Assembly (NCBI GenBank): GCA_016699045.1
Contig: CP064957.1
Coordinates: 537,784 to 601,783, forward strand
From: a bacterium
GTDB taxonomy: Bacteria > Babelota > Babeliae > Babelales > RVW-14
Length of the DNA: 64,000 nt
Direction of reading: 5' to 3'
Part shown: piece after piece, positions 1 through 64,000 of the stretch
Layout: every line of letters starts with the position of its first letter
Numbering within the stretch: position 1 is the first letter of the stretch
Made by a program: the position numbers and the translations under genes
The notes under the pieces: generated by a model
Told to the model about the DNA's origin: nothing
The model's input: only the letters and a program-made list of their open reading frames with translations
Databases searched by the model: none

Positions 1-134
1 CCAGCACCAATATCCAAAATTTTTTGTGATGAGTTATGAGGAATTTTTTCAAGAAGAGTACGAATAAATTGAGGCTTTGCTTTAAACCAAAAATGTTCTT
101 GGTTGGCACCTGCCTGATAATCTCGGTAATCCAC
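1..134 (-). CDS. class I SAM-dependent methyltransferase, N-terminal fragment (gene runs off the window start)
   Basis: Minus-strand GTG at 132-134 preceded by AAGGAG (complement of 139-144). Reads VDYRDYQAGANQEHFWFKAKPQFIRTLLEKIPHNSSQKILDIGAG, ending in the start of SAM-binding motif I. Absent from the ORF track because it has no stop in the window. Confidence 0.5.
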   Translation of the reverse strand, partial: MDYRDYQAGANQEHFWFKAKPQFIRTLLEKIPHNSSQKILDIGA

Positions 135-216
135 GAATCTCCTTTCTTTACTTTTTATGTGGACAGTATAGCATTGAAAATGGTTTTGTCCCCCACGAAA
201 TGGCAGAGGAGATGTT

Positions 217-1212
217 ATGGAAAATAGGATACTATCACTCGTTATTCCTTTACTTAATGAGGAAGGGAATTTAAAGCCTCTTTACGACGAACTCATACCG
301 ATTTTAACATCACTCAAACACTTCACGACATACGAGCTCATTTTCGTCAATGACGGAAGCGCCGACCAATCTCTTGCAATTTTAAAAGAACTGGCAGCAT
401 ACAATCCACAAGTAAAAATTATCTCATTCACTCGAAATTTTGGCCACGAACATGCTACGTATGCCGGCATGGTACATGCGCAAGGCGATGCCGTTGTGCT
501 CCTTGACGCCGACCGCCAAGACCCACCTGCTCTCATTGTTCAGTTTGAACAAGAATTTTTAAAAGGAAATCACATTGTTTATGGACAACGCTCAAAACGT
601 CTTAATGAATCGTGGTTTAAAAAATTGACCTCGAAAGCTTTTTATCCGCTGTTTAAATTCTTAACTAAAGTTGATATGCCACGAGATGTTGGCGACTTTT
701 GTTTGCTCAGTCGCAAAGCAATTAATTGCTTTAAACAACTACCCGAAAAAACATTGTTTATTCGCGGAATGATTTATTGGTCAGGGCTTTCAAAAAAAGC
801 GGTCCCTTTTGTCCGTCGCAGCCGTGGTGAAGGTACATCAAAATATAATTACAGCAAGCTACTTATTTTTGCACTTGAAAATATTATTTCTTTTTCAACG
901 TTTCCCATTTACGTCATGCTGTTTCTGGCGCTGCTAGCCATTGGGTTTTGTTTGGTTGGTACCTGCCTGGCGCTGGTCATGCATCTGTATGGCTATGTCA
1001 TTATGACGGGCTGGACATCACTCATGATCTGCATGCTCTTTCTTTTTGCATCAACCTTATTTTTTATCAGTTTAATTGGTTTGTATGTTGGCAAAATATT
1101 TCAAGAAGTTAAAAACCGTCCCGTCTTTTTAATTGACGAAAAAGTAAATTTTACTCAAACAAAAACTTTGCCTCATGACTATGCTCAATCGTTTGAACAA
1201 ATCATACGTTAG
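217..1212 (+). CDS. GT2 polyprenyl-phosphate glycosyltransferase (GtrB/ArnC/DPM1-like)
   Basis: 331 aa. GT-A motifs LSLVIPLLNEEGNL, VNDGSADQS and LLDADRQDPP (DxD). Two C-terminal TM helices followed by VGKIFQEVKNRPVFLIDE, the GtrB/ArnC architecture. Confidence 0.85.
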   Translation: MENRILSLVIPLLNEEGNLKPLYDELIPILTSLKHFTTYELIFVNDGSADQSLAILKELAAYNPQVKIISFTRNFGHEHATYAGMVHAQGDAVVLLDADRQDPPALIVQFEQEFLKGNHIVYGQRSKRLNESWFKKLTSKAFYPLFKFLTKVDMPRDVGDFCLLSRKAINCFKQLPEKTLFIRGMIYWSGLSKKAVPFVRRSRGEGTSKYNYSKLLIFALENIISFSTFPIYVMLFLALLAIGFCLVGTCLALVMHLYGYVIMTGWTSLMICMLFLFASTLFFISLIGLYVGKIFQEVKNRPVFLIDEKVNFTQTKTLPHDYAQSFEQIIR

Positions 1213-1220
1213 GTTCAATC

Positions 1221-2879
1221 ATGATACAAAGCATTTTAGTGCAAGGAACAACATCCAAGGTTGTTGTAAAAAAAAAGAACAATTCAACACTCATTTTTTC
1301 ATTATTACTTTTTGGCCTCACCATGACAATTTTAGGCCTACCCTTTACCAAGTGGGGTTTTAAAACAGACGACTTTGGCAATATCTATCATTGTAAAATT
1401 AACAAACTTTCAGACATTGGTACTTTTTTTACTGAAGGCAACATGGAGCGTTTTAATCACGCATCAAACAGCCATTCAACACCTCAAGCCTTTTTTGCAG
1501 GCTTGTATCGCCCCATGTCTTTTCTGTATTATTACGCCCAGTACCTCTTATTTGGCGCCAACGCTTATGGCTATTTTTTAACAACCATTGCTTTTCATGC
1601 GCTCAACAGCGTTTTACTTTTTAATATTTTTATCCCAATCGCCGGCACGCTCGGGGCATTTTTGACAGCTGCTTTTTTTGCTTTTCATCCAAGTTTATGG
1701 AATTGGCTGGGCTGGATTAGCGCTCAAACATATTTCATTGAACTACTTGTTTTATTGCTGTTAATACTCGCGCTCAAAAAATATCTCGATGATAAAAAAA
1801 TAATTTTTTATCTGATTTCGTGCACACTCTTTGCCATGAATCTTTTCTTAAAAGAGGCAACTATCATTCTGCCGCTCTGGGTTATGCCCGCACTTTATTT
1901 ATACCTTGAAAAAATTAATAAACGCTTTTTAACAACGCTACGCCTATCGCTTGGCTATTGGCTGGTTACGGTAGGTTATGCCGTTGTACGTTTATCAATG
2001 TTTCCATTAACCAAAGACACCAGCTCATTAACGTTTGAACCAACGCTTGCATCATTTGTAGCACGCATGAAAAGCCGCCTGTTTGACTTTGTTACTTATT
2101 TTAATGATTTGGTGGGCCTGACGGCGCTACCCGGCAATAACCGTCTCTTAAAAGGCGCACTCTTGCTCGTTTTTTTTACCGCACTTGCCTGGCTTTTTAT
2201 TCACAATCGCGAAAAAAAATGGATTCTTTTTTTATGGTACAGCACCATAATTTTCAGCTGGCCCGGGCTTTTAATGCACTATCAACCACGTTATTCCTAC
2301 ATGGCACTACCATTTTTTATGCTTTCTGTTCTGATGAGTTTAAGATTTTATGAAGCATCGTATGAATTTAAACAACACAAAATTTTTACTTGTGGGCTGT
2401 GTTTAATCATTGCCACTCACGCTTACTTTTTGTTTGGCAAATTAAAAAAACGAGAATATGTTTTGCATCAAGTCACAGGAGCTTTTCAAACACTTGTACA
2501 AAATCCCACCATTCATAATCGCGCGCTCTGTTTTGTGGGAATTCCATGCCACTGGTTTCATATGGGAACAGCCCAAGCAATGTGGCTTTTAACGAACAAT
2601 AATTCTTACCCTATTTACCAATTCAACGCAAAAATATGTCTAAAAAATAAAGATAATTATTTAGCCGTTCCAGCGTTAAAGAAAAATTATTTAACAATCA
2701 CTCAAAATACTGACAACTTTGTCCTGAGCTCACTTGAAGAAAAAAAGCTGTGGTTTCTTGACCAAAGCGATAAAAAAAATACCCACGCCACCATCGAAAT
2801 TCCTGAAGAAACACGAAAACAAAATCCGCTTTACATAACGTGGGATTATCAACTCGCTCGCTTTAAAATTTTATCATGA
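1221..2879 (+). CDS. GT-C fold integral-membrane glycosyltransferase (ArnT/PMT-like)
   Basis: 552 aa with many hydrophobic helices. DD motif FKTDDFGN (nt 1368-1373) right after the first TM helix. Soluble C-terminal ~130 aa. ATGA overlap with the next gene. Confidence 0.6.
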   Translation: MIQSILVQGTTSKVVVKKKNNSTLIFSLLLFGLTMTILGLPFTKWGFKTDDFGNIYHCKINKLSDIGTFFTEGNMERFNHASNSHSTPQAFFAGLYRPMSFLYYYAQYLLFGANAYGYFLTTIAFHALNSVLLFNIFIPIAGTLGAFLTAAFFAFHPSLWNWLGWISAQTYFIELLVLLLLILALKKYLDDKKIIFYLISCTLFAMNLFLKEATIILPLWVMPALYLYLEKINKRFLTTLRLSLGYWLVTVGYAVVRLSMFPLTKDTSSLTFEPTLASFVARMKSRLFDFVTYFNDLVGLTALPGNNRLLKGALLLVFFTALAWLFIHNREKKWILFLWYSTIIFSWPGLLMHYQPRYSYMALPFFMLSVLMSLRFYEASYEFKQHKIFTCGLCLIIATHAYFLFGKLKKREYVLHQVTGAFQTLVQNPTIHNRALCFVGIPCHWFHMGTAQAMWLLTNNNSYPIYQFNAKICLKNKDNYLAVPALKKNYLTITQNTDNFVLSSLEEKKLWFLDQSDKKNTHATIEIPEETRKQNPLYITWDYQLARFKILS

Positions 2880-4603
2880 CCATGACAAAAAGAAGCATTA
2901 TTACCATCATACTTTTTTTAGGCATCATTCTATTTTTTGGTTTACCATTTACTTCATGGTGGTTCTTTGGCGCCGATGATTATGGTGGAGTTTTAATTGG
3001 TTATAAAGCAAGAACCTGGCACGATCTTTTAAATTTTTTTTATGATGGCCACATCAATAATTCCTTTGGTAACGGCCCAACTAATAGCGCCTGGCTTAAT
3101 GAACGCCCTCCATTTTTTGGTACCTACTACCGCCCACTTTATTGCGTTTTTTTAACGCTCCAGTACTGGCTCTTTGGCAGCTATGCCTACCCCTATTTTT
3201 TATGCAACGTTGTATTCCACGCTTTCAACACCGCCGTACTTTTCTTGATATTTTCACAACTTACCAACTTGTTTCCCGCAATGCTTGCTGCTCTGCTTTT
3301 TGCTGCTCACCCACAAATTGCTTACCGCTTTGGCGCTATTGTCAACTTTCATTACTACGTTAACACGGCACTCGTGTTACTCGCATTTCTAGCGTTTAAA
3401 AAATATCTTGATACGGAGCAAGAACGTTACTATGCTGGAGCCTGCACACTTTTTATGATAAGTCTTTTTACTCGCGAATCATCAATCGTCTTACCCAGCA
3501 TTGCTATGCTTGGCGTGTATGTTTATACCAACGATTATGCTCTGCTCACGATAAAAAACTTTTTTTCGCAATGGTGCACAGCACTACAAAAAACTGTGGG
3601 GTTGTGGCTTATAAGCCTTTCATTTTTAGCATTACGTTTGTTTTTATACCCGCTTGGCGCGCCAACAGCATTACAACAAAACTCACTTCTCTCTTTTTTA
3701 ATAAAAAAAATTCCTGAGTTTAAAGTTTTTATTTTTGACCTTTTTAATCTTTCATGGCTGCCGTGGGGCCACCCACTTATGCGCGGTACAATACTTTGCA
3801 CCTGTCTTACAATCTTCGCTTTATTTTTTTGGAACAACAACCGCAAGCTTTATGTTCTTATCAGCTTTGCTGCCGGCTTCTTGATGCTCTGGCCAGCATT
3901 AATGGGACCGTACAGTCCACGCTACTTTTATGAAGCACACCCTTTTTTTCTAGCAGGTTTTATTATGTGCTGCTCATTTTATACCGGCACATTGATACGC
4001 TTTAAAAAAATATTTCTGACTTTGCTAACGTGCCTCGTTATCTTTGAAATCGGTTTTGTTATGCACAGCTTTGCACGCCGCTCTACCAAGCACGGCCTCC
4101 TTGCACAAGCAACCTACGAACTTACTACAAACCCTGCGATTAAAAATCGTGCACTCTGTTTTATTGGCCATCCAACCGATGGCTTTGCCGACCAAAATGC
4201 CGCTATATTTTGGATTCTTTTAAACGACCTTTCTATACCCATTTTCTTTGATTCAGCAACGGCAATTACACAAGCAGATGCAAATATTGTACAACCAACA
4301 AAATGGGCCAATATTGTTAGCAATTATCATGATAAAAATTATTATACCACCATCCCAGTCCCTGGCGGCTTTCGCTTTACGTCGCTCAATCCGGCAAAAA
4401 TTCACTTCTTTACCGAAAACTGTAATTACTCGTTTGGGGAAAAAATTGTTCATGAAAAACAGATAGTGGACGGGCAACGTGTCGTCACTGACTTTACGCT
4501 ACTTATTAACAAAGAATATCTTAAACAAAATCCTCTCTTTGTCAGGTGGGATTTTGAAACTAAAAGTTTTATAATTGAGAAAAGCATGATTTCAAAAGAA
4601 TAG
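2876..4603 (+). CDS. GT-C fold integral-membrane glycosyltransferase, paralog of 1221-2879
   Basis: 575 aa. FGADDYGG (nt 2975-2980) sits at the same position as in the paralog. Shared motifs YRP(M/L), NP(T/A)I(H/K)NRALCF(V/I)G and QNPL(Y/F)xxWD(Y/F). Confidence 0.6.
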   Translation: MTMTKRSIITIILFLGIILFFGLPFTSWWFFGADDYGGVLIGYKARTWHDLLNFFYDGHINNSFGNGPTNSAWLNERPPFFGTYYRPLYCVFLTLQYWLFGSYAYPYFLCNVVFHAFNTAVLFLIFSQLTNLFPAMLAALLFAAHPQIAYRFGAIVNFHYYVNTALVLLAFLAFKKYLDTEQERYYAGACTLFMISLFTRESSIVLPSIAMLGVYVYTNDYALLTIKNFFSQWCTALQKTVGLWLISLSFLALRLFLYPLGAPTALQQNSLLSFLIKKIPEFKVFIFDLFNLSWLPWGHPLMRGTILCTCLTIFALFFWNNNRKLYVLISFAAGFLMLWPALMGPYSPRYFYEAHPFFLAGFIMCCSFYTGTLIRFKKIFLTLLTCLVIFEIGFVMHSFARRSTKHGLLAQATYELTTNPAIKNRALCFIGHPTDGFADQNAAIFWILLNDLSIPIFFDSATAITQADANIVQPTKWANIVSNYHDKNYYTTIPVPGGFRFTSLNPAKIHFFTENCNYSFGEKIVHEKQIVDGQRVVTDFTLLINKEYLKQNPLFVRWDFETKSFIIEKSMISKE

Positions 4604-4605
4604 TT

Positions 4606-4741
4606 GCCGTTCAAATTCTTTGACAAATTCAGAACGAACGGCCGTTAGTATCAACTATTACGAGAGTATTAACAGCAAGAAAAAATTTGTGTCTTTGTTT
4701 AATAGCCGTTCACCCTGAGCTTGTCGAATGGGTCGAACGGC
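4606..4741. repeat. two imperfect GCCGTTC...GAACGGC hairpin elements in a convergent intergenic region
   Basis: 4606-4642 is GCCGTTC(N23)GAACGGC. 4705-4741 is GCCGTTCACCC(N14)GGGTCGAACGGC. The second translates as PFTLSLSNG (+) and PFDKLRVNG (-). Confidence 0.4.
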
Positions 4742-4774
4742 ATCTCGCAAACAAGTATGAGGAAATCTGCAAAG

Positions 4775-5707
4775 TCACCTGTCGCGAAGCGTAAAAAAAG
4801 CACTAATTTTGCGCACACCAGCTTTGTATTTCCAGCCAACCTGCTCAAGAATTTTTGCAGAAAACGATTTGCCTTTAACAACCTGCGGATGAAGTGCTAC
4901 AACTTGTTCATGCAAAGTTTCAAATAGCTGACCGACATTGGTTACATCGACATAATCTTTGGCAATAATTTTGCCTAAATTATTTTGTTTTCGATCATAA
5001 TAAATCCCATCCCACTTGGCCAGATAGCGATTAAGATCGTCCTTCATTTTTTGATAATTGGTTTTGCGCACATCAACGTTAGCATGTGGATAATGCTCAA
5101 CATACGAATCTGGCGCATCAAGAATTTGATACCCAGCCTGCCACAATTTTAAACACAAATCACCATCGCCGTTATAAAAAAAGAACGTTTCTTCGTCAAT
5201 ATAATCAACTTCTTTGAGCGCTTGATTTAAAAACATGCCATGATTAACGTACAATTTTTCGCCAAGTGTACAACCAACGTGGTAGCTTGCTGACCGTGAC
5301 CACTCGCGCCAATAAAATGCCAGCGCACCAATTTTTTCGCCTCGCTCACGCAACTGATCAAAATAAGCAACGCCATTTTTTAACGCGCCAGGAATAAAAA
5401 TGCAGTCATCACTGATCATACAAACATACTGCCCTTGCGCAGCTTTGAACGCAAGATTCATAAAATAGCCCCATGTGCGTCGCTCAATTTCTTTGCCAAG
5501 CCACACTCCGCGATTGTGCTGCACGATGGTAATAACATCTTTTTGTTCGCACAGCCACGCGAGTGTGCCGTCAGTTGAGCCGCCATCAACGATAATAATT
5601 TCATGCGGCACATTTTCAACTTCAGCACGAATGCTGGCAAGCGTTAATTGTATAAATGCTAAACGGTTGTACGAACCGAGAACGACTGAAACTTTTGGGT
5701 TTTTCAT
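4775..5707 (-). CDS. GT2 family glycosyltransferase
   Basis: Start moved to MKNPKVSVVLGSYNRLAFIQ (ATG at 5705-5707), 5 nt after the upstream gene's stop. Motifs VVLGSYNR, IIIVDGGSTDGT, MISDDC. Confidence 0.8.
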   Translation of the reverse strand: MKNPKVSVVLGSYNRLAFIQLTLASIRAEVENVPHEIIIVDGGSTDGTLAWLCEQKDVITIVQHNRGVWLGKEIERRTWGYFMNLAFKAAQGQYVCMISDDCIFIPGALKNGVAYFDQLRERGEKIGALAFYWREWSRSASYHVGCTLGEKLYVNHGMFLNQALKEVDYIDEETFFFYNGDGDLCLKLWQAGYQILDAPDSYVEHYPHANVDVRKTNYQKMKDDLNRYLAKWDGIYYDRKQNNLGKIIAKDYVDVTNVGQLFETLHEQVVALHPQVVKGKSFSAKILEQVGWKYKAGVRKISAFFTLRDR

Positions 5708-5712
5708 AAAAT

Positions 5713-6888
5713 TTATCCGTGAATATAGCGCTGCGTGCTGCTCCAACAGCGACGAACTGGCGCAAATTCATCAAGAATTTTTATAATTTTTTGTACGTAA
5801 TCATCACACGTCCAACTATTCGCACGCGCTAAACCTTTGTTAATTAACTGCTGCCTCAGATCATAATCGTTTAATAGTGTTTGAATGTGCTGCGCTAACT
5901 GCTCTAAACTGCGCGGGTTAAAAAATAAAGCAGCATCGCCCAGCTGCTCACGCATGCCATCAACATCGGCAGCAATAACGGGGCAACCAAGCGCAAACGC
6001 TTCCAAGGGAGGAATATTGTTCGGGCCAAAAAATGACGCGAACGTTAACGCACAAGCGTTCCGATAGAGCGCCACCAACTCAGGAATTGAAACAAAACCA
6101 AGAAAATGAACTTGATCCTGCAAGCCGAGCGTTGCAACTATTTCTTGCACATATGCCAAATTTCCTTTGTCAGAACCGGTCAGCACCAGATCTACTAAGC
6201 TTCCCTGTTCCTTGAGCTGTTTGATGGCGTACAACAACGTTATATGGTTTTTGTGTGGCCAAAACTGCGCAGGATAAAAAACATACGGCCGTTTAAAATC
6301 ATATTTTTTGATAACATCAACCTGCTCAAGTGTCTTATCAAAAACAAAGTCTGGCGTCGGCAATTCAAGCGTTTCAACGCGCTGTTCAGACATGCCATAA
6401 AAACGCATAACCTCTCGTTTTGCCGTTTCATTACCCGCCAAAACGTACGCAGCTCGTGGAATGACATTGGCATAGTGCCGCTCGCGTTCTTCAAAAGTAC
6501 TGCCAGTCACACTGACTTCAGGAAAAAATGATTGGTGCCGGTGCTGCAAATCCCACACCGTGTACAAATACGGCACCTCAACAAATTGGTGTGCTGGTGT
6601 TACAAACCAAACCATGTCGATATTATTTTCAAGGACTGCACGATTTAATAAACTTTTATATTTTTTTTGAACCTCTCGAGTATCAAAATAGCGCCAACAT
6701 TTGAGCGCAGCTTTTTTCAGTAACGAATCTTGCGGACTGCTCAATTTTTTTTGTAACGAATCTAAGATAACAAATTCATGCGTACTGTGGCTGCGTTTAA
6801 TTGCTTGCAGCAAAGAATACTGAAAGGTGTAGCCCCCACCAGATTTTGGATCTGATAACACCCCGCCAAAATAAACACCAATTTTCAT
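5713..6888 (-). CDS. GT4-type (GT-B, Glycos_transf_1) glycosyltransferase
   Basis: 391 aa. C-terminal domain has FGPNNIPPLEAFALGCPVIAADVDGMREQLGDAALFFNP, an E-x7-E type region. Confidence 0.8.
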   Translation of the reverse strand: MKIGVYFGGVLSDPKSGGGYTFQYSLLQAIKRSHSTHEFVILDSLQKKLSSPQDSLLKKAALKCWRYFDTREVQKKYKSLLNRAVLENNIDMVWFVTPAHQFVEVPYLYTVWDLQHRHQSFFPEVSVTGSTFEERERHYANVIPRAAYVLAGNETAKREVMRFYGMSEQRVETLELPTPDFVFDKTLEQVDVIKKYDFKRPYVFYPAQFWPHKNHITLLYAIKQLKEQGSLVDLVLTGSDKGNLAYVQEIVATLGLQDQVHFLGFVSIPELVALYRNACALTFASFFGPNNIPPLEAFALGCPVIAADVDGMREQLGDAALFFNPRSLEQLAQHIQTLLNDYDLRQQLINKGLARANSWTCDDYVQKIIKILDEFAPVRRCWSSTQRYIHG

Positions 6889-6902
6889 AGCTTCACCATG
6901 CT

Positions 6903-7670
6903 TTATTTTTTACGCCCAACCGCACACACGCCCCACGACCTACTGACCTGCTGCTTGCCCGTCAACCATTCTTCAAAGGCCACCAGCTCAAAACCATGCT
7001 GCTCAAACAACGCCTCAACTTCTGGTTTAAACAAATAACGCATGCAATGATTTTCATGCAATTCAGTCGTCGCATCCTGTTTTTTGTCATGAACAAAAAT
7101 CGTAAATTTAACATTAACGCAATTGTTTGCTTCCTGACTTTCAGGCTCGGCAACACGCGTTACTTTTACGGCATCAGTTTCTATACGCTTAACGCGTACG
7201 TCTGAGCCAATCGTTAACACCGCCGGCCCATACCAAAAATCAAATACAAATAAACCGCCGGCATTCACATGCACGGCCGCCGTTTGAAATGCTGCTTGCA
7301 AATCAGCATTAGTTGTTTGATAGCTCATGACATGAAATAATGAGGCAACCACATCAAATTTTTTTGCTAACCGTACAGTGCGTAAATCACCAACAGAAAA
7401 AGACAGCCGGCTTGCATTTTCAGAATTTTCAGCGCGCAACGCCTCTGCTTGCGTAAGCATCTGCTCACTCAAGTCAATGCCATGGACGCCATATCCCTTA
7501 CGTGCTAGCGCCAACGCATGCCGGCCGGTTCCACACCCTAACTCAAAAATTGAGCGCGCCTGCGGGGCAAATTTTTTGATCAACGCATCAAGATAGTTAG
7601 TTTCGGCATCATAATTTTTATCGTGATACAACGCATCGTAATACTGGGCGTAAGCGCCAAAAACTGTCAT
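6903..7670 (-). CDS. class I SAM-dependent methyltransferase
   Basis: Start at MTVFGAYAQYYD (ATG 7668-7670) forms an ATGA overlap with the stop of the upstream aminotransferase. Motif I is IFELGCGTGRHALALARKG. Confidence 0.8.
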   Translation of the reverse strand: MTVFGAYAQYYDALYHDKNYDAETNYLDALIKKFAPQARSIFELGCGTGRHALALARKGYGVHGIDLSEQMLTQAEALRAENSENASRLSFSVGDLRTVRLAKKFDVVASLFHVMSYQTTNADLQAAFQTAAVHVNAGGLFVFDFWYGPAVLTIGSDVRVKRIETDAVKVTRVAEPESQEANNCVNVKFTIFVHDKKQDATTELHENHCMRYLFKPEVEALFEQHGFELVAFEEWLTGKQQVSRSWGVCAVGRKK

Positions 7671-8803
7671 GAAAAAATCTCCTTGATCGCGCAAACCACA
7701 CGATCCATCTGCTCTTGCGTCAACGCAAGACCGCTGGGAATATAAAAACCTCTGCGCGCCAAGCGTTCAGCCACAGGACATGATTGCATCACTTCTCTAT
7801 TTTGGTTAAACACCGGCTGCTCATGTAAACCCCAAAAAAATGGGCGCGTTCCAATACCGCGCTCCGCAAGAAGTCGCATCATTTCCATCGCATCAAATGG
7901 CACACTATCTTTGAGTACCATACCAAAAACCCAGTAAATGTTAGTGGCATACGCCGTCATTTCAAGCGGTAACTCCAGATAGCCAATGCGGCGCAAATGC
8001 GTGGTGTAAAATTGTCCAATCAATCTTTTTTTCTTAATAAAAAGATCAAGCTGCTCAAGCTGTGCCAAGCCGACGGCCGCTTGCAAGTTAGTCATACGAA
8101 AATTATAACCAAGTTCATCATGCACAAAACGACGCTCTGCTTTAAAACACAAATTACGTAATGAACGTGCACGCTCAGCCAAATGCTCGTCATTTGTCAT
8201 AACCATGCCACCCTCGCCTGTTGTCACATGCTTATTGGGATAAAAACTCACGATACTGATATCGCCCAAACTACCACACGGCTGACCGCGATACGTTTGG
8301 CCAATCGCCTGGGCAGCATCTTCAATAATTTTTAAATTATATTTTTTTGCCAATTCAATCACCGGATCCATGTCGGTAGGCAGGCCATAAATATGCACGA
8401 CCATAATTGCTTTGGTCCGTGGTGTAATTTTTTTTTCAAGATCAGTAACATCCATGTTCCACGTCTTGGCATCAGCGTCAACAAACACGGGCTCACAATC
8501 AGCGCGCACTATGGCAATAGCACAAGAAATAATGGTGAAGGTGGGCACAATAATCTGACTACCAGGCTCAAGGTCAAGTGCACGCACCGCCACTTCAAGC
8601 GCAGCTGTGCCATTCATAACGGCAATACCGTACTCACAACCCATGCGGGCTGAAAAAAGTTCTTCAAATTTTTTAACAAAAGGACCGTCGGAAGAAATCC
8701 AACCGGTATCGATACATTCATTTAAATATTTTTTTTCATTCCCATTCAACAACGGTTCATTGACGGGAATAAACACATGTTTTGCGTCTTGAGTTTGTAT
8801 CAT
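7667..8803 (-). CDS. DegT/DnrJ/EryC1/StrS-family PLP-dependent sugar aminotransferase
   Basis: 378 aa. DTGWISSDGPFVKKFEE. PLP-lysine context VSFYPNKHVTTGEGG. Confidence 0.85.
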   Translation of the reverse strand: MIQTQDAKHVFIPVNEPLLNGNEKKYLNECIDTGWISSDGPFVKKFEELFSARMGCEYGIAVMNGTAALEVAVRALDLEPGSQIIVPTFTIISCAIAIVRADCEPVFVDADAKTWNMDVTDLEKKITPRTKAIMVVHIYGLPTDMDPVIELAKKYNLKIIEDAAQAIGQTYRGQPCGSLGDISIVSFYPNKHVTTGEGGMVMTNDEHLAERARSLRNLCFKAERRFVHDELGYNFRMTNLQAAVGLAQLEQLDLFIKKKRLIGQFYTTHLRRIGYLELPLEMTAYATNIYWVFGMVLKDSVPFDAMEMMRLLAERGIGTRPFFWGLHEQPVFNQNREVMQSCPVAERLARRGFYIPSGLALTQEQMDRVVCAIKEIFS

Positions 8804-9228
8804 GTCATCCTCAACTTTTGCTCATCGACCTTGGCAATAATAGTTTTATCATTCCCACCCACATACGGCCCCTGCTTAACTTCAAACATTTCAACATCTT
8901 CAATAATTTTAAAACCATGCCCGCCACGCGCCAAGAGCACCACATCACCAGCCTGCAAAAGTCTGCTTTCAACATAACTACCGTCTTCGCAATAAAAATC
9001 AGCACGCAAAATTCCTTTACGAATGAAAAGAACTTCTTTGGTAAGCACAACCTCACGGCGGACTTCGTTATGAATATGCGGCTTAATTTCATGCCCAGCA
9101 GCATGTTGCATGTAACCAAGTTGTTGTGAAAAATTGTCAGGCGTTAAAAAAGAAATGCCGGGCTTGCTAAACGTATGCCGCACAATAGTTGCTAAAAGTA
9201 CCTGCCCATGAATAACATGCTCGATCAT
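8800..9228 (-). CDS. small cupin-fold protein (WbuC / sugar ketoisomerase-like)
   Basis: 142 aa. His-rich cupin motif HAAGHEIKPHIHNE ... GGHGFKI. ATGA overlaps on both sides, inside the sugar-modification operon. Confidence 0.5.
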   Translation of the reverse strand: MIEHVIHGQVLLATIVRHTFSKPGISFLTPDNFSQQLGYMQHAAGHEIKPHIHNEVRREVVLTKEVLFIRKGILRADFYCEDGSYVESRLLQAGDVVLLARGGHGFKIIEDVEMFEVKQGPYVGGNDKTIIAKVDEQKLRMT

Positions 9229-10070
9229 GAAGATACCTCAGGCTTTTTTAAAACACAGGCTTGCATATGATTATGAAAAAAAGGAATTTTAGTAAACAGC
9301 CAGTTGAGGCATACCCCAAGCTTGCTCATCTTAAATTCCCAATTTTTAAAGGTTACTAACGGCGCACCGAAACAATGCAACAACCCATCAACATGCGCAA
9401 TCGGATTACTTTCAATAATTTTAAACCCAGCACGCGTGCACACGCGATCAAATTGTCGTTTGGTAAAACGATATTCAAAAAAATTACCATGTTGCGGATC
9501 AATGTAATAACCAAGCTGCTTACCATTGGCCACAAGCTTTTTTTTGCCACACAACGCGCGCAACCAACCCCACAAGCGCGGATCAATTTTTTTAAGCCAA
9601 TAACTAATGCGACGCACTATGTTGAAACTGGGCACGGTTATGATAAGCGTACCGCCCGGCTTTAAAATTTTAAACATAGCAGCCATCGCTTGATCGGGAC
9701 CTTGCGGAAAATGCTCAACAACACCATAACTCAAGACGACATCAAATGAATTCTCAGGATACGGCATATTGAGAAGATCACCCTGCACTACTTTGAGCGC
9801 TGGAAATGTTTTATTGAGCCAGGCAACCGGCGCTGGATTAATTTCAATACTTTCTAAATTATTGAAACCTTTGTTATCAAGATATTTGGAAACACGTCCA
9901 ATCCCACAACCAGCTTCTAAAATTTTGAGATTTTTTGCTGGCAAATATTTGAGTGTGATAGTAACTTCATCATCAACATCACAGCTTTTTAATAATTGAT
10001 CGAAATCTTTTGGATCCCAAGAAAAAACGGTACTACAGCCGATATTTTCTACTTTTTGATTGTCTATCAT
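9225..10070 (-). CDS. class I SAM-dependent methyltransferase
   Basis: ATG at 10068-10070, 6 nt after GAGGAG; the ORF-track start at 10073 is a GTG one codon upstream. Motif I is ILEAGCGIGRVSKYL, then LKPGGTLIITVP. Confidence 0.75.
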   Translation of the reverse strand: MIDNQKVENIGCSTVFSWDPKDFDQLLKSCDVDDEVTITLKYLPAKNLKILEAGCGIGRVSKYLDNKGFNNLESIEINPAPVAWLNKTFPALKVVQGDLLNMPYPENSFDVVLSYGVVEHFPQGPDQAMAAMFKILKPGGTLIITVPSFNIVRRISYWLKKIDPRLWGWLRALCGKKKLVANGKQLGYYIDPQHGNFFEYRFTKRQFDRVCTRAGFKIIESNPIAHVDGLLHCFGAPLVTFKNWEFKMSKLGVCLNWLFTKIPFFHNHMQACVLKKPEVSS

Positions 10071-10284
10071 CACTTACTCCTCTTTTTTGATGGATAGCCC
10101 CCAGCTTAGCGCAAATGATTATAAAAAAAAAGTAGCCCCTAATAAACCCCGGCAAGTCAAAAACACCCCTTTTTACCCCCTAATTTTAGACCCCGGCAAG
10201 GGCCATATAATGGCTTTTAAACTAGGCCTTTTCTCAAAAATAGCCCTTTTTGGCCCTTTTTGAACATTTCTATTTGTAAACATA

Positions 10285-10313
10285 TTGACTTTATTATTTT
10301 CTATTAGTAAGAT
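10285..10313 (+). promoter_or_regulatory. sigma70-like promoter candidate for the small ORF at 10380
   Basis: TTGACT (10285-10290), 17-nt spacer, TAAGAT (10308-10313). Followed by RBS AGAGGAG about 8 nt before the ATG at 10380. Confidence 0.4.
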
Positions 10314-10379
10314 AGATATAGAATGGAGCGATTGCTCTAGTATAAGTTCAACCTCGTATTTTTCAGAGGAGCAAAACTT

Positions 10380-10577
10380 ATGAAGAAAATAGTTAAAAAT
10401 AATCTTCTAGGTTTGATGTTGTTATCATTTGTATTTGGCGTAGCTTCAAGTAATCTTTTTGCAGAAGGCGAAGAAACTTACGAAGCACCACAAGAAGAAG
10501 TGATTATGCCTTTGGATCCAGCGCCAACGCCAGAAGAACCTGTCGTTGCACCTGAAGAAGGTCAAATTTCCGAATAA
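10380..10577 (+). CDS. small secreted acidic Pro/Glu-rich peptide (hypothetical)
   Basis: 65 aa. Signal peptide MKKIVKNNLLGLMLLSFVFGVASSNLFA, then a 37-aa acidic tail. Has its own RBS, promoter-like hexamers and a downstream hairpin. Confidence 0.5.
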   Translation: MKKIVKNNLLGLMLLSFVFGVASSNLFAEGEETYEAPQEEVIMPLDPAPTPEEPVVAPEEGQISE

Positions 10578-10603
10578 GAAACCTATTTGGTTGAATATGA
10601 GAA

Positions 10604-10634
10604 AAGGCTTAGGCTTTCGCCTAGGTCTTTTTTT
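10604..10634 (+). terminator. intrinsic terminator candidate
   Basis: AAGGCTTAGGC (10604-10614), loop TTTC, GCCTAGGTCTT (10619-10629). An 11-bp stem with two G-U pairs, running into a T-run to 10634. Confidence 0.45.
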
Positions 10635-11697
10635 ATGTAAATATTCCCCGTTTCCACCAAATCTTATCTGAAAATACGCCACTAAAGTCATGCTTCTCAA
10701 AAAAATACTCATAAACACTTAAACGTCTATCGTGTTGTACATATCGCTTTAAAAATCTATTAACACGCCCTTCGCGTGTTTGATTTTCAAGATCAAGCGA
10801 CAAGCGACCCAGCGGCATTATTATCTTTTTTCTCAACAGATATTTCGCTAAGTAAAAATTAAAGCACGATTGCATATGCCAAAAGAGTATGCGCTTGGTA
10901 TAACGTTGATGCTGGGCATCTTCGCGCGAATACGAAAAATAATCAATGCCATTTTTTCGAAAATACTTGTAAGGAAAACAATCATCATAAAAGTTAATCA
11001 ATAATGGATTTTCAAAAAGAAGATAATCCTGAAGCCGCTCATAAACATTCTCAATCGATTGCTGCACCAGTTGGCGTGTATGAATGAGATGCGAAATCAA
11101 ATCTTGATCGCTGGTAATTGTTTGACGAAAGCGCGAGCCCGCCCACCGCGTTTTAAATGAAATTTCCCACCCTACACGTTGCTGCCAGGCCTGAGCAGAG
11201 TATTCTTCGATATTGGAAACAAAACGATCAAGCTGCGCTTGGTACTGCACAAACCAACCAGTATCGCTTATCACGGTAAAAGCCGGGCACCCCTGCAACA
11301 CAAACGTAGTGCCCGTCAATTTTTCAGCAATTATTTTTGGATCTTCGTTAAAAACAATATCCCCATCGTAATGAATAACCGGTTGATTCTGAAATACGTC
11401 TCTAATTACCAGCCAACGCAAAAAACATTTTTTTTCATAATCACCAAAACGATCAAGCTGCGTATAACGCTGGGCATGAGCTTGGTACAAACTGCTCGCG
11501 TCATAAAGCGTAAAACCAAGAGTGCGTAATTCAGTTTTATACGCATCACTTAAAAGCTGAAGGCCCTGCAAAAAAAGAATCGCAATATCATTTGAATAAC
11601 CAAGCTGCCGATTACGCCTACCAACAAATGCAAGCGGCACATGCCGCTCAAAGGTTATTTCGCTTTCAGCACACCAGGCAACAATGACATTCTTCAT
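10633..11697 (-). CDS. hypothetical protein, possible GT-A/GT8-like nucleotide-sugar transferase
   Basis: 354 aa, no TM. CFLRWLVIRDVFQNQPVIHYDGDIVF resembles the strand-DxD region of GT8-like enzymes. Assignment is weak. Confidence 0.35.
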   Translation of the reverse strand: MKNVIVAWCAESEITFERHVPLAFVGRRNRQLGYSNDIAILFLQGLQLLSDAYKTELRTLGFTLYDASSLYQAHAQRYTQLDRFGDYEKKCFLRWLVIRDVFQNQPVIHYDGDIVFNEDPKIIAEKLTGTTFVLQGCPAFTVISDTGWFVQYQAQLDRFVSNIEEYSAQAWQQRVGWEISFKTRWAGSRFRQTITSDQDLISHLIHTRQLVQQSIENVYERLQDYLLFENPLLINFYDDCFPYKYFRKNGIDYFSYSREDAQHQRYTKRILFWHMQSCFNFYLAKYLLRKKIIMPLGRLSLDLENQTREGRVNRFLKRYVQHDRRLSVYEYFFEKHDFSGVFSDKIWWKRGIFT

Positions 11698-11706
11698 GAA
11701 ATTTTC

Positions 11707-12129
11707 TTAACAAACCGAACCATAACCGCCACACCCGGGTTCTATTCCAGCCTGGCTTTTCCACATTGGAATGAGCAATCTATACGTACCATAATTTTCT
11801 AAAAGCATAACAATACGGCTAAGATCGCGCAAACGAGCAGTATTGGGAGTTGCATTTGCAACAAGCTCATGCTTAGCAATATTCACACAAAATTCCTGCA
11901 AATGTTTGTCTTCTAGAACAGATTCGGTCTCAATACATTCTACAAAATCACTTAGATTAGCCTCAAGAATAATTGCACACAAGCGCTCTTTTAACGAAAC
12001 CTCGTTGATTACAAACCCTTCCACAGTGTCATTATCCACCATTTCTTGAAGCCCTTCATCAAAAACAGCTTCAACTGAAAAAAAATTACTAAAAGTACAG
12101 AAGATCATTAACAACATATATTTTTTCAT
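11707..12129 (-). CDS. hypothetical secreted protein
   Basis: 140 aa. N-terminal signal-like MKKYMLLMIFCTFSNFFSVEA. No recognisable domain. Confidence 0.45.
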   Translation of the reverse strand: MKKYMLLMIFCTFSNFFSVEAVFDEGLQEMVDNDTVEGFVINEVSLKERLCAIILEANLSDFVECIETESVLEDKHLQEFCVNIAKHELVANATPNTARLRDLSRIVMLLENYGTYRLLIPMWKSQAGIEPGCGGYGSVC

Positions 12130-12193
12130 ACTAAACTCCTAAACACCAATACCAAGTCACTACAAAATTTTGTCACTGATTTAATGAATACCT

Positions 12194-13249
12194 TCATGCT
12201 AAATGCTCTTCAACAAAATCCGTTCTAACATTAACTCCTGCTTGATAATATTTCTTTAACCATTCATAAATTTTGGCAATCCCTTGATCGCAAGAAATTT
12301 TTGGATTAAAACCTAACAATGCTTCTGAGCGGGTGTTATCTGAAATAAACATAAGCTGGTCGCCAGGCCGCCAATTATCAAATGAATACTGAATCTTATC
12401 GCCAGCCAAACCTTTTAAGACATCAAAAAATTCTAGTAAAGACAATGAGTTTTGTTGCCCACCGCCCATATTAAAAGCAAGTCCCTGAACTTTTTCTGCA
12501 TTCATGATAGCCAGTTCATAAAAATCAACCAGATCTGAAACATACAAAACATCGCGTACTTGCTTGCCATTTCCATAAATAGTAATTGGTTTTTTTTCAA
12601 GATGCGCAATAATAAACCACGCTATCCAGCCCTGGTCTTCAACACCAAACTGATGTGGGCCATAAATACATGACTGCCTAACAGTAATAGCTTTAAGCCC
12701 ATAAATACGAGCATAATCTAACGTATACTGATCGGCAGTACCTTTTGAACAGCCGTACGGAGAAAAAAATTCAAGCGGCTGCTCCTCACTAACACCTTTG
12801 TACAAAGGATTAGGAGAACGGTAACGCGAGGTATCTTCAATTAAATGTTGTTCTGCAATTTTACCGTAAACCTTATTAGTTGAAGCATTAATAAAAACAG
12901 CATGCGGCGAAAATAAGCGTACACATTCCAAAACATTAAAAGTTCCAAGCGCATTAACATAAAAATCATGCCGCGGATCCTGAACCGATAACGTTACCGC
13001 AACTTGAGCGGCCAAATGAATAACTGCATCAAACGTATGTACTTTAAAATATTTCTCTAAATTTTCACGATCAGTAATATCAAGCTGTAAAAAATTAAAT
13101 AAAAGATTTTCACGCATCCAACGAATATTAATTAATGCCGTTTGCCGTGAAAGATTATCAATAACAAAAACCTCATGTCCTTGCTCTGCAAAATGCTTTA
13201 CCACATTGCAACCTATAAAACCCGCTCCACCAGTTACTAAAATTTTCAT
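12194..13249 (-). CDS. NAD-dependent epimerase/dehydratase (extended SDR, CDP-paratose/tyvelose 2-epimerase-like)
   Basis: 351 aa. [13 protein letters not shown] Rossmann motif and catalytic YGCSK (YxxxK). Confidence 0.8.
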   Translation of the reverse strand: MKILVTGGAGFIGCNVVKHFAEQGHEVFVIDNLSRQTALINIRWMRENLLFNFLQLDITDRENLEKYFKVHTFDAVIHLAAQVAVTLSVQDPRHDFYVNALGTFNVLECVRLFSPHAVFINASTNKVYGKIAEQHLIEDTSRYRSPNPLYKGVSEEQPLEFFSPYGCSKGTADQYTLDYARIYGLKAITVRQSCIYGPHQFGVEDQGWIAWFIIAHLEKKPITIYGNGKQVRDVLYVSDLVDFYELAIMNAEKVQGLAFNMGGGQQNSLSLLEFFDVLKGLAGDKIQYSFDNWRPGDQLMFISDNTRSEALLGFNPKISCDQGIAKIYEWLKKYYQAGVNVRTDFVEEHLA

Positions 13250-13251
13250 TA

Positions 13252-14331
13252 CTACCCCTTAAACGCAAGCTTTTGATATGCCTTTGGTAATTCTTTAATC
13301 ACGGTATCAAAATTTTTATCGGCAACGCCTTGCAGTCCCAAATCCCACAAATAGCTGGCAAGCCCCGGGCTCTTGTGCAACACTCCCTGCATTTTGATCA
13401 TGGAAGTATAATAATGAAACCAGATTTCATCAGGCAATAAAGGCGCTTTGGCCCCACGCAAGCGCTGCAGCTTGGAGCGAACATAATGCCGTACTAGAAA
13501 GCGAATATTGTCAAAATCACGCAATACTTTTTGCATTCCTTGCGCTTTAAATTCTTGCATATTGATACGCGTAAGCGCACCACAATGTCCCTCTCCAACC
13601 ATGCGAGACATCCAAAATTCTTGTGTCAAGCGATAGGGAGGAATCACGTGCTCTACCACTATTTTTGGTGAATAAAAAATTTTATAGCCATGCGTTTTAC
13701 AGCGCTTACAAAAACCGTAATCACCAGGACCCACATATAATTTTTTAAAAGTCTTTTCAGCAATATTGGTCTCTACTCCCACCGTGTCTGGCGGAAAACC
13801 ACCAATTTCTTTGTATACGGACTTGCGAATTGCCATGATGGGGCCAGGTACCGCATCAACCTCTTTTTCTTGCTCCCCCAAATTGTACAGCGATAAACCG
13901 TTAAAACTATTTTGCAAATCAAGCACCCATTGCGGCGGCTCTTGCTCAAACCGTGGTAAAATTTTACCACCGGCAACAGCACAATCTGGATACTTATCAA
14001 AAATTTCTTCAATTGCCTCAAGCGTCCCTTGATGCACAATTACATCATCGTCAAGATAGACAATTATAGGGCCACGCGCATGTAAAGCCCCTGTGTGACG
14101 AGCTCGTGTAAACGATGTGTTGCCTTCAAAAACGTAACGAACTCGATCCCCATAACTTGTAACCAATTCTTTCGTCTGATCTTTTGAATTATTATCAACA
14201 ACAACTATTTCATAAGAAACCTTGCTAGCACCACTAAAGATACTTTCAAGGAGCCGCTTAAGAGATGCTGCTCGATTGTGCGTAGGAACTAACAGAGAAA
14301 TTTTTGGTTCAATCATGACAACCCTTTTCAC
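13252..14331 (-). CDS. GT2 family glycosyltransferase
   Basis: 359 aa. ISLLVPTHNRAASLKRLLESI, VVVDNNSKDQT, YLDDDV (DxD). Confidence 0.8.
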   Translation of the reverse strand: MKRVVMIEPKISLLVPTHNRAASLKRLLESIFSGASKVSYEIVVVDNNSKDQTKELVTSYGDRVRYVFEGNTSFTRARHTGALHARGPIIVYLDDDVIVHQGTLEAIEEIFDKYPDCAVAGGKILPRFEQEPPQWVLDLQNSFNGLSLYNLGEQEKEVDAVPGPIMAIRKSVYKEIGGFPPDTVGVETNIAEKTFKKLYVGPGDYGFCKRCKTHGYKIFYSPKIVVEHVIPPYRLTQEFWMSRMVGEGHCGALTRINMQEFKAQGMQKVLRDFDNIRFLVRHYVRSKLQRLRGAKAPLLPDEIWFHYYTSMIKMQGVLHKSPGLASYLWDLGLQGVADKNFDTVIKELPKAYQKLAFKG

Positions 14332-15764
14332 TTTTCAAAAATAATCAATTGACGCGTTTCTGGGTGAGATGGCAACAGCACCGCGTTCCTAAAAAATTTC
14401 TTTCCCTCTTCAAGTACTCGATCTATATTGTACGTTTTTAATGAATATTTAGACAAATGCTTAAAAAAATTAGGATCTGTTACAATCATTGAATCATCTA
14501 ATGCAACAAACTCAAGAACCAATGCCTTATGCGTTAGCATTGCCAGTATGGACAGAACATGTTCAAGTTTTTCATTCATGCCCAAAACAAGATGGTGCAA
14601 TAACCCAAGACACAACACAACATCAGATTGCAAGCGATCATGCGCTGGCAAAAAAAGCGGCGTTTTTTTAAATTCATCAGTTTGATAAACACTATCAGTT
14701 GGCACTGCACCAAAAGCAGAGCGTTGTAAATCTTTAAATGATAAAAAAAGTGGAAGAATATTTAGATTTTCTTGCTTGGCAAAACGATATAAAAAATCAA
14801 CACATGATTCATCGATATCAGTTGCAGTAACTTTGGCCCCAAGCTTTGCTGCTAAAATAGAAAACCAGCCAGTATTCGCACCCAAATCTAAAACACTTTT
14901 AGGCTTGTACTGCTGCAAAACCTGATAAACGCCCTTTTGCTTTTCTTTCCAATTAGTCTGATCATCAAAAGAAAAATTCTCTTTTTTTTCTTCATAATAG
15001 GCAACATAACTACCACTGCGCGAAGCAACCTCAAGCGCTTCGATAGACGCCAAAACATCGCGACAACAATCTTGAAAAGATTTGCGCTCAGCACAGGTAA
15101 GGGCATAATACAATCGGGCAGTCTGAAACGCCGTTTGTATCTTAGAACAGGCCCCTTGCATCCGAATCATATCGTGCCAAGTTGTTGAATGATTCCCTCT
15201 ATTACACGCATTGTGCCACAAGAGCTCTCGCGCACCTTTGTAATCTTTTCGACTCATAATAATTAATGGGAAAAGTATGTAAGGCAAAAACATTTTCTCA
15301 AAAATAATGTAATTAAATCCCTTATTTTGAGGATCTATTTCTTTGTACCACGCCTCTTTTACTCGATTTTCTTTTTTTATTATCGATAAAAAATCAATAA
15401 AGACAGGCTTGAAACCATTAAACACAATATTTTCAGGCAATGCATCTTTAAGAGTTAACCCATAAGTATCCAAATCAAGAAAAAGCTGCACGTGAAAGCG
15501 TGCAGCCTCTTTAAAAGCACTTACTGCCCACTCACTTGGATATGAGATAATATGTTTTTCGTGACTCAAAAAACCCTGCTGATCTGCTTGCTCTGTTCTT
15601 ACAATACCAATCTTTTCCAAATGATTTTTTTTATACTGCTTCAATAAATCTTGAGCTTCAGACCAATAAGTTTTATCAATTTCTCTTAAAATATGATCCT
15701 GAGCATCATACACTTTACCCTGCATATCATAACCAACAAGGCGCTTATTATTATGATTCAACAT
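14328..15764 (-). CDS. two-domain protein: kinase-like N-terminal domain fused to a class I SAM methyltransferase
   Basis: 478 aa. N-terminal domain has ISYPSEW ... LKDALPENIVF ... PVFIDFLS (D-x4-N and ID motifs). C-terminal domain has VLDLGANTGWFSILAAKLGAKVTATDID (motif I). Confidence 0.7.
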   Translation of the reverse strand: MLNHNNKRLVGYDMQGKVYDAQDHILREIDKTYWSEAQDLLKQYKKNHLEKIGIVRTEQADQQGFLSHEKHIISYPSEWAVSAFKEAARFHVQLFLDLDTYGLTLKDALPENIVFNGFKPVFIDFLSIIKKENRVKEAWYKEIDPQNKGFNYIIFEKMFLPYILFPLIIMSRKDYKGARELLWHNACNRGNHSTTWHDMIRMQGACSKIQTAFQTARLYYALTCAERKSFQDCCRDVLASIEALEVASRSGSYVAYYEEKKENFSFDDQTNWKEKQKGVYQVLQQYKPKSVLDLGANTGWFSILAAKLGAKVTATDIDESCVDFLYRFAKQENLNILPLFLSFKDLQRSAFGAVPTDSVYQTDEFKKTPLFLPAHDRLQSDVVLCLGLLHHLVLGMNEKLEHVLSILAMLTHKALVLEFVALDDSMIVTDPNFFKHLSKYSLKTYNIDRVLEEGKKFFRNAVLLPSHPETRQLIIFEK

Positions 15765-15939
15765 TATAAATACTCTAATACAGCTTAAGAGAACAACATG
15801 AAAACCATTTAAAACAGGAACAATTTTTTGAACTAGTCATATTACTACTCATTTGAAAATCACCATTCGATACATATTCATAACTACCAACATTACGCAT
15901 ATATAAAACAATATTTATCTGTAACCATATCTCCTTGTT

Positions 15940-17646
15940 TTAGAAATCAGGCCAACGATTTTGAGAAATAATGGGCAAATGATTAATAATGGAACCACAG
16001 ACATAATCAAACATCTTACTATTCCCAGGCATCAAAGCATCAGCTTTTGAAAAATTCAATATATTGTGACCAGTTAATGAATAATTAAAAAGATCAAATT
16101 TAATTGAATAAACAAAATGATATAAATATAAAAATTTCCATGCTTGTTGTTGATTATAAAGGCGCTCTTTAATAGATAGTGGATTATGAACTAAACGTTC
16201 TAATAAAGAAAAATATGCATCATAATTTTCAGGATCGTACGTAAACCCTTTTTGCGCATACGGCGCATGCCCAAGAGTAACAACAGGAACCCCAGCACAA
16301 GCCATTTCAATACCAAGAGTCGTAGTAAAAACAAGTCCGGCAGTAATATAATCAAATAAATCATACGCCTGAATATTGGTATCTGGTCTTAAACAAATAA
16401 TATTACTTGTTAAATTCAAACCAATACAAAAATCATACATACCTTGCCTTGTTATAGGAAAATATTTATTCCATTCACCAGGATGAACTTTGAGAATTAA
16501 ATTGAAATTTGGCTTTGTTTTAAAAAAAGTAATTACCTTTTCTAGCCATACAGGCATAGCTCCAAAAGATGAGGGGGATTCAAGTGCTGCAGCATCCCAT
16601 ATAATATTAATTGGCAACAAAAATGTCGGCTTAGAAAAATCGATATGACTCAATGATTGCTGAACTACTTTTACCACACAAGAAGCTGGATTTGCCGTAT
16701 TAACATTCATATTAATACCAGTTTTTCCATTCTTTAAATATGCCGTGACTAAAGCCTTTTGAGCATCAGAAAGATCTCTATTTTTCCAAGTTAACCAAAT
16801 ATCAGAAAAATCAGTTGGCACAACATCCGCATTAAAATTGTAACACCAAGTATTACGCACATAACCTATTGTTGAATTAAAATAAGGAATTTTTTTTCGA
16901 GCTGCTATGATTTTGATAATAGACCAAGGATAATAAAAACTTCCATTTGAATAAATCACATCAGGACTAATATCGTCGAATGCTTTTTTTAAAGCTTCAA
17001 TCATCAAAATAATATTAAATAAATATGACTTTAATTTTTTTTTATAATCGTTAACACACTGAATATCACCAACAAGTTCATTATTTTTAATAATATCTAC
17101 AATCCATTTGCCAACAGGCATAGAATCATAAAGCCAATGTTCATAATCAGCAATGTCATAACTTTCACAAAGTTGACGAGTATCACATTTTTGAGTTTCT
17201 AAAATATAGTTACGTAATTCAAATGGAACAACATCCAACCACTGCAACCATAGTTCATTATCTGCATCTTGGATAATCTTATTATTCTTGTGAAATTGCT
17301 CTTTATCTCTAACCGGATCATCGATATAACTACCCCAAATGCCACCAAAAAGACTTGTCTCTCCCTCTTGAATCCCACCCTCAATCAAAGAAACGATTTT
17401 GGCTCCACGTAATTTCAGGGCCTGCGCAAGCATCCAATCATGAATGCGATTAACTTCACAAACAGAAAAAGAGAGCGCAAATAAAATTCTTTGTCGTTTT
17501 AAATCAGATGGCATGCTACTTACTAAAATATCAATCTGTTGATTAATTTTTTGAATTTTGTTTCGTAATTCATTACGCTTGCGCATACGTAAAAATTGTC
17601 GCAGGTGATTTTTTACTTTAATTAAAGTATTTTTTACTTCAAACAT
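15940..17646 (-). CDS. Capsule_synth-family (KpsS/KpsC-like) polysaccharide biosynthesis protein
   Basis: 568 aa. LILKVHPGEW and TTTLGIEMACAGVPVVTLGHAPYAQKGFTYD resemble the KpsS/KpsC (beta-Kdo transferase) C-terminal core as I recall it. Confidence 0.55.
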   Translation of the reverse strand: MFEVKNTLIKVKNHLRQFLRMRKRNELRNKIQKINQQIDILVSSMPSDLKRQRILFALSFSVCEVNRIHDWMLAQALKLRGAKIVSLIEGGIQEGETSLFGGIWGSYIDDPVRDKEQFHKNNKIIQDADNELWLQWLDVVPFELRNYILETQKCDTRQLCESYDIADYEHWLYDSMPVGKWIVDIIKNNELVGDIQCVNDYKKKLKSYLFNIILMIEALKKAFDDISPDVIYSNGSFYYPWSIIKIIAARKKIPYFNSTIGYVRNTWCYNFNADVVPTDFSDIWLTWKNRDLSDAQKALVTAYLKNGKTGINMNVNTANPASCVVKVVQQSLSHIDFSKPTFLLPINIIWDAAALESPSSFGAMPVWLEKVITFFKTKPNFNLILKVHPGEWNKYFPITRQGMYDFCIGLNLTSNIICLRPDTNIQAYDLFDYITAGLVFTTTLGIEMACAGVPVVTLGHAPYAQKGFTYDPENYDAYFSLLERLVHNPLSIKERLYNQQQAWKFLYLYHFVYSIKFDLFNYSLTGHNILNFSKADALMPGNSKMFDYVCGSIINHLPIISQNRWPDF

Positions 17647-17669
17647 TACTCTCTTACCAACTTTTTTTA

Positions 17670-19333
17670 TTACAAATCAAACAACATACACCATTTTTCA
17701 ACTAAGGCATCACTCATCACAAAGTCACGCCCTGCAACAATGCTATCACAAATAAAATCAATAAAATCATTTTTTCCAGGTAAGAGGAGCGAAGCCTGAT
17801 CAAATCTAAAATAACGATTTTGTGAGTATTCCAAAACTTCAAAAGGAATTTGTCGCTGTAAAAAGAAAGAATATGCATACTGACGAGCTAAATCTCTTGC
17901 TCGCTCAGCAAGTAAAGGCAACTGAGCGGCAGATTTTAAATAAGCACGATACTCTTCCTTAGTTGATGCATCATGAGTAAAACCCTTTTGCGCATAATGA
18001 GCCTGTCCGGCAAGGATCACTGGCTTACCCATCAATGAGATTTCAAGCCCTGCGGTACCACAAACAGTCACGGCCCCATCAATAAGTTGATAAAAATTTA
18101 AAGGACTTACCTCATCATGCATAGAAATTATTTTTACATGCTCTGGCAATGACGGAAAATTTTGCTTAATAAATTGTTCAAGCCCGCTGTATGGATTTTC
18201 CCAAGATTCAGCGGGATGAATTTTTATCAACCACGTTACGTCAGGAACCGCAGCAATATGAACTACCGTATCAAAAATCCATTCATTAAAAGTAGCGTAA
18301 GGCATTGGAACATAATCCCCAACATTGTCCCAATTAATATGACAAAAAATACCCCACACAGGTTTATTGCTCGTTATTTTGTAACGGTCTTTTAGAGCTT
18401 GAATATCATCTTGATAAATGCCAAATGATTTCATATCAAAACTAATTTGCTTCTTGTAACGATTTGATAAAAATTTATCAAGACGTTTCTTTTCAATCTC
18501 TAATAAAGGAACAGATTTTCTTTGTTCCCATGCATTGCAACTTATACTATAAAAATCAATAGGCTCTGAGTTAATATGCTTAAAATAAAATTGATAAAGC
18601 ATGTAAGACGACATCCAGGCAGTAACAGAAATATTTTTTGCCAATGCATTATGTAAAGCAGGCCCCAATCAATGTACGTTCCATGTGACATAAATAACTG
18701 GTTTGGCTTATAACTGTCTATTGCGGCATAAGAAGCTGCAGCAACCAGCAACCCTGCATACGTATAATCCAACAAAACATCATCTCTATCCTTAATATCA
18801 TGCCCGCGTGAATAGCGAATTAAAGCTGATGAAATATTTTTTCCAATATTAACACCCTTGAATGTCAACGAATCTAACGAATCCCAAGTCACCATATGAG
18901 CCTGCTTTAAAAGCTCAACACGATCTTGTTGAGTAATAAAATCCCCAACAAATGAATACGGCAGCCCTAGTATATCCAAAAAAGAAGCACAGGGTTCCTT
19001 GCAATTAGAACATTTTTTTTCTTTTTTCGAACATTGATAGTCTTGCTGTACTTCACGTCTCACGCATGCTGGCAAAGTTCCATCGCAAATAACCAACTGA
19101 ACATTAAAACCTCGAAGCCGAAGAGCAAGGGCAACTGCTCCTTCAATATTAAGTAAAATAGACATCCCACCAGTCACCCAAAAAAGAATTTTAGGAGCTG
19201 TTGTTTTTATCGGGACAGCTAAAGGATTTTTAAAAAGATTTTTTACCTGATTTCGCTTAAATTTTGCTTGTTGATAATCATGCAAAAAAACAGATGCTCT
19301 CTTCTTTAATCCCAAAACTTTTTTCAAAATCAT
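17670..19333 (-). pseudogene. Capsule_synth-family paralog interrupted by a frameshift at a G4 run (or sequencing error)
   Basis: ORFs 18542-19333 and 17670-18668 overlap in different frames and together align along the 568-aa neighbour. One extra G at 18663-18666 joins ...SHGTYIDWG to PALHNALAKNISVTAW. Motifs WLIKIHPAESW and GTAGLEISLMGKPVILAGQAHYAQKGFTHD. Confidence 0.55.
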
Positions 19334-20739
19334 AAACCAATCTCGGCGTGATCAAGTTTACTATTTCTTGCTTTTTTAAGCGTTGGATAGGTTGACACCG
19401 GCAACAAACCTAATGAAACAAGATGATTAATAAAAGTAAATAAGTGTAAATCCTGATACCGACGAGTCACAAGCTGCACACCAAAAGGCATTCCTGATGG
19501 CGCCCTAAAAACAGGCGCACTCACTGCAGGTACATACGTCATCGTCCACATAAGCGCAGGATCTGGTAATTCTATCTCATGACGCAAAGGAGCTTGGCCT
19601 GCCGTACTGAGCGAAACAAGTACATCATAATCGTTAAAAACATCATCAACTAAACAAACCATATCTCGCTGATCTGCTAATGCCTGGTGATAATCTTTGA
19701 CGGTGATAATCAACCCATCTTCTATCAGCTCAGCCATTCTTTCAGATACCAATTCTTTTTGCTTAAACTCTTCTTGGAAATAATACGCAAGCGATTTGTT
19801 ATAAATTATTCGATGCACATCGTGAGCATTATTCACTTGTTCAGGCATTGTAACTTCTTCAACTTCAACACCATCAGCTCCTGCAAGTTTTTGCACCCAA
19901 TCAATCATAGATTTTTGTGCATAATCATAAGCGTAATCCCACGTATGGCTACGCACAAAACCCACCCGCCATGGTTTTTTACGCGAACCTTCAGGCAAAG
20001 AATAATTATCCAATGCTGCATGAATAAAAGGATAATCTTTACCAGAAACTCTGAGAACATTTAAAGCATGGGCCAAATCTTGTACATGACTAACAAAAAA
20101 ACCAACAGAATCCAACGTGTCCGTCGTCTTTAAAATACCTGTACGCGGAATAAGCCCAAACGATGGCTTAACACCATACACGCCACAAAAGCTTGCCGGC
20201 CTTACTATGGAACCTGCTGTCTGCGTACCCAACGCAACGGGAAGCATCCCGGTTGCCACTGCAACAGCAGAACCACTCGAAGATGTTCCTGGAGAAAAGG
20301 CAGCATCGTGAGGATTAGTGGTTTCACTCAGCGCATGAACACCAAATTCAGCTGATGATGTCTTTCCGGGCATAATACCACCCGCACGCTCAACATGATA
20401 CACAACACGCGCGTCATTGCCAGGACAAAATCCTTGCCATAAAGCACTGCCCATTTGTGTCTGAAAATACTTGGTGTTAATAATATCCTTAATCCCAACC
20501 GGAATTCCTTCAAGCGCCCTAAGCTGCCCTTTTTGAATATTTTCTCGCGCTAACAGCGCTTTTTGTAAAAAATATTCAGCATCAAAATGTTCCCACGCAT
20601 TAAAGATCATGTCAGAATTTTGGACAAAGCGAATCATTGATTCGGCAACAAAAACAGGATCTAACATCTTTTTGCGATAAGCCTGTAAAGTTTGCTGAAT
20701 ACTATAATCTAAAAAAAAGCCATGTTGCATTGTAACCAC
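19330..20739 (-). CDS. amidase-signature family enzyme (GatA-like amidase)
   Basis: 469 aa. GIPVGIKDII (catalytic Lys region) and PGTSSSGSAVAVATG (Ser-cisSer signature). Start uncertain: GTG at 20739 or ATG at 20730. Confidence 0.85.
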   Translation of the reverse strand: MVTMQHGFFLDYSIQQTLQAYRKKMLDPVFVAESMIRFVQNSDMIFNAWEHFDAEYFLQKALLARENIQKGQLRALEGIPVGIKDIINTKYFQTQMGSALWQGFCPGNDARVVYHVERAGGIMPGKTSSAEFGVHALSETTNPHDAAFSPGTSSSGSAVAVATGMLPVALGTQTAGSIVRPASFCGVYGVKPSFGLIPRTGILKTTDTLDSVGFFVSHVQDLAHALNVLRVSGKDYPFIHAALDNYSLPEGSRKKPWRVGFVRSHTWDYAYDYAQKSMIDWVQKLAGADGVEVEEVTMPEQVNNAHDVHRIIYNKSLAYYFQEEFKQKELVSERMAELIEDGLIITVKDYHQALADQRDMVCLVDDVFNDYDVLVSLSTAGQAPLRHEIELPDPALMWTMTYVPAVSAPVFRAPSGMPFGVQLVTRRYQDLHLFTFINHLVSLGLLPVSTYPTLKKARNSKLDHAEIGL

Positions 20740-20744
20740 CCAAT

Positions 20745-21935
20745 CTAAAGATTTTCTTTGTTGGTTTTTTCAATTAATTCTTCAACAAAAGGCTTAACAG
20801 ATTTTCGTTGTTCTTTACTTTTAAAATTAATTGGCATTGCAATTTTACCAAGTTTTTTTAAACGATGACCTTCCATAATTTTATGAAATTCATCTTCCGT
20901 TAAACCAGTAATTTTTAAATAATAATCAAGCGCATCAGGCCTCATTGAATCATGTTTTTTTGCTAATTCAAAGCCCTCTTCACGCGTCAACAAACCGGCG
21001 CGCACATCAACACTCGCATGAAATGTTCCTCGACCATAGCCACGCTTGAGATAGCAGGTAAAGTCATGCACACCCGGCATAATGCACTCAGCACTTTTAT
21101 AACGTTTATAGGTACCATCAATGTTCGTTTCTTTCCAGGCATAGTTATCACGTACAAACTCCATTTGGCGCTCATCATCCCAAAAAATATAGTCGCCCAA
21201 ATGAATGCCATGAACGCCCACCTTCAAACATTCCTCTGGTGTGGGATTTTTGAATGGTGCAAGATCTTTCATAGTCAAATAATCACAGACCATTTCTTCA
21301 GGCTTACGCTTAGCAGAAACAGCGAGGAAATAATCTTTATCAAATTGCAAACGCTTACATTTGTACGATGCTCGCCCAGACGACTCAGATATTGACTCGC
21401 CCCAAATAAGTAAAGGAATTTTGTAAGCCACAGCAACTTGCAAAGGAAATGCTCCAACGCCGGCATGACAATGCCAACAAGCATCCCCAATAGCCTCAAG
21501 AGAGCGGCGAGCGGTACGATTTACTAAGTTTCGGTTTGGCGTAAACATAATGTGATCAACATTAAATTTCTCAAGTGAATTCAAAAGATTGTACATTCCC
21601 GTGCCACTAAACCAATTATGGCTAAACGTCACCGCCAAAGGCTTCATCCCATAAACTTTAGTAAGTACATGTAGCTGAAAGGTACTGTCTTTCCCGCCAC
21701 TAATGGGAATAATACAATCGTAGTTATCACCAGATTTTGCTTTTGCATCGTCCAATATCGCCCTTAAATCTTTTTCGCGTTCAGCCCAATTAATATGCAT
21801 TTTTTCTTCAGAAGAACGACAAGCCTGGCAAATACCCATCTCATCAAAATCAACTCCTTCTTGAGTTTCGGGAATGCAACAACGAATACAATATTGTAAA
21901 TCTTGAAAAGGAGTCGTGTTTTTTTGATCGTTCAT
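20745..21935 (-). CDS. N-acetyl sugar amidotransferase (WbuX/WbpG/PseA-type PP-loop ATP pyrophosphatase)
   Basis: 396 aa. N-terminal zinc-ribbon cysteines CIRCCIPE...GICQACRS followed by the PP-loop IPISGGKDSTFQLHVL. Confidence 0.8.
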   Translation of the reverse strand: MNDQKNTTPFQDLQYCIRCCIPETQEGVDFDEMGICQACRSSEEKMHINWAEREKDLRAILDDAKAKSGDNYDCIIPISGGKDSTFQLHVLTKVYGMKPLAVTFSHNWFSGTGMYNLLNSLEKFNVDHIMFTPNRNLVNRTARRSLEAIGDACWHCHAGVGAFPLQVAVAYKIPLLIWGESISESSGRASYKCKRLQFDKDYFLAVSAKRKPEEMVCDYLTMKDLAPFKNPTPEECLKVGVHGIHLGDYIFWDDERQMEFVRDNYAWKETNIDGTYKRYKSAECIMPGVHDFTCYLKRGYGRGTFHASVDVRAGLLTREEGFELAKKHDSMRPDALDYYLKITGLTEDEFHKIMEGHRLKKLGKIAMPINFKSKEQRKSVKPFVEELIEKTNKENL

Positions 21936-21947
21936 AATGTTTTCTTT

Positions 21948-22529
21948 CTAAAAAACGGTAGAGCTTTGTACTGCAGGTTGATGAAATTTCGCAAGAAATT
22001 CTTCACGAAGTACGCCATAATCTATAATATCGACAAACTGCCCATGCTTAAACAAGGCCTGTCGACGAATCCCTTCTTCTTTCATCATCATATAACAAGC
22101 CAATTTTTGCATAGCAATATTATTAACAGATGTTCCACAGTAAATTCTATGTAAATTAAGTTCCAAAAAAGTATGCTTTAGTAACATAATCGAAGCTTCT
22201 TTGGAATAACCTTTCCCCCAAGAACTCTTATCACCCAAAATAATTGCATACTCAGCATTGCGGCTAATATAATTAATGTTTTGAATAGCAATATTACCAA
22301 TATGTTTATCATTATCTTTGCGAACAATAGCACAGACTAAAAAAGCTGGATTAGCCATTACTAAATCAAAATAAGTTTGCGCAGCCTTTTTTCCATACGG
22401 AAAAATATGATGCGAATTAAAGCGACACACATCAGGATCATTCAGCCAAGAAACATAATCGCCTTCTAGATCCTGCTCACAAAGACCCCGTAAATAAATA
22501 TTTTCACCAATTAAAAAAGGCACTTTCAT
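21948..22529 (-). CDS. GNAT family N-acetyltransferase (RimJ/RimL-like; PseH-like role possible)
   Basis: 193 aa. IGNIAIQNINYISRNAEYAIILGDKSSWGKGYSKEA is typical of the GNAT acetyl-CoA region. ATGA overlap with the upstream aminotransferase. Confidence 0.75.
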   Translation of the reverse strand: MKVPFLIGENIYLRGLCEQDLEGDYVSWLNDPDVCRFNSHHIFPYGKKAAQTYFDLVMANPAFLVCAIVRKDNDKHIGNIAIQNINYISRNAEYAIILGDKSSWGKGYSKEASIMLLKHTFLELNLHRIYCGTSVNNIAMQKLACYMMMKEEGIRRQALFKHGQFVDIIDYGVLREEFLAKFHQPAVQSSTVF

Positions 22530-23872
22530 AATACTTTTCTATTCTCCCAAACCTTTTCAAAAGCTCTCACTACATCATCCAAATCATGCGTAGTCATGCC
22601 GGGCCGCATCAGTTCATGAATAATCAACTCATGCTCATGCATGCGTTCTGTTACGGGACAAATACCCTGAGCATAAGAAACTTCTGAGCCCTGCGCTTGT
22701 AAACTCCACGGATAATGCGAAGTCCCGTAGACCTGTTTTTTTTGGTAAATCGATTGCAAATAAAGCGGCTTAACATAGCCACCATTAATTTTAACGCCTT
22801 CAGTCTCCCGCCACTCCGTCACTTCCAGCTCAGCTTTTATTGCGTTAACAAAGGTATTACGAGAAACGCCTGCAATCTGTTCATTAAATTTTATGGCATG
22901 AAGATAATAGGCATGAGTAGAATCTTGGCGAACTTTTGGCATCGTTAAAGCCGGAATAGCCGCAAGTCTTTTTTCTAAATACGCAACATTTTCAACACGT
23001 GTCTCAACAAGCGTATTCAAGCGTTTAAGCAAAACAAGTCCTATGGCTGCTTGCATTTCAGTTAAACGATAATTAAAACCAATCATATTGGTAAAATGCG
23101 CATCTCCTTTTGCATCAATAACAGCTTCAGCATGATTACGAATAAGTCGCAATCGCTCGGCCAATTCGTCGTTATCAGTTACCACTACGCCACCCTCGCC
23201 AGTATGAATATGTTTGTGATAATTAAGAGAATAAATACCCATATCACCCAACGTACCCGCACTTTTATTTTTATAAAAAGCGCCAGGCGCTTGCGCACAA
23301 TCTTCAATAACAAGCAGTTTATGGCGTCGCGCAAGTTCATTAATTGCTTGCACATCGTAAGGCAACCCAAAAAGGTCAACGATCAGAATTGCCTTTGTGC
23401 GCGGCGTAATACGTTGCTCAATCGATGCAACATCAAGACAAAAATAATCTTTTTCTATATCAGCAAAAACAGGAATAGCATGATACACGAGAGGCGCTAC
23501 CGCTGAGGCAGACATACTAAACGGCGTTACAATAATTTCGTCGCCAGGCTCAATGCCTGCCGCCCCAACAGCTGCATACAAACCAGAGGTTGCTGAATTA
23601 ACTGCTATGGCATGCTTTACACCAAAATAATGAGCCCAGGCTTCTTCAAAAGCACGTACCTGCGGACCTCCATAAAAATCTTGATGCCATGCGCCAAGAT
23701 AGCGAGACAATACGCCTGATCGCAAAACCTGCGATACCGCAAGTTCAACCTCGTGATCAACCACCTGATAAGGAGGAAATTTTTTTGTTCGAATTTTTGA
23801 ACCACCATGAATTGCAAGTGGCGACAAAGCCTTACTCGGCTTTATTTTTGGTAATGTTTGAACGTCATTCAT
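22526..23872 (-). CDS. DegT/DnrJ/EryC1/StrS-family PLP-dependent sugar aminotransferase (PseC-like role possible)
   Basis: 448 aa. PLP-lysine context YSLNYHKHIHTGEGG. Also AINSATSGLYAA and IIVTPFSM. Confidence 0.85.
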   Translation of the reverse strand: MNDVQTLPKIKPSKALSPLAIHGGSKIRTKKFPPYQVVDHEVELAVSQVLRSGVLSRYLGAWHQDFYGGPQVRAFEEAWAHYFGVKHAIAVNSATSGLYAAVGAAGIEPGDEIIVTPFSMSASAVAPLVYHAIPVFADIEKDYFCLDVASIEQRITPRTKAILIVDLFGLPYDVQAINELARRHKLLVIEDCAQAPGAFYKNKSAGTLGDMGIYSLNYHKHIHTGEGGVVVTDNDELAERLRLIRNHAEAVIDAKGDAHFTNMIGFNYRLTEMQAAIGLVLLKRLNTLVETRVENVAYLEKRLAAIPALTMPKVRQDSTHAYYLHAIKFNEQIAGVSRNTFVNAIKAELEVTEWRETEGVKINGGYVKPLYLQSIYQKKQVYGTSHYPWSLQAQGSEVSYAQGICPVTERMHEHELIIHELMRPGMTTHDLDDVVRAFEKVWENRKVL

Positions 23873-25008
23873 CTCTCATCTCTCCCCAGATCAACGAATC
23901 TATAACGCGCACAACATGCGCCGTTGCTTGCTGGATAACTGAAAACTCAGTCTCCGGCATGGTTCGATGCATGATCACTTCTTGTAATGTAGCGAATAAT
24001 TCATTTTTATCCAAGACCGTTTTTATAAAACCACGACGAGAGAGAATAAACTGATCGGGAATTTTTAAGCCTATTTGTACACTCAAGATAGGAATATTCA
24101 ATAAAATTGCTTCCAATAAAAACATGGAAGACATACCACAAACTAAATCTGATATCAGCATAGCTTCTACCCCTGAAAGGGTATTTTTCGATAACTATTT
24201 TAAGCAAAGAAATTTTATGAGATGCAATTATATTTTGATAATACACAAGATCTTCTTTAGGATGCGGCCGTACCACCAGAATAATTTTTTTTTGAGAAAG
24301 TTGCACAATAGCTGTTAATGATTCAATTAAGGCCTGTAAGATTGTTTGTTCGGTATAACCAAGATAATTATTATCTTTAAAAATAAGAGAAAAAGGCTCA
24401 GAGGCAAAGGTAATTAACATATCAATATCGCCATACAAAGATTTTTTTAATGCCAAAATTTTATCAATCGATAACATATTTTTGCGCACTTGCACAAAAT
24501 CAAAGTATGGTTGGCCAGTAACAACCACCCGATCCCCAGCAATCCCTTCAAGAAGTGTTTGCTCACGGGCATAATCATCCATAACACAAATTCTTGTCGG
24601 CACAAATGCATGCGTTTTATCAACCTTATAAGCGTCAATTTTATCAACCCCGTAGGCCGAAAAACGAATGCCATAATTCATCCATTGGTCAAGGATTGCA
24701 CAAGAAGGAATAGAAAGCTGTTCACTTGCTCGCCAAAGATATTTTTCAGTTTTATCAGTCGCGCTAGTTCCTGTCACCACAACGGCTGGCTGCAATGCAT
24801 ATAAAAAATCAGTTATTTTTTCTTGAGTACTATCATCAATAACAGACGTTATATCGTGCCCTTGGTAGCCAAATTCTCGATACCGCTTAAGCGCCATGTT
24901 TTTGCCAAAAAGTACTACGTCATATTTTTTTTTCAAAAAATCGATTAATGGTATGATTGTGTTGGCACCACCTGGATCATGAGCAAACAGAAGTATTTTT
25001 TTTTGCAT
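23865..25008 (-). pseudogene. GT-B/MurG-like protein, candidate PseG-type UDP-sugar hydrolase, interrupted by a frameshift (or sequencing error)
   Basis: ORF 24007-25026 has a sensible N-terminus (MQKKILLFAHDPGGANTIIPL from the ATG at 25008) but a junk-like tail. Overlapping ORF 23865-24161 encodes a GT-B C-terminal segment, MLISDLVCGMSSMFLLEAILLNIPILSV. Removing one base in 24170-24188 (C4 or T5 run) joins the frames. Confidence 0.5.
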
Positions 25009-25960
25009 GACTATCATCCTGTTCACAAAACTTCATTACAATCAACGCATCATCAAGCGTGCAGTACAATGGCTGCCTACCAACCAAAAATTGCGCACTA
25101 TTGTCAGCCGCATAATATAAAGCCTGATCAAGTGACGACGAGTACTGGTGTTTTAATACAAGATTCGAATATCCTTGAAAAATGACACTCCGTTCAACAG
25201 CGTACTCTTCAATGGTAAAGCCACTATTCAAAATACGCAGCCGCCCTTTTTCAAACAACAAATCAATTTCAAAAATAGTAAATAAACGACAATCAACAGG
25301 CTGCAAAAAAAATGGGGCATCGTAATGCTCGAAATGCACCGTACCCACAATACTGGGATCATCGTCATAATAATCAAAAATTTTTTGCACAGACTTAACA
25401 GCACTCATCTCACCCAAAAAAAATCGCATAAAATCAAGCATATGCGAGCCGTTATGCAATAAGCCTTTGCCATAATAGCCAGTACCGGTAACAAAACGAC
25501 CAAAGTCCCCATGCTGGACCCGCTCACGAAGTTTATGAAAATCAGGAACAAAGCGACGAGAATAATTTACCAAAACAGGAATCCCCGCTTGCTCATACAA
25601 CTGTTTAATATGGCCTGCCTGCTCGAGCGTTTTCGTTAATGGCTTTTCAGCAAAAACAAGTTTAATTGAATAGCGTAAGAGTTGTTTAAGTATGTCATAA
25701 TGCGTCGAGTCTGGCGTTGCAACACAAACAATATCAATGGCACTTTGCAAAAATGCCTGCTCAATTGAAACAAATGCCCGACCTCCCCAACGCTGCGCAG
25801 CATCAGCAGCAGCAGCAGAATCAGCATCAACAAAACCAACTAACTCAAAAGCAGGATGTTTAGAAAATGCGTGTGCATGCGTAAGAACACGATGATCATG
25901 AGGAGTATCAAAAAAAGCACCAATTCTTCCCGCCCCAATAATTAAAACGTTATAATTCAT
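24977..25960 (-). CDS. Gfo/Idh/MocA-family NAD(P)-dependent oxidoreductase
   Basis: 327 aa. MNYNVLIIGAGRIGA Rossmann motif and the family EKP motif (FAEKPLTKT). Confidence 0.85.
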   Translation of the reverse strand: MNYNVLIIGAGRIGAFFDTPHDHRVLTHAHAFSKHPAFELVGFVDADSAAAADAAQRWGGRAFVSIEQAFLQSAIDIVCVATPDSTHYDILKQLLRYSIKLVFAEKPLTKTLEQAGHIKQLYEQAGIPVLVNYSRRFVPDFHKLRERVQHGDFGRFVTGTGYYGKGLLHNGSHMLDFMRFFLGEMSAVKSVQKIFDYYDDDPSIVGTVHFEHYDAPFFLQPVDCRLFTIFEIDLLFEKGRLRILNSGFTIEEYAVERSVIFQGYSNLVLKHQYSSSLDQALYYAADNSAQFLVGRQPLYCTLDDALIVMKFCEQDDSHAKKNTSVCS

Positions 25961-25964
25961 TTAA

Positions 25965-26666
25965 TTAAACAAGATTATTAATAACTTTATATTTTAATTC
26001 TGCAATTTTCCAATCTTCAAGTGAATCAATATCTTGTACCTCAAGCTCAGAAAGCTTAAGAGCCAAGGTATTTTTTGCAAACAACTGTTTTTGCTCCAGA
26101 AGACTTTGTGATTTCATAAAATAAAATTGGCCGCAATCATGATAAACAGGCTCGAGATCTTGCGAACGTTTATTATAATTTTCTGGCCACAACATACTTA
26201 GTTTGTCATCATCAACACGGACAGCTCGTTGAACCGGATAGCTAAAACGGACAACAGGGACAATTGAATCAACATTTGCATTAATGAGCATACTAAAACC
26301 TTCTTGCAAGCGTTGGGCTGAAACAAAAGGTGCGGTTGGCAAAATACAACAAAAATAGGTAAAAAATTTCCCCTGCTTTTGATACTCCAACAAAACTTCT
26401 TCTATAACATCCGCCAACATTGCATGATCATTGGCATTAGAATCAGAGCGAACAAAAGGAACCCGCGCCCCCTCTTGTTGCGCAATAGCTGCAATTTCGG
26501 CATCATCGGTCGAAACCATAACCTCATCAAAACAACCTGCCTGCAAAGCTGCTTGAATTGAATAGCTTATAATTGGCTTACCAAGAAAAGATTTTATATT
26601 CTTTCTTGGAATACGCTTACTCCCGCCACGAGCAGGAATAATTGCTACACATGAGTTCTCATTCAT
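25965..26666 (-). CDS. CMP-nonulosonic acid synthetase (acylneuraminate cytidylyltransferase family; PseF/NeuA-like)
   Basis: AIIPARGGSKRIPRKNIK motif. Start placed at MNENSCVAIIPARG (ATG 26664-26666, 6 nt after AAAGGA). The ORF-track start at 26684 is also possible. Confidence 0.85.
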   Translation of the reverse strand: MNENSCVAIIPARGGSKRIPRKNIKSFLGKPIISYSIQAALQAGCFDEVMVSTDDAEIAAIAQQEGARVPFVRSDSNANDHAMLADVIEEVLLEYQKQGKFFTYFCCILPTAPFVSAQRLQEGFSMLINANVDSIVPVVRFSYPVQRAVRVDDDKLSMLWPENYNKRSQDLEPVYHDCGQFYFMKSQSLLEQKQLFAKNTLALKLSELEVQDIDSLEDWKIAELKYKVINNLV

Positions 26667-26689
26667 CGAAAATCCTTTAATCATTTTTC

Positions 26690-27763
26690 TTATAAATCTG
26701 AGCGCAATAAACTATCTCCACAGACCTTGGCTACTTTTAAAGATTTTCCTAAGATAGTATCTTTTTCCCATGGAAAAAATGCATTAAGTGGCGCAGGTCG
26801 CAAGTATTCAATATCATGCTCGGTCACTGTTTCACCAACCGCCATATCACGGTTGAGGCGAATAGCACGGCGTTGTAAAACTACTGAGTCTTGTTCGTTC
26901 AACTCAACACGCTTAATACCATCACCAAGTGCGTTTTCTAATTCCCGGGTTCTATTAACCATATCGCGCCATGCCACTGGATTCATGGAAAATAAATGAT
27001 CAGGGCCAATTCTGTTATTATCATCAGTAAAATGTTTTTCAATAACGCGCGCACCCAATGCTACCGCACCAAGAACTGTTGCATGGCCAGGCGTATGATC
27101 AGAAAGGCCTAAAATCATTTCAGGAAAATACTGTGCATACGTTTTCAGAACATTAAGATTGATATACTTAAAATTTTCCAAAGAAGCCGTATAGTTAGTA
27201 TTGCACTGCATCAAAACTATTTTCTGATTATACGTTATAACAGCTTGGACAGCTCGTTCAACTTCTTGCATACAAGAAGCACCGGTAGCCAGAAAAACAG
27301 GCTTGTTTTTTTTCGCAATAGTTTCAATAAAATGCGTCCAGGTAACATCCCCAGATCCAATTTTAAACGCTGGCGCGTAGGCATCCCATAAATCTACCGC
27401 TTGGTAATCATAAGGCGCAGTAAAAATAGTTATTTTCGCTTCATGAGCAGTTTTTACCAGCTCTTCTGTCCATTCTCGACGACATTCATTATCCTGATAC
27501 GTTTCATAAACAGTTTTTTTCCACGTTGCTTGATGACTAAGCTGCCTTCCTAAAGTTTTAAAACCATAATCACTCACAATGCCATCTGCTATAAAATGTT
27601 GAAATTTTGCAACATCTGCACCTGCTTCTTTTGCTAAGTAAATTAAATCTTTGGCTCGAGAAATATCCCCATCATGATTTGCCGCAATATCAGCTATAAA
27701 ATAGGTAGGAGCTGTCGCCGAAATTTCTCGATCATCAACAAAAAACTTATTTTCATAATTCAT
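26690..27763 (-). CDS. nonulosonic acid synthase (NeuB family; PseI/LegI/NeuB-like) with C-terminal SAF domain
   Basis: Start placed at MNYENKFFVDD. Motifs FIADIAANHDGD, KFQHF, GLSDHT, and the C-terminal SAF-like RRAIRLNRDMAVGETVTEHDIEYLRP. Confidence 0.9.
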   Translation of the reverse strand: MNYENKFFVDDREISATAPTYFIADIAANHDGDISRAKDLIYLAKEAGADVAKFQHFIADGIVSDYGFKTLGRQLSHQATWKKTVYETYQDNECRREWTEELVKTAHEAKITIFTAPYDYQAVDLWDAYAPAFKIGSGDVTWTHFIETIAKKNKPVFLATGASCMQEVERAVQAVITYNQKIVLMQCNTNYTASLENFKYINLNVLKTYAQYFPEMILGLSDHTPGHATVLGAVALGARVIEKHFTDDNNRIGPDHLFSMNPVAWRDMVNRTRELENALGDGIKRVELNEQDSVVLQRRAIRLNRDMAVGETVTEHDIEYLRPAPLNAFFPWEKDTILGKSLKVAKVCGDSLLRSDL

Positions 27764-46638: not shown

Positions 46639-47722
46639 ATGGAAGATTTTTGCACAAGATTATCCAGACGTTTCGCTCGCTGTGGTTTTCCCGCGCGAAT
46701 GGCCGGGTTCGTTATATCATCATCAGGTAGAAAATTTAGAAAAAGAACAATTAAAGAACTGTACCTTTATTGGCCTTAAAGCATTTGGCGTTGGCAATGA
46801 AGTCCGCTATGGATACTATCCGCGCGGCTTGATAAAGGTCATGAAAAACTTTAAGCCAGACATTATTCACGTTGAACAAGGTGATAATGCCTTGAGTCTT
46901 TTTCAAAGTATTTTGTTTGCAAAAATATTTTGCCGTCAGGCAAAACTTTCATTTTTTACGTGGGTCAACTGGCATCATAAATTTTCACTCAAATATCGCC
47001 TCTTCTGGGGTTTAATTGAAAAATTTAATCGTACTTTCACCAGCGGCGCCATTGTCGGCAATCATGATGCACAAAAAATATTAACTGAAAAAGGTTTTAC
47101 AAAAAAAACAACGGTGTGCCCACAACTGGGTATTAATCTTAAAACCTTTAAGCCAGCACATATCGAACACCACCCTCATCGCTATATCGGTTACATTGGC
47201 AGATTGGTTGAAGAAAAAGGGGTCATGCTACTTGCACACGCTTTTCATTCCCTCCACACCCTATTTCCCGATTGGCGGTTAATTTTTATTGGTTCTGGTC
47301 CATTTGAAAAACAACTGATCGATTACGTAGTCACTCATAAACTTATTGATGTAGTTGAATTTCGTGACCCCATCTCACATGACAAAGTTGCCAATGCCTT
47401 ATCGTTTATTGATATCTTAGTTCTCCCATCGTACGACACACCGCATTGGAAAGAACAATTTGGTCACATTTTAATTGAAGCAATGGCATGTAAAGTGCCA
47501 GTGATCGCAAGCAACGCGGGAGAAATTCCCAACGTTGTTGCGCAGGCGGGATTAGTCTTTGAACAAAACAATGAAAAATCACTTACTAGTTATTTACACA
47601 TGCTTATGACCAATGCATCACTGCGCAACCAACTCGGAGAAAAAGGATATCAGCGAGTAAAAAATCATTATTCGCATCAAGCAATTGCCAAAGTAACATA
47701 TGACTTTTGGCAATCTCTTTAA
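46586..47722 (+). CDS. GT4-type glycosyltransferase
   Basis: 378 aa. MKILVISHTY. PSYDTPHWKEQFGHILIEAMACKVPVIASNAGEIPNVV. Confidence 0.8.
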   Translation: MKILVISHTYVTQINRDKWKIFAQDYPDVSLAVVFPREWPGSLYHHQVENLEKEQLKNCTFIGLKAFGVGNEVRYGYYPRGLIKVMKNFKPDIIHVEQGDNALSLFQSILFAKIFCRQAKLSFFTWVNWHHKFSLKYRLFWGLIEKFNRTFTSGAIVGNHDAQKILTEKGFTKKTTVCPQLGINLKTFKPAHIEHHPHRYIGYIGRLVEEKGVMLLAHAFHSLHTLFPDWRLIFIGSGPFEKQLIDYVVTHKLIDVVEFRDPISHDKVANALSFIDILVLPSYDTPHWKEQFGHILIEAMACKVPVIASNAGEIPNVVAQAGLVFEQNNEKSLTSYLHMLMTNASLRNQLGEKGYQRVKNHYSHQAIAKVTYDFWQSL

Positions 47723-47737
47723 AAAAGGAGAAAGATC

Positions 47738-49141
47738 GTGGATATTATTGTTATTGGGGCCGGCTATGTTGGCCTTGTAACGGCGGCATGCCTTGCTCAA
47801 AAAGACAACAACGTTACCATTGTTGAAAATAATCCTGCAAAAATTACCGCTCTTTTGCAAGGCGTTATTCCATTTTATGAACCGGGCCTTGATAAACTGG
47901 TTGCCGAAGGTATTACAAAAAAAAATATTACCTTTGTTGCCAACGTTGCACAAGCACTGCAAGCTACCAAACCAGACGTTATTTTTTCATGCGTCGGCAC
48001 ACCATCGAGAGAAGACGGCTCAGCAGATTTGTCGTTTGTTTGGCAAGTCGCTCAAGAAATTGGACAACATATCAACAACTACACGCTCGTTGTAAATAAA
48101 TCAACCGTCCCGGTTGGCACGGCAGAAAATGTTAAAGCAATTATTCAAGAGCAGTTACGTCTTCGTTCAGTAACCGTACCATTTGACGTTGCCTCAAACC
48201 CAGAATTTTTAAAAGAAGGCGATGCGCTCAGTGATTTTATGCAACCAGACCGCGTCGTGATTGGCGTTGACTCAGAACAGGCAACCACCCTGCTCACGCA
48301 ATTGTATGCACCTTTTTTAACAAACATTGAACAACAGTTGGTTTGCATGGACATCCCTTCAGCAGAACTCACTAAATATGCTTCAAACGCTATGCTGGCA
48401 ACTCGTATCAGTTTCATGAACCAACTTGCTCATTTGGCAGACGTAGTCGGCGCGGATATTGAAGACGTCAAAAAAGGAATGGCTCTTGACCAACGCATTG
48501 GCAAACATTTCCTAAATGCCGGTATCGGCTACGGCGGCAGCTGCTTTCCCAAAGACGTCAAAGCACTCATTCATACCGGCAAAGAACATCATGTTTCTAT
48601 GTCATTGATTCAGGAAGTTGATGCTGTCAACACGCAACAACGACAATTATTTTTAAATAAAATTCTCGACTCTTATGGCAACACACTCCTCAACAAACGG
48701 ATCGGAATTTGGGGCCTTGCTTTCAAACCCGAAACCGACGACATCCGTTGTGCTCCCGCCATTGACATTATTACCAACCTTCTCGCGCACGGCGCCCACA
48801 TCATTGCGTACGACCCAGTAGCTAGCAGCAACATGCAACAGCTTTTCAAAAATACTGTCACATTTGCCTCAACAGCAGATGAAGTAGTCAACGCGGCAGA
48901 CTTTTTAATTATTCTGACCGAATGGCATGAATTTAAAACATACCCAACGGCACATTTTGCAAAGCTCAACGATCAGGTTATTTTTGATGGCCGCAACTGC
49001 TTTGACCCTGTTCTCATGCAAGAACAAGGTTTATGCTACATTACCATCGGACGTAACGTACACCAGCAAGAAACGAAAAAGAAATTGGTCTCGCTCAAAA
49101 AACAAAACCGAACGAGTCAACCAACATGTCCAACGATATAA
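47738..49141 (+). CDS. ugd: UDP-glucose 6-dehydrogenase
   Basis: 467 aa with GTG start. DIIVIGAGYVGLVTAACLA, NPEFLKEG, GIGYGGSCFPKD (catalytic Cys), GLAFKPETDD. Confidence 0.9.
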   Translation: MDIIVIGAGYVGLVTAACLAQKDNNVTIVENNPAKITALLQGVIPFYEPGLDKLVAEGITKKNITFVANVAQALQATKPDVIFSCVGTPSREDGSADLSFVWQVAQEIGQHINNYTLVVNKSTVPVGTAENVKAIIQEQLRLRSVTVPFDVASNPEFLKEGDALSDFMQPDRVVIGVDSEQATTLLTQLYAPFLTNIEQQLVCMDIPSAELTKYASNAMLATRISFMNQLAHLADVVGADIEDVKKGMALDQRIGKHFLNAGIGYGGSCFPKDVKALIHTGKEHHVSMSLIQEVDAVNTQQRQLFLNKILDSYGNTLLNKRIGIWGLAFKPETDDIRCAPAIDIITNLLAHGAHIIAYDPVASSNMQQLFKNTVTFASTADEVVNAADFLIILTEWHEFKTYPTAHFAKLNDQVIFDGRNCFDPVLMQEQGLCYITIGRNVHQQETKKKLVSLKKQNRTSQPTCPTI

Positions 49142-50346
49142 AAAAAAAGATTTTGTTTATACATCACGGCAAGGGACTGGGCGGCGCACCGCTCAGTCTG
49201 CTGTATTTAGTCAAAGGCATTGACCAAAATCTTTACCAAGCAGAAGTCCTTTTTCTGCACAACTCTGATGCCTTCAAGCTTTTTACCGAACAGGGCATTA
49301 CCTGCCATGGCCCGGTAAATCTTTACGACTTTGCTCATACAAAAATTTGGTGGTTTAAATGGTACCACCTCCCACACCTCACTCGAGCCTCTCTGGATAC
49401 TCTCAAAACAATCAACTCTGAAGCCCGCCAATGGCTGGAAAAAATTAAACCGGACCTTGTACACTTAAACACCAGCTCTCTTATCGCATGGGGCAAAATT
49501 GCTCACAAAATTGGCATACCAATAGTCTGGCACATCCGCGAACCACTCGCACCTGGCTACCTGGGGGCACGCAAGTCACTCATCACGCGCAGCATCGAAC
49601 GATATGCTGGCGCGATTGTTCCGATCTGCAAAAACGATGCCTTGCCCTGGCGTAACAATCCCAAAACACACGTTGTGTATAATGCCGTCAATGCAACAAT
49701 GTTTGATGCATCTATCAGCCCTCACGATTTTTTAGCACAGCACTATCTTGACTCAAGTATCCCCAAAATTTTATTTGTAGGCGGCCTTTCAGAAGAAAAA
49801 GGAACGCTATTATTGCTCAACATTTTTGAAAAAGTTTTGGAACTAGTACCTCACGCTCAACTTTTAATTGCCGGCTATTTTTACCATCAAAAGCACCACT
49901 CGCTCAATATTAAGCGCTTTATGCCTGCGGCCAAATTTAGGCAATCAGTCAACAATCAGCTTCAAAAAGTTAAAGAATCAGTTCACCTTTTGGGCCCCAT
50001 AAAAAATATTCCTGAAGCCATGGCCGCCGCCAATGTTCTTGTCTTTCCTGCCACCATTGGCCACTTTGCTCGGCCAATCATTGAAGCTGGTTTTATGAAA
50101 AAACCGGTTGTTGCCTCAGCCCTGGCGCCACTTGACGAACTAGTAATTCACGAAAAAACGGGGTATCTCATCGCACCCAAAAACCTTGACGAGTGGGCCG
50201 AAAAATTAAGCACCTTACTCTTGAATAAAAATTTACAAAATACGATGGGCCAAGCAGGTTTTGATTTTTGTTCACAAACCTTCAGCTTACCCAACCAAAT
50301 TACCAAGATTCAAACAATTTATTCTCAACTTTTAAAGGAAGAATAA
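49126..50346 (+). CDS. GT4-type glycosyltransferase
   Basis: 406 aa. KILFIHHGKGLGGAP. FARPIIEAGFMKKPVVASALAPLDELVIHEKTGYLIAP. Confidence 0.75.
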   Translation: MSNDIKKKILFIHHGKGLGGAPLSLLYLVKGIDQNLYQAEVLFLHNSDAFKLFTEQGITCHGPVNLYDFAHTKIWWFKWYHLPHLTRASLDTLKTINSEARQWLEKIKPDLVHLNTSSLIAWGKIAHKIGIPIVWHIREPLAPGYLGARKSLITRSIERYAGAIVPICKNDALPWRNNPKTHVVYNAVNATMFDASISPHDFLAQHYLDSSIPKILFVGGLSEEKGTLLLLNIFEKVLELVPHAQLLIAGYFYHQKHHSLNIKRFMPAAKFRQSVNNQLQKVKESVHLLGPIKNIPEAMAAANVLVFPATIGHFARPIIEAGFMKKPVVASALAPLDELVIHEKTGYLIAPKNLDEWAEKLSTLLLNKNLQNTMGQAGFDFCSQTFSLPNQITKIQTIYSQLLKEE

Positions 50347-51158
50347 TGTCCAAGCAGAACCTTGCCAAAGAATCGGTTGCGCGCTACTGGAACCAAGCAA
50401 GCTGCGGCACCGAGTTTATTCACGAAGCAAAACACTCTCGAGAATATTTTGAAGCAATCGAAGATTTTCGTTACACCATCGAACCAGAAATATTTGCTTT
50501 CGCGCAATTTACCCGATTCCATAACAAAAAAATTCTTGAGGTTGGGGTGGGTGCTGGCACTGATTTTTTGCAATGGGTTCGCGCAGGCGCCCAGGCTTAC
50601 GGCGTTGATTTAACACAAGAAGCCGTTACCAATGTTTTACATCGCTTGGCAATCTACAACCTTACCGCTTGTGACGTTCACGTTGCCGATGCTGAAAAAC
50701 TTAACTTTGACAACAACAGCTTCGACCTGGTGTACTCATGGGGCGTCATCCACCATTCACCAGACCCCGTCCAATGCCTGCGAGAAATTGTACGCGTAAC
50801 CAAACCGGGCGGAGCTATTAAAATTATGGTTTATAACCGGCGGTCACTTTTTGCTTGGTACCAGTACCTTCAATTCGGACTTTTGCTCGGCAAGCCCTTC
50901 ACCAGCATGAAAAAAATTTTAGCCCAGCACCAAGAAAGCCCAGGAACGCAGGCTTATACATTTAAAGAAATTAAAAAGATCCTCAAAGATTTTCCCGTTA
51001 TTATCAATAAACTGGAAGCAAATATTACCAGCCACGATTTGTTGTATTACAAAAAAAATCGCTTTATTAAAGCGTGTGCGTACCTTGTTGCAAGCTTAAC
51101 GGGCTGGACCCGACGCGGCTGGTTTATGACACTTGATCTTACAAAAAAAGAGGGTTAA
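50346..51158 (+). CDS. class I SAM-dependent methyltransferase
   Basis: Start moved to MSKQNLAKESVARYW (ATG 50346, TAATG overlap with the upstream stop, AAGGAAG RBS). Motif I ILEVGVGAGTDFLQW, then VTKPGGAIKIMVY. Confidence 0.8.
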   Translation: MSKQNLAKESVARYWNQASCGTEFIHEAKHSREYFEAIEDFRYTIEPEIFAFAQFTRFHNKKILEVGVGAGTDFLQWVRAGAQAYGVDLTQEAVTNVLHRLAIYNLTACDVHVADAEKLNFDNNSFDLVYSWGVIHHSPDPVQCLREIVRVTKPGGAIKIMVYNRRSLFAWYQYLQFGLLLGKPFTSMKKILAQHQESPGTQAYTFKEIKKILKDFPVIINKLEANITSHDLLYYKKNRFIKACAYLVASLTGWTRRGWFMTLDLTKKEG

Positions 51159-52003
51159 GGACGCTTTGATTTCTTAATCTTCAAAATCATGGTCTCAGCA
51201 TTTTTTTCGTTGTTATAACATTTTTCATAACGGTTCACCGCCCAGCCCAGACTGCTAAAAAAGCCATTAACAAGCGGCAAGAATGGCCAGGAAAGGGCTT
51301 GGTACAACCAGCGCACCATGCCCGGCACTTTTTTAGAATGCAGCAATTTGGCATCAAGCCGGGCAACTGGGTAGTAAAAACGATTATACATTTTTGCTTT
51401 AAGCTTATGGCACTCAAACCACCCCTCAACTATCTCCAGGCCATGCTGGGCAAGCAACGCTTTTACTTCCTGAAATGAGTAATGTTTATAGTGCCCATAC
51501 TGCTGCCGCACGTACCAACGGGGGCTTTTTTCAGCCGGTCCTTGAACTACAAAATTGGGCGTGGTTAAAAATATAACACCATCGTCAGCCAAAACCTTGG
51601 GCAAAGCACTTAAAAAAGCATCAACATCTTCCAAGGGAATATGTTCAAAAACCTCGGCCAGCAAGATAAAATCAAACGGCTTTTCTTGGACCAGAGCGGG
51701 CACTAAGTCTTGCAAAAAACCTTCCCGCAAAGAAACATTGGGACATGCTTGGCGCAGGCGGTCCCAGCTATGCTGATTCCCTTGAACTTCAATGGCAACG
51801 CCCTGCTTAAAAAATTCAGCCAGCAACCGAGTAAGCCTACCATCGCCCGCACCCACATCTAAAAACCGCCCCCGCTTGCTCTGAAAAACGACCTTTTCAA
51901 GCTGTTCTAACCAAAAGCCAACGGCATAGTCGGGTAGCCGATTGGAAAAGCCGGTATGGATTTGACCTTGCTTGTACAATGAAGTATAACGTTGATATAA
52001 CAT
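51155..52003 (-). CDS. class I SAM-dependent methyltransferase
   Basis: Start moved to MLYQRYTSLYKQG (ATG 52001-52003, after AAGGAG). Motif I FLDVGAGDGRLTRLLA, then LADDGVIFLTTPN. Confidence 0.75.
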   Translation of the reverse strand: MLYQRYTSLYKQGQIHTGFSNRLPDYAVGFWLEQLEKVVFQSKRGRFLDVGAGDGRLTRLLAEFFKQGVAIEVQGNQHSWDRLRQACPNVSLREGFLQDLVPALVQEKPFDFILLAEVFEHIPLEDVDAFLSALPKVLADDGVIFLTTPNFVVQGPAEKSPRWYVRQQYGHYKHYSFQEVKALLAQHGLEIVEGWFECHKLKAKMYNRFYYPVARLDAKLLHSKKVPGMVRWLYQALSWPFLPLVNGFFSSLGWAVNRYEKCYNNEKNAETMILKIKKSKRP

Positions 52004-52138
52004 AAATTTCTCCTTTTTTGGCCATTGTGCCGTTAGATGACTAACAGTTTTTTTCATGGTAAACTCAAGTCTAGATCGTATAAATACGCAAGTAAATACA
52101 CCTGTCATGTGATGACTAACCAAGGAGCTTTTAGAACA

Positions 52139-52645
52139 ATGGATGCAGAAGATATAAAAAACGAAGAATTCAACAACCACGACGAAGAAACGACATCACC
52201 AGTAGAAAAAAAACAGGTGACAGAAAATTTTTATGAACAGTTCATTAAACTAAGCGCCGACTTAGAAAATTATAAAAGACGCGTCACCAGAGAACGTGCT
52301 GAGTGGATGGATGTGTCGCAAGTGAATCTTTTGATTGAGCTGTTACCTATTTTTGACGAACTCGATCGCGCTCTTGTGATGGCCAACAACGCCCAAACCG
52401 ATGCAACCCACAATGCATGGCTTGATGGTTTTAAATTGATTCAAAAAAATTGGGAAAAAAAGCTTGAAGAAGTACACGTAAAAGTAATCGACACAAGCGG
52501 AATGTTTAACCCAGAAATGCACGAAGCATTAATGCAAGTTGAAGATCCAGAAAAACAATCGGGTCAAATCGCTCAAGTGTTTCACAAAGGCTATACCTTT
52601 AAAGACAAAGTAATTGTGCATGCAAAGGTAAGTGTCGCTAAATAA
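52139..52645 (+). CDS. grpE: nucleotide exchange factor GrpE
   Basis: Start placed at MDAEDIKNEE (ATG 52139, 11 nt after AAGGAG). FIKLSADLENYKRRVTRE, LLPIFDELDRAL, PEMHEALMQVE, GYTFKDKVIVHAKVSV. Confidence 0.85.
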   Translation: MDAEDIKNEEFNNHDEETTSPVEKKQVTENFYEQFIKLSADLENYKRRVTRERAEWMDVSQVNLLIELLPIFDELDRALVMANNAQTDATHNAWLDGFKLIQKNWEKKLEEVHVKVIDTSGMFNPEMHEALMQVEDPEKQSGQIAQVFHKGYTFKDKVIVHAKVSVAK

Positions 52646-53417
52646 AAAGATGATGATGGTGCGCTTAATCCCTAAAAAACTTTCTTCTCAAAACCGCCCT
52701 TACCGGCGGGTTATTAGCTTTAGGCGGTTTACTCGTCGCGCCAATCTTAATCAGCTTCCCAATTTAATAACGCTGGGCAATGCATGCTTTGGTTTTACCT
52801 CAATGATTTTTGCGGCACACGGCAATTTTTTTGCCGCCGGCTATTTCATTTTGTTGGGCGCTCTCATGGACGCCCTTGATGGCCGCGTCGCCCGTTATGT
52901 TGGGGTAACAAGCCCCTTGGGCGCGCAGCTTGATTCGCTGAGCGATGCCATTTCGTTTTGCATGGCACCAGCTTTCTTAACCTATTTTTGGGTGTTACGC
53001 AAAATGGGCCTTATCGGCTATGCCGCGTGTGCCTTTTTTTTATTAGCAGGTATTGCGCGCTTAGCAAAATTTAACATCACCAGCAACGAACAATCGACCG
53101 CTTTTATTGGCATGCCCACCACACTAGCGGGCTGTTTTTTAGTGACACTCCTGCTCAATAGCCAATCATTCTTGCTTGAACCATCATACATTTTTTTTAT
53201 TTTAAGCCTTGTGGTAACTCTTGGCTTCTTGATGATCAGCAAAGTGCGCTTTTCAAGTTTTAAAAAAATAAGCAAAAATTGGTATGCCTTAACAAGCGTC
53301 ATGCTCACAGCATTCGTCATTAGCATGGGTTTTCTTAAGGTATTACTTTTACTTTTTATTGCCTACTTTGTTTTTACCTGTATTCAGCCTTTTACTACAA
53401 TCGTGCGAAAATCATAA
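52632..53417 (+). CDS. pssA: CDP-diacylglycerol--serine O-phosphatidyltransferase (CDP-alcohol phosphatidyltransferase family)
   Basis: DALDGRVARYVGVTSPLGAQLDSLSDAISF matches D-x2-D-G-x2-A-R-x8-G-x3-D-x3-D with the DSLxD flavour of PssA. Multiple TM helices. Start ambiguous: GTG at 52632 or ATG at 52650. Confidence 0.75.
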   Translation: MSLNKKMMMVRLIPKKLSSQNRPYRRVISFRRFTRRANLNQLPNLITLGNACFGFTSMIFAAHGNFFAAGYFILLGALMDALDGRVARYVGVTSPLGAQLDSLSDAISFCMAPAFLTYFWVLRKMGLIGYAACAFFLLAGIARLAKFNITSNEQSTAFIGMPTTLAGCFLVTLLLNSQSFLLEPSYIFFILSLVVTLGFLMISKVRFSSFKKISKNWYALTSVMLTAFVISMGFLKVLLLLFIAYFVFTCIQPFTTIVRKS

Positions 53418-53438
53418 CGCTCAAAAAGGAGTATTTTC

Positions 53439-55100
53439 ATGCAATCACGTATCAACTCGTTGCTTGCTTTACCTATCGTTATCAGCTTCATGTTGATTGG
53501 TGGGGGTATTTATTACCTTCATGATCGACACAAAAAGTTTGAACACTTAGAACAACTGCTCGGCCAATACACATCAGTAAAAGATTCTTTAGAAAAAGTT
53601 ATCACGCACAAAACTGCAGCACCAAGTACTGCTGTTGTTGCTGAGCAACAAGAAGTAACCATCCCGGCATCATGGATCGACATTCAAAAAAAAGTCAAAA
53701 ATACCGTTGTTCAAGTTTTCTCACAAATTAATGAATTCAACTGGCTTGAACCATACAAAACACCCCGCCAAGGCGAAGGCAGCGGCAGTGGCTTTTTTAT
53801 CAACGATCAAGGCCATTTAATAACTAATTATCACGTGGTCATGCAGTCAACCAACATTGAAATTCAAATTCCACTCTTTGGCATGGAACGCTTTGATGCA
53901 AAGTTAATTGGCGTAAGCCCAGAGCGTGATATTGCTTTACTAAAAGTAACGGATGAAGCACTCACCAAAATTAAACAAAAATTAGACCCAATTCCATTTT
54001 TAACTTTTGACAACTCTGATGCAGTTATCCGTTCGCAAGAAATTCTTGCCCTCGGCTATCCTCTGGCACAAGGCAGACTTAAAAGCACCTTGGGTATTGT
54101 CAGTGGTCGTGAGACACTTGGCTATTTTGGTTACATTCAAGTAACCACACCGCTCAACCCCGGCAACTCGGGCGGCCCTGCACTCAACAACGCGGGAAAA
54201 GTCGTGGGCATTAATTCTCGTGGCGTTATTGGCGCACAAAACGTTGGTTACATTATTCCCATCAACGAAGTTAAAAGTGCCTTGAATGACTTGTCTCGAG
54301 TACCGTTGCTGCGCAAGCCAACTCTCGGCTGTATTTTTACCTACGCAACACCAGAAATGGTTAACTACCTGGGCAACCCACCGCAAGGCGGCTGGTACAT
54401 TGCCAAAGTTTTTAATAACACACTTTTGAAAAAAGCCGGCCTGAAAAAAGACGATATGTTGTACAAAGTTAATGGCTACCCGATCGACATGTACGGCGAA
54501 CTTGATGTACCATGGAGCGAAGACAAAGTTTCTCTTTTCGAACTACTCAATCGCTACAAAATTGGTGATTCTTTAGCATTCTCAATTTACCGCAAGGGCA
54601 AACCATTAGATATCAGTTTCACGCTTGACGATAGTTATCTCCCACCCATTCGCACGATTTATTCTGAATTTGAACCAGAAGCAATCGATTATGAAATTGT
54701 TGGCGGCATGGTTGTTATGCCTCTTTCACTTAACCACGTGGGCATTATGATTCAAAGCGTGCCAAGCTTGGTAAAATACGGCCAGCCAGACAAGCAACAC
54801 ACGCCAGCCTTGGTAATCACTCACGTGTTGCCAAACTCACAAGCATCACGTGCTCGTGTTTTGCGCCCTGGCGAAATTATTGCTGCCGTCAACAACGAAA
54901 AAGTACAAACACTGGCCGACTTACGCAAAGCAATTTTACAAAGCAAAAATAAAGAATTTTTAACGATTAGAACCGACAATAATTTGTACGGCGTTTTATC
55001 GGTTGATCGCATCGTTAAAGATGAGCCAATGCTTTCTGCACAGTATTTTTATAAATCATCACCACTCATTGAACAATTACGAGAAGAGAAACGTGGCTAA
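53439..55100 (+). CDS. HtrA/DegP-family trypsin-like serine protease with PDZ domain(s), N-terminal membrane anchor
   Basis: 553 aa. Catalytic triad contexts ITNYHVV (His), RDIALLKV (Asp) and GNSGGPALN (Ser). PDZ-like C-terminal region. Confidence 0.85.
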   Translation: MQSRINSLLALPIVISFMLIGGGIYYLHDRHKKFEHLEQLLGQYTSVKDSLEKVITHKTAAPSTAVVAEQQEVTIPASWIDIQKKVKNTVVQVFSQINEFNWLEPYKTPRQGEGSGSGFFINDQGHLITNYHVVMQSTNIEIQIPLFGMERFDAKLIGVSPERDIALLKVTDEALTKIKQKLDPIPFLTFDNSDAVIRSQEILALGYPLAQGRLKSTLGIVSGRETLGYFGYIQVTTPLNPGNSGGPALNNAGKVVGINSRGVIGAQNVGYIIPINEVKSALNDLSRVPLLRKPTLGCIFTYATPEMVNYLGNPPQGGWYIAKVFNNTLLKKAGLKKDDMLYKVNGYPIDMYGELDVPWSEDKVSLFELLNRYKIGDSLAFSIYRKGKPLDISFTLDDSYLPPIRTIYSEFEPEAIDYEIVGGMVVMPLSLNHVGIMIQSVPSLVKYGQPDKQHTPALVITHVLPNSQASRARVLRPGEIIAAVNNEKVQTLADLRKAILQSKNKEFLTIRTDNNLYGVLSVDRIVKDEPMLSAQYFYKSSPLIEQLREEKRG

Positions 55101-55836
55101 AGAAAAAAAGCGCCTTGACGCACTAATTCTTGAACTTTACCCTCATTTGACGCGCAACCAAGTGCAGAGTTTTATTCTGCAAGGCAAAGTCAAAGTTAAC
55201 GATTTAGTCTGCACAAAACCGGGAACACCCGTCAGCCTCGATGCCGTTATTGGCATGGAGGCTGACCAACCAAAATATGCCAGCCGTGCCGGCTTTAAAC
55301 TTGAAGCAGCGCTCGAGCATTTTAAGGTCGATGTTACCAATCTAGTAGCTCTTGATGCCGGCATCTCAACCGGTGGTTTTACCGACTGCTTGTTACAGCA
55401 CGGCGCCAAGCGCATTTACGGCATTGACGTTGGTTACGGCCAGGTGCATGAAAAAATCCGCACTGACTCGCGCTTGATTTTGATGGAAAAAACGAACCTG
55501 CGCCATTTGGCCCCGCTGCCAGAATTGGTCGATTTGATAACACTCGATTTATCGTTTATCTCGATTTTAAAAGTCATGCCAGCGCTCGTAAATATTATCA
55601 AACCAACCGGCAAAATTATCACACTCATTAAGCCTCAATTTGAAGCTGAACGGGCAGATATTCAACGTGGCGGCGTTGTCAAAAGTGCCGCTGTTCATGA
55701 ACGCGTTATTGAAAAAATTAAACAGGGCATGCAGGAATTTGGGTTCAACATGATTGGCGTTATTGAATCGCCGATTGTTGGGGCTACATCTGGCAACAAA
55801 GAGTTTCTTGCGTTGTTTGAACATATCGAAAAGTAA
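55093..55836 (+). CDS. tlyA: TlyA-family rRNA (cytidine-2'-O)-methyltransferase
   Basis: GTG at 55093 overlaps the htrA-like stop by 8 nt. S4-like RLDALILELYPHLTRNQVQSFILQGKVKVN. FtsJ domain ALDAGISTGGFTDCLLQHGAKRIYGIDVGYGQ. Confidence 0.85.
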   Translation: MAKEKKRLDALILELYPHLTRNQVQSFILQGKVKVNDLVCTKPGTPVSLDAVIGMEADQPKYASRAGFKLEAALEHFKVDVTNLVALDAGISTGGFTDCLLQHGAKRIYGIDVGYGQVHEKIRTDSRLILMEKTNLRHLAPLPELVDLITLDLSFISILKVMPALVNIIKPTGKIITLIKPQFEAERADIQRGGVVKSAAVHERVIEKIKQGMQEFGFNMIGVIESPIVGATSGNKEFLALFEHIEK

Positions 55837-55844
55837 AAATAATT

Positions 55845-56822
55845 ATGAAGCTTTTTCCAAAAATCACACTTGCCATCTTTTTGGCAATAAGTTCGTTTTT
55901 AGTTATAAGTTTATTTAAGGTATATCCCCAGGAGCAACCAGCCATGGAATGGTCAGAATTTTCTTTTATACTCAAGCCCTCATCTTTAGGTGGCGTTGGT
56001 GTTTTTGCCATGCACGATATTCCTGCCGGCACACCCCTCTTTCGTACCGATCACCGTTCAAGAACTTTTAAAACAAAAGACCTCGATCCAGAATTTATTA
56101 AATACTGCGTCTTGGTCAACGATGAAGAATGCCGAGGCCCTGAGCGTTTTGACCGCTTAGAAATCAGCTGGTACCTCAACCACTCACACATGCCAAATAT
56201 TGCAAAATACGATAAACCAACCGACCGCGGCTGCTATGCCCTCAAAGATATTAAAGCTGGTGATGAAATCCTGATTGATTATAGCGGCCTCAATGAGCCC
56301 GAGCACTTGAAAGAAGATTATTATAAGCAATCGACTACCACCACATCAACATCGACACTCAATCCGCCAAATCAACAGGCACAAAAGAACGTTTCCAAAA
56401 CATGGTCAGAATTTTCTTTTATGCTCAAGCCGTCATCTTTGGGCGGCATTGGCGTTTTTGCCGTGCATGATATTCCAACAGGCACACAAGTTTTTCGCAA
56501 TGATCACATTATAAAAACTTGGAAAGTAAAAGATCTTTCTCTCGAGCTCAGACAATATTGCATCTACCTCAACGACGAAGAATGCCTAGGACCTGAGCGC
56601 TTTGATCGCATGGAAATAGGTTGGTATTTAAACCATTCAGACACCCCCAATATTGCAAAAAACCATGAAGAAATGTCTACGATCCATGACATTAGAGCAC
56701 GGACAGAGCGTGCATTTGTCACAACAAAAGACATCAAAGCTGGTGATGAAATTTTGATTGATTATAACTATCTTAATGAGCCAGAACACCTGAAAGAAGA
56801 TTATTATAAAAAATCTTCCTAA
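55845..56822 (+). CDS. tandem SET-domain protein with N-terminal signal/anchor
   Basis: 325 aa. Two ~130-aa copies each carry GxG (GGVGVFA / GGIGVFA), NHSxxPN (WYLNHSHMPN / WYLNHSDTPN) and GDEILIDY. They are joined by a Thr/Ser/Gln linker. Confidence 0.8.
   Translation: MKLFPKITLAIFLAISSFLVISLFKVYPQEQPAMEWSEFSFILKPSSLGGVGVFAMHDIPAGTPLFRTDHRSRTFKTKDLDPEFIKYCVLVNDEECRGPERFDRLEISWYLNHSHMPNIAKYDKPTDRGCYALKDIKAGDEILIDYSGLNEPEHLKEDYYKQSTTTTSTSTLNPPNQQAQKNVSKTWSEFSFMLKPSSLGGIGVFAVHDIPTGTQVFRNDHIIKTWKVKDLSLELRQYCIYLNDEECLGPERFDRMEIGWYLNHSDTPNIAKNHEEMSTIHDIRARTERAFVTTKDIKAGDEILIDYNYLNEPEHLKEDYYKKSS
55950..56819 (+). repeat. intragenic tandem duplication (SET unit 1: 55950-56333; unit 2: 56403-56819)
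   Basis: The first ~86 nt of the two units differ at about 12 positions by eye. Protein units align end to end: WSEFSF(I/M)LKPSSLGG ... LNEPEHLKEDYYK. Confidence 0.85.
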
Positions 56823-56844
56823 GCTTTTAAAAACTCGAGCCAAT

Positions 56845-64000: not shown

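Follow-up and report, generated by a model that had tools for sequence, protein, structure and literature searches.

In the 64,000-nucleotide stretch of bacterial DNA analysed here (the window), a gene for a WbuX/PseA-type PP-loop N-acetyl-sugar amidotransferase (NASAT) of 396 amino acids (20745..21935) is followed on the minus strand by a gene for an amidase-signature enzyme resembling malonamidase E2 (MAE2) (19330..20739). The genome is a single contig of 1.45 Mb and is 95% complete; I take the source organism to be a host-dependent protist parasite, probably of the Babeliales (Dependentiae). A first-pass annotation had called the upstream gene product a WbuX/WbpG/PseA-type enzyme, and this was borne out by a TIGR03573 match of 327.3 bits (curated cut-off 203.2), which was the same in the genome scan. 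The ORF has no Pfam match, and the solved NASAT 8WEX aligned with it at 146 bits. It was found that both motifs defined for NASAT/WbuX in PMC10607449, the SGGxDS PP-loop and the CxxC...CxxC Zn site, are present, as SGGKDS at residues 79-84 and as a Zn-type tetracysteine (C16/C19/C36/C39) that is invariant across 64 diverse family members. The C-terminal tail, KPFVEELIEK, is clade-specific.

The downstream gene product had been described as a complete amidase-signature enzyme with the Lys and Ser-cisSer motifs. This was correct: it matched PF01425 (Amidase) with 216.6 bits (gathering threshold 27), and its triad, K84/cis-S153/S177, aligns with K62, S131 and S155 of MAE2. The triad is at least 97% invariant in 120 cluster representatives and is among the 100 of 469 positions conserved to that degree. 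Judged from this alignment, the enzyme is under strong constraint. The length of 469 residues is counted from a GTG start, which leaves the gap of 5 nt to the WbuX gene that had been given for the operon. The start is more likely the ATG at 20730, preceded at 6 nt by a Shine-Dalgarno-like GGTGG; the gap would then be 14 nt and the protein 466 residues long, as in the database copy.

Is this enzyme a relative of GatA, to which it had been likened? The likeness stands at the superfamily level, but the closest relative is MAE2, and the score against GatA (TIGR00132, 179.6 bits) lies far below the cut-off of 481.1. The enzyme is in fact below all NCBIfam equivalog cut-offs. In phmmer, S. aureus GatA aligned only with the N-terminal half (residues 13-302, 126 bits), and MAE2 gave a full-length alignment of 198 bits. 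Among solved structures, MAE2 is the nearest by sequence as well as by fold (TM 0.83, normalised to the target), and the GGS-I/V-R-P arginine is kept (R158 in MAE2, R180 here). Many residues invariant in the amidase clade differ from MAE2 (e.g., H135, R199, K204, H306, Y313, and E324). Thus, the substrate may well not be malonamate. Since the enzyme is nearest to MAE2 and far below the GatA cut-off, homology lends no support to glutamine as the donor. GatA has specific glutamine-binding residues in its C-terminal half; they were kept out of the evidence, since that half aligns unreliably here. The housekeeping GatA-like gene of this genome is a different one and lies at another site.

The pair is embedded in a glycan locus encoded on the minus strand. 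Upstream of WbuX lie a PseH-like GNAT N-acetyltransferase gene (21948..22529; PF13302 70 bits, weak PseH match), which belongs to a conserved cassette and is syntenic in L003, L005, and L009-L029, a DegT/PseC-like PLP aminotransferase gene (22526..23872; PF01041 303 bits; PseC 227 bits, below the cut-off; syntenic), a PseG-like GT-B gene of surface carbohydrate biosynthesis (23865..25026; weak TIGR04396 match), the GFO/IDH/MocA oxidoreductase gene of the cassette (24977..25960; PF01408 83 bits; syntenic), a PseF/NeuA-like CMP-nonulosonate cytidylyltransferase gene (25965..26684; PF02348 97 bits), and a NeuB-family nonulosonate synthase gene (26690..27787; PF03102 232 bits). The region 27753..30470 encodes an RmlD-like reductase (PF04321), a xylose-isomerase-like TIM barrel (PF01261), and a PseB/FlaA1-like 4,6-dehydratase (PF02719, 342 bits), which are assigned by these matches to early steps of the nonulosonate pathway. 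Downstream, the amidase stop codon overlaps with the start (ATGA) of a Capsule_synth (KpsS/KpsC)-like gene (17670..19333; PF05159), which encodes a candidate nonulosonate transferase. The downstream part of the locus (12194..17646), syntenic in Dependentiae loci with either type of WbuX partner, comprises Pfam-assigned genes for a second Capsule_synth paralog (15940-17646), a methyltransferase-domain protein (14328-15764), a GT2 (13252-14331), and an epimerase/dehydratase (12194-13249). PIG-L-type de-N-acetylases are present as separate genes in some clusters that carry WbuX and the amidase.

Two genes of the locus are frameshifted in the present assembly. The PseG-like gene is split into overlapping ORFs (24007-25026 and 23865-24161) and is intact, encoding 381-382 amino acids, in the same-genus L009 and L086. 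In the Capsule_synth-like gene, a 1-nt indel at a G4 run near 18662 breaks the frame; the counterpart of this gene is a single ORF of 556-569 amino acids in L009 and L003 and follows the amidase gene in most relatives. Thus, the pathway may be decaying in this genome. On the other hand, sequencing errors may account for the frameshifts, because they fall in homopolymer runs, the assembly is a single contig, and same-genus relatives have the genes intact. The WbuX and amidase ORFs are both intact, with 97% and 82% identity, respectively, to a same-genus genome. A scan for promoters and terminators gave no clear enrichment, promoter-like sites being fewer than in shuffles and terminator-like sites only modestly above them (24 versus a mean of 16.3, sd 3.7).

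Partners of WbuX in other genomes

The first-pass annotation had noted that HisH/HisF genes are missing from the window and had proposed a genome-wide search for wbuY/wbuZ-like genes. Profile searches agreed for the window and found no HisH or HisF/WbuZ gene in the whole genome, so the usual adjacency of NASAT/WbuX to these genes is lacking here. TIGR01855 had zero matches in the genome. A 27-bit match to TIGR03572 was rejected as WbuZ; it is the TIM barrel of a Dus tRNA-dihydrouridine synthase. HisH/HisF genes above the cut-off were also absent from 21 other genomes with the WbuX-amidase pair.

Is this arrangement common? In a random sample of 802 Pseudomonadota and Bacteroidota genomes, 118 WbuX genes were found, and partners were scored within 5 kb. 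As the first-pass annotation had stated, HisH/HisF are the usual neighbours (100/118, 85%); an amidase accompanied two WbuX genes, 16 (about 14%) had neither, and none had both. The 51 WbuX ORFs of Pseudomonadota were linked to HisH/HisF in 41 cases, to an amidase in one, to neither in nine, and to both in none, the corresponding numbers for the 67 Bacteroidota ORFs being 59, one, seven, and none. Amidase and HisH/HisF were not found together in any of 148 WbuX loci.

About 30 loci have an amidase gene adjacent to WbuX; they come from at least 7 phyla and one archaeon and include Aquicultor, Bacteroidota, Ignavibacteria, Acidovorax, Selenomonadales, Vampirovibrio, and the cultured Variovorax terrae. 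In an amidase-seeded search, every locus with upstream DNA had WbuX as the immediate upstream neighbour in the same orientation, no more than 23 nt away (L018 was left out of this score, since its contig ends there). All 30 amidase-linked WbuX sequences, to which the present one belongs, fall into a single clade (SH-aLRT 100) nested within the HisH/HisF-linked WbuX sequences. The clade has no partnerless or HisH/HisF-linked members, and one partner change suffices on the WbuX tree. A C-terminal tail motif, ER-I/V-LP-F/Y-xxQL-I/V-EK, is present in 28 of the 30 and only in amidase-adjacent WbuX. The neighbourhood statistics, which had been suggested as a check, define the amidase as a rare but recurrent alternative to HisH/HisF that is mutually exclusive with them and tied to one WbuX clade.

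In two Dependentiae loci (L081 and L082), WbuX-HisH-HisF genes occupy the slot held here by the WbuX-amidase pair. The flanks are the same, with the CMP-transferase gene on one side and the Capsule_synth/MT/GT2/epimerase genes on the other. In a distance-matrix (mirror-tree) comparison, the correlation was r = 0.92 for WbuX and the amidase and r = 0.90 for WbuX and DegT. Since the former is no better than the latter, the correlation reflects co-inheritance of the cassette and not specific co-adaptation.

Fused proteins and predicted structure

An exhaustive search of representatives revealed natural fusions. One protein of 874 amino acids consists of WbuX and the amidase with both motif sets intact, while others have the order WbuX-WbuX′-amidase (1150-1181 amino acids) or WbuX′-amidase (803 amino acids). 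The canonical system has a parallel fusion, HisF-WbuX, in L060. An apparent 1321-aa ORF in L030 was rejected; it is a chance upstream extension, and the upstream gene lies in another frame. Together with the strict adjacency of the separate genes, the fusions support a complex of WbuX and the amidase. An AlphaFold2 model of the natural fusion had confident domains; since the linker (385-418) is disordered and the pTM is 0.66, it contains no confident WbuX-amidase interface.

A putative ammonia supplier for WbuX

These genomic patterns suggest that the amidase has probably replaced WbuY/WbuZ as the dedicated NH3 supplier of WbuX, the two forming a two-component acetamidino-sugar amidotransferase. 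The amidase would hydrolyse the carboxamide of a small donor and release NH3, with Ser177 as the nucleophile and cis-Ser153/Lys84 as the relay. Glutamine is the default guess for the donor, while asparagine or another carboxy-amide is possible. The NH3 would be passed to the neighbouring WbuX, presumably inside a complex. The PP-loop of WbuX would adenylate the carbonyl oxygen of an N-acetyl group on the CMP-activated nonulosonic acid of the locus, of the pseudaminic/legionaminic type, and the NH3 would displace AMP to leave an acetamidino group. The downstream Capsule_synth-like enzymes may then transfer the product to a surface glycan, and N-methylation is possible. The first-pass annotation had pictured a GatA-like amidase feeding NH3 to the PP-loop enzyme; the genome search, the neighbourhood statistics, and the natural fusions all favour the two-component pairing, but sequence evidence does not support the GatA/glutamine part, the nearest relative being MAE2. 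A fuller reading, which I favour with less assurance, is that the amidase is a dedicated and physically coupled NH3 subunit of a PP-loop sugar amidotransferase, and that this arrangement had a single origin, in which HisH/HisF were displaced, followed by horizontal spread among bacteria and archaea.

Could the amidase be a tailoring hydrolase instead, which removes a nonulosonate N-acyl group or cleaves the amidine or another amide, and which is co-inherited with WbuX via a sugar-specific pathway? Amidase-signature enzymes cleave very diverse amides, the nearest homologue, MAE2, belongs to no amidotransferase, co-inheritance with WbuX is about as tight for DegT, GNAT, and GFO as it is for the amidase, and the AlphaFold2 interface is not confident. 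Such a role would leave unexplained why HisH/HisF are lacking precisely at the loci that have the amidase (0/148 loci with both), why WbuX-HisH-HisF genes take the same slot in related Dependentiae loci, and why the amidase has repeatedly been fused to WbuX specifically. In addition, some clusters already have PIG-L-type de-N-acetylases as separate genes. A tailoring role thus seems unlikely, and the fallback of the first-pass annotation, trimming of a glycan amide, is disfavoured. It may also be that WbuX uses free ammonia and needs no more from the amidase than accessory help, regulation, or a non-essential boost, the pair perhaps being inactive in a decaying locus with two frameshift-split genes. 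Since 16 of the 118 sampled WbuX genes are partnerless within 5 kb and deletion of M. maripaludis MMP1082, co-transcribed with a WbpG homologue, caused no visible flagellin defect (PMC2952790), the ammonia supplier may be dispensable. However, the WbuX and amidase genes are intact and strongly conserved here, the triad and the PP-loop are invariant, the homopolymer frameshifts may be sequencing errors, and the fusions argue for tight physical coupling. The use of free ammonia is therefore rather improbable as well.

The chemistry might be different altogether. ClbL, an amidase-signature enzyme that forms bonds instead of hydrolysing them (PMC10478638), is among the fold matches of the amidase, and nonulosonates with unusual substituted acetimidoyl groups have been described (SugarBase preprint). 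An acyl-enzyme transferase like ClbL could deliver a substituted nitrogen or an acyl group, resulting in a substituted amidine or an N-acyl variant, and the many clade-specific invariant residues unlike those of MAE2 would fit. Nevertheless, none of the family motifs is lost in this WbuX, which branches within ordinary HisH/HisF-linked WbuX, and a glutaminase pair would most simply be replaced by another ammonia generator. I regard such a transferase as very improbable.

Relation to known amidotransferases

The WbuXYZ-type systems, which include E. coli O145 WbuXYZ, P. aeruginosa WbpG with HisH2/HisF2, C. jejuni PseA and PtmG, M. maripaludis MMP1081-1083, and Legionella LpNASAT (PDB 8WEX), share with the present locus the TIGR03573 synthetase, the PP-loop, the Zn-tetracysteine, and the nonulosonate/glycan locus context. 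The NASAT chemistry, in which ATP and NH3 are used to turn an N-acetyl into an acetamidino group (PMC10607449), would be expected of the present WbuX, too. In contrast to these systems, one amidase-signature protein stands here in the position of the HisH-like glutaminase and the HisF-like barrel, and the present WbuX falls into a clade apart, marked by a C-terminal tail of its own. To my knowledge, GatA of GatCAB is the only established amidase-signature enzyme that serves as the NH3-generating subunit of an amidotransferase. GatA and the present amidase have their fold and Ser-cisSer-Lys triad in common, whereas the latter is not a GatA orthologue, and in place of GatB, which acts on tRNA, its predicted acceptor is a PP-loop ATP pyrophosphatase with a sugar substrate. 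MAE2, the Bradyrhizobium japonicum enzyme of PDB 1OBI/1OCL, is a free-standing catabolic hydrolase; it shares the triad and the GGS-I/V-R-P Arg but differs at many clade-invariant residues. In the glutamine-dependent GMP synthetase, asparagine synthetase B, and NAD+ synthetase NadE, a PP-loop adenylating domain is fed NH3 by a dedicated amide hydrolase that is fused to the synthetase domain or encoded beside it. The logic of a PP-loop synthetase with a dedicated amide hydrolase is the same, but those enzymes use glutaminases of the class I triad, Ntn, or nitrilase type, and the partner here is of the amidase-signature type. NadE has been compared with NASAT in PMC10607449. Literature searches found no paper on the WbuX-amidase pair or on an amidase-signature partner for any PP-loop enzyme, and no amidotransferase candidate was offered in the T. 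forsythia papers on Pse5Am7Gra.

If the amidase does supply NH3 to WbuX, it would be the second known amidase-signature 'glutaminase' of an amidotransferase after that of GatCAB and the first with a PP-loop synthetase. Such a widespread second ammonia-supply module would be a new architecture among amidotransferases and a clean natural case of non-orthologous displacement, in which a glutaminase/channel pair gave way to a single protein. Hundreds of genes now labelled 'amidase / GatA family' would have this generic label corrected, and it would become clear how a host-dependent parasite without the hisH and hisF genes of the histidine pathway can make an amidino sugar. Nonulosonic acids on flagella, S-layers, capsules, and LPS are negatively charged; acetamidino groups neutralise this charge and affect motility, phage recognition, and host interaction. 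I know of genetic studies on the nitrogen supply of an acetamidino amidotransferase only for the HisH/HisF-type system. Variovorax terrae, a cultured bacterium carrying the pair, makes the idea open to direct test. Instead of glutamine, the malonamidase-like pocket may accept some other amide as the donor. Finally, a word search with the N-terminal part of one fusion (P0122) matched P0122 alone; its domain has a degenerate PP-loop, and the recurrent degenerate WbuX′ domain may be a scaffold or conduit.

The WbuX and amidase genes of a nonulosonic-acid operon

A long minus-strand operon, at about 12.2–32.8 kb of the window, codes for a nonulosonic-acid pathway and contains the WbuX-amidase pair. 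The operon encodes a PseB-like dehydratase, a xylose-isomerase-like TIM barrel, an RmlD-like reductase, a NeuB synthase, a CMP-transferase, a GFO/IDH/MocA oxidoreductase, a PseG-like protein, a DegT aminotransferase and a GNAT protein, then WbuX and the amidase, and after the amidase two Capsule_synth-like proteins, a methyltransferase, a GT2 glycosyltransferase and an epimerase. The gap between WbuX and the amidase is 5 nt if the amidase starts at a GTG codon. More probably, the amidase starts at the ATG codon at 20730, with GGTGG ahead of it, and the gap is then 14 nt. The start codon of the next gene overlaps with the amidase stop codon.

The ORF at 20745–21935 (minus strand) matches TIGR03573 (WbuX, N-acetyl sugar amidotransferase) with 327 bits (cut-off, 203) and contains the PP-loop (SGGKDS) and the four family-invariant cysteines. 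It also matches the Legionella NASAT (8WEX), the sole solved structure of the family, in which the cysteines bind zinc and the PP-loop was proposed to turn ATP into AMP and PPi (PMC10607449). The ammonia source was not discussed in that structure paper. The ORF at 19330–20739 (minus strand) encodes a protein of the amidase-signature family (PF01425, 217 bits), and its Lys84/cis-Ser153/Ser177 triad is intact. Thus, the profile matches and intact motifs confirmed the first-pass annotation of a complete amidase next to a PP-loop enzyme. The same annotation placed the amidase in the GatA family, which holds only at the superfamily level, and the protein is closer to malonamidase E2 (MAE2). It scores far under every NCBIfam equivalog cut-off (GatA, 180 versus 481 bits). 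By sequence, the best solved relative is MAE2 (198 bits over the full length), while GatA gives 126 bits in the N-terminal half only. MAE2 is also the top fold match (TM 0.83, normalised to the target), followed by AtzE and then GatA. The amidase subfamily is under tight constraint, with 100 of 469 positions at least 97% invariant among 120 cluster representatives, and many of its clade-specific invariant residues differ in MAE2.

Two genes of the locus are frameshifted in this assembly. The Capsule_synth-like gene 3′ of the amidase (17670–19333) is read as two overlapping ORFs due to a 1-nt difference at a G4 run around 18662, while it is a single ORF of 556 aa in a same-genus locus (L009). 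The split may reflect a homopolymer sequencing error, a real pseudogene or a phase-variable site. The PseG-like gene (23865–25026) is broken into two ORFs (339 aa and 98 aa), and is unbroken (381–382 aa) in L009 and another same-genus locus, L086.

Distribution of the two partner types

WbuX was said in the first-pass annotation to be usually encoded beside HisH- and HisF-like proteins. For unbiased sampling, TIGR03573 was searched in 401 Pseudomonadota and 401 Bacteroidota genomes chosen without reference to the amidase, and the genes in the 6–7 kb to either side of each match above the cut-off were scored with iterated profiles. Among 51 WbuX ORFs of Pseudomonadota, 41 have HisH/HisF within 5 kb, one has an amidase, and nine have neither; the corresponding numbers for the 67 ORFs of Bacteroidota are 59, one and seven. 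Several of the "neither" cases lie at contig ends. No WbuX ORF in the two samples has both partner types. HisH/HisF thus lie near 85% of the sampled WbuX genes, in agreement with the annotation, whereas about 2% are paired with the amidase. In the phylum to which the window belongs, WbuX was found in nine of 261 genomes, with the amidase in four (the genome of the window, two congeneric ones and one of a different family), HisH/HisF in three and neither in two.

The genome of the window is a single contig of 1.45 Mb with 95% completeness, and its nearest protein relatives are annotated as Candidatus Babeliales (phylum Dependentiae). HisH/HisF-like partners elsewhere in this genome had been named as evidence against an amidase-fed enzyme. 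They were looked for with TIGR01855 (HisH) and TIGR03572 (HisF/WbuZ), and none was found: TIGR01855 has no match, and the single TIGR03572 match (27 bits) was rejected as a Dus tRNA-dihydrouridine synthase. The Dus gene adjoins a separate housekeeping GatA-like amidase gene, which is kept at C1:1352360–1353433.

On a maximum-likelihood tree of 143 WbuX domains, all 30 amidase-linked sequences form a single clade (SH-aLRT 100) nested among HisH/HisF-linked sequences. The partner label requires just one change on this tree, and no partnerless or HisH/HisF-linked WbuX lies inside the clade. Seeding from the amidase side yielded 21 loci from species-representative genomes. One of these (L018) is cut at a contig end; in every locus with upstream DNA, the gene directly upstream of the amidase is WbuX, in the same orientation and separated from it by at most 23 nt. 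No WbuZ scored above the cut-off in any of the 21 genomes. In L050, the basal member of the clade, the amidase gene is two genes from WbuX in the same operon.

The most telling comparison is with two other Dependentiae loci, L081 and L082. They share the CMP-transferase, Capsule_synth-like, methyltransferase, GT2 and epimerase genes with the window (identity up to 65%), and WbuX-HisH-HisF occupies the slot held by WbuX-amidase in the window. The partner module has been displaced, at the same position, by a non-orthologous one.

WbuX directly upstream of the amidase was also found in Aquicultor (Actinomycetota), in Bacteroidota, in a Logan metagenome and in the cultured Variovorax terrae, in which the hypothesis could conveniently be tested. 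In the V. terrae locus (JALGBI010000001.1, 2907313–2926599), WbuX and the amidase overlap by 4 nt; next to them are a nonulosonate cluster in divergent orientation and a gene for an AsnB-type amidotransferase.

Fusion proteins and a clade-specific tail

A search through all 1.8 billion cluster representatives turned up several natural fusions. A WbuX-amidase fusion of 874 aa (P0126) has the PP-loop, the tetracysteine set and the triad all intact. P0123 and P0124 (1150–1181 aa) are WbuX-WbuX′-amidase fusions, where WbuX′ is a WbuX-domain duplicate with a degenerate PP-loop, and truncated versions of both kinds were also found. P0122 (803 aa) is a WbuX′-amidase with a separate WbuX encoded alongside, P0129 and P0130 are WbuX′-WbuX fusions, and P0365 (652 aa) contains WbuX and is followed by an amidase gene. 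WbuX′ recurs in P0122, P0123, P0124, P0129, P0130, L006 (9001–11412) and L147 (6001–7959), with SGGKDS replaced by, for example, TGTAEN, TGSPAN or DGTYEN. The fusion partner of WbuX′ is either the amidase or an intact WbuX. WbuX′ may serve the amidase-type system as a scaffold without catalytic activity. In parallel, the canonical system has a HisF-WbuX fusion of 805 aa in a Pseudomonadota genome (L060, 604–3018), which supports the idea of a physical coupling between the HisF-like protein and WbuX.

The amidase-adjacent WbuX sequences keep a C-terminal tail, ER-I/V-LP-F/Y-xxQL-I/V-EK (KPFVEELIEK in the window), which was found neither in HisH/HisF-linked WbuX nor in L050. In the WbuX-amidase fusion, the tail stands directly before the linker. 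The tail is a candidate docking element. The AlphaFold2 model of the natural fusion, built on a checked alignment, has confident domains (mean pLDDT 84), a disordered linker (385–418) and a pTM of 0.66, and its interface is not confidently predicted.

The probable role of the amidase

Amidases of this family normally release ammonia from a small amide. It is rather likely that the pair works as a two-component amidotransferase, with the PP-loop enzyme receiving its ammonia from the amidase. Instead, the amidase could be a sugar-directed tailoring hydrolase, WbuX could use ammonia with the amidase as a dispensable helper, or the pair could perform a different chemistry. Pairwise distances of WbuX correlate about as well with those of DegT (r = 0.90) as with those of the amidase (r = 0.92), which shows co-inheritance of the cassette only. 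The mutual exclusivity of the partners, the in-situ replacement and the fusions fit all three of these alternatives less well than the supply of ammonia by the amidase.

According to a review of the Methanococcus maripaludis system, deletion of the WbpG homologue MMP1081 resulted in the loss of the acetamidino group; smaller flagellins were also observed upon deletion of MMP1083 but not of MMP1082 (PMC2952790). Amidination at the CMP-sugar stage is supported by the SugarBase preprint. No paper describing the WbuX-amidase pairing was found in full-text literature searches. Against the published record, the amidotransferase is of a known kind and its pairing with an amidase is a new variant.

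The two Capsule_synth (KpsS/KpsC-like) paralogs after the amidase (15940–19333) are candidate CMP-nonulosonate transferases, since in Dependentiae they are conserved 3′ of HisH/HisF (L081 and L082) as well as of the amidase. Methyltransferases also recur fused to or beside WbuX with both partner types (P0144, 600 aa; L050, 6109–6981; window, 14328–15764). They are reminiscent of PtmH/ORF8, which N-methylate acetimidoyl legionaminic acid, and by analogy the methyltransferase-domain protein of the window (478 aa) may perform the same N-methylation.

Follow-up and report, generated by a model that had tools for sequence, protein, structure and literature searches.

A tandem pair of minimal SET domains in a putatively exported protein of a Babeliales bacterium

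The two-SET locus and its counterparts in related genomes

The window, by which we mean the whole 64,000-nucleotide stretch of DNA that was analysed, contains a gene encoding two SET domains in a single polypeptide (Table 1). The protein is identical to NCBI QQR49716.1, which is annotated as 'SET domain-containing protein [bacterium]' on a 1.45-Mb MAG contig. The gene is flanked by pssA, htrA and tlyA upstream and by an unknown gene, lptG and glmM downstream. A strong bidirectional intrinsic terminator sits between the SET gene and the convergent gene downstream of it. A scan of the window against Rfam gave no match. The SET start codon lies 8 nt past the tlyA stop codon, and we found no promoter-like site in a scan of this 8-nt gap. 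Taken together, the short gap, the lack of a promoter-like site and the position of the terminator suggest that an htrA-tlyA-SET transcript probably has the SET gene as its last cistron, with tlyA and the SET gene probably co-transcribed. A similar arrangement was observed in an independent sample (locus L082, SRR30303872), where tlyA also lies directly upstream of an ORF with two SET units, separated from it by a 14-nt gap; the 108 TlyA residues encoded on that contig are ~92% identical to the window TlyA, as counted by eye.

Table 1. Features of the two-SET locus, in window positions.
Feature	Position	Strand	Evidence
tlyA (rRNA 2'-O-methyltransferase; start codon uncertain)	55003..55836	+	NCBIfam TIGR00478, E 1e-65
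Two-SET gene	55845..56822	+	Complete ORF, 325 codons + stop; Pfam; exact database match
N-terminal export segment (putative), aa 1-23, MKLFPKITLAIFLAISSFLVISL	55845..55913	+	AlphaFold2 helix 4-23; hydropathy
SET unit 1, aa 36-163 (128 aa)	55950..56333	+	Pfam; conserved columns; AlphaFold2 pLDDT ~90
Inter-unit linker, aa 164-186, TTTTSTSTLNPPNQQAQKNVSKT	56334..56402	+	Predicted disordered
SET unit 2, aa 187-325 (139 aa)	56403..56819	+	Pfam; conserved columns; pLDDT ~90 (with an alignment covering unit 2)
Bidirectional intrinsic terminator	56842..56882	.	RNA fold -28.7 kcal/mol, z = -7.9; scan matches both strands

The preliminary description of this DNA had called the gene A/T-rich relative to its neighbours, on the basis of 21 G or C among the 60 nucleotides at 56041-56100. 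That count is correct and is unrepresentative of the gene, whose GC content of 40.8% (against 40.0% for the window) lies at the median of the 51 ORFs in the window (mean 40.6 +/- 3.3%). We therefore reject the idea of a foreign, A/T-rich island.

We also compared the locus with that of a 'Candidatus Babeliales bacterium' MAG (L002), which is syntenic with the window; identities are 80% for pssA, 89% for HtrA, 87% for TlyA, 53% for LptG and 78% for GlmM. At the same chromosomal site L002 encodes a single SET protein of 140 aa (6010..6432) that begins MKWSEFSF and lacks a signal segment. Its start Met corresponds to Met34 of the window protein; the 112-aa ORF upstream of this SET gene is unrelated. 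The Babeliales belong to Candidatus Babelota, also known as Dependentiae or TM6, which are obligate intracellular parasites of protists. The synteny with L002 places the window organism in this group, and it probably lives inside protists.

Integrity and predicted structure of the two SET units

The Pfam SET model (PF00856) matched the whole protein in two stretches (E 1.2e-25, 90.4 bits). An HMM search with this model had been proposed in the preliminary description as a check, and when the two units were searched separately each scored above the gathering score of 22.4 bits, with E 1.4e-11 and 45.1 bits for unit 1 (aa 36-163) and E 2.8e-13 and 50.6 bits for unit 2 (aa 187-325). SET was the sole domain in a Pfam scan of the two-SET protein, which found no ankyrin domain. 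Aligned with each other, the two units are 65% identical (BLASTP E 9e-67) with a single 10-aa indel; the loop of unit 2 at ~272-292 is 10 aa longer than its unit 1 counterpart. The Pfam match in each half and this self-alignment together bear out the initial view of two ~130-aa SET units placed head-to-tail in one polypeptide, an observation that stands well above chance. The hallmark motifs also lie where they had first been placed: GxG at G50-V-G52 in unit 1 and G201-I-G203 in unit 2; WYLNHSHMPN at 109-118 and WYLNHSDTPN at 260-269, containing NHSxxPN at 112-118 and 263-269, respectively; and GDEILIDY at 139-146 and 300-307, which includes the Glu residues E141 and E302 and the catalytic-type Tyr146 and Tyr307. 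Unit 1 also has a conserved 17-aa C-terminal flank, LNEPEHLKEDYY.

In an alignment of 148 family domains, 22 columns are conserved at a threshold of 80% or more, and both units keep all of them, save for a single Ala, itself weakly conserved, in place of which unit 2 has Thr. The cofactor-binding residues are thus present in both units, and this check rules out a decayed second copy, an outcome that had been named in advance as one that would count against the tandem. The cofactor and catalytic motifs of both units are likewise all kept in P0002, the two-SET ortholog encoded at L082. Comparison of the orthologous units of the window protein and P0002 gave dN/dS values of 0.13-0.15, and only six unit-specific substitutions, all fairly conservative, are common to both orthologs, so that a division into subfunctionalised heads is unsupported. 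The aligned sequences show two intact units, each subject to purifying selection, and the retained motifs predict that both are catalytically competent.

We next consider the predicted structures. The AlphaFold2 model of the full-length protein had a mean pLDDT of 76 and a pTM of 0.48; block means were mostly 78-95 in unit 1 and 68-87 in unit 2, and pLDDT fell below 50 for the linker (165-186) and for a loop at 276-287. A second model, built without the signal segment and from another alignment, reached ~90 in unit 2 and ~80 in unit 1, with a pTM of 0.50 and pLDDT below 50 for residues 130-151 of this shortened construct (the linker). The 23-aa linker is rich in Thr, Ser, Pro and Gln. Neither of the two AlphaFold2 runs predicted confident packing of one unit against the other (pTM 0.48 and 0.50), in each case from a shallow alignment of 22-25 rows that covered one unit at a time. 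Using Foldseek, we observed matches between these models and more than 270 PDB SET structures at E<=1e-3, in line with a SET beta-fold. The best match was P. falciparum PFL0690c (4rz0, E 3e-7) and the second was the viral protein vSET (3kma, E 5e-7, TMt 0.67), followed by the SET domains of MLL, S. pombe Set7, SET7/9, SETD8 and LegAS4; in a viral library the best matches were the SETs of CroV and chloroviruses. Query-normalised TM-scores did not exceed 0.30, indicating that a single unit was matched at a time.

History of the duplication and distribution of the family

DNA identity near the starts of the two units had initially been put at ~85%, and the duplication had been taken to be relatively recent. 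The figure holds locally, with 90% identity in the first 60 nt and 83% when the first 90 nt are counted, but not as an overall value, which is 75%. The inferred age does not hold: synonymous sites are saturated between unit 1 and unit 2 (dS 1.13, dN 0.19, dN/dS 0.17; Nei-Gojobori), and the duplication is older than the split from P0002. A dS of ~1.1, the 75% nucleotide identity and a duplication that precedes this split together exclude a recent event.

P0002 (326 aa) has the same two-unit layout as the window protein, with 67-71% identity to it, and its linker of 22 aa also opens with a run of Thr. The existence of an ortholog with a similar in-frame linker in an independent sample excludes an assembly artefact or mis-joined genes. 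In two neighbour-joining trees, the four units of the window protein and P0002 form one clade (96.5% and 93% bootstrap), within which the unit 1 sequences pair with each other (93.5% and 78%), as do the unit 2 sequences (81.5% and 69%). This pairing indicates a single duplication in the common ancestor of the window organism and the organism encoding P0002. On these trees the duplication is lineage-specific, having occurred after the split from all sampled single-unit relatives, and neither copy has been lost since then. We disfavour a loss of unit 1 in L002, as opposed to a gain in the window lineage: in the tree, the backbone of which has weak support, the L002 SET does not group with the four units, and a tblastn search upstream of the L002 SET revealed no remnant of a unit. 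The L002 SET shares 70-77% identity with SETs from Verrucomicrobia and Chlamydiae MAGs, against 66-67% with the window units, indicating that the family does not follow organismal phylogeny, with the reservation that the tree backbone is weakly supported. The family tree suggests horizontal exchange of this minimal SET family.

A survey of relatives for single versus tandem forms had been called for at the outset. We observed 80 loci in 185,579 species-representative genomes, each with one detectable unit of the subfamily, in Babeliales, Chlamydiae, Legionellales/Coxiellaceae, other Proteobacteria, Verrucomicrobia and many Patescibacteria. A metagenome scan added 16 loci and a viral scan seven, all of them single-unit, and there was no homotypic tandem among the 80 genome, 16 metagenome and seven viral loci. 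The viral relatives are only 26-32% identical, and we reject a viral origin on these grounds. Among 1.84 billion representative proteins, 554 clusters matched at E<=1e-3, nearly all of them 105-180 aa long with one matched stretch. The window protein (P0001) and P0002 are each a singleton cluster among ~15 billion proteins. Thus, ~100 other loci and ~550 clusters are almost all single-unit, and the window protein and P0002 are the only tandems of this kind across the collections searched.

Single-unit members of the subfamily (e.g. L002 6010..6432 and P0003-P0012), which include proteins from Alpha- and Gammaproteobacteria MAGs, share 45-67% identity with the window units and have the same motifs and C-terminal flank; as single proteins they range from 125 to 180 aa, with stand-alone members of 125-140 aa. 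By sequence, the family is widespread as single-unit proteins in intracellular and host-dependent bacteria. The two-SET protein thereby offers an entry point to a large uncharacterised minimal-SET subfamily spread across unrelated intracellular or host-dependent lineages, many of whose members are Sec-tagged.

Other proteins with two SET domains were also found, namely P0024, P0028, P0039, P0098 and a 267-aa protein of a Hyphomicrobiales MAG (L076 5980..6783), the last at one of the 80 genome loci, which additionally has a divergent first SET domain. Like the window protein, P0024, P0028, P0098 and the L076 protein contain two Pfam SET domains in ~270-320 aa, and in each of them the second unit can be assigned to the broad subfamily of the window units. 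By contrast, their first unit comes from another SET subfamily, and the proteins, from a genome labelled Hyphomicrobiales, lack a signal sequence and are only 24-28% identical. We take these heterotypic proteins, P0039 among them, to be products of an independent, older fusion and not of a duplication. The spacing from the first catalytic Tyr to the second GxG in the other two-SET proteins ranges from ~37 to 81 residues, and no geometric rule emerged from these spacings, which were measured by eye.

Export, comparison with known SET proteins and proposed action

The window protein begins with MKLFPK, placing Lys2 and Lys6 before the predicted helix, and continues with an 18-residue hydrophobic core followed by acidic residues; the Kyte-Doolittle maximum over 12 residues is 2.74, and AlphaFold2 predicts a helix at 4-23. 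P0002 shares the MKLFxKITL motif and keeps the same reading frame across 6 codons of indel. The hydrophobic, export-like N-terminus supports the early proposal of a secreted or anchored protein, and we predict that it either is a Sec signal peptide or remains in place as an uncleaved signal anchor, with an N-in/C-out pattern. There is no clear AxA cleavage site in the N-terminus of the window protein, and this, together with the 18-aa core, suggests that it could remain tethered to the inner membrane. The closest relatives, P0003-P0012, all have signal-peptide-like N-termini, and canonical signal peptides are seen in close relatives, for example MKKMFILCLLFLNFAPTIAA|ME in L093. By a simple hydropathy rule, 52 of the 162 family representatives, all the closest relatives among them, have a hydrophobic N-terminal extension, several with textbook AxA sites, and 82 have no extension. 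In another member of the Dependentiae, C. destructans, signal peptides were reported in 44% of CDS and in 78% of ankyrin-repeat proteins, and the proteins carrying them were taken to be secreted factors that modify the host (PMC6561590). The core of TM6 genomes includes components of type II secretion, two copies of gspD among them (PMC4776705). The periplasm would have no supply of S-adenosylmethionine, so an exported SET protein would most sensibly be host-directed.

The units had been likened at the outset to minimal viral SET proteins, and the searches agree. vSET (PBCV-1 A612L) is a viral H3K27 methyltransferase of 119 aa (PDB 1n3j, 3kma). It was the best match of the family profile in the PDB (1n3j, E 8e-7), in addition to its second place in Foldseek. 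The family's LGGxGVFA is aligned, its NHSxxPN and GxEIxIxY stand opposite NHSKDPN and GEEITISY of vSET, and each window unit is a bare SET core without a Cys-rich pre-SET or post-SET module. The two proteins differ in that they are only ~27% identical, the window protein is bacterial and has a Sec-type N-terminus, its 17-aa C-terminal flank is absent from vSET, and a natural covalent link joins its two units. A passage of PMC4150861 that cites Wei and Zhou 2010 describes vSET as acting in dimeric form, and a tandem construct made by engineering, '2xvSET', has been used (PMC4150861).

RomA/LegAS4 resembles the window protein in being a SET enzyme of an intracellular bacterium of protists (Legionella; PDB 5czy, 8sr6, 8swi), and it was the best single-sequence match in the PDB (E 0.003). 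The only NCBIfam match of the two-SET protein was to NF043024 (AnkI/LegAS4/RomA), over model positions 98-145 of 439, with 37.8 bits against a cut-off of 550; this score and the lack of ankyrin repeats exclude membership of the LegAS4 family. The window protein differs further from RomA/LegAS4 in having two SET domains rather than one. RomA/LegAS4 is delivered by type IV secretion (Dot/Icm) and NUE by type III secretion, whereas the window protein has a hydrophobic, Sec-type N-terminus, which would be atypical of type III substrates. It is established that some bacteria secrete SET effectors which methylate the histones of their hosts (PMC3980110, PMC10117894); RomA, for one, methylates host H3K14 (PMC3980110). 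By analogy, the likeness of the window protein to these secreted SET nucleomodulins (RomA/LegAS4, NUE, BtSET and BaSET) would be a functional one. The comparison with RomA/LegAS4 and NUE drawn in the preliminary description survives in that functional sense, but it extends neither to the LegAS4 family model nor to the delivery route. To our knowledge, bacterial SET nucleomodulins have been described in only a few pathogens; each has a single SET domain, and delivery is by type III, type IV or unknown routes. A full-text literature search for tandem, two, dual or double SET returned eukaryotic multi-domain cases and non-covalent dimers and no bacterial tandem, and a search for 'SET domain' together with Dependentiae returned a review that does not include this protein and no Dependentiae SET effector. 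As a putative effector, the window protein would extend the SET effector theme to the Dependentiae, a phylum of obligate protist parasites. The architecture is rare, yet it is a modest elaboration of a familiar domain, and in that sense it is useful and unsurprising.

On balance, we think it probable that the protein is a Sec-exported protein-lysine methyltransferase of a Babeliales parasite, whose two minimal SET domains are vSET-like, catalytically competent and tethered by a flexible linker. It would cross the inner membrane via Sec and could be released to the host by the TM6 type II secretion components or in vesicles; in the host it may use host S-adenosylmethionine to methylate lysines of host proteins, histones being the obvious candidates. 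The two heads most likely act together. How they might do so is a separate matter. Since vSET works only as a dimer, according to the same passage of PMC4150861, we favour an intramolecular dimer, and pseudo-dimer packing of the two units is plausible by analogy, with two-headed avidity nearly as likely. The protein also offers a natural test of whether minimal SETs work as dimers, as each active site could be mutated separately in one chain.

There is a substantial chance, if short of an even one, that the units do not pack at all and are independent heads on a flexible tether, like beads on a string, which would provide avidity or processivity (e.g. on nucleosome arrays) or simply a doubled dose of enzyme. 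The predicted disorder of the linker and pTM values of 0.48-0.50 in models whose individual domains are well predicted are consistent with this arrangement, as are the near-equivalence of the units, with their six unit-specific substitutions only, and the wide variation of inter-unit spacing in the other two-SET proteins. However, vSET, the closest solved relative, needs dimerisation (PMC4150861, in the passage citing Wei and Zhou 2010). The origin of two-SET fusions on at least two independent occasions suggests that the units work as pairs, and the failure of AlphaFold2 to pack the units carries little weight with alignments of 22-25 rows that cover one unit at a time.

A more specific form of the dimer reading is that the protein is a natural single-chain SET dimer, and hence a histone methyltransferase whose activity would be independent of concentration, so that the protein would still be an active dimer once it had left by Sec and type II export and become diluted in the host. 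We regard this version as speculative and rather doubtful. If it were correct, the enzyme could mark host chromatin processively, in the manner of the 'walking' dimer that has reportedly been proposed for vSET, and the independent two-SET fusions elsewhere would reflect the same selective logic.

It is unlikely that the protein is instead a cytoplasmic enzyme acting on the bacterium's own proteins (e.g. nucleoid-associated proteins), with translation starting at Met34 or with the helix serving as a membrane tether that faces inward. The syntenic L002 ortholog, which starts MKWSEFSF, has no signal sequence, and neither do the 82 of 162 family representatives that lack an N-terminal extension, many of them from Patescibacteria, which have no eukaryotic host. 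These bare, cytoplasmic SETs and the L002 protein suggest that the ancestral substrates were probably bacterial. Archaeal Go1-SET is reported to act on MC1-alpha, and chlamydial cpnSET methylates Hc1 (PMC3980110). In the window protein, however, the 33 codons upstream of Met34 are open, in frame and partly conserved in P0002 (MKLFxKITL); the ATG lies 8 nt past the tlyA stop codon, much as the two-SET ORF of L082 follows tlyA at 14 nt; the charges, Lys2 and Lys6 before the helix and acidic residues after it, predict an N-in/C-out orientation; and the closest relatives, P0003-P0012, all have signal-peptide-like N-termini.

Division of labour is common after domain duplication, and unit 1 of the window protein has lost 10 aa of a loop that is kept in unit 1 of P0002, but it is improbable that only one unit methylates while the other is a non-catalytic pseudo-enzyme with a role in regulation or substrate docking, because GxG, NHSxxPN, the Glu, the catalytic-type Tyr and all other strongly conserved columns are present in both units, dN/dS between the orthologs is ~0.13-0.15 for both, and the deleted loop is a variable, low-confidence region family-wide.

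Relatedness and architecture of minimal SET genes

The single SET protein encoded at L002, the syntenic locus of a Candidatus Babeliales MAG, is 76–77% identical to SET proteins from Verrucomicrobia MAGs (L003 and L004) and 70% identical to one from a Chlamydiae MAG (L007). By contrast, it is only 66–67% identical to the SET units of its syntenic relative, the protein encoded in the window. Judged from comparisons among L002–L007 and the neighbour-joining tree of family units, the minimal SET family does not follow organismal phylogeny. The greater similarity of the L002 protein to those of Verrucomicrobia and Chlamydiae than to that of its syntenic relative suggests horizontal exchange of minimal SET genes among intracellular bacteria.

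In L002, a 112-aa ORF takes the place of the signal-peptide-coding segment of the window SET gene. This ORF had no match in Pfam, and no homolog in the window or the other fetched loci.

The heterotypic two-SET-domain proteins of L076, L083 and L084 are 267–270 aa long and lack a signal sequence; in all three loci a GARS-like ATP-grasp gene lies upstream in divergent orientation. Their architecture looks to be of independent origin, and is apparently new to description.

A split gene downstream of the SET gene

The 252-aa and 116-aa ORFs are halves of one gene, with a signal-peptide-like N-terminus; neither ORF matched Pfam or NCBIfam. The reading frame shifts between the halves at a T6/A6 run near 57795–57828, so the gene is either a pseudogene broken by a frameshift or intact but misread at the homopolymer during sequencing.

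Other genes in the window

Models of the Legionella ankyrin-repeat Dot/Icm effectors AnkY/LegA9, AnkG and AnkC matched the 261-aa ORF weakly, below threshold. Its product is probably one of the ankyrin-repeat proteins that are typical of Dependentiae. Both methyltransferase-like ORFs match characterised methyltransferase families solely below family cut-offs. The glycosyltransferase and dehydrogenase genes form a surface-polysaccharide gene cluster.

Coordinates of features in the window and in other SET loci
Feature	Location	Strand	Remarks
261-aa ORF	window 39788..40570	+	weak, sub-threshold ankyrin-effector matches
Run of GT4 glycosyltransferases, UDP-glucose 6-dehydrogenase	window 45370..50346	+	
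Two class I SAM-dependent methyltransferase-like ORFs	window 50268..52180		convergent, abutting at 51155-51158
252-aa and 116-aa ORFs	window 56908..58139	-	downstream of SET gene
Intact 405-aa counterpart of split gene	L002 6686..7903	-	one ORF
112-aa ORF	L002 5654..5992	+	between tlyA and single SET gene
Heterotypic two-SET-domain protein	L076 5980..6783	+	Hyphomicrobiales MAG
Heterotypic two-SET-domain proteins	L083/L084 4001..4813
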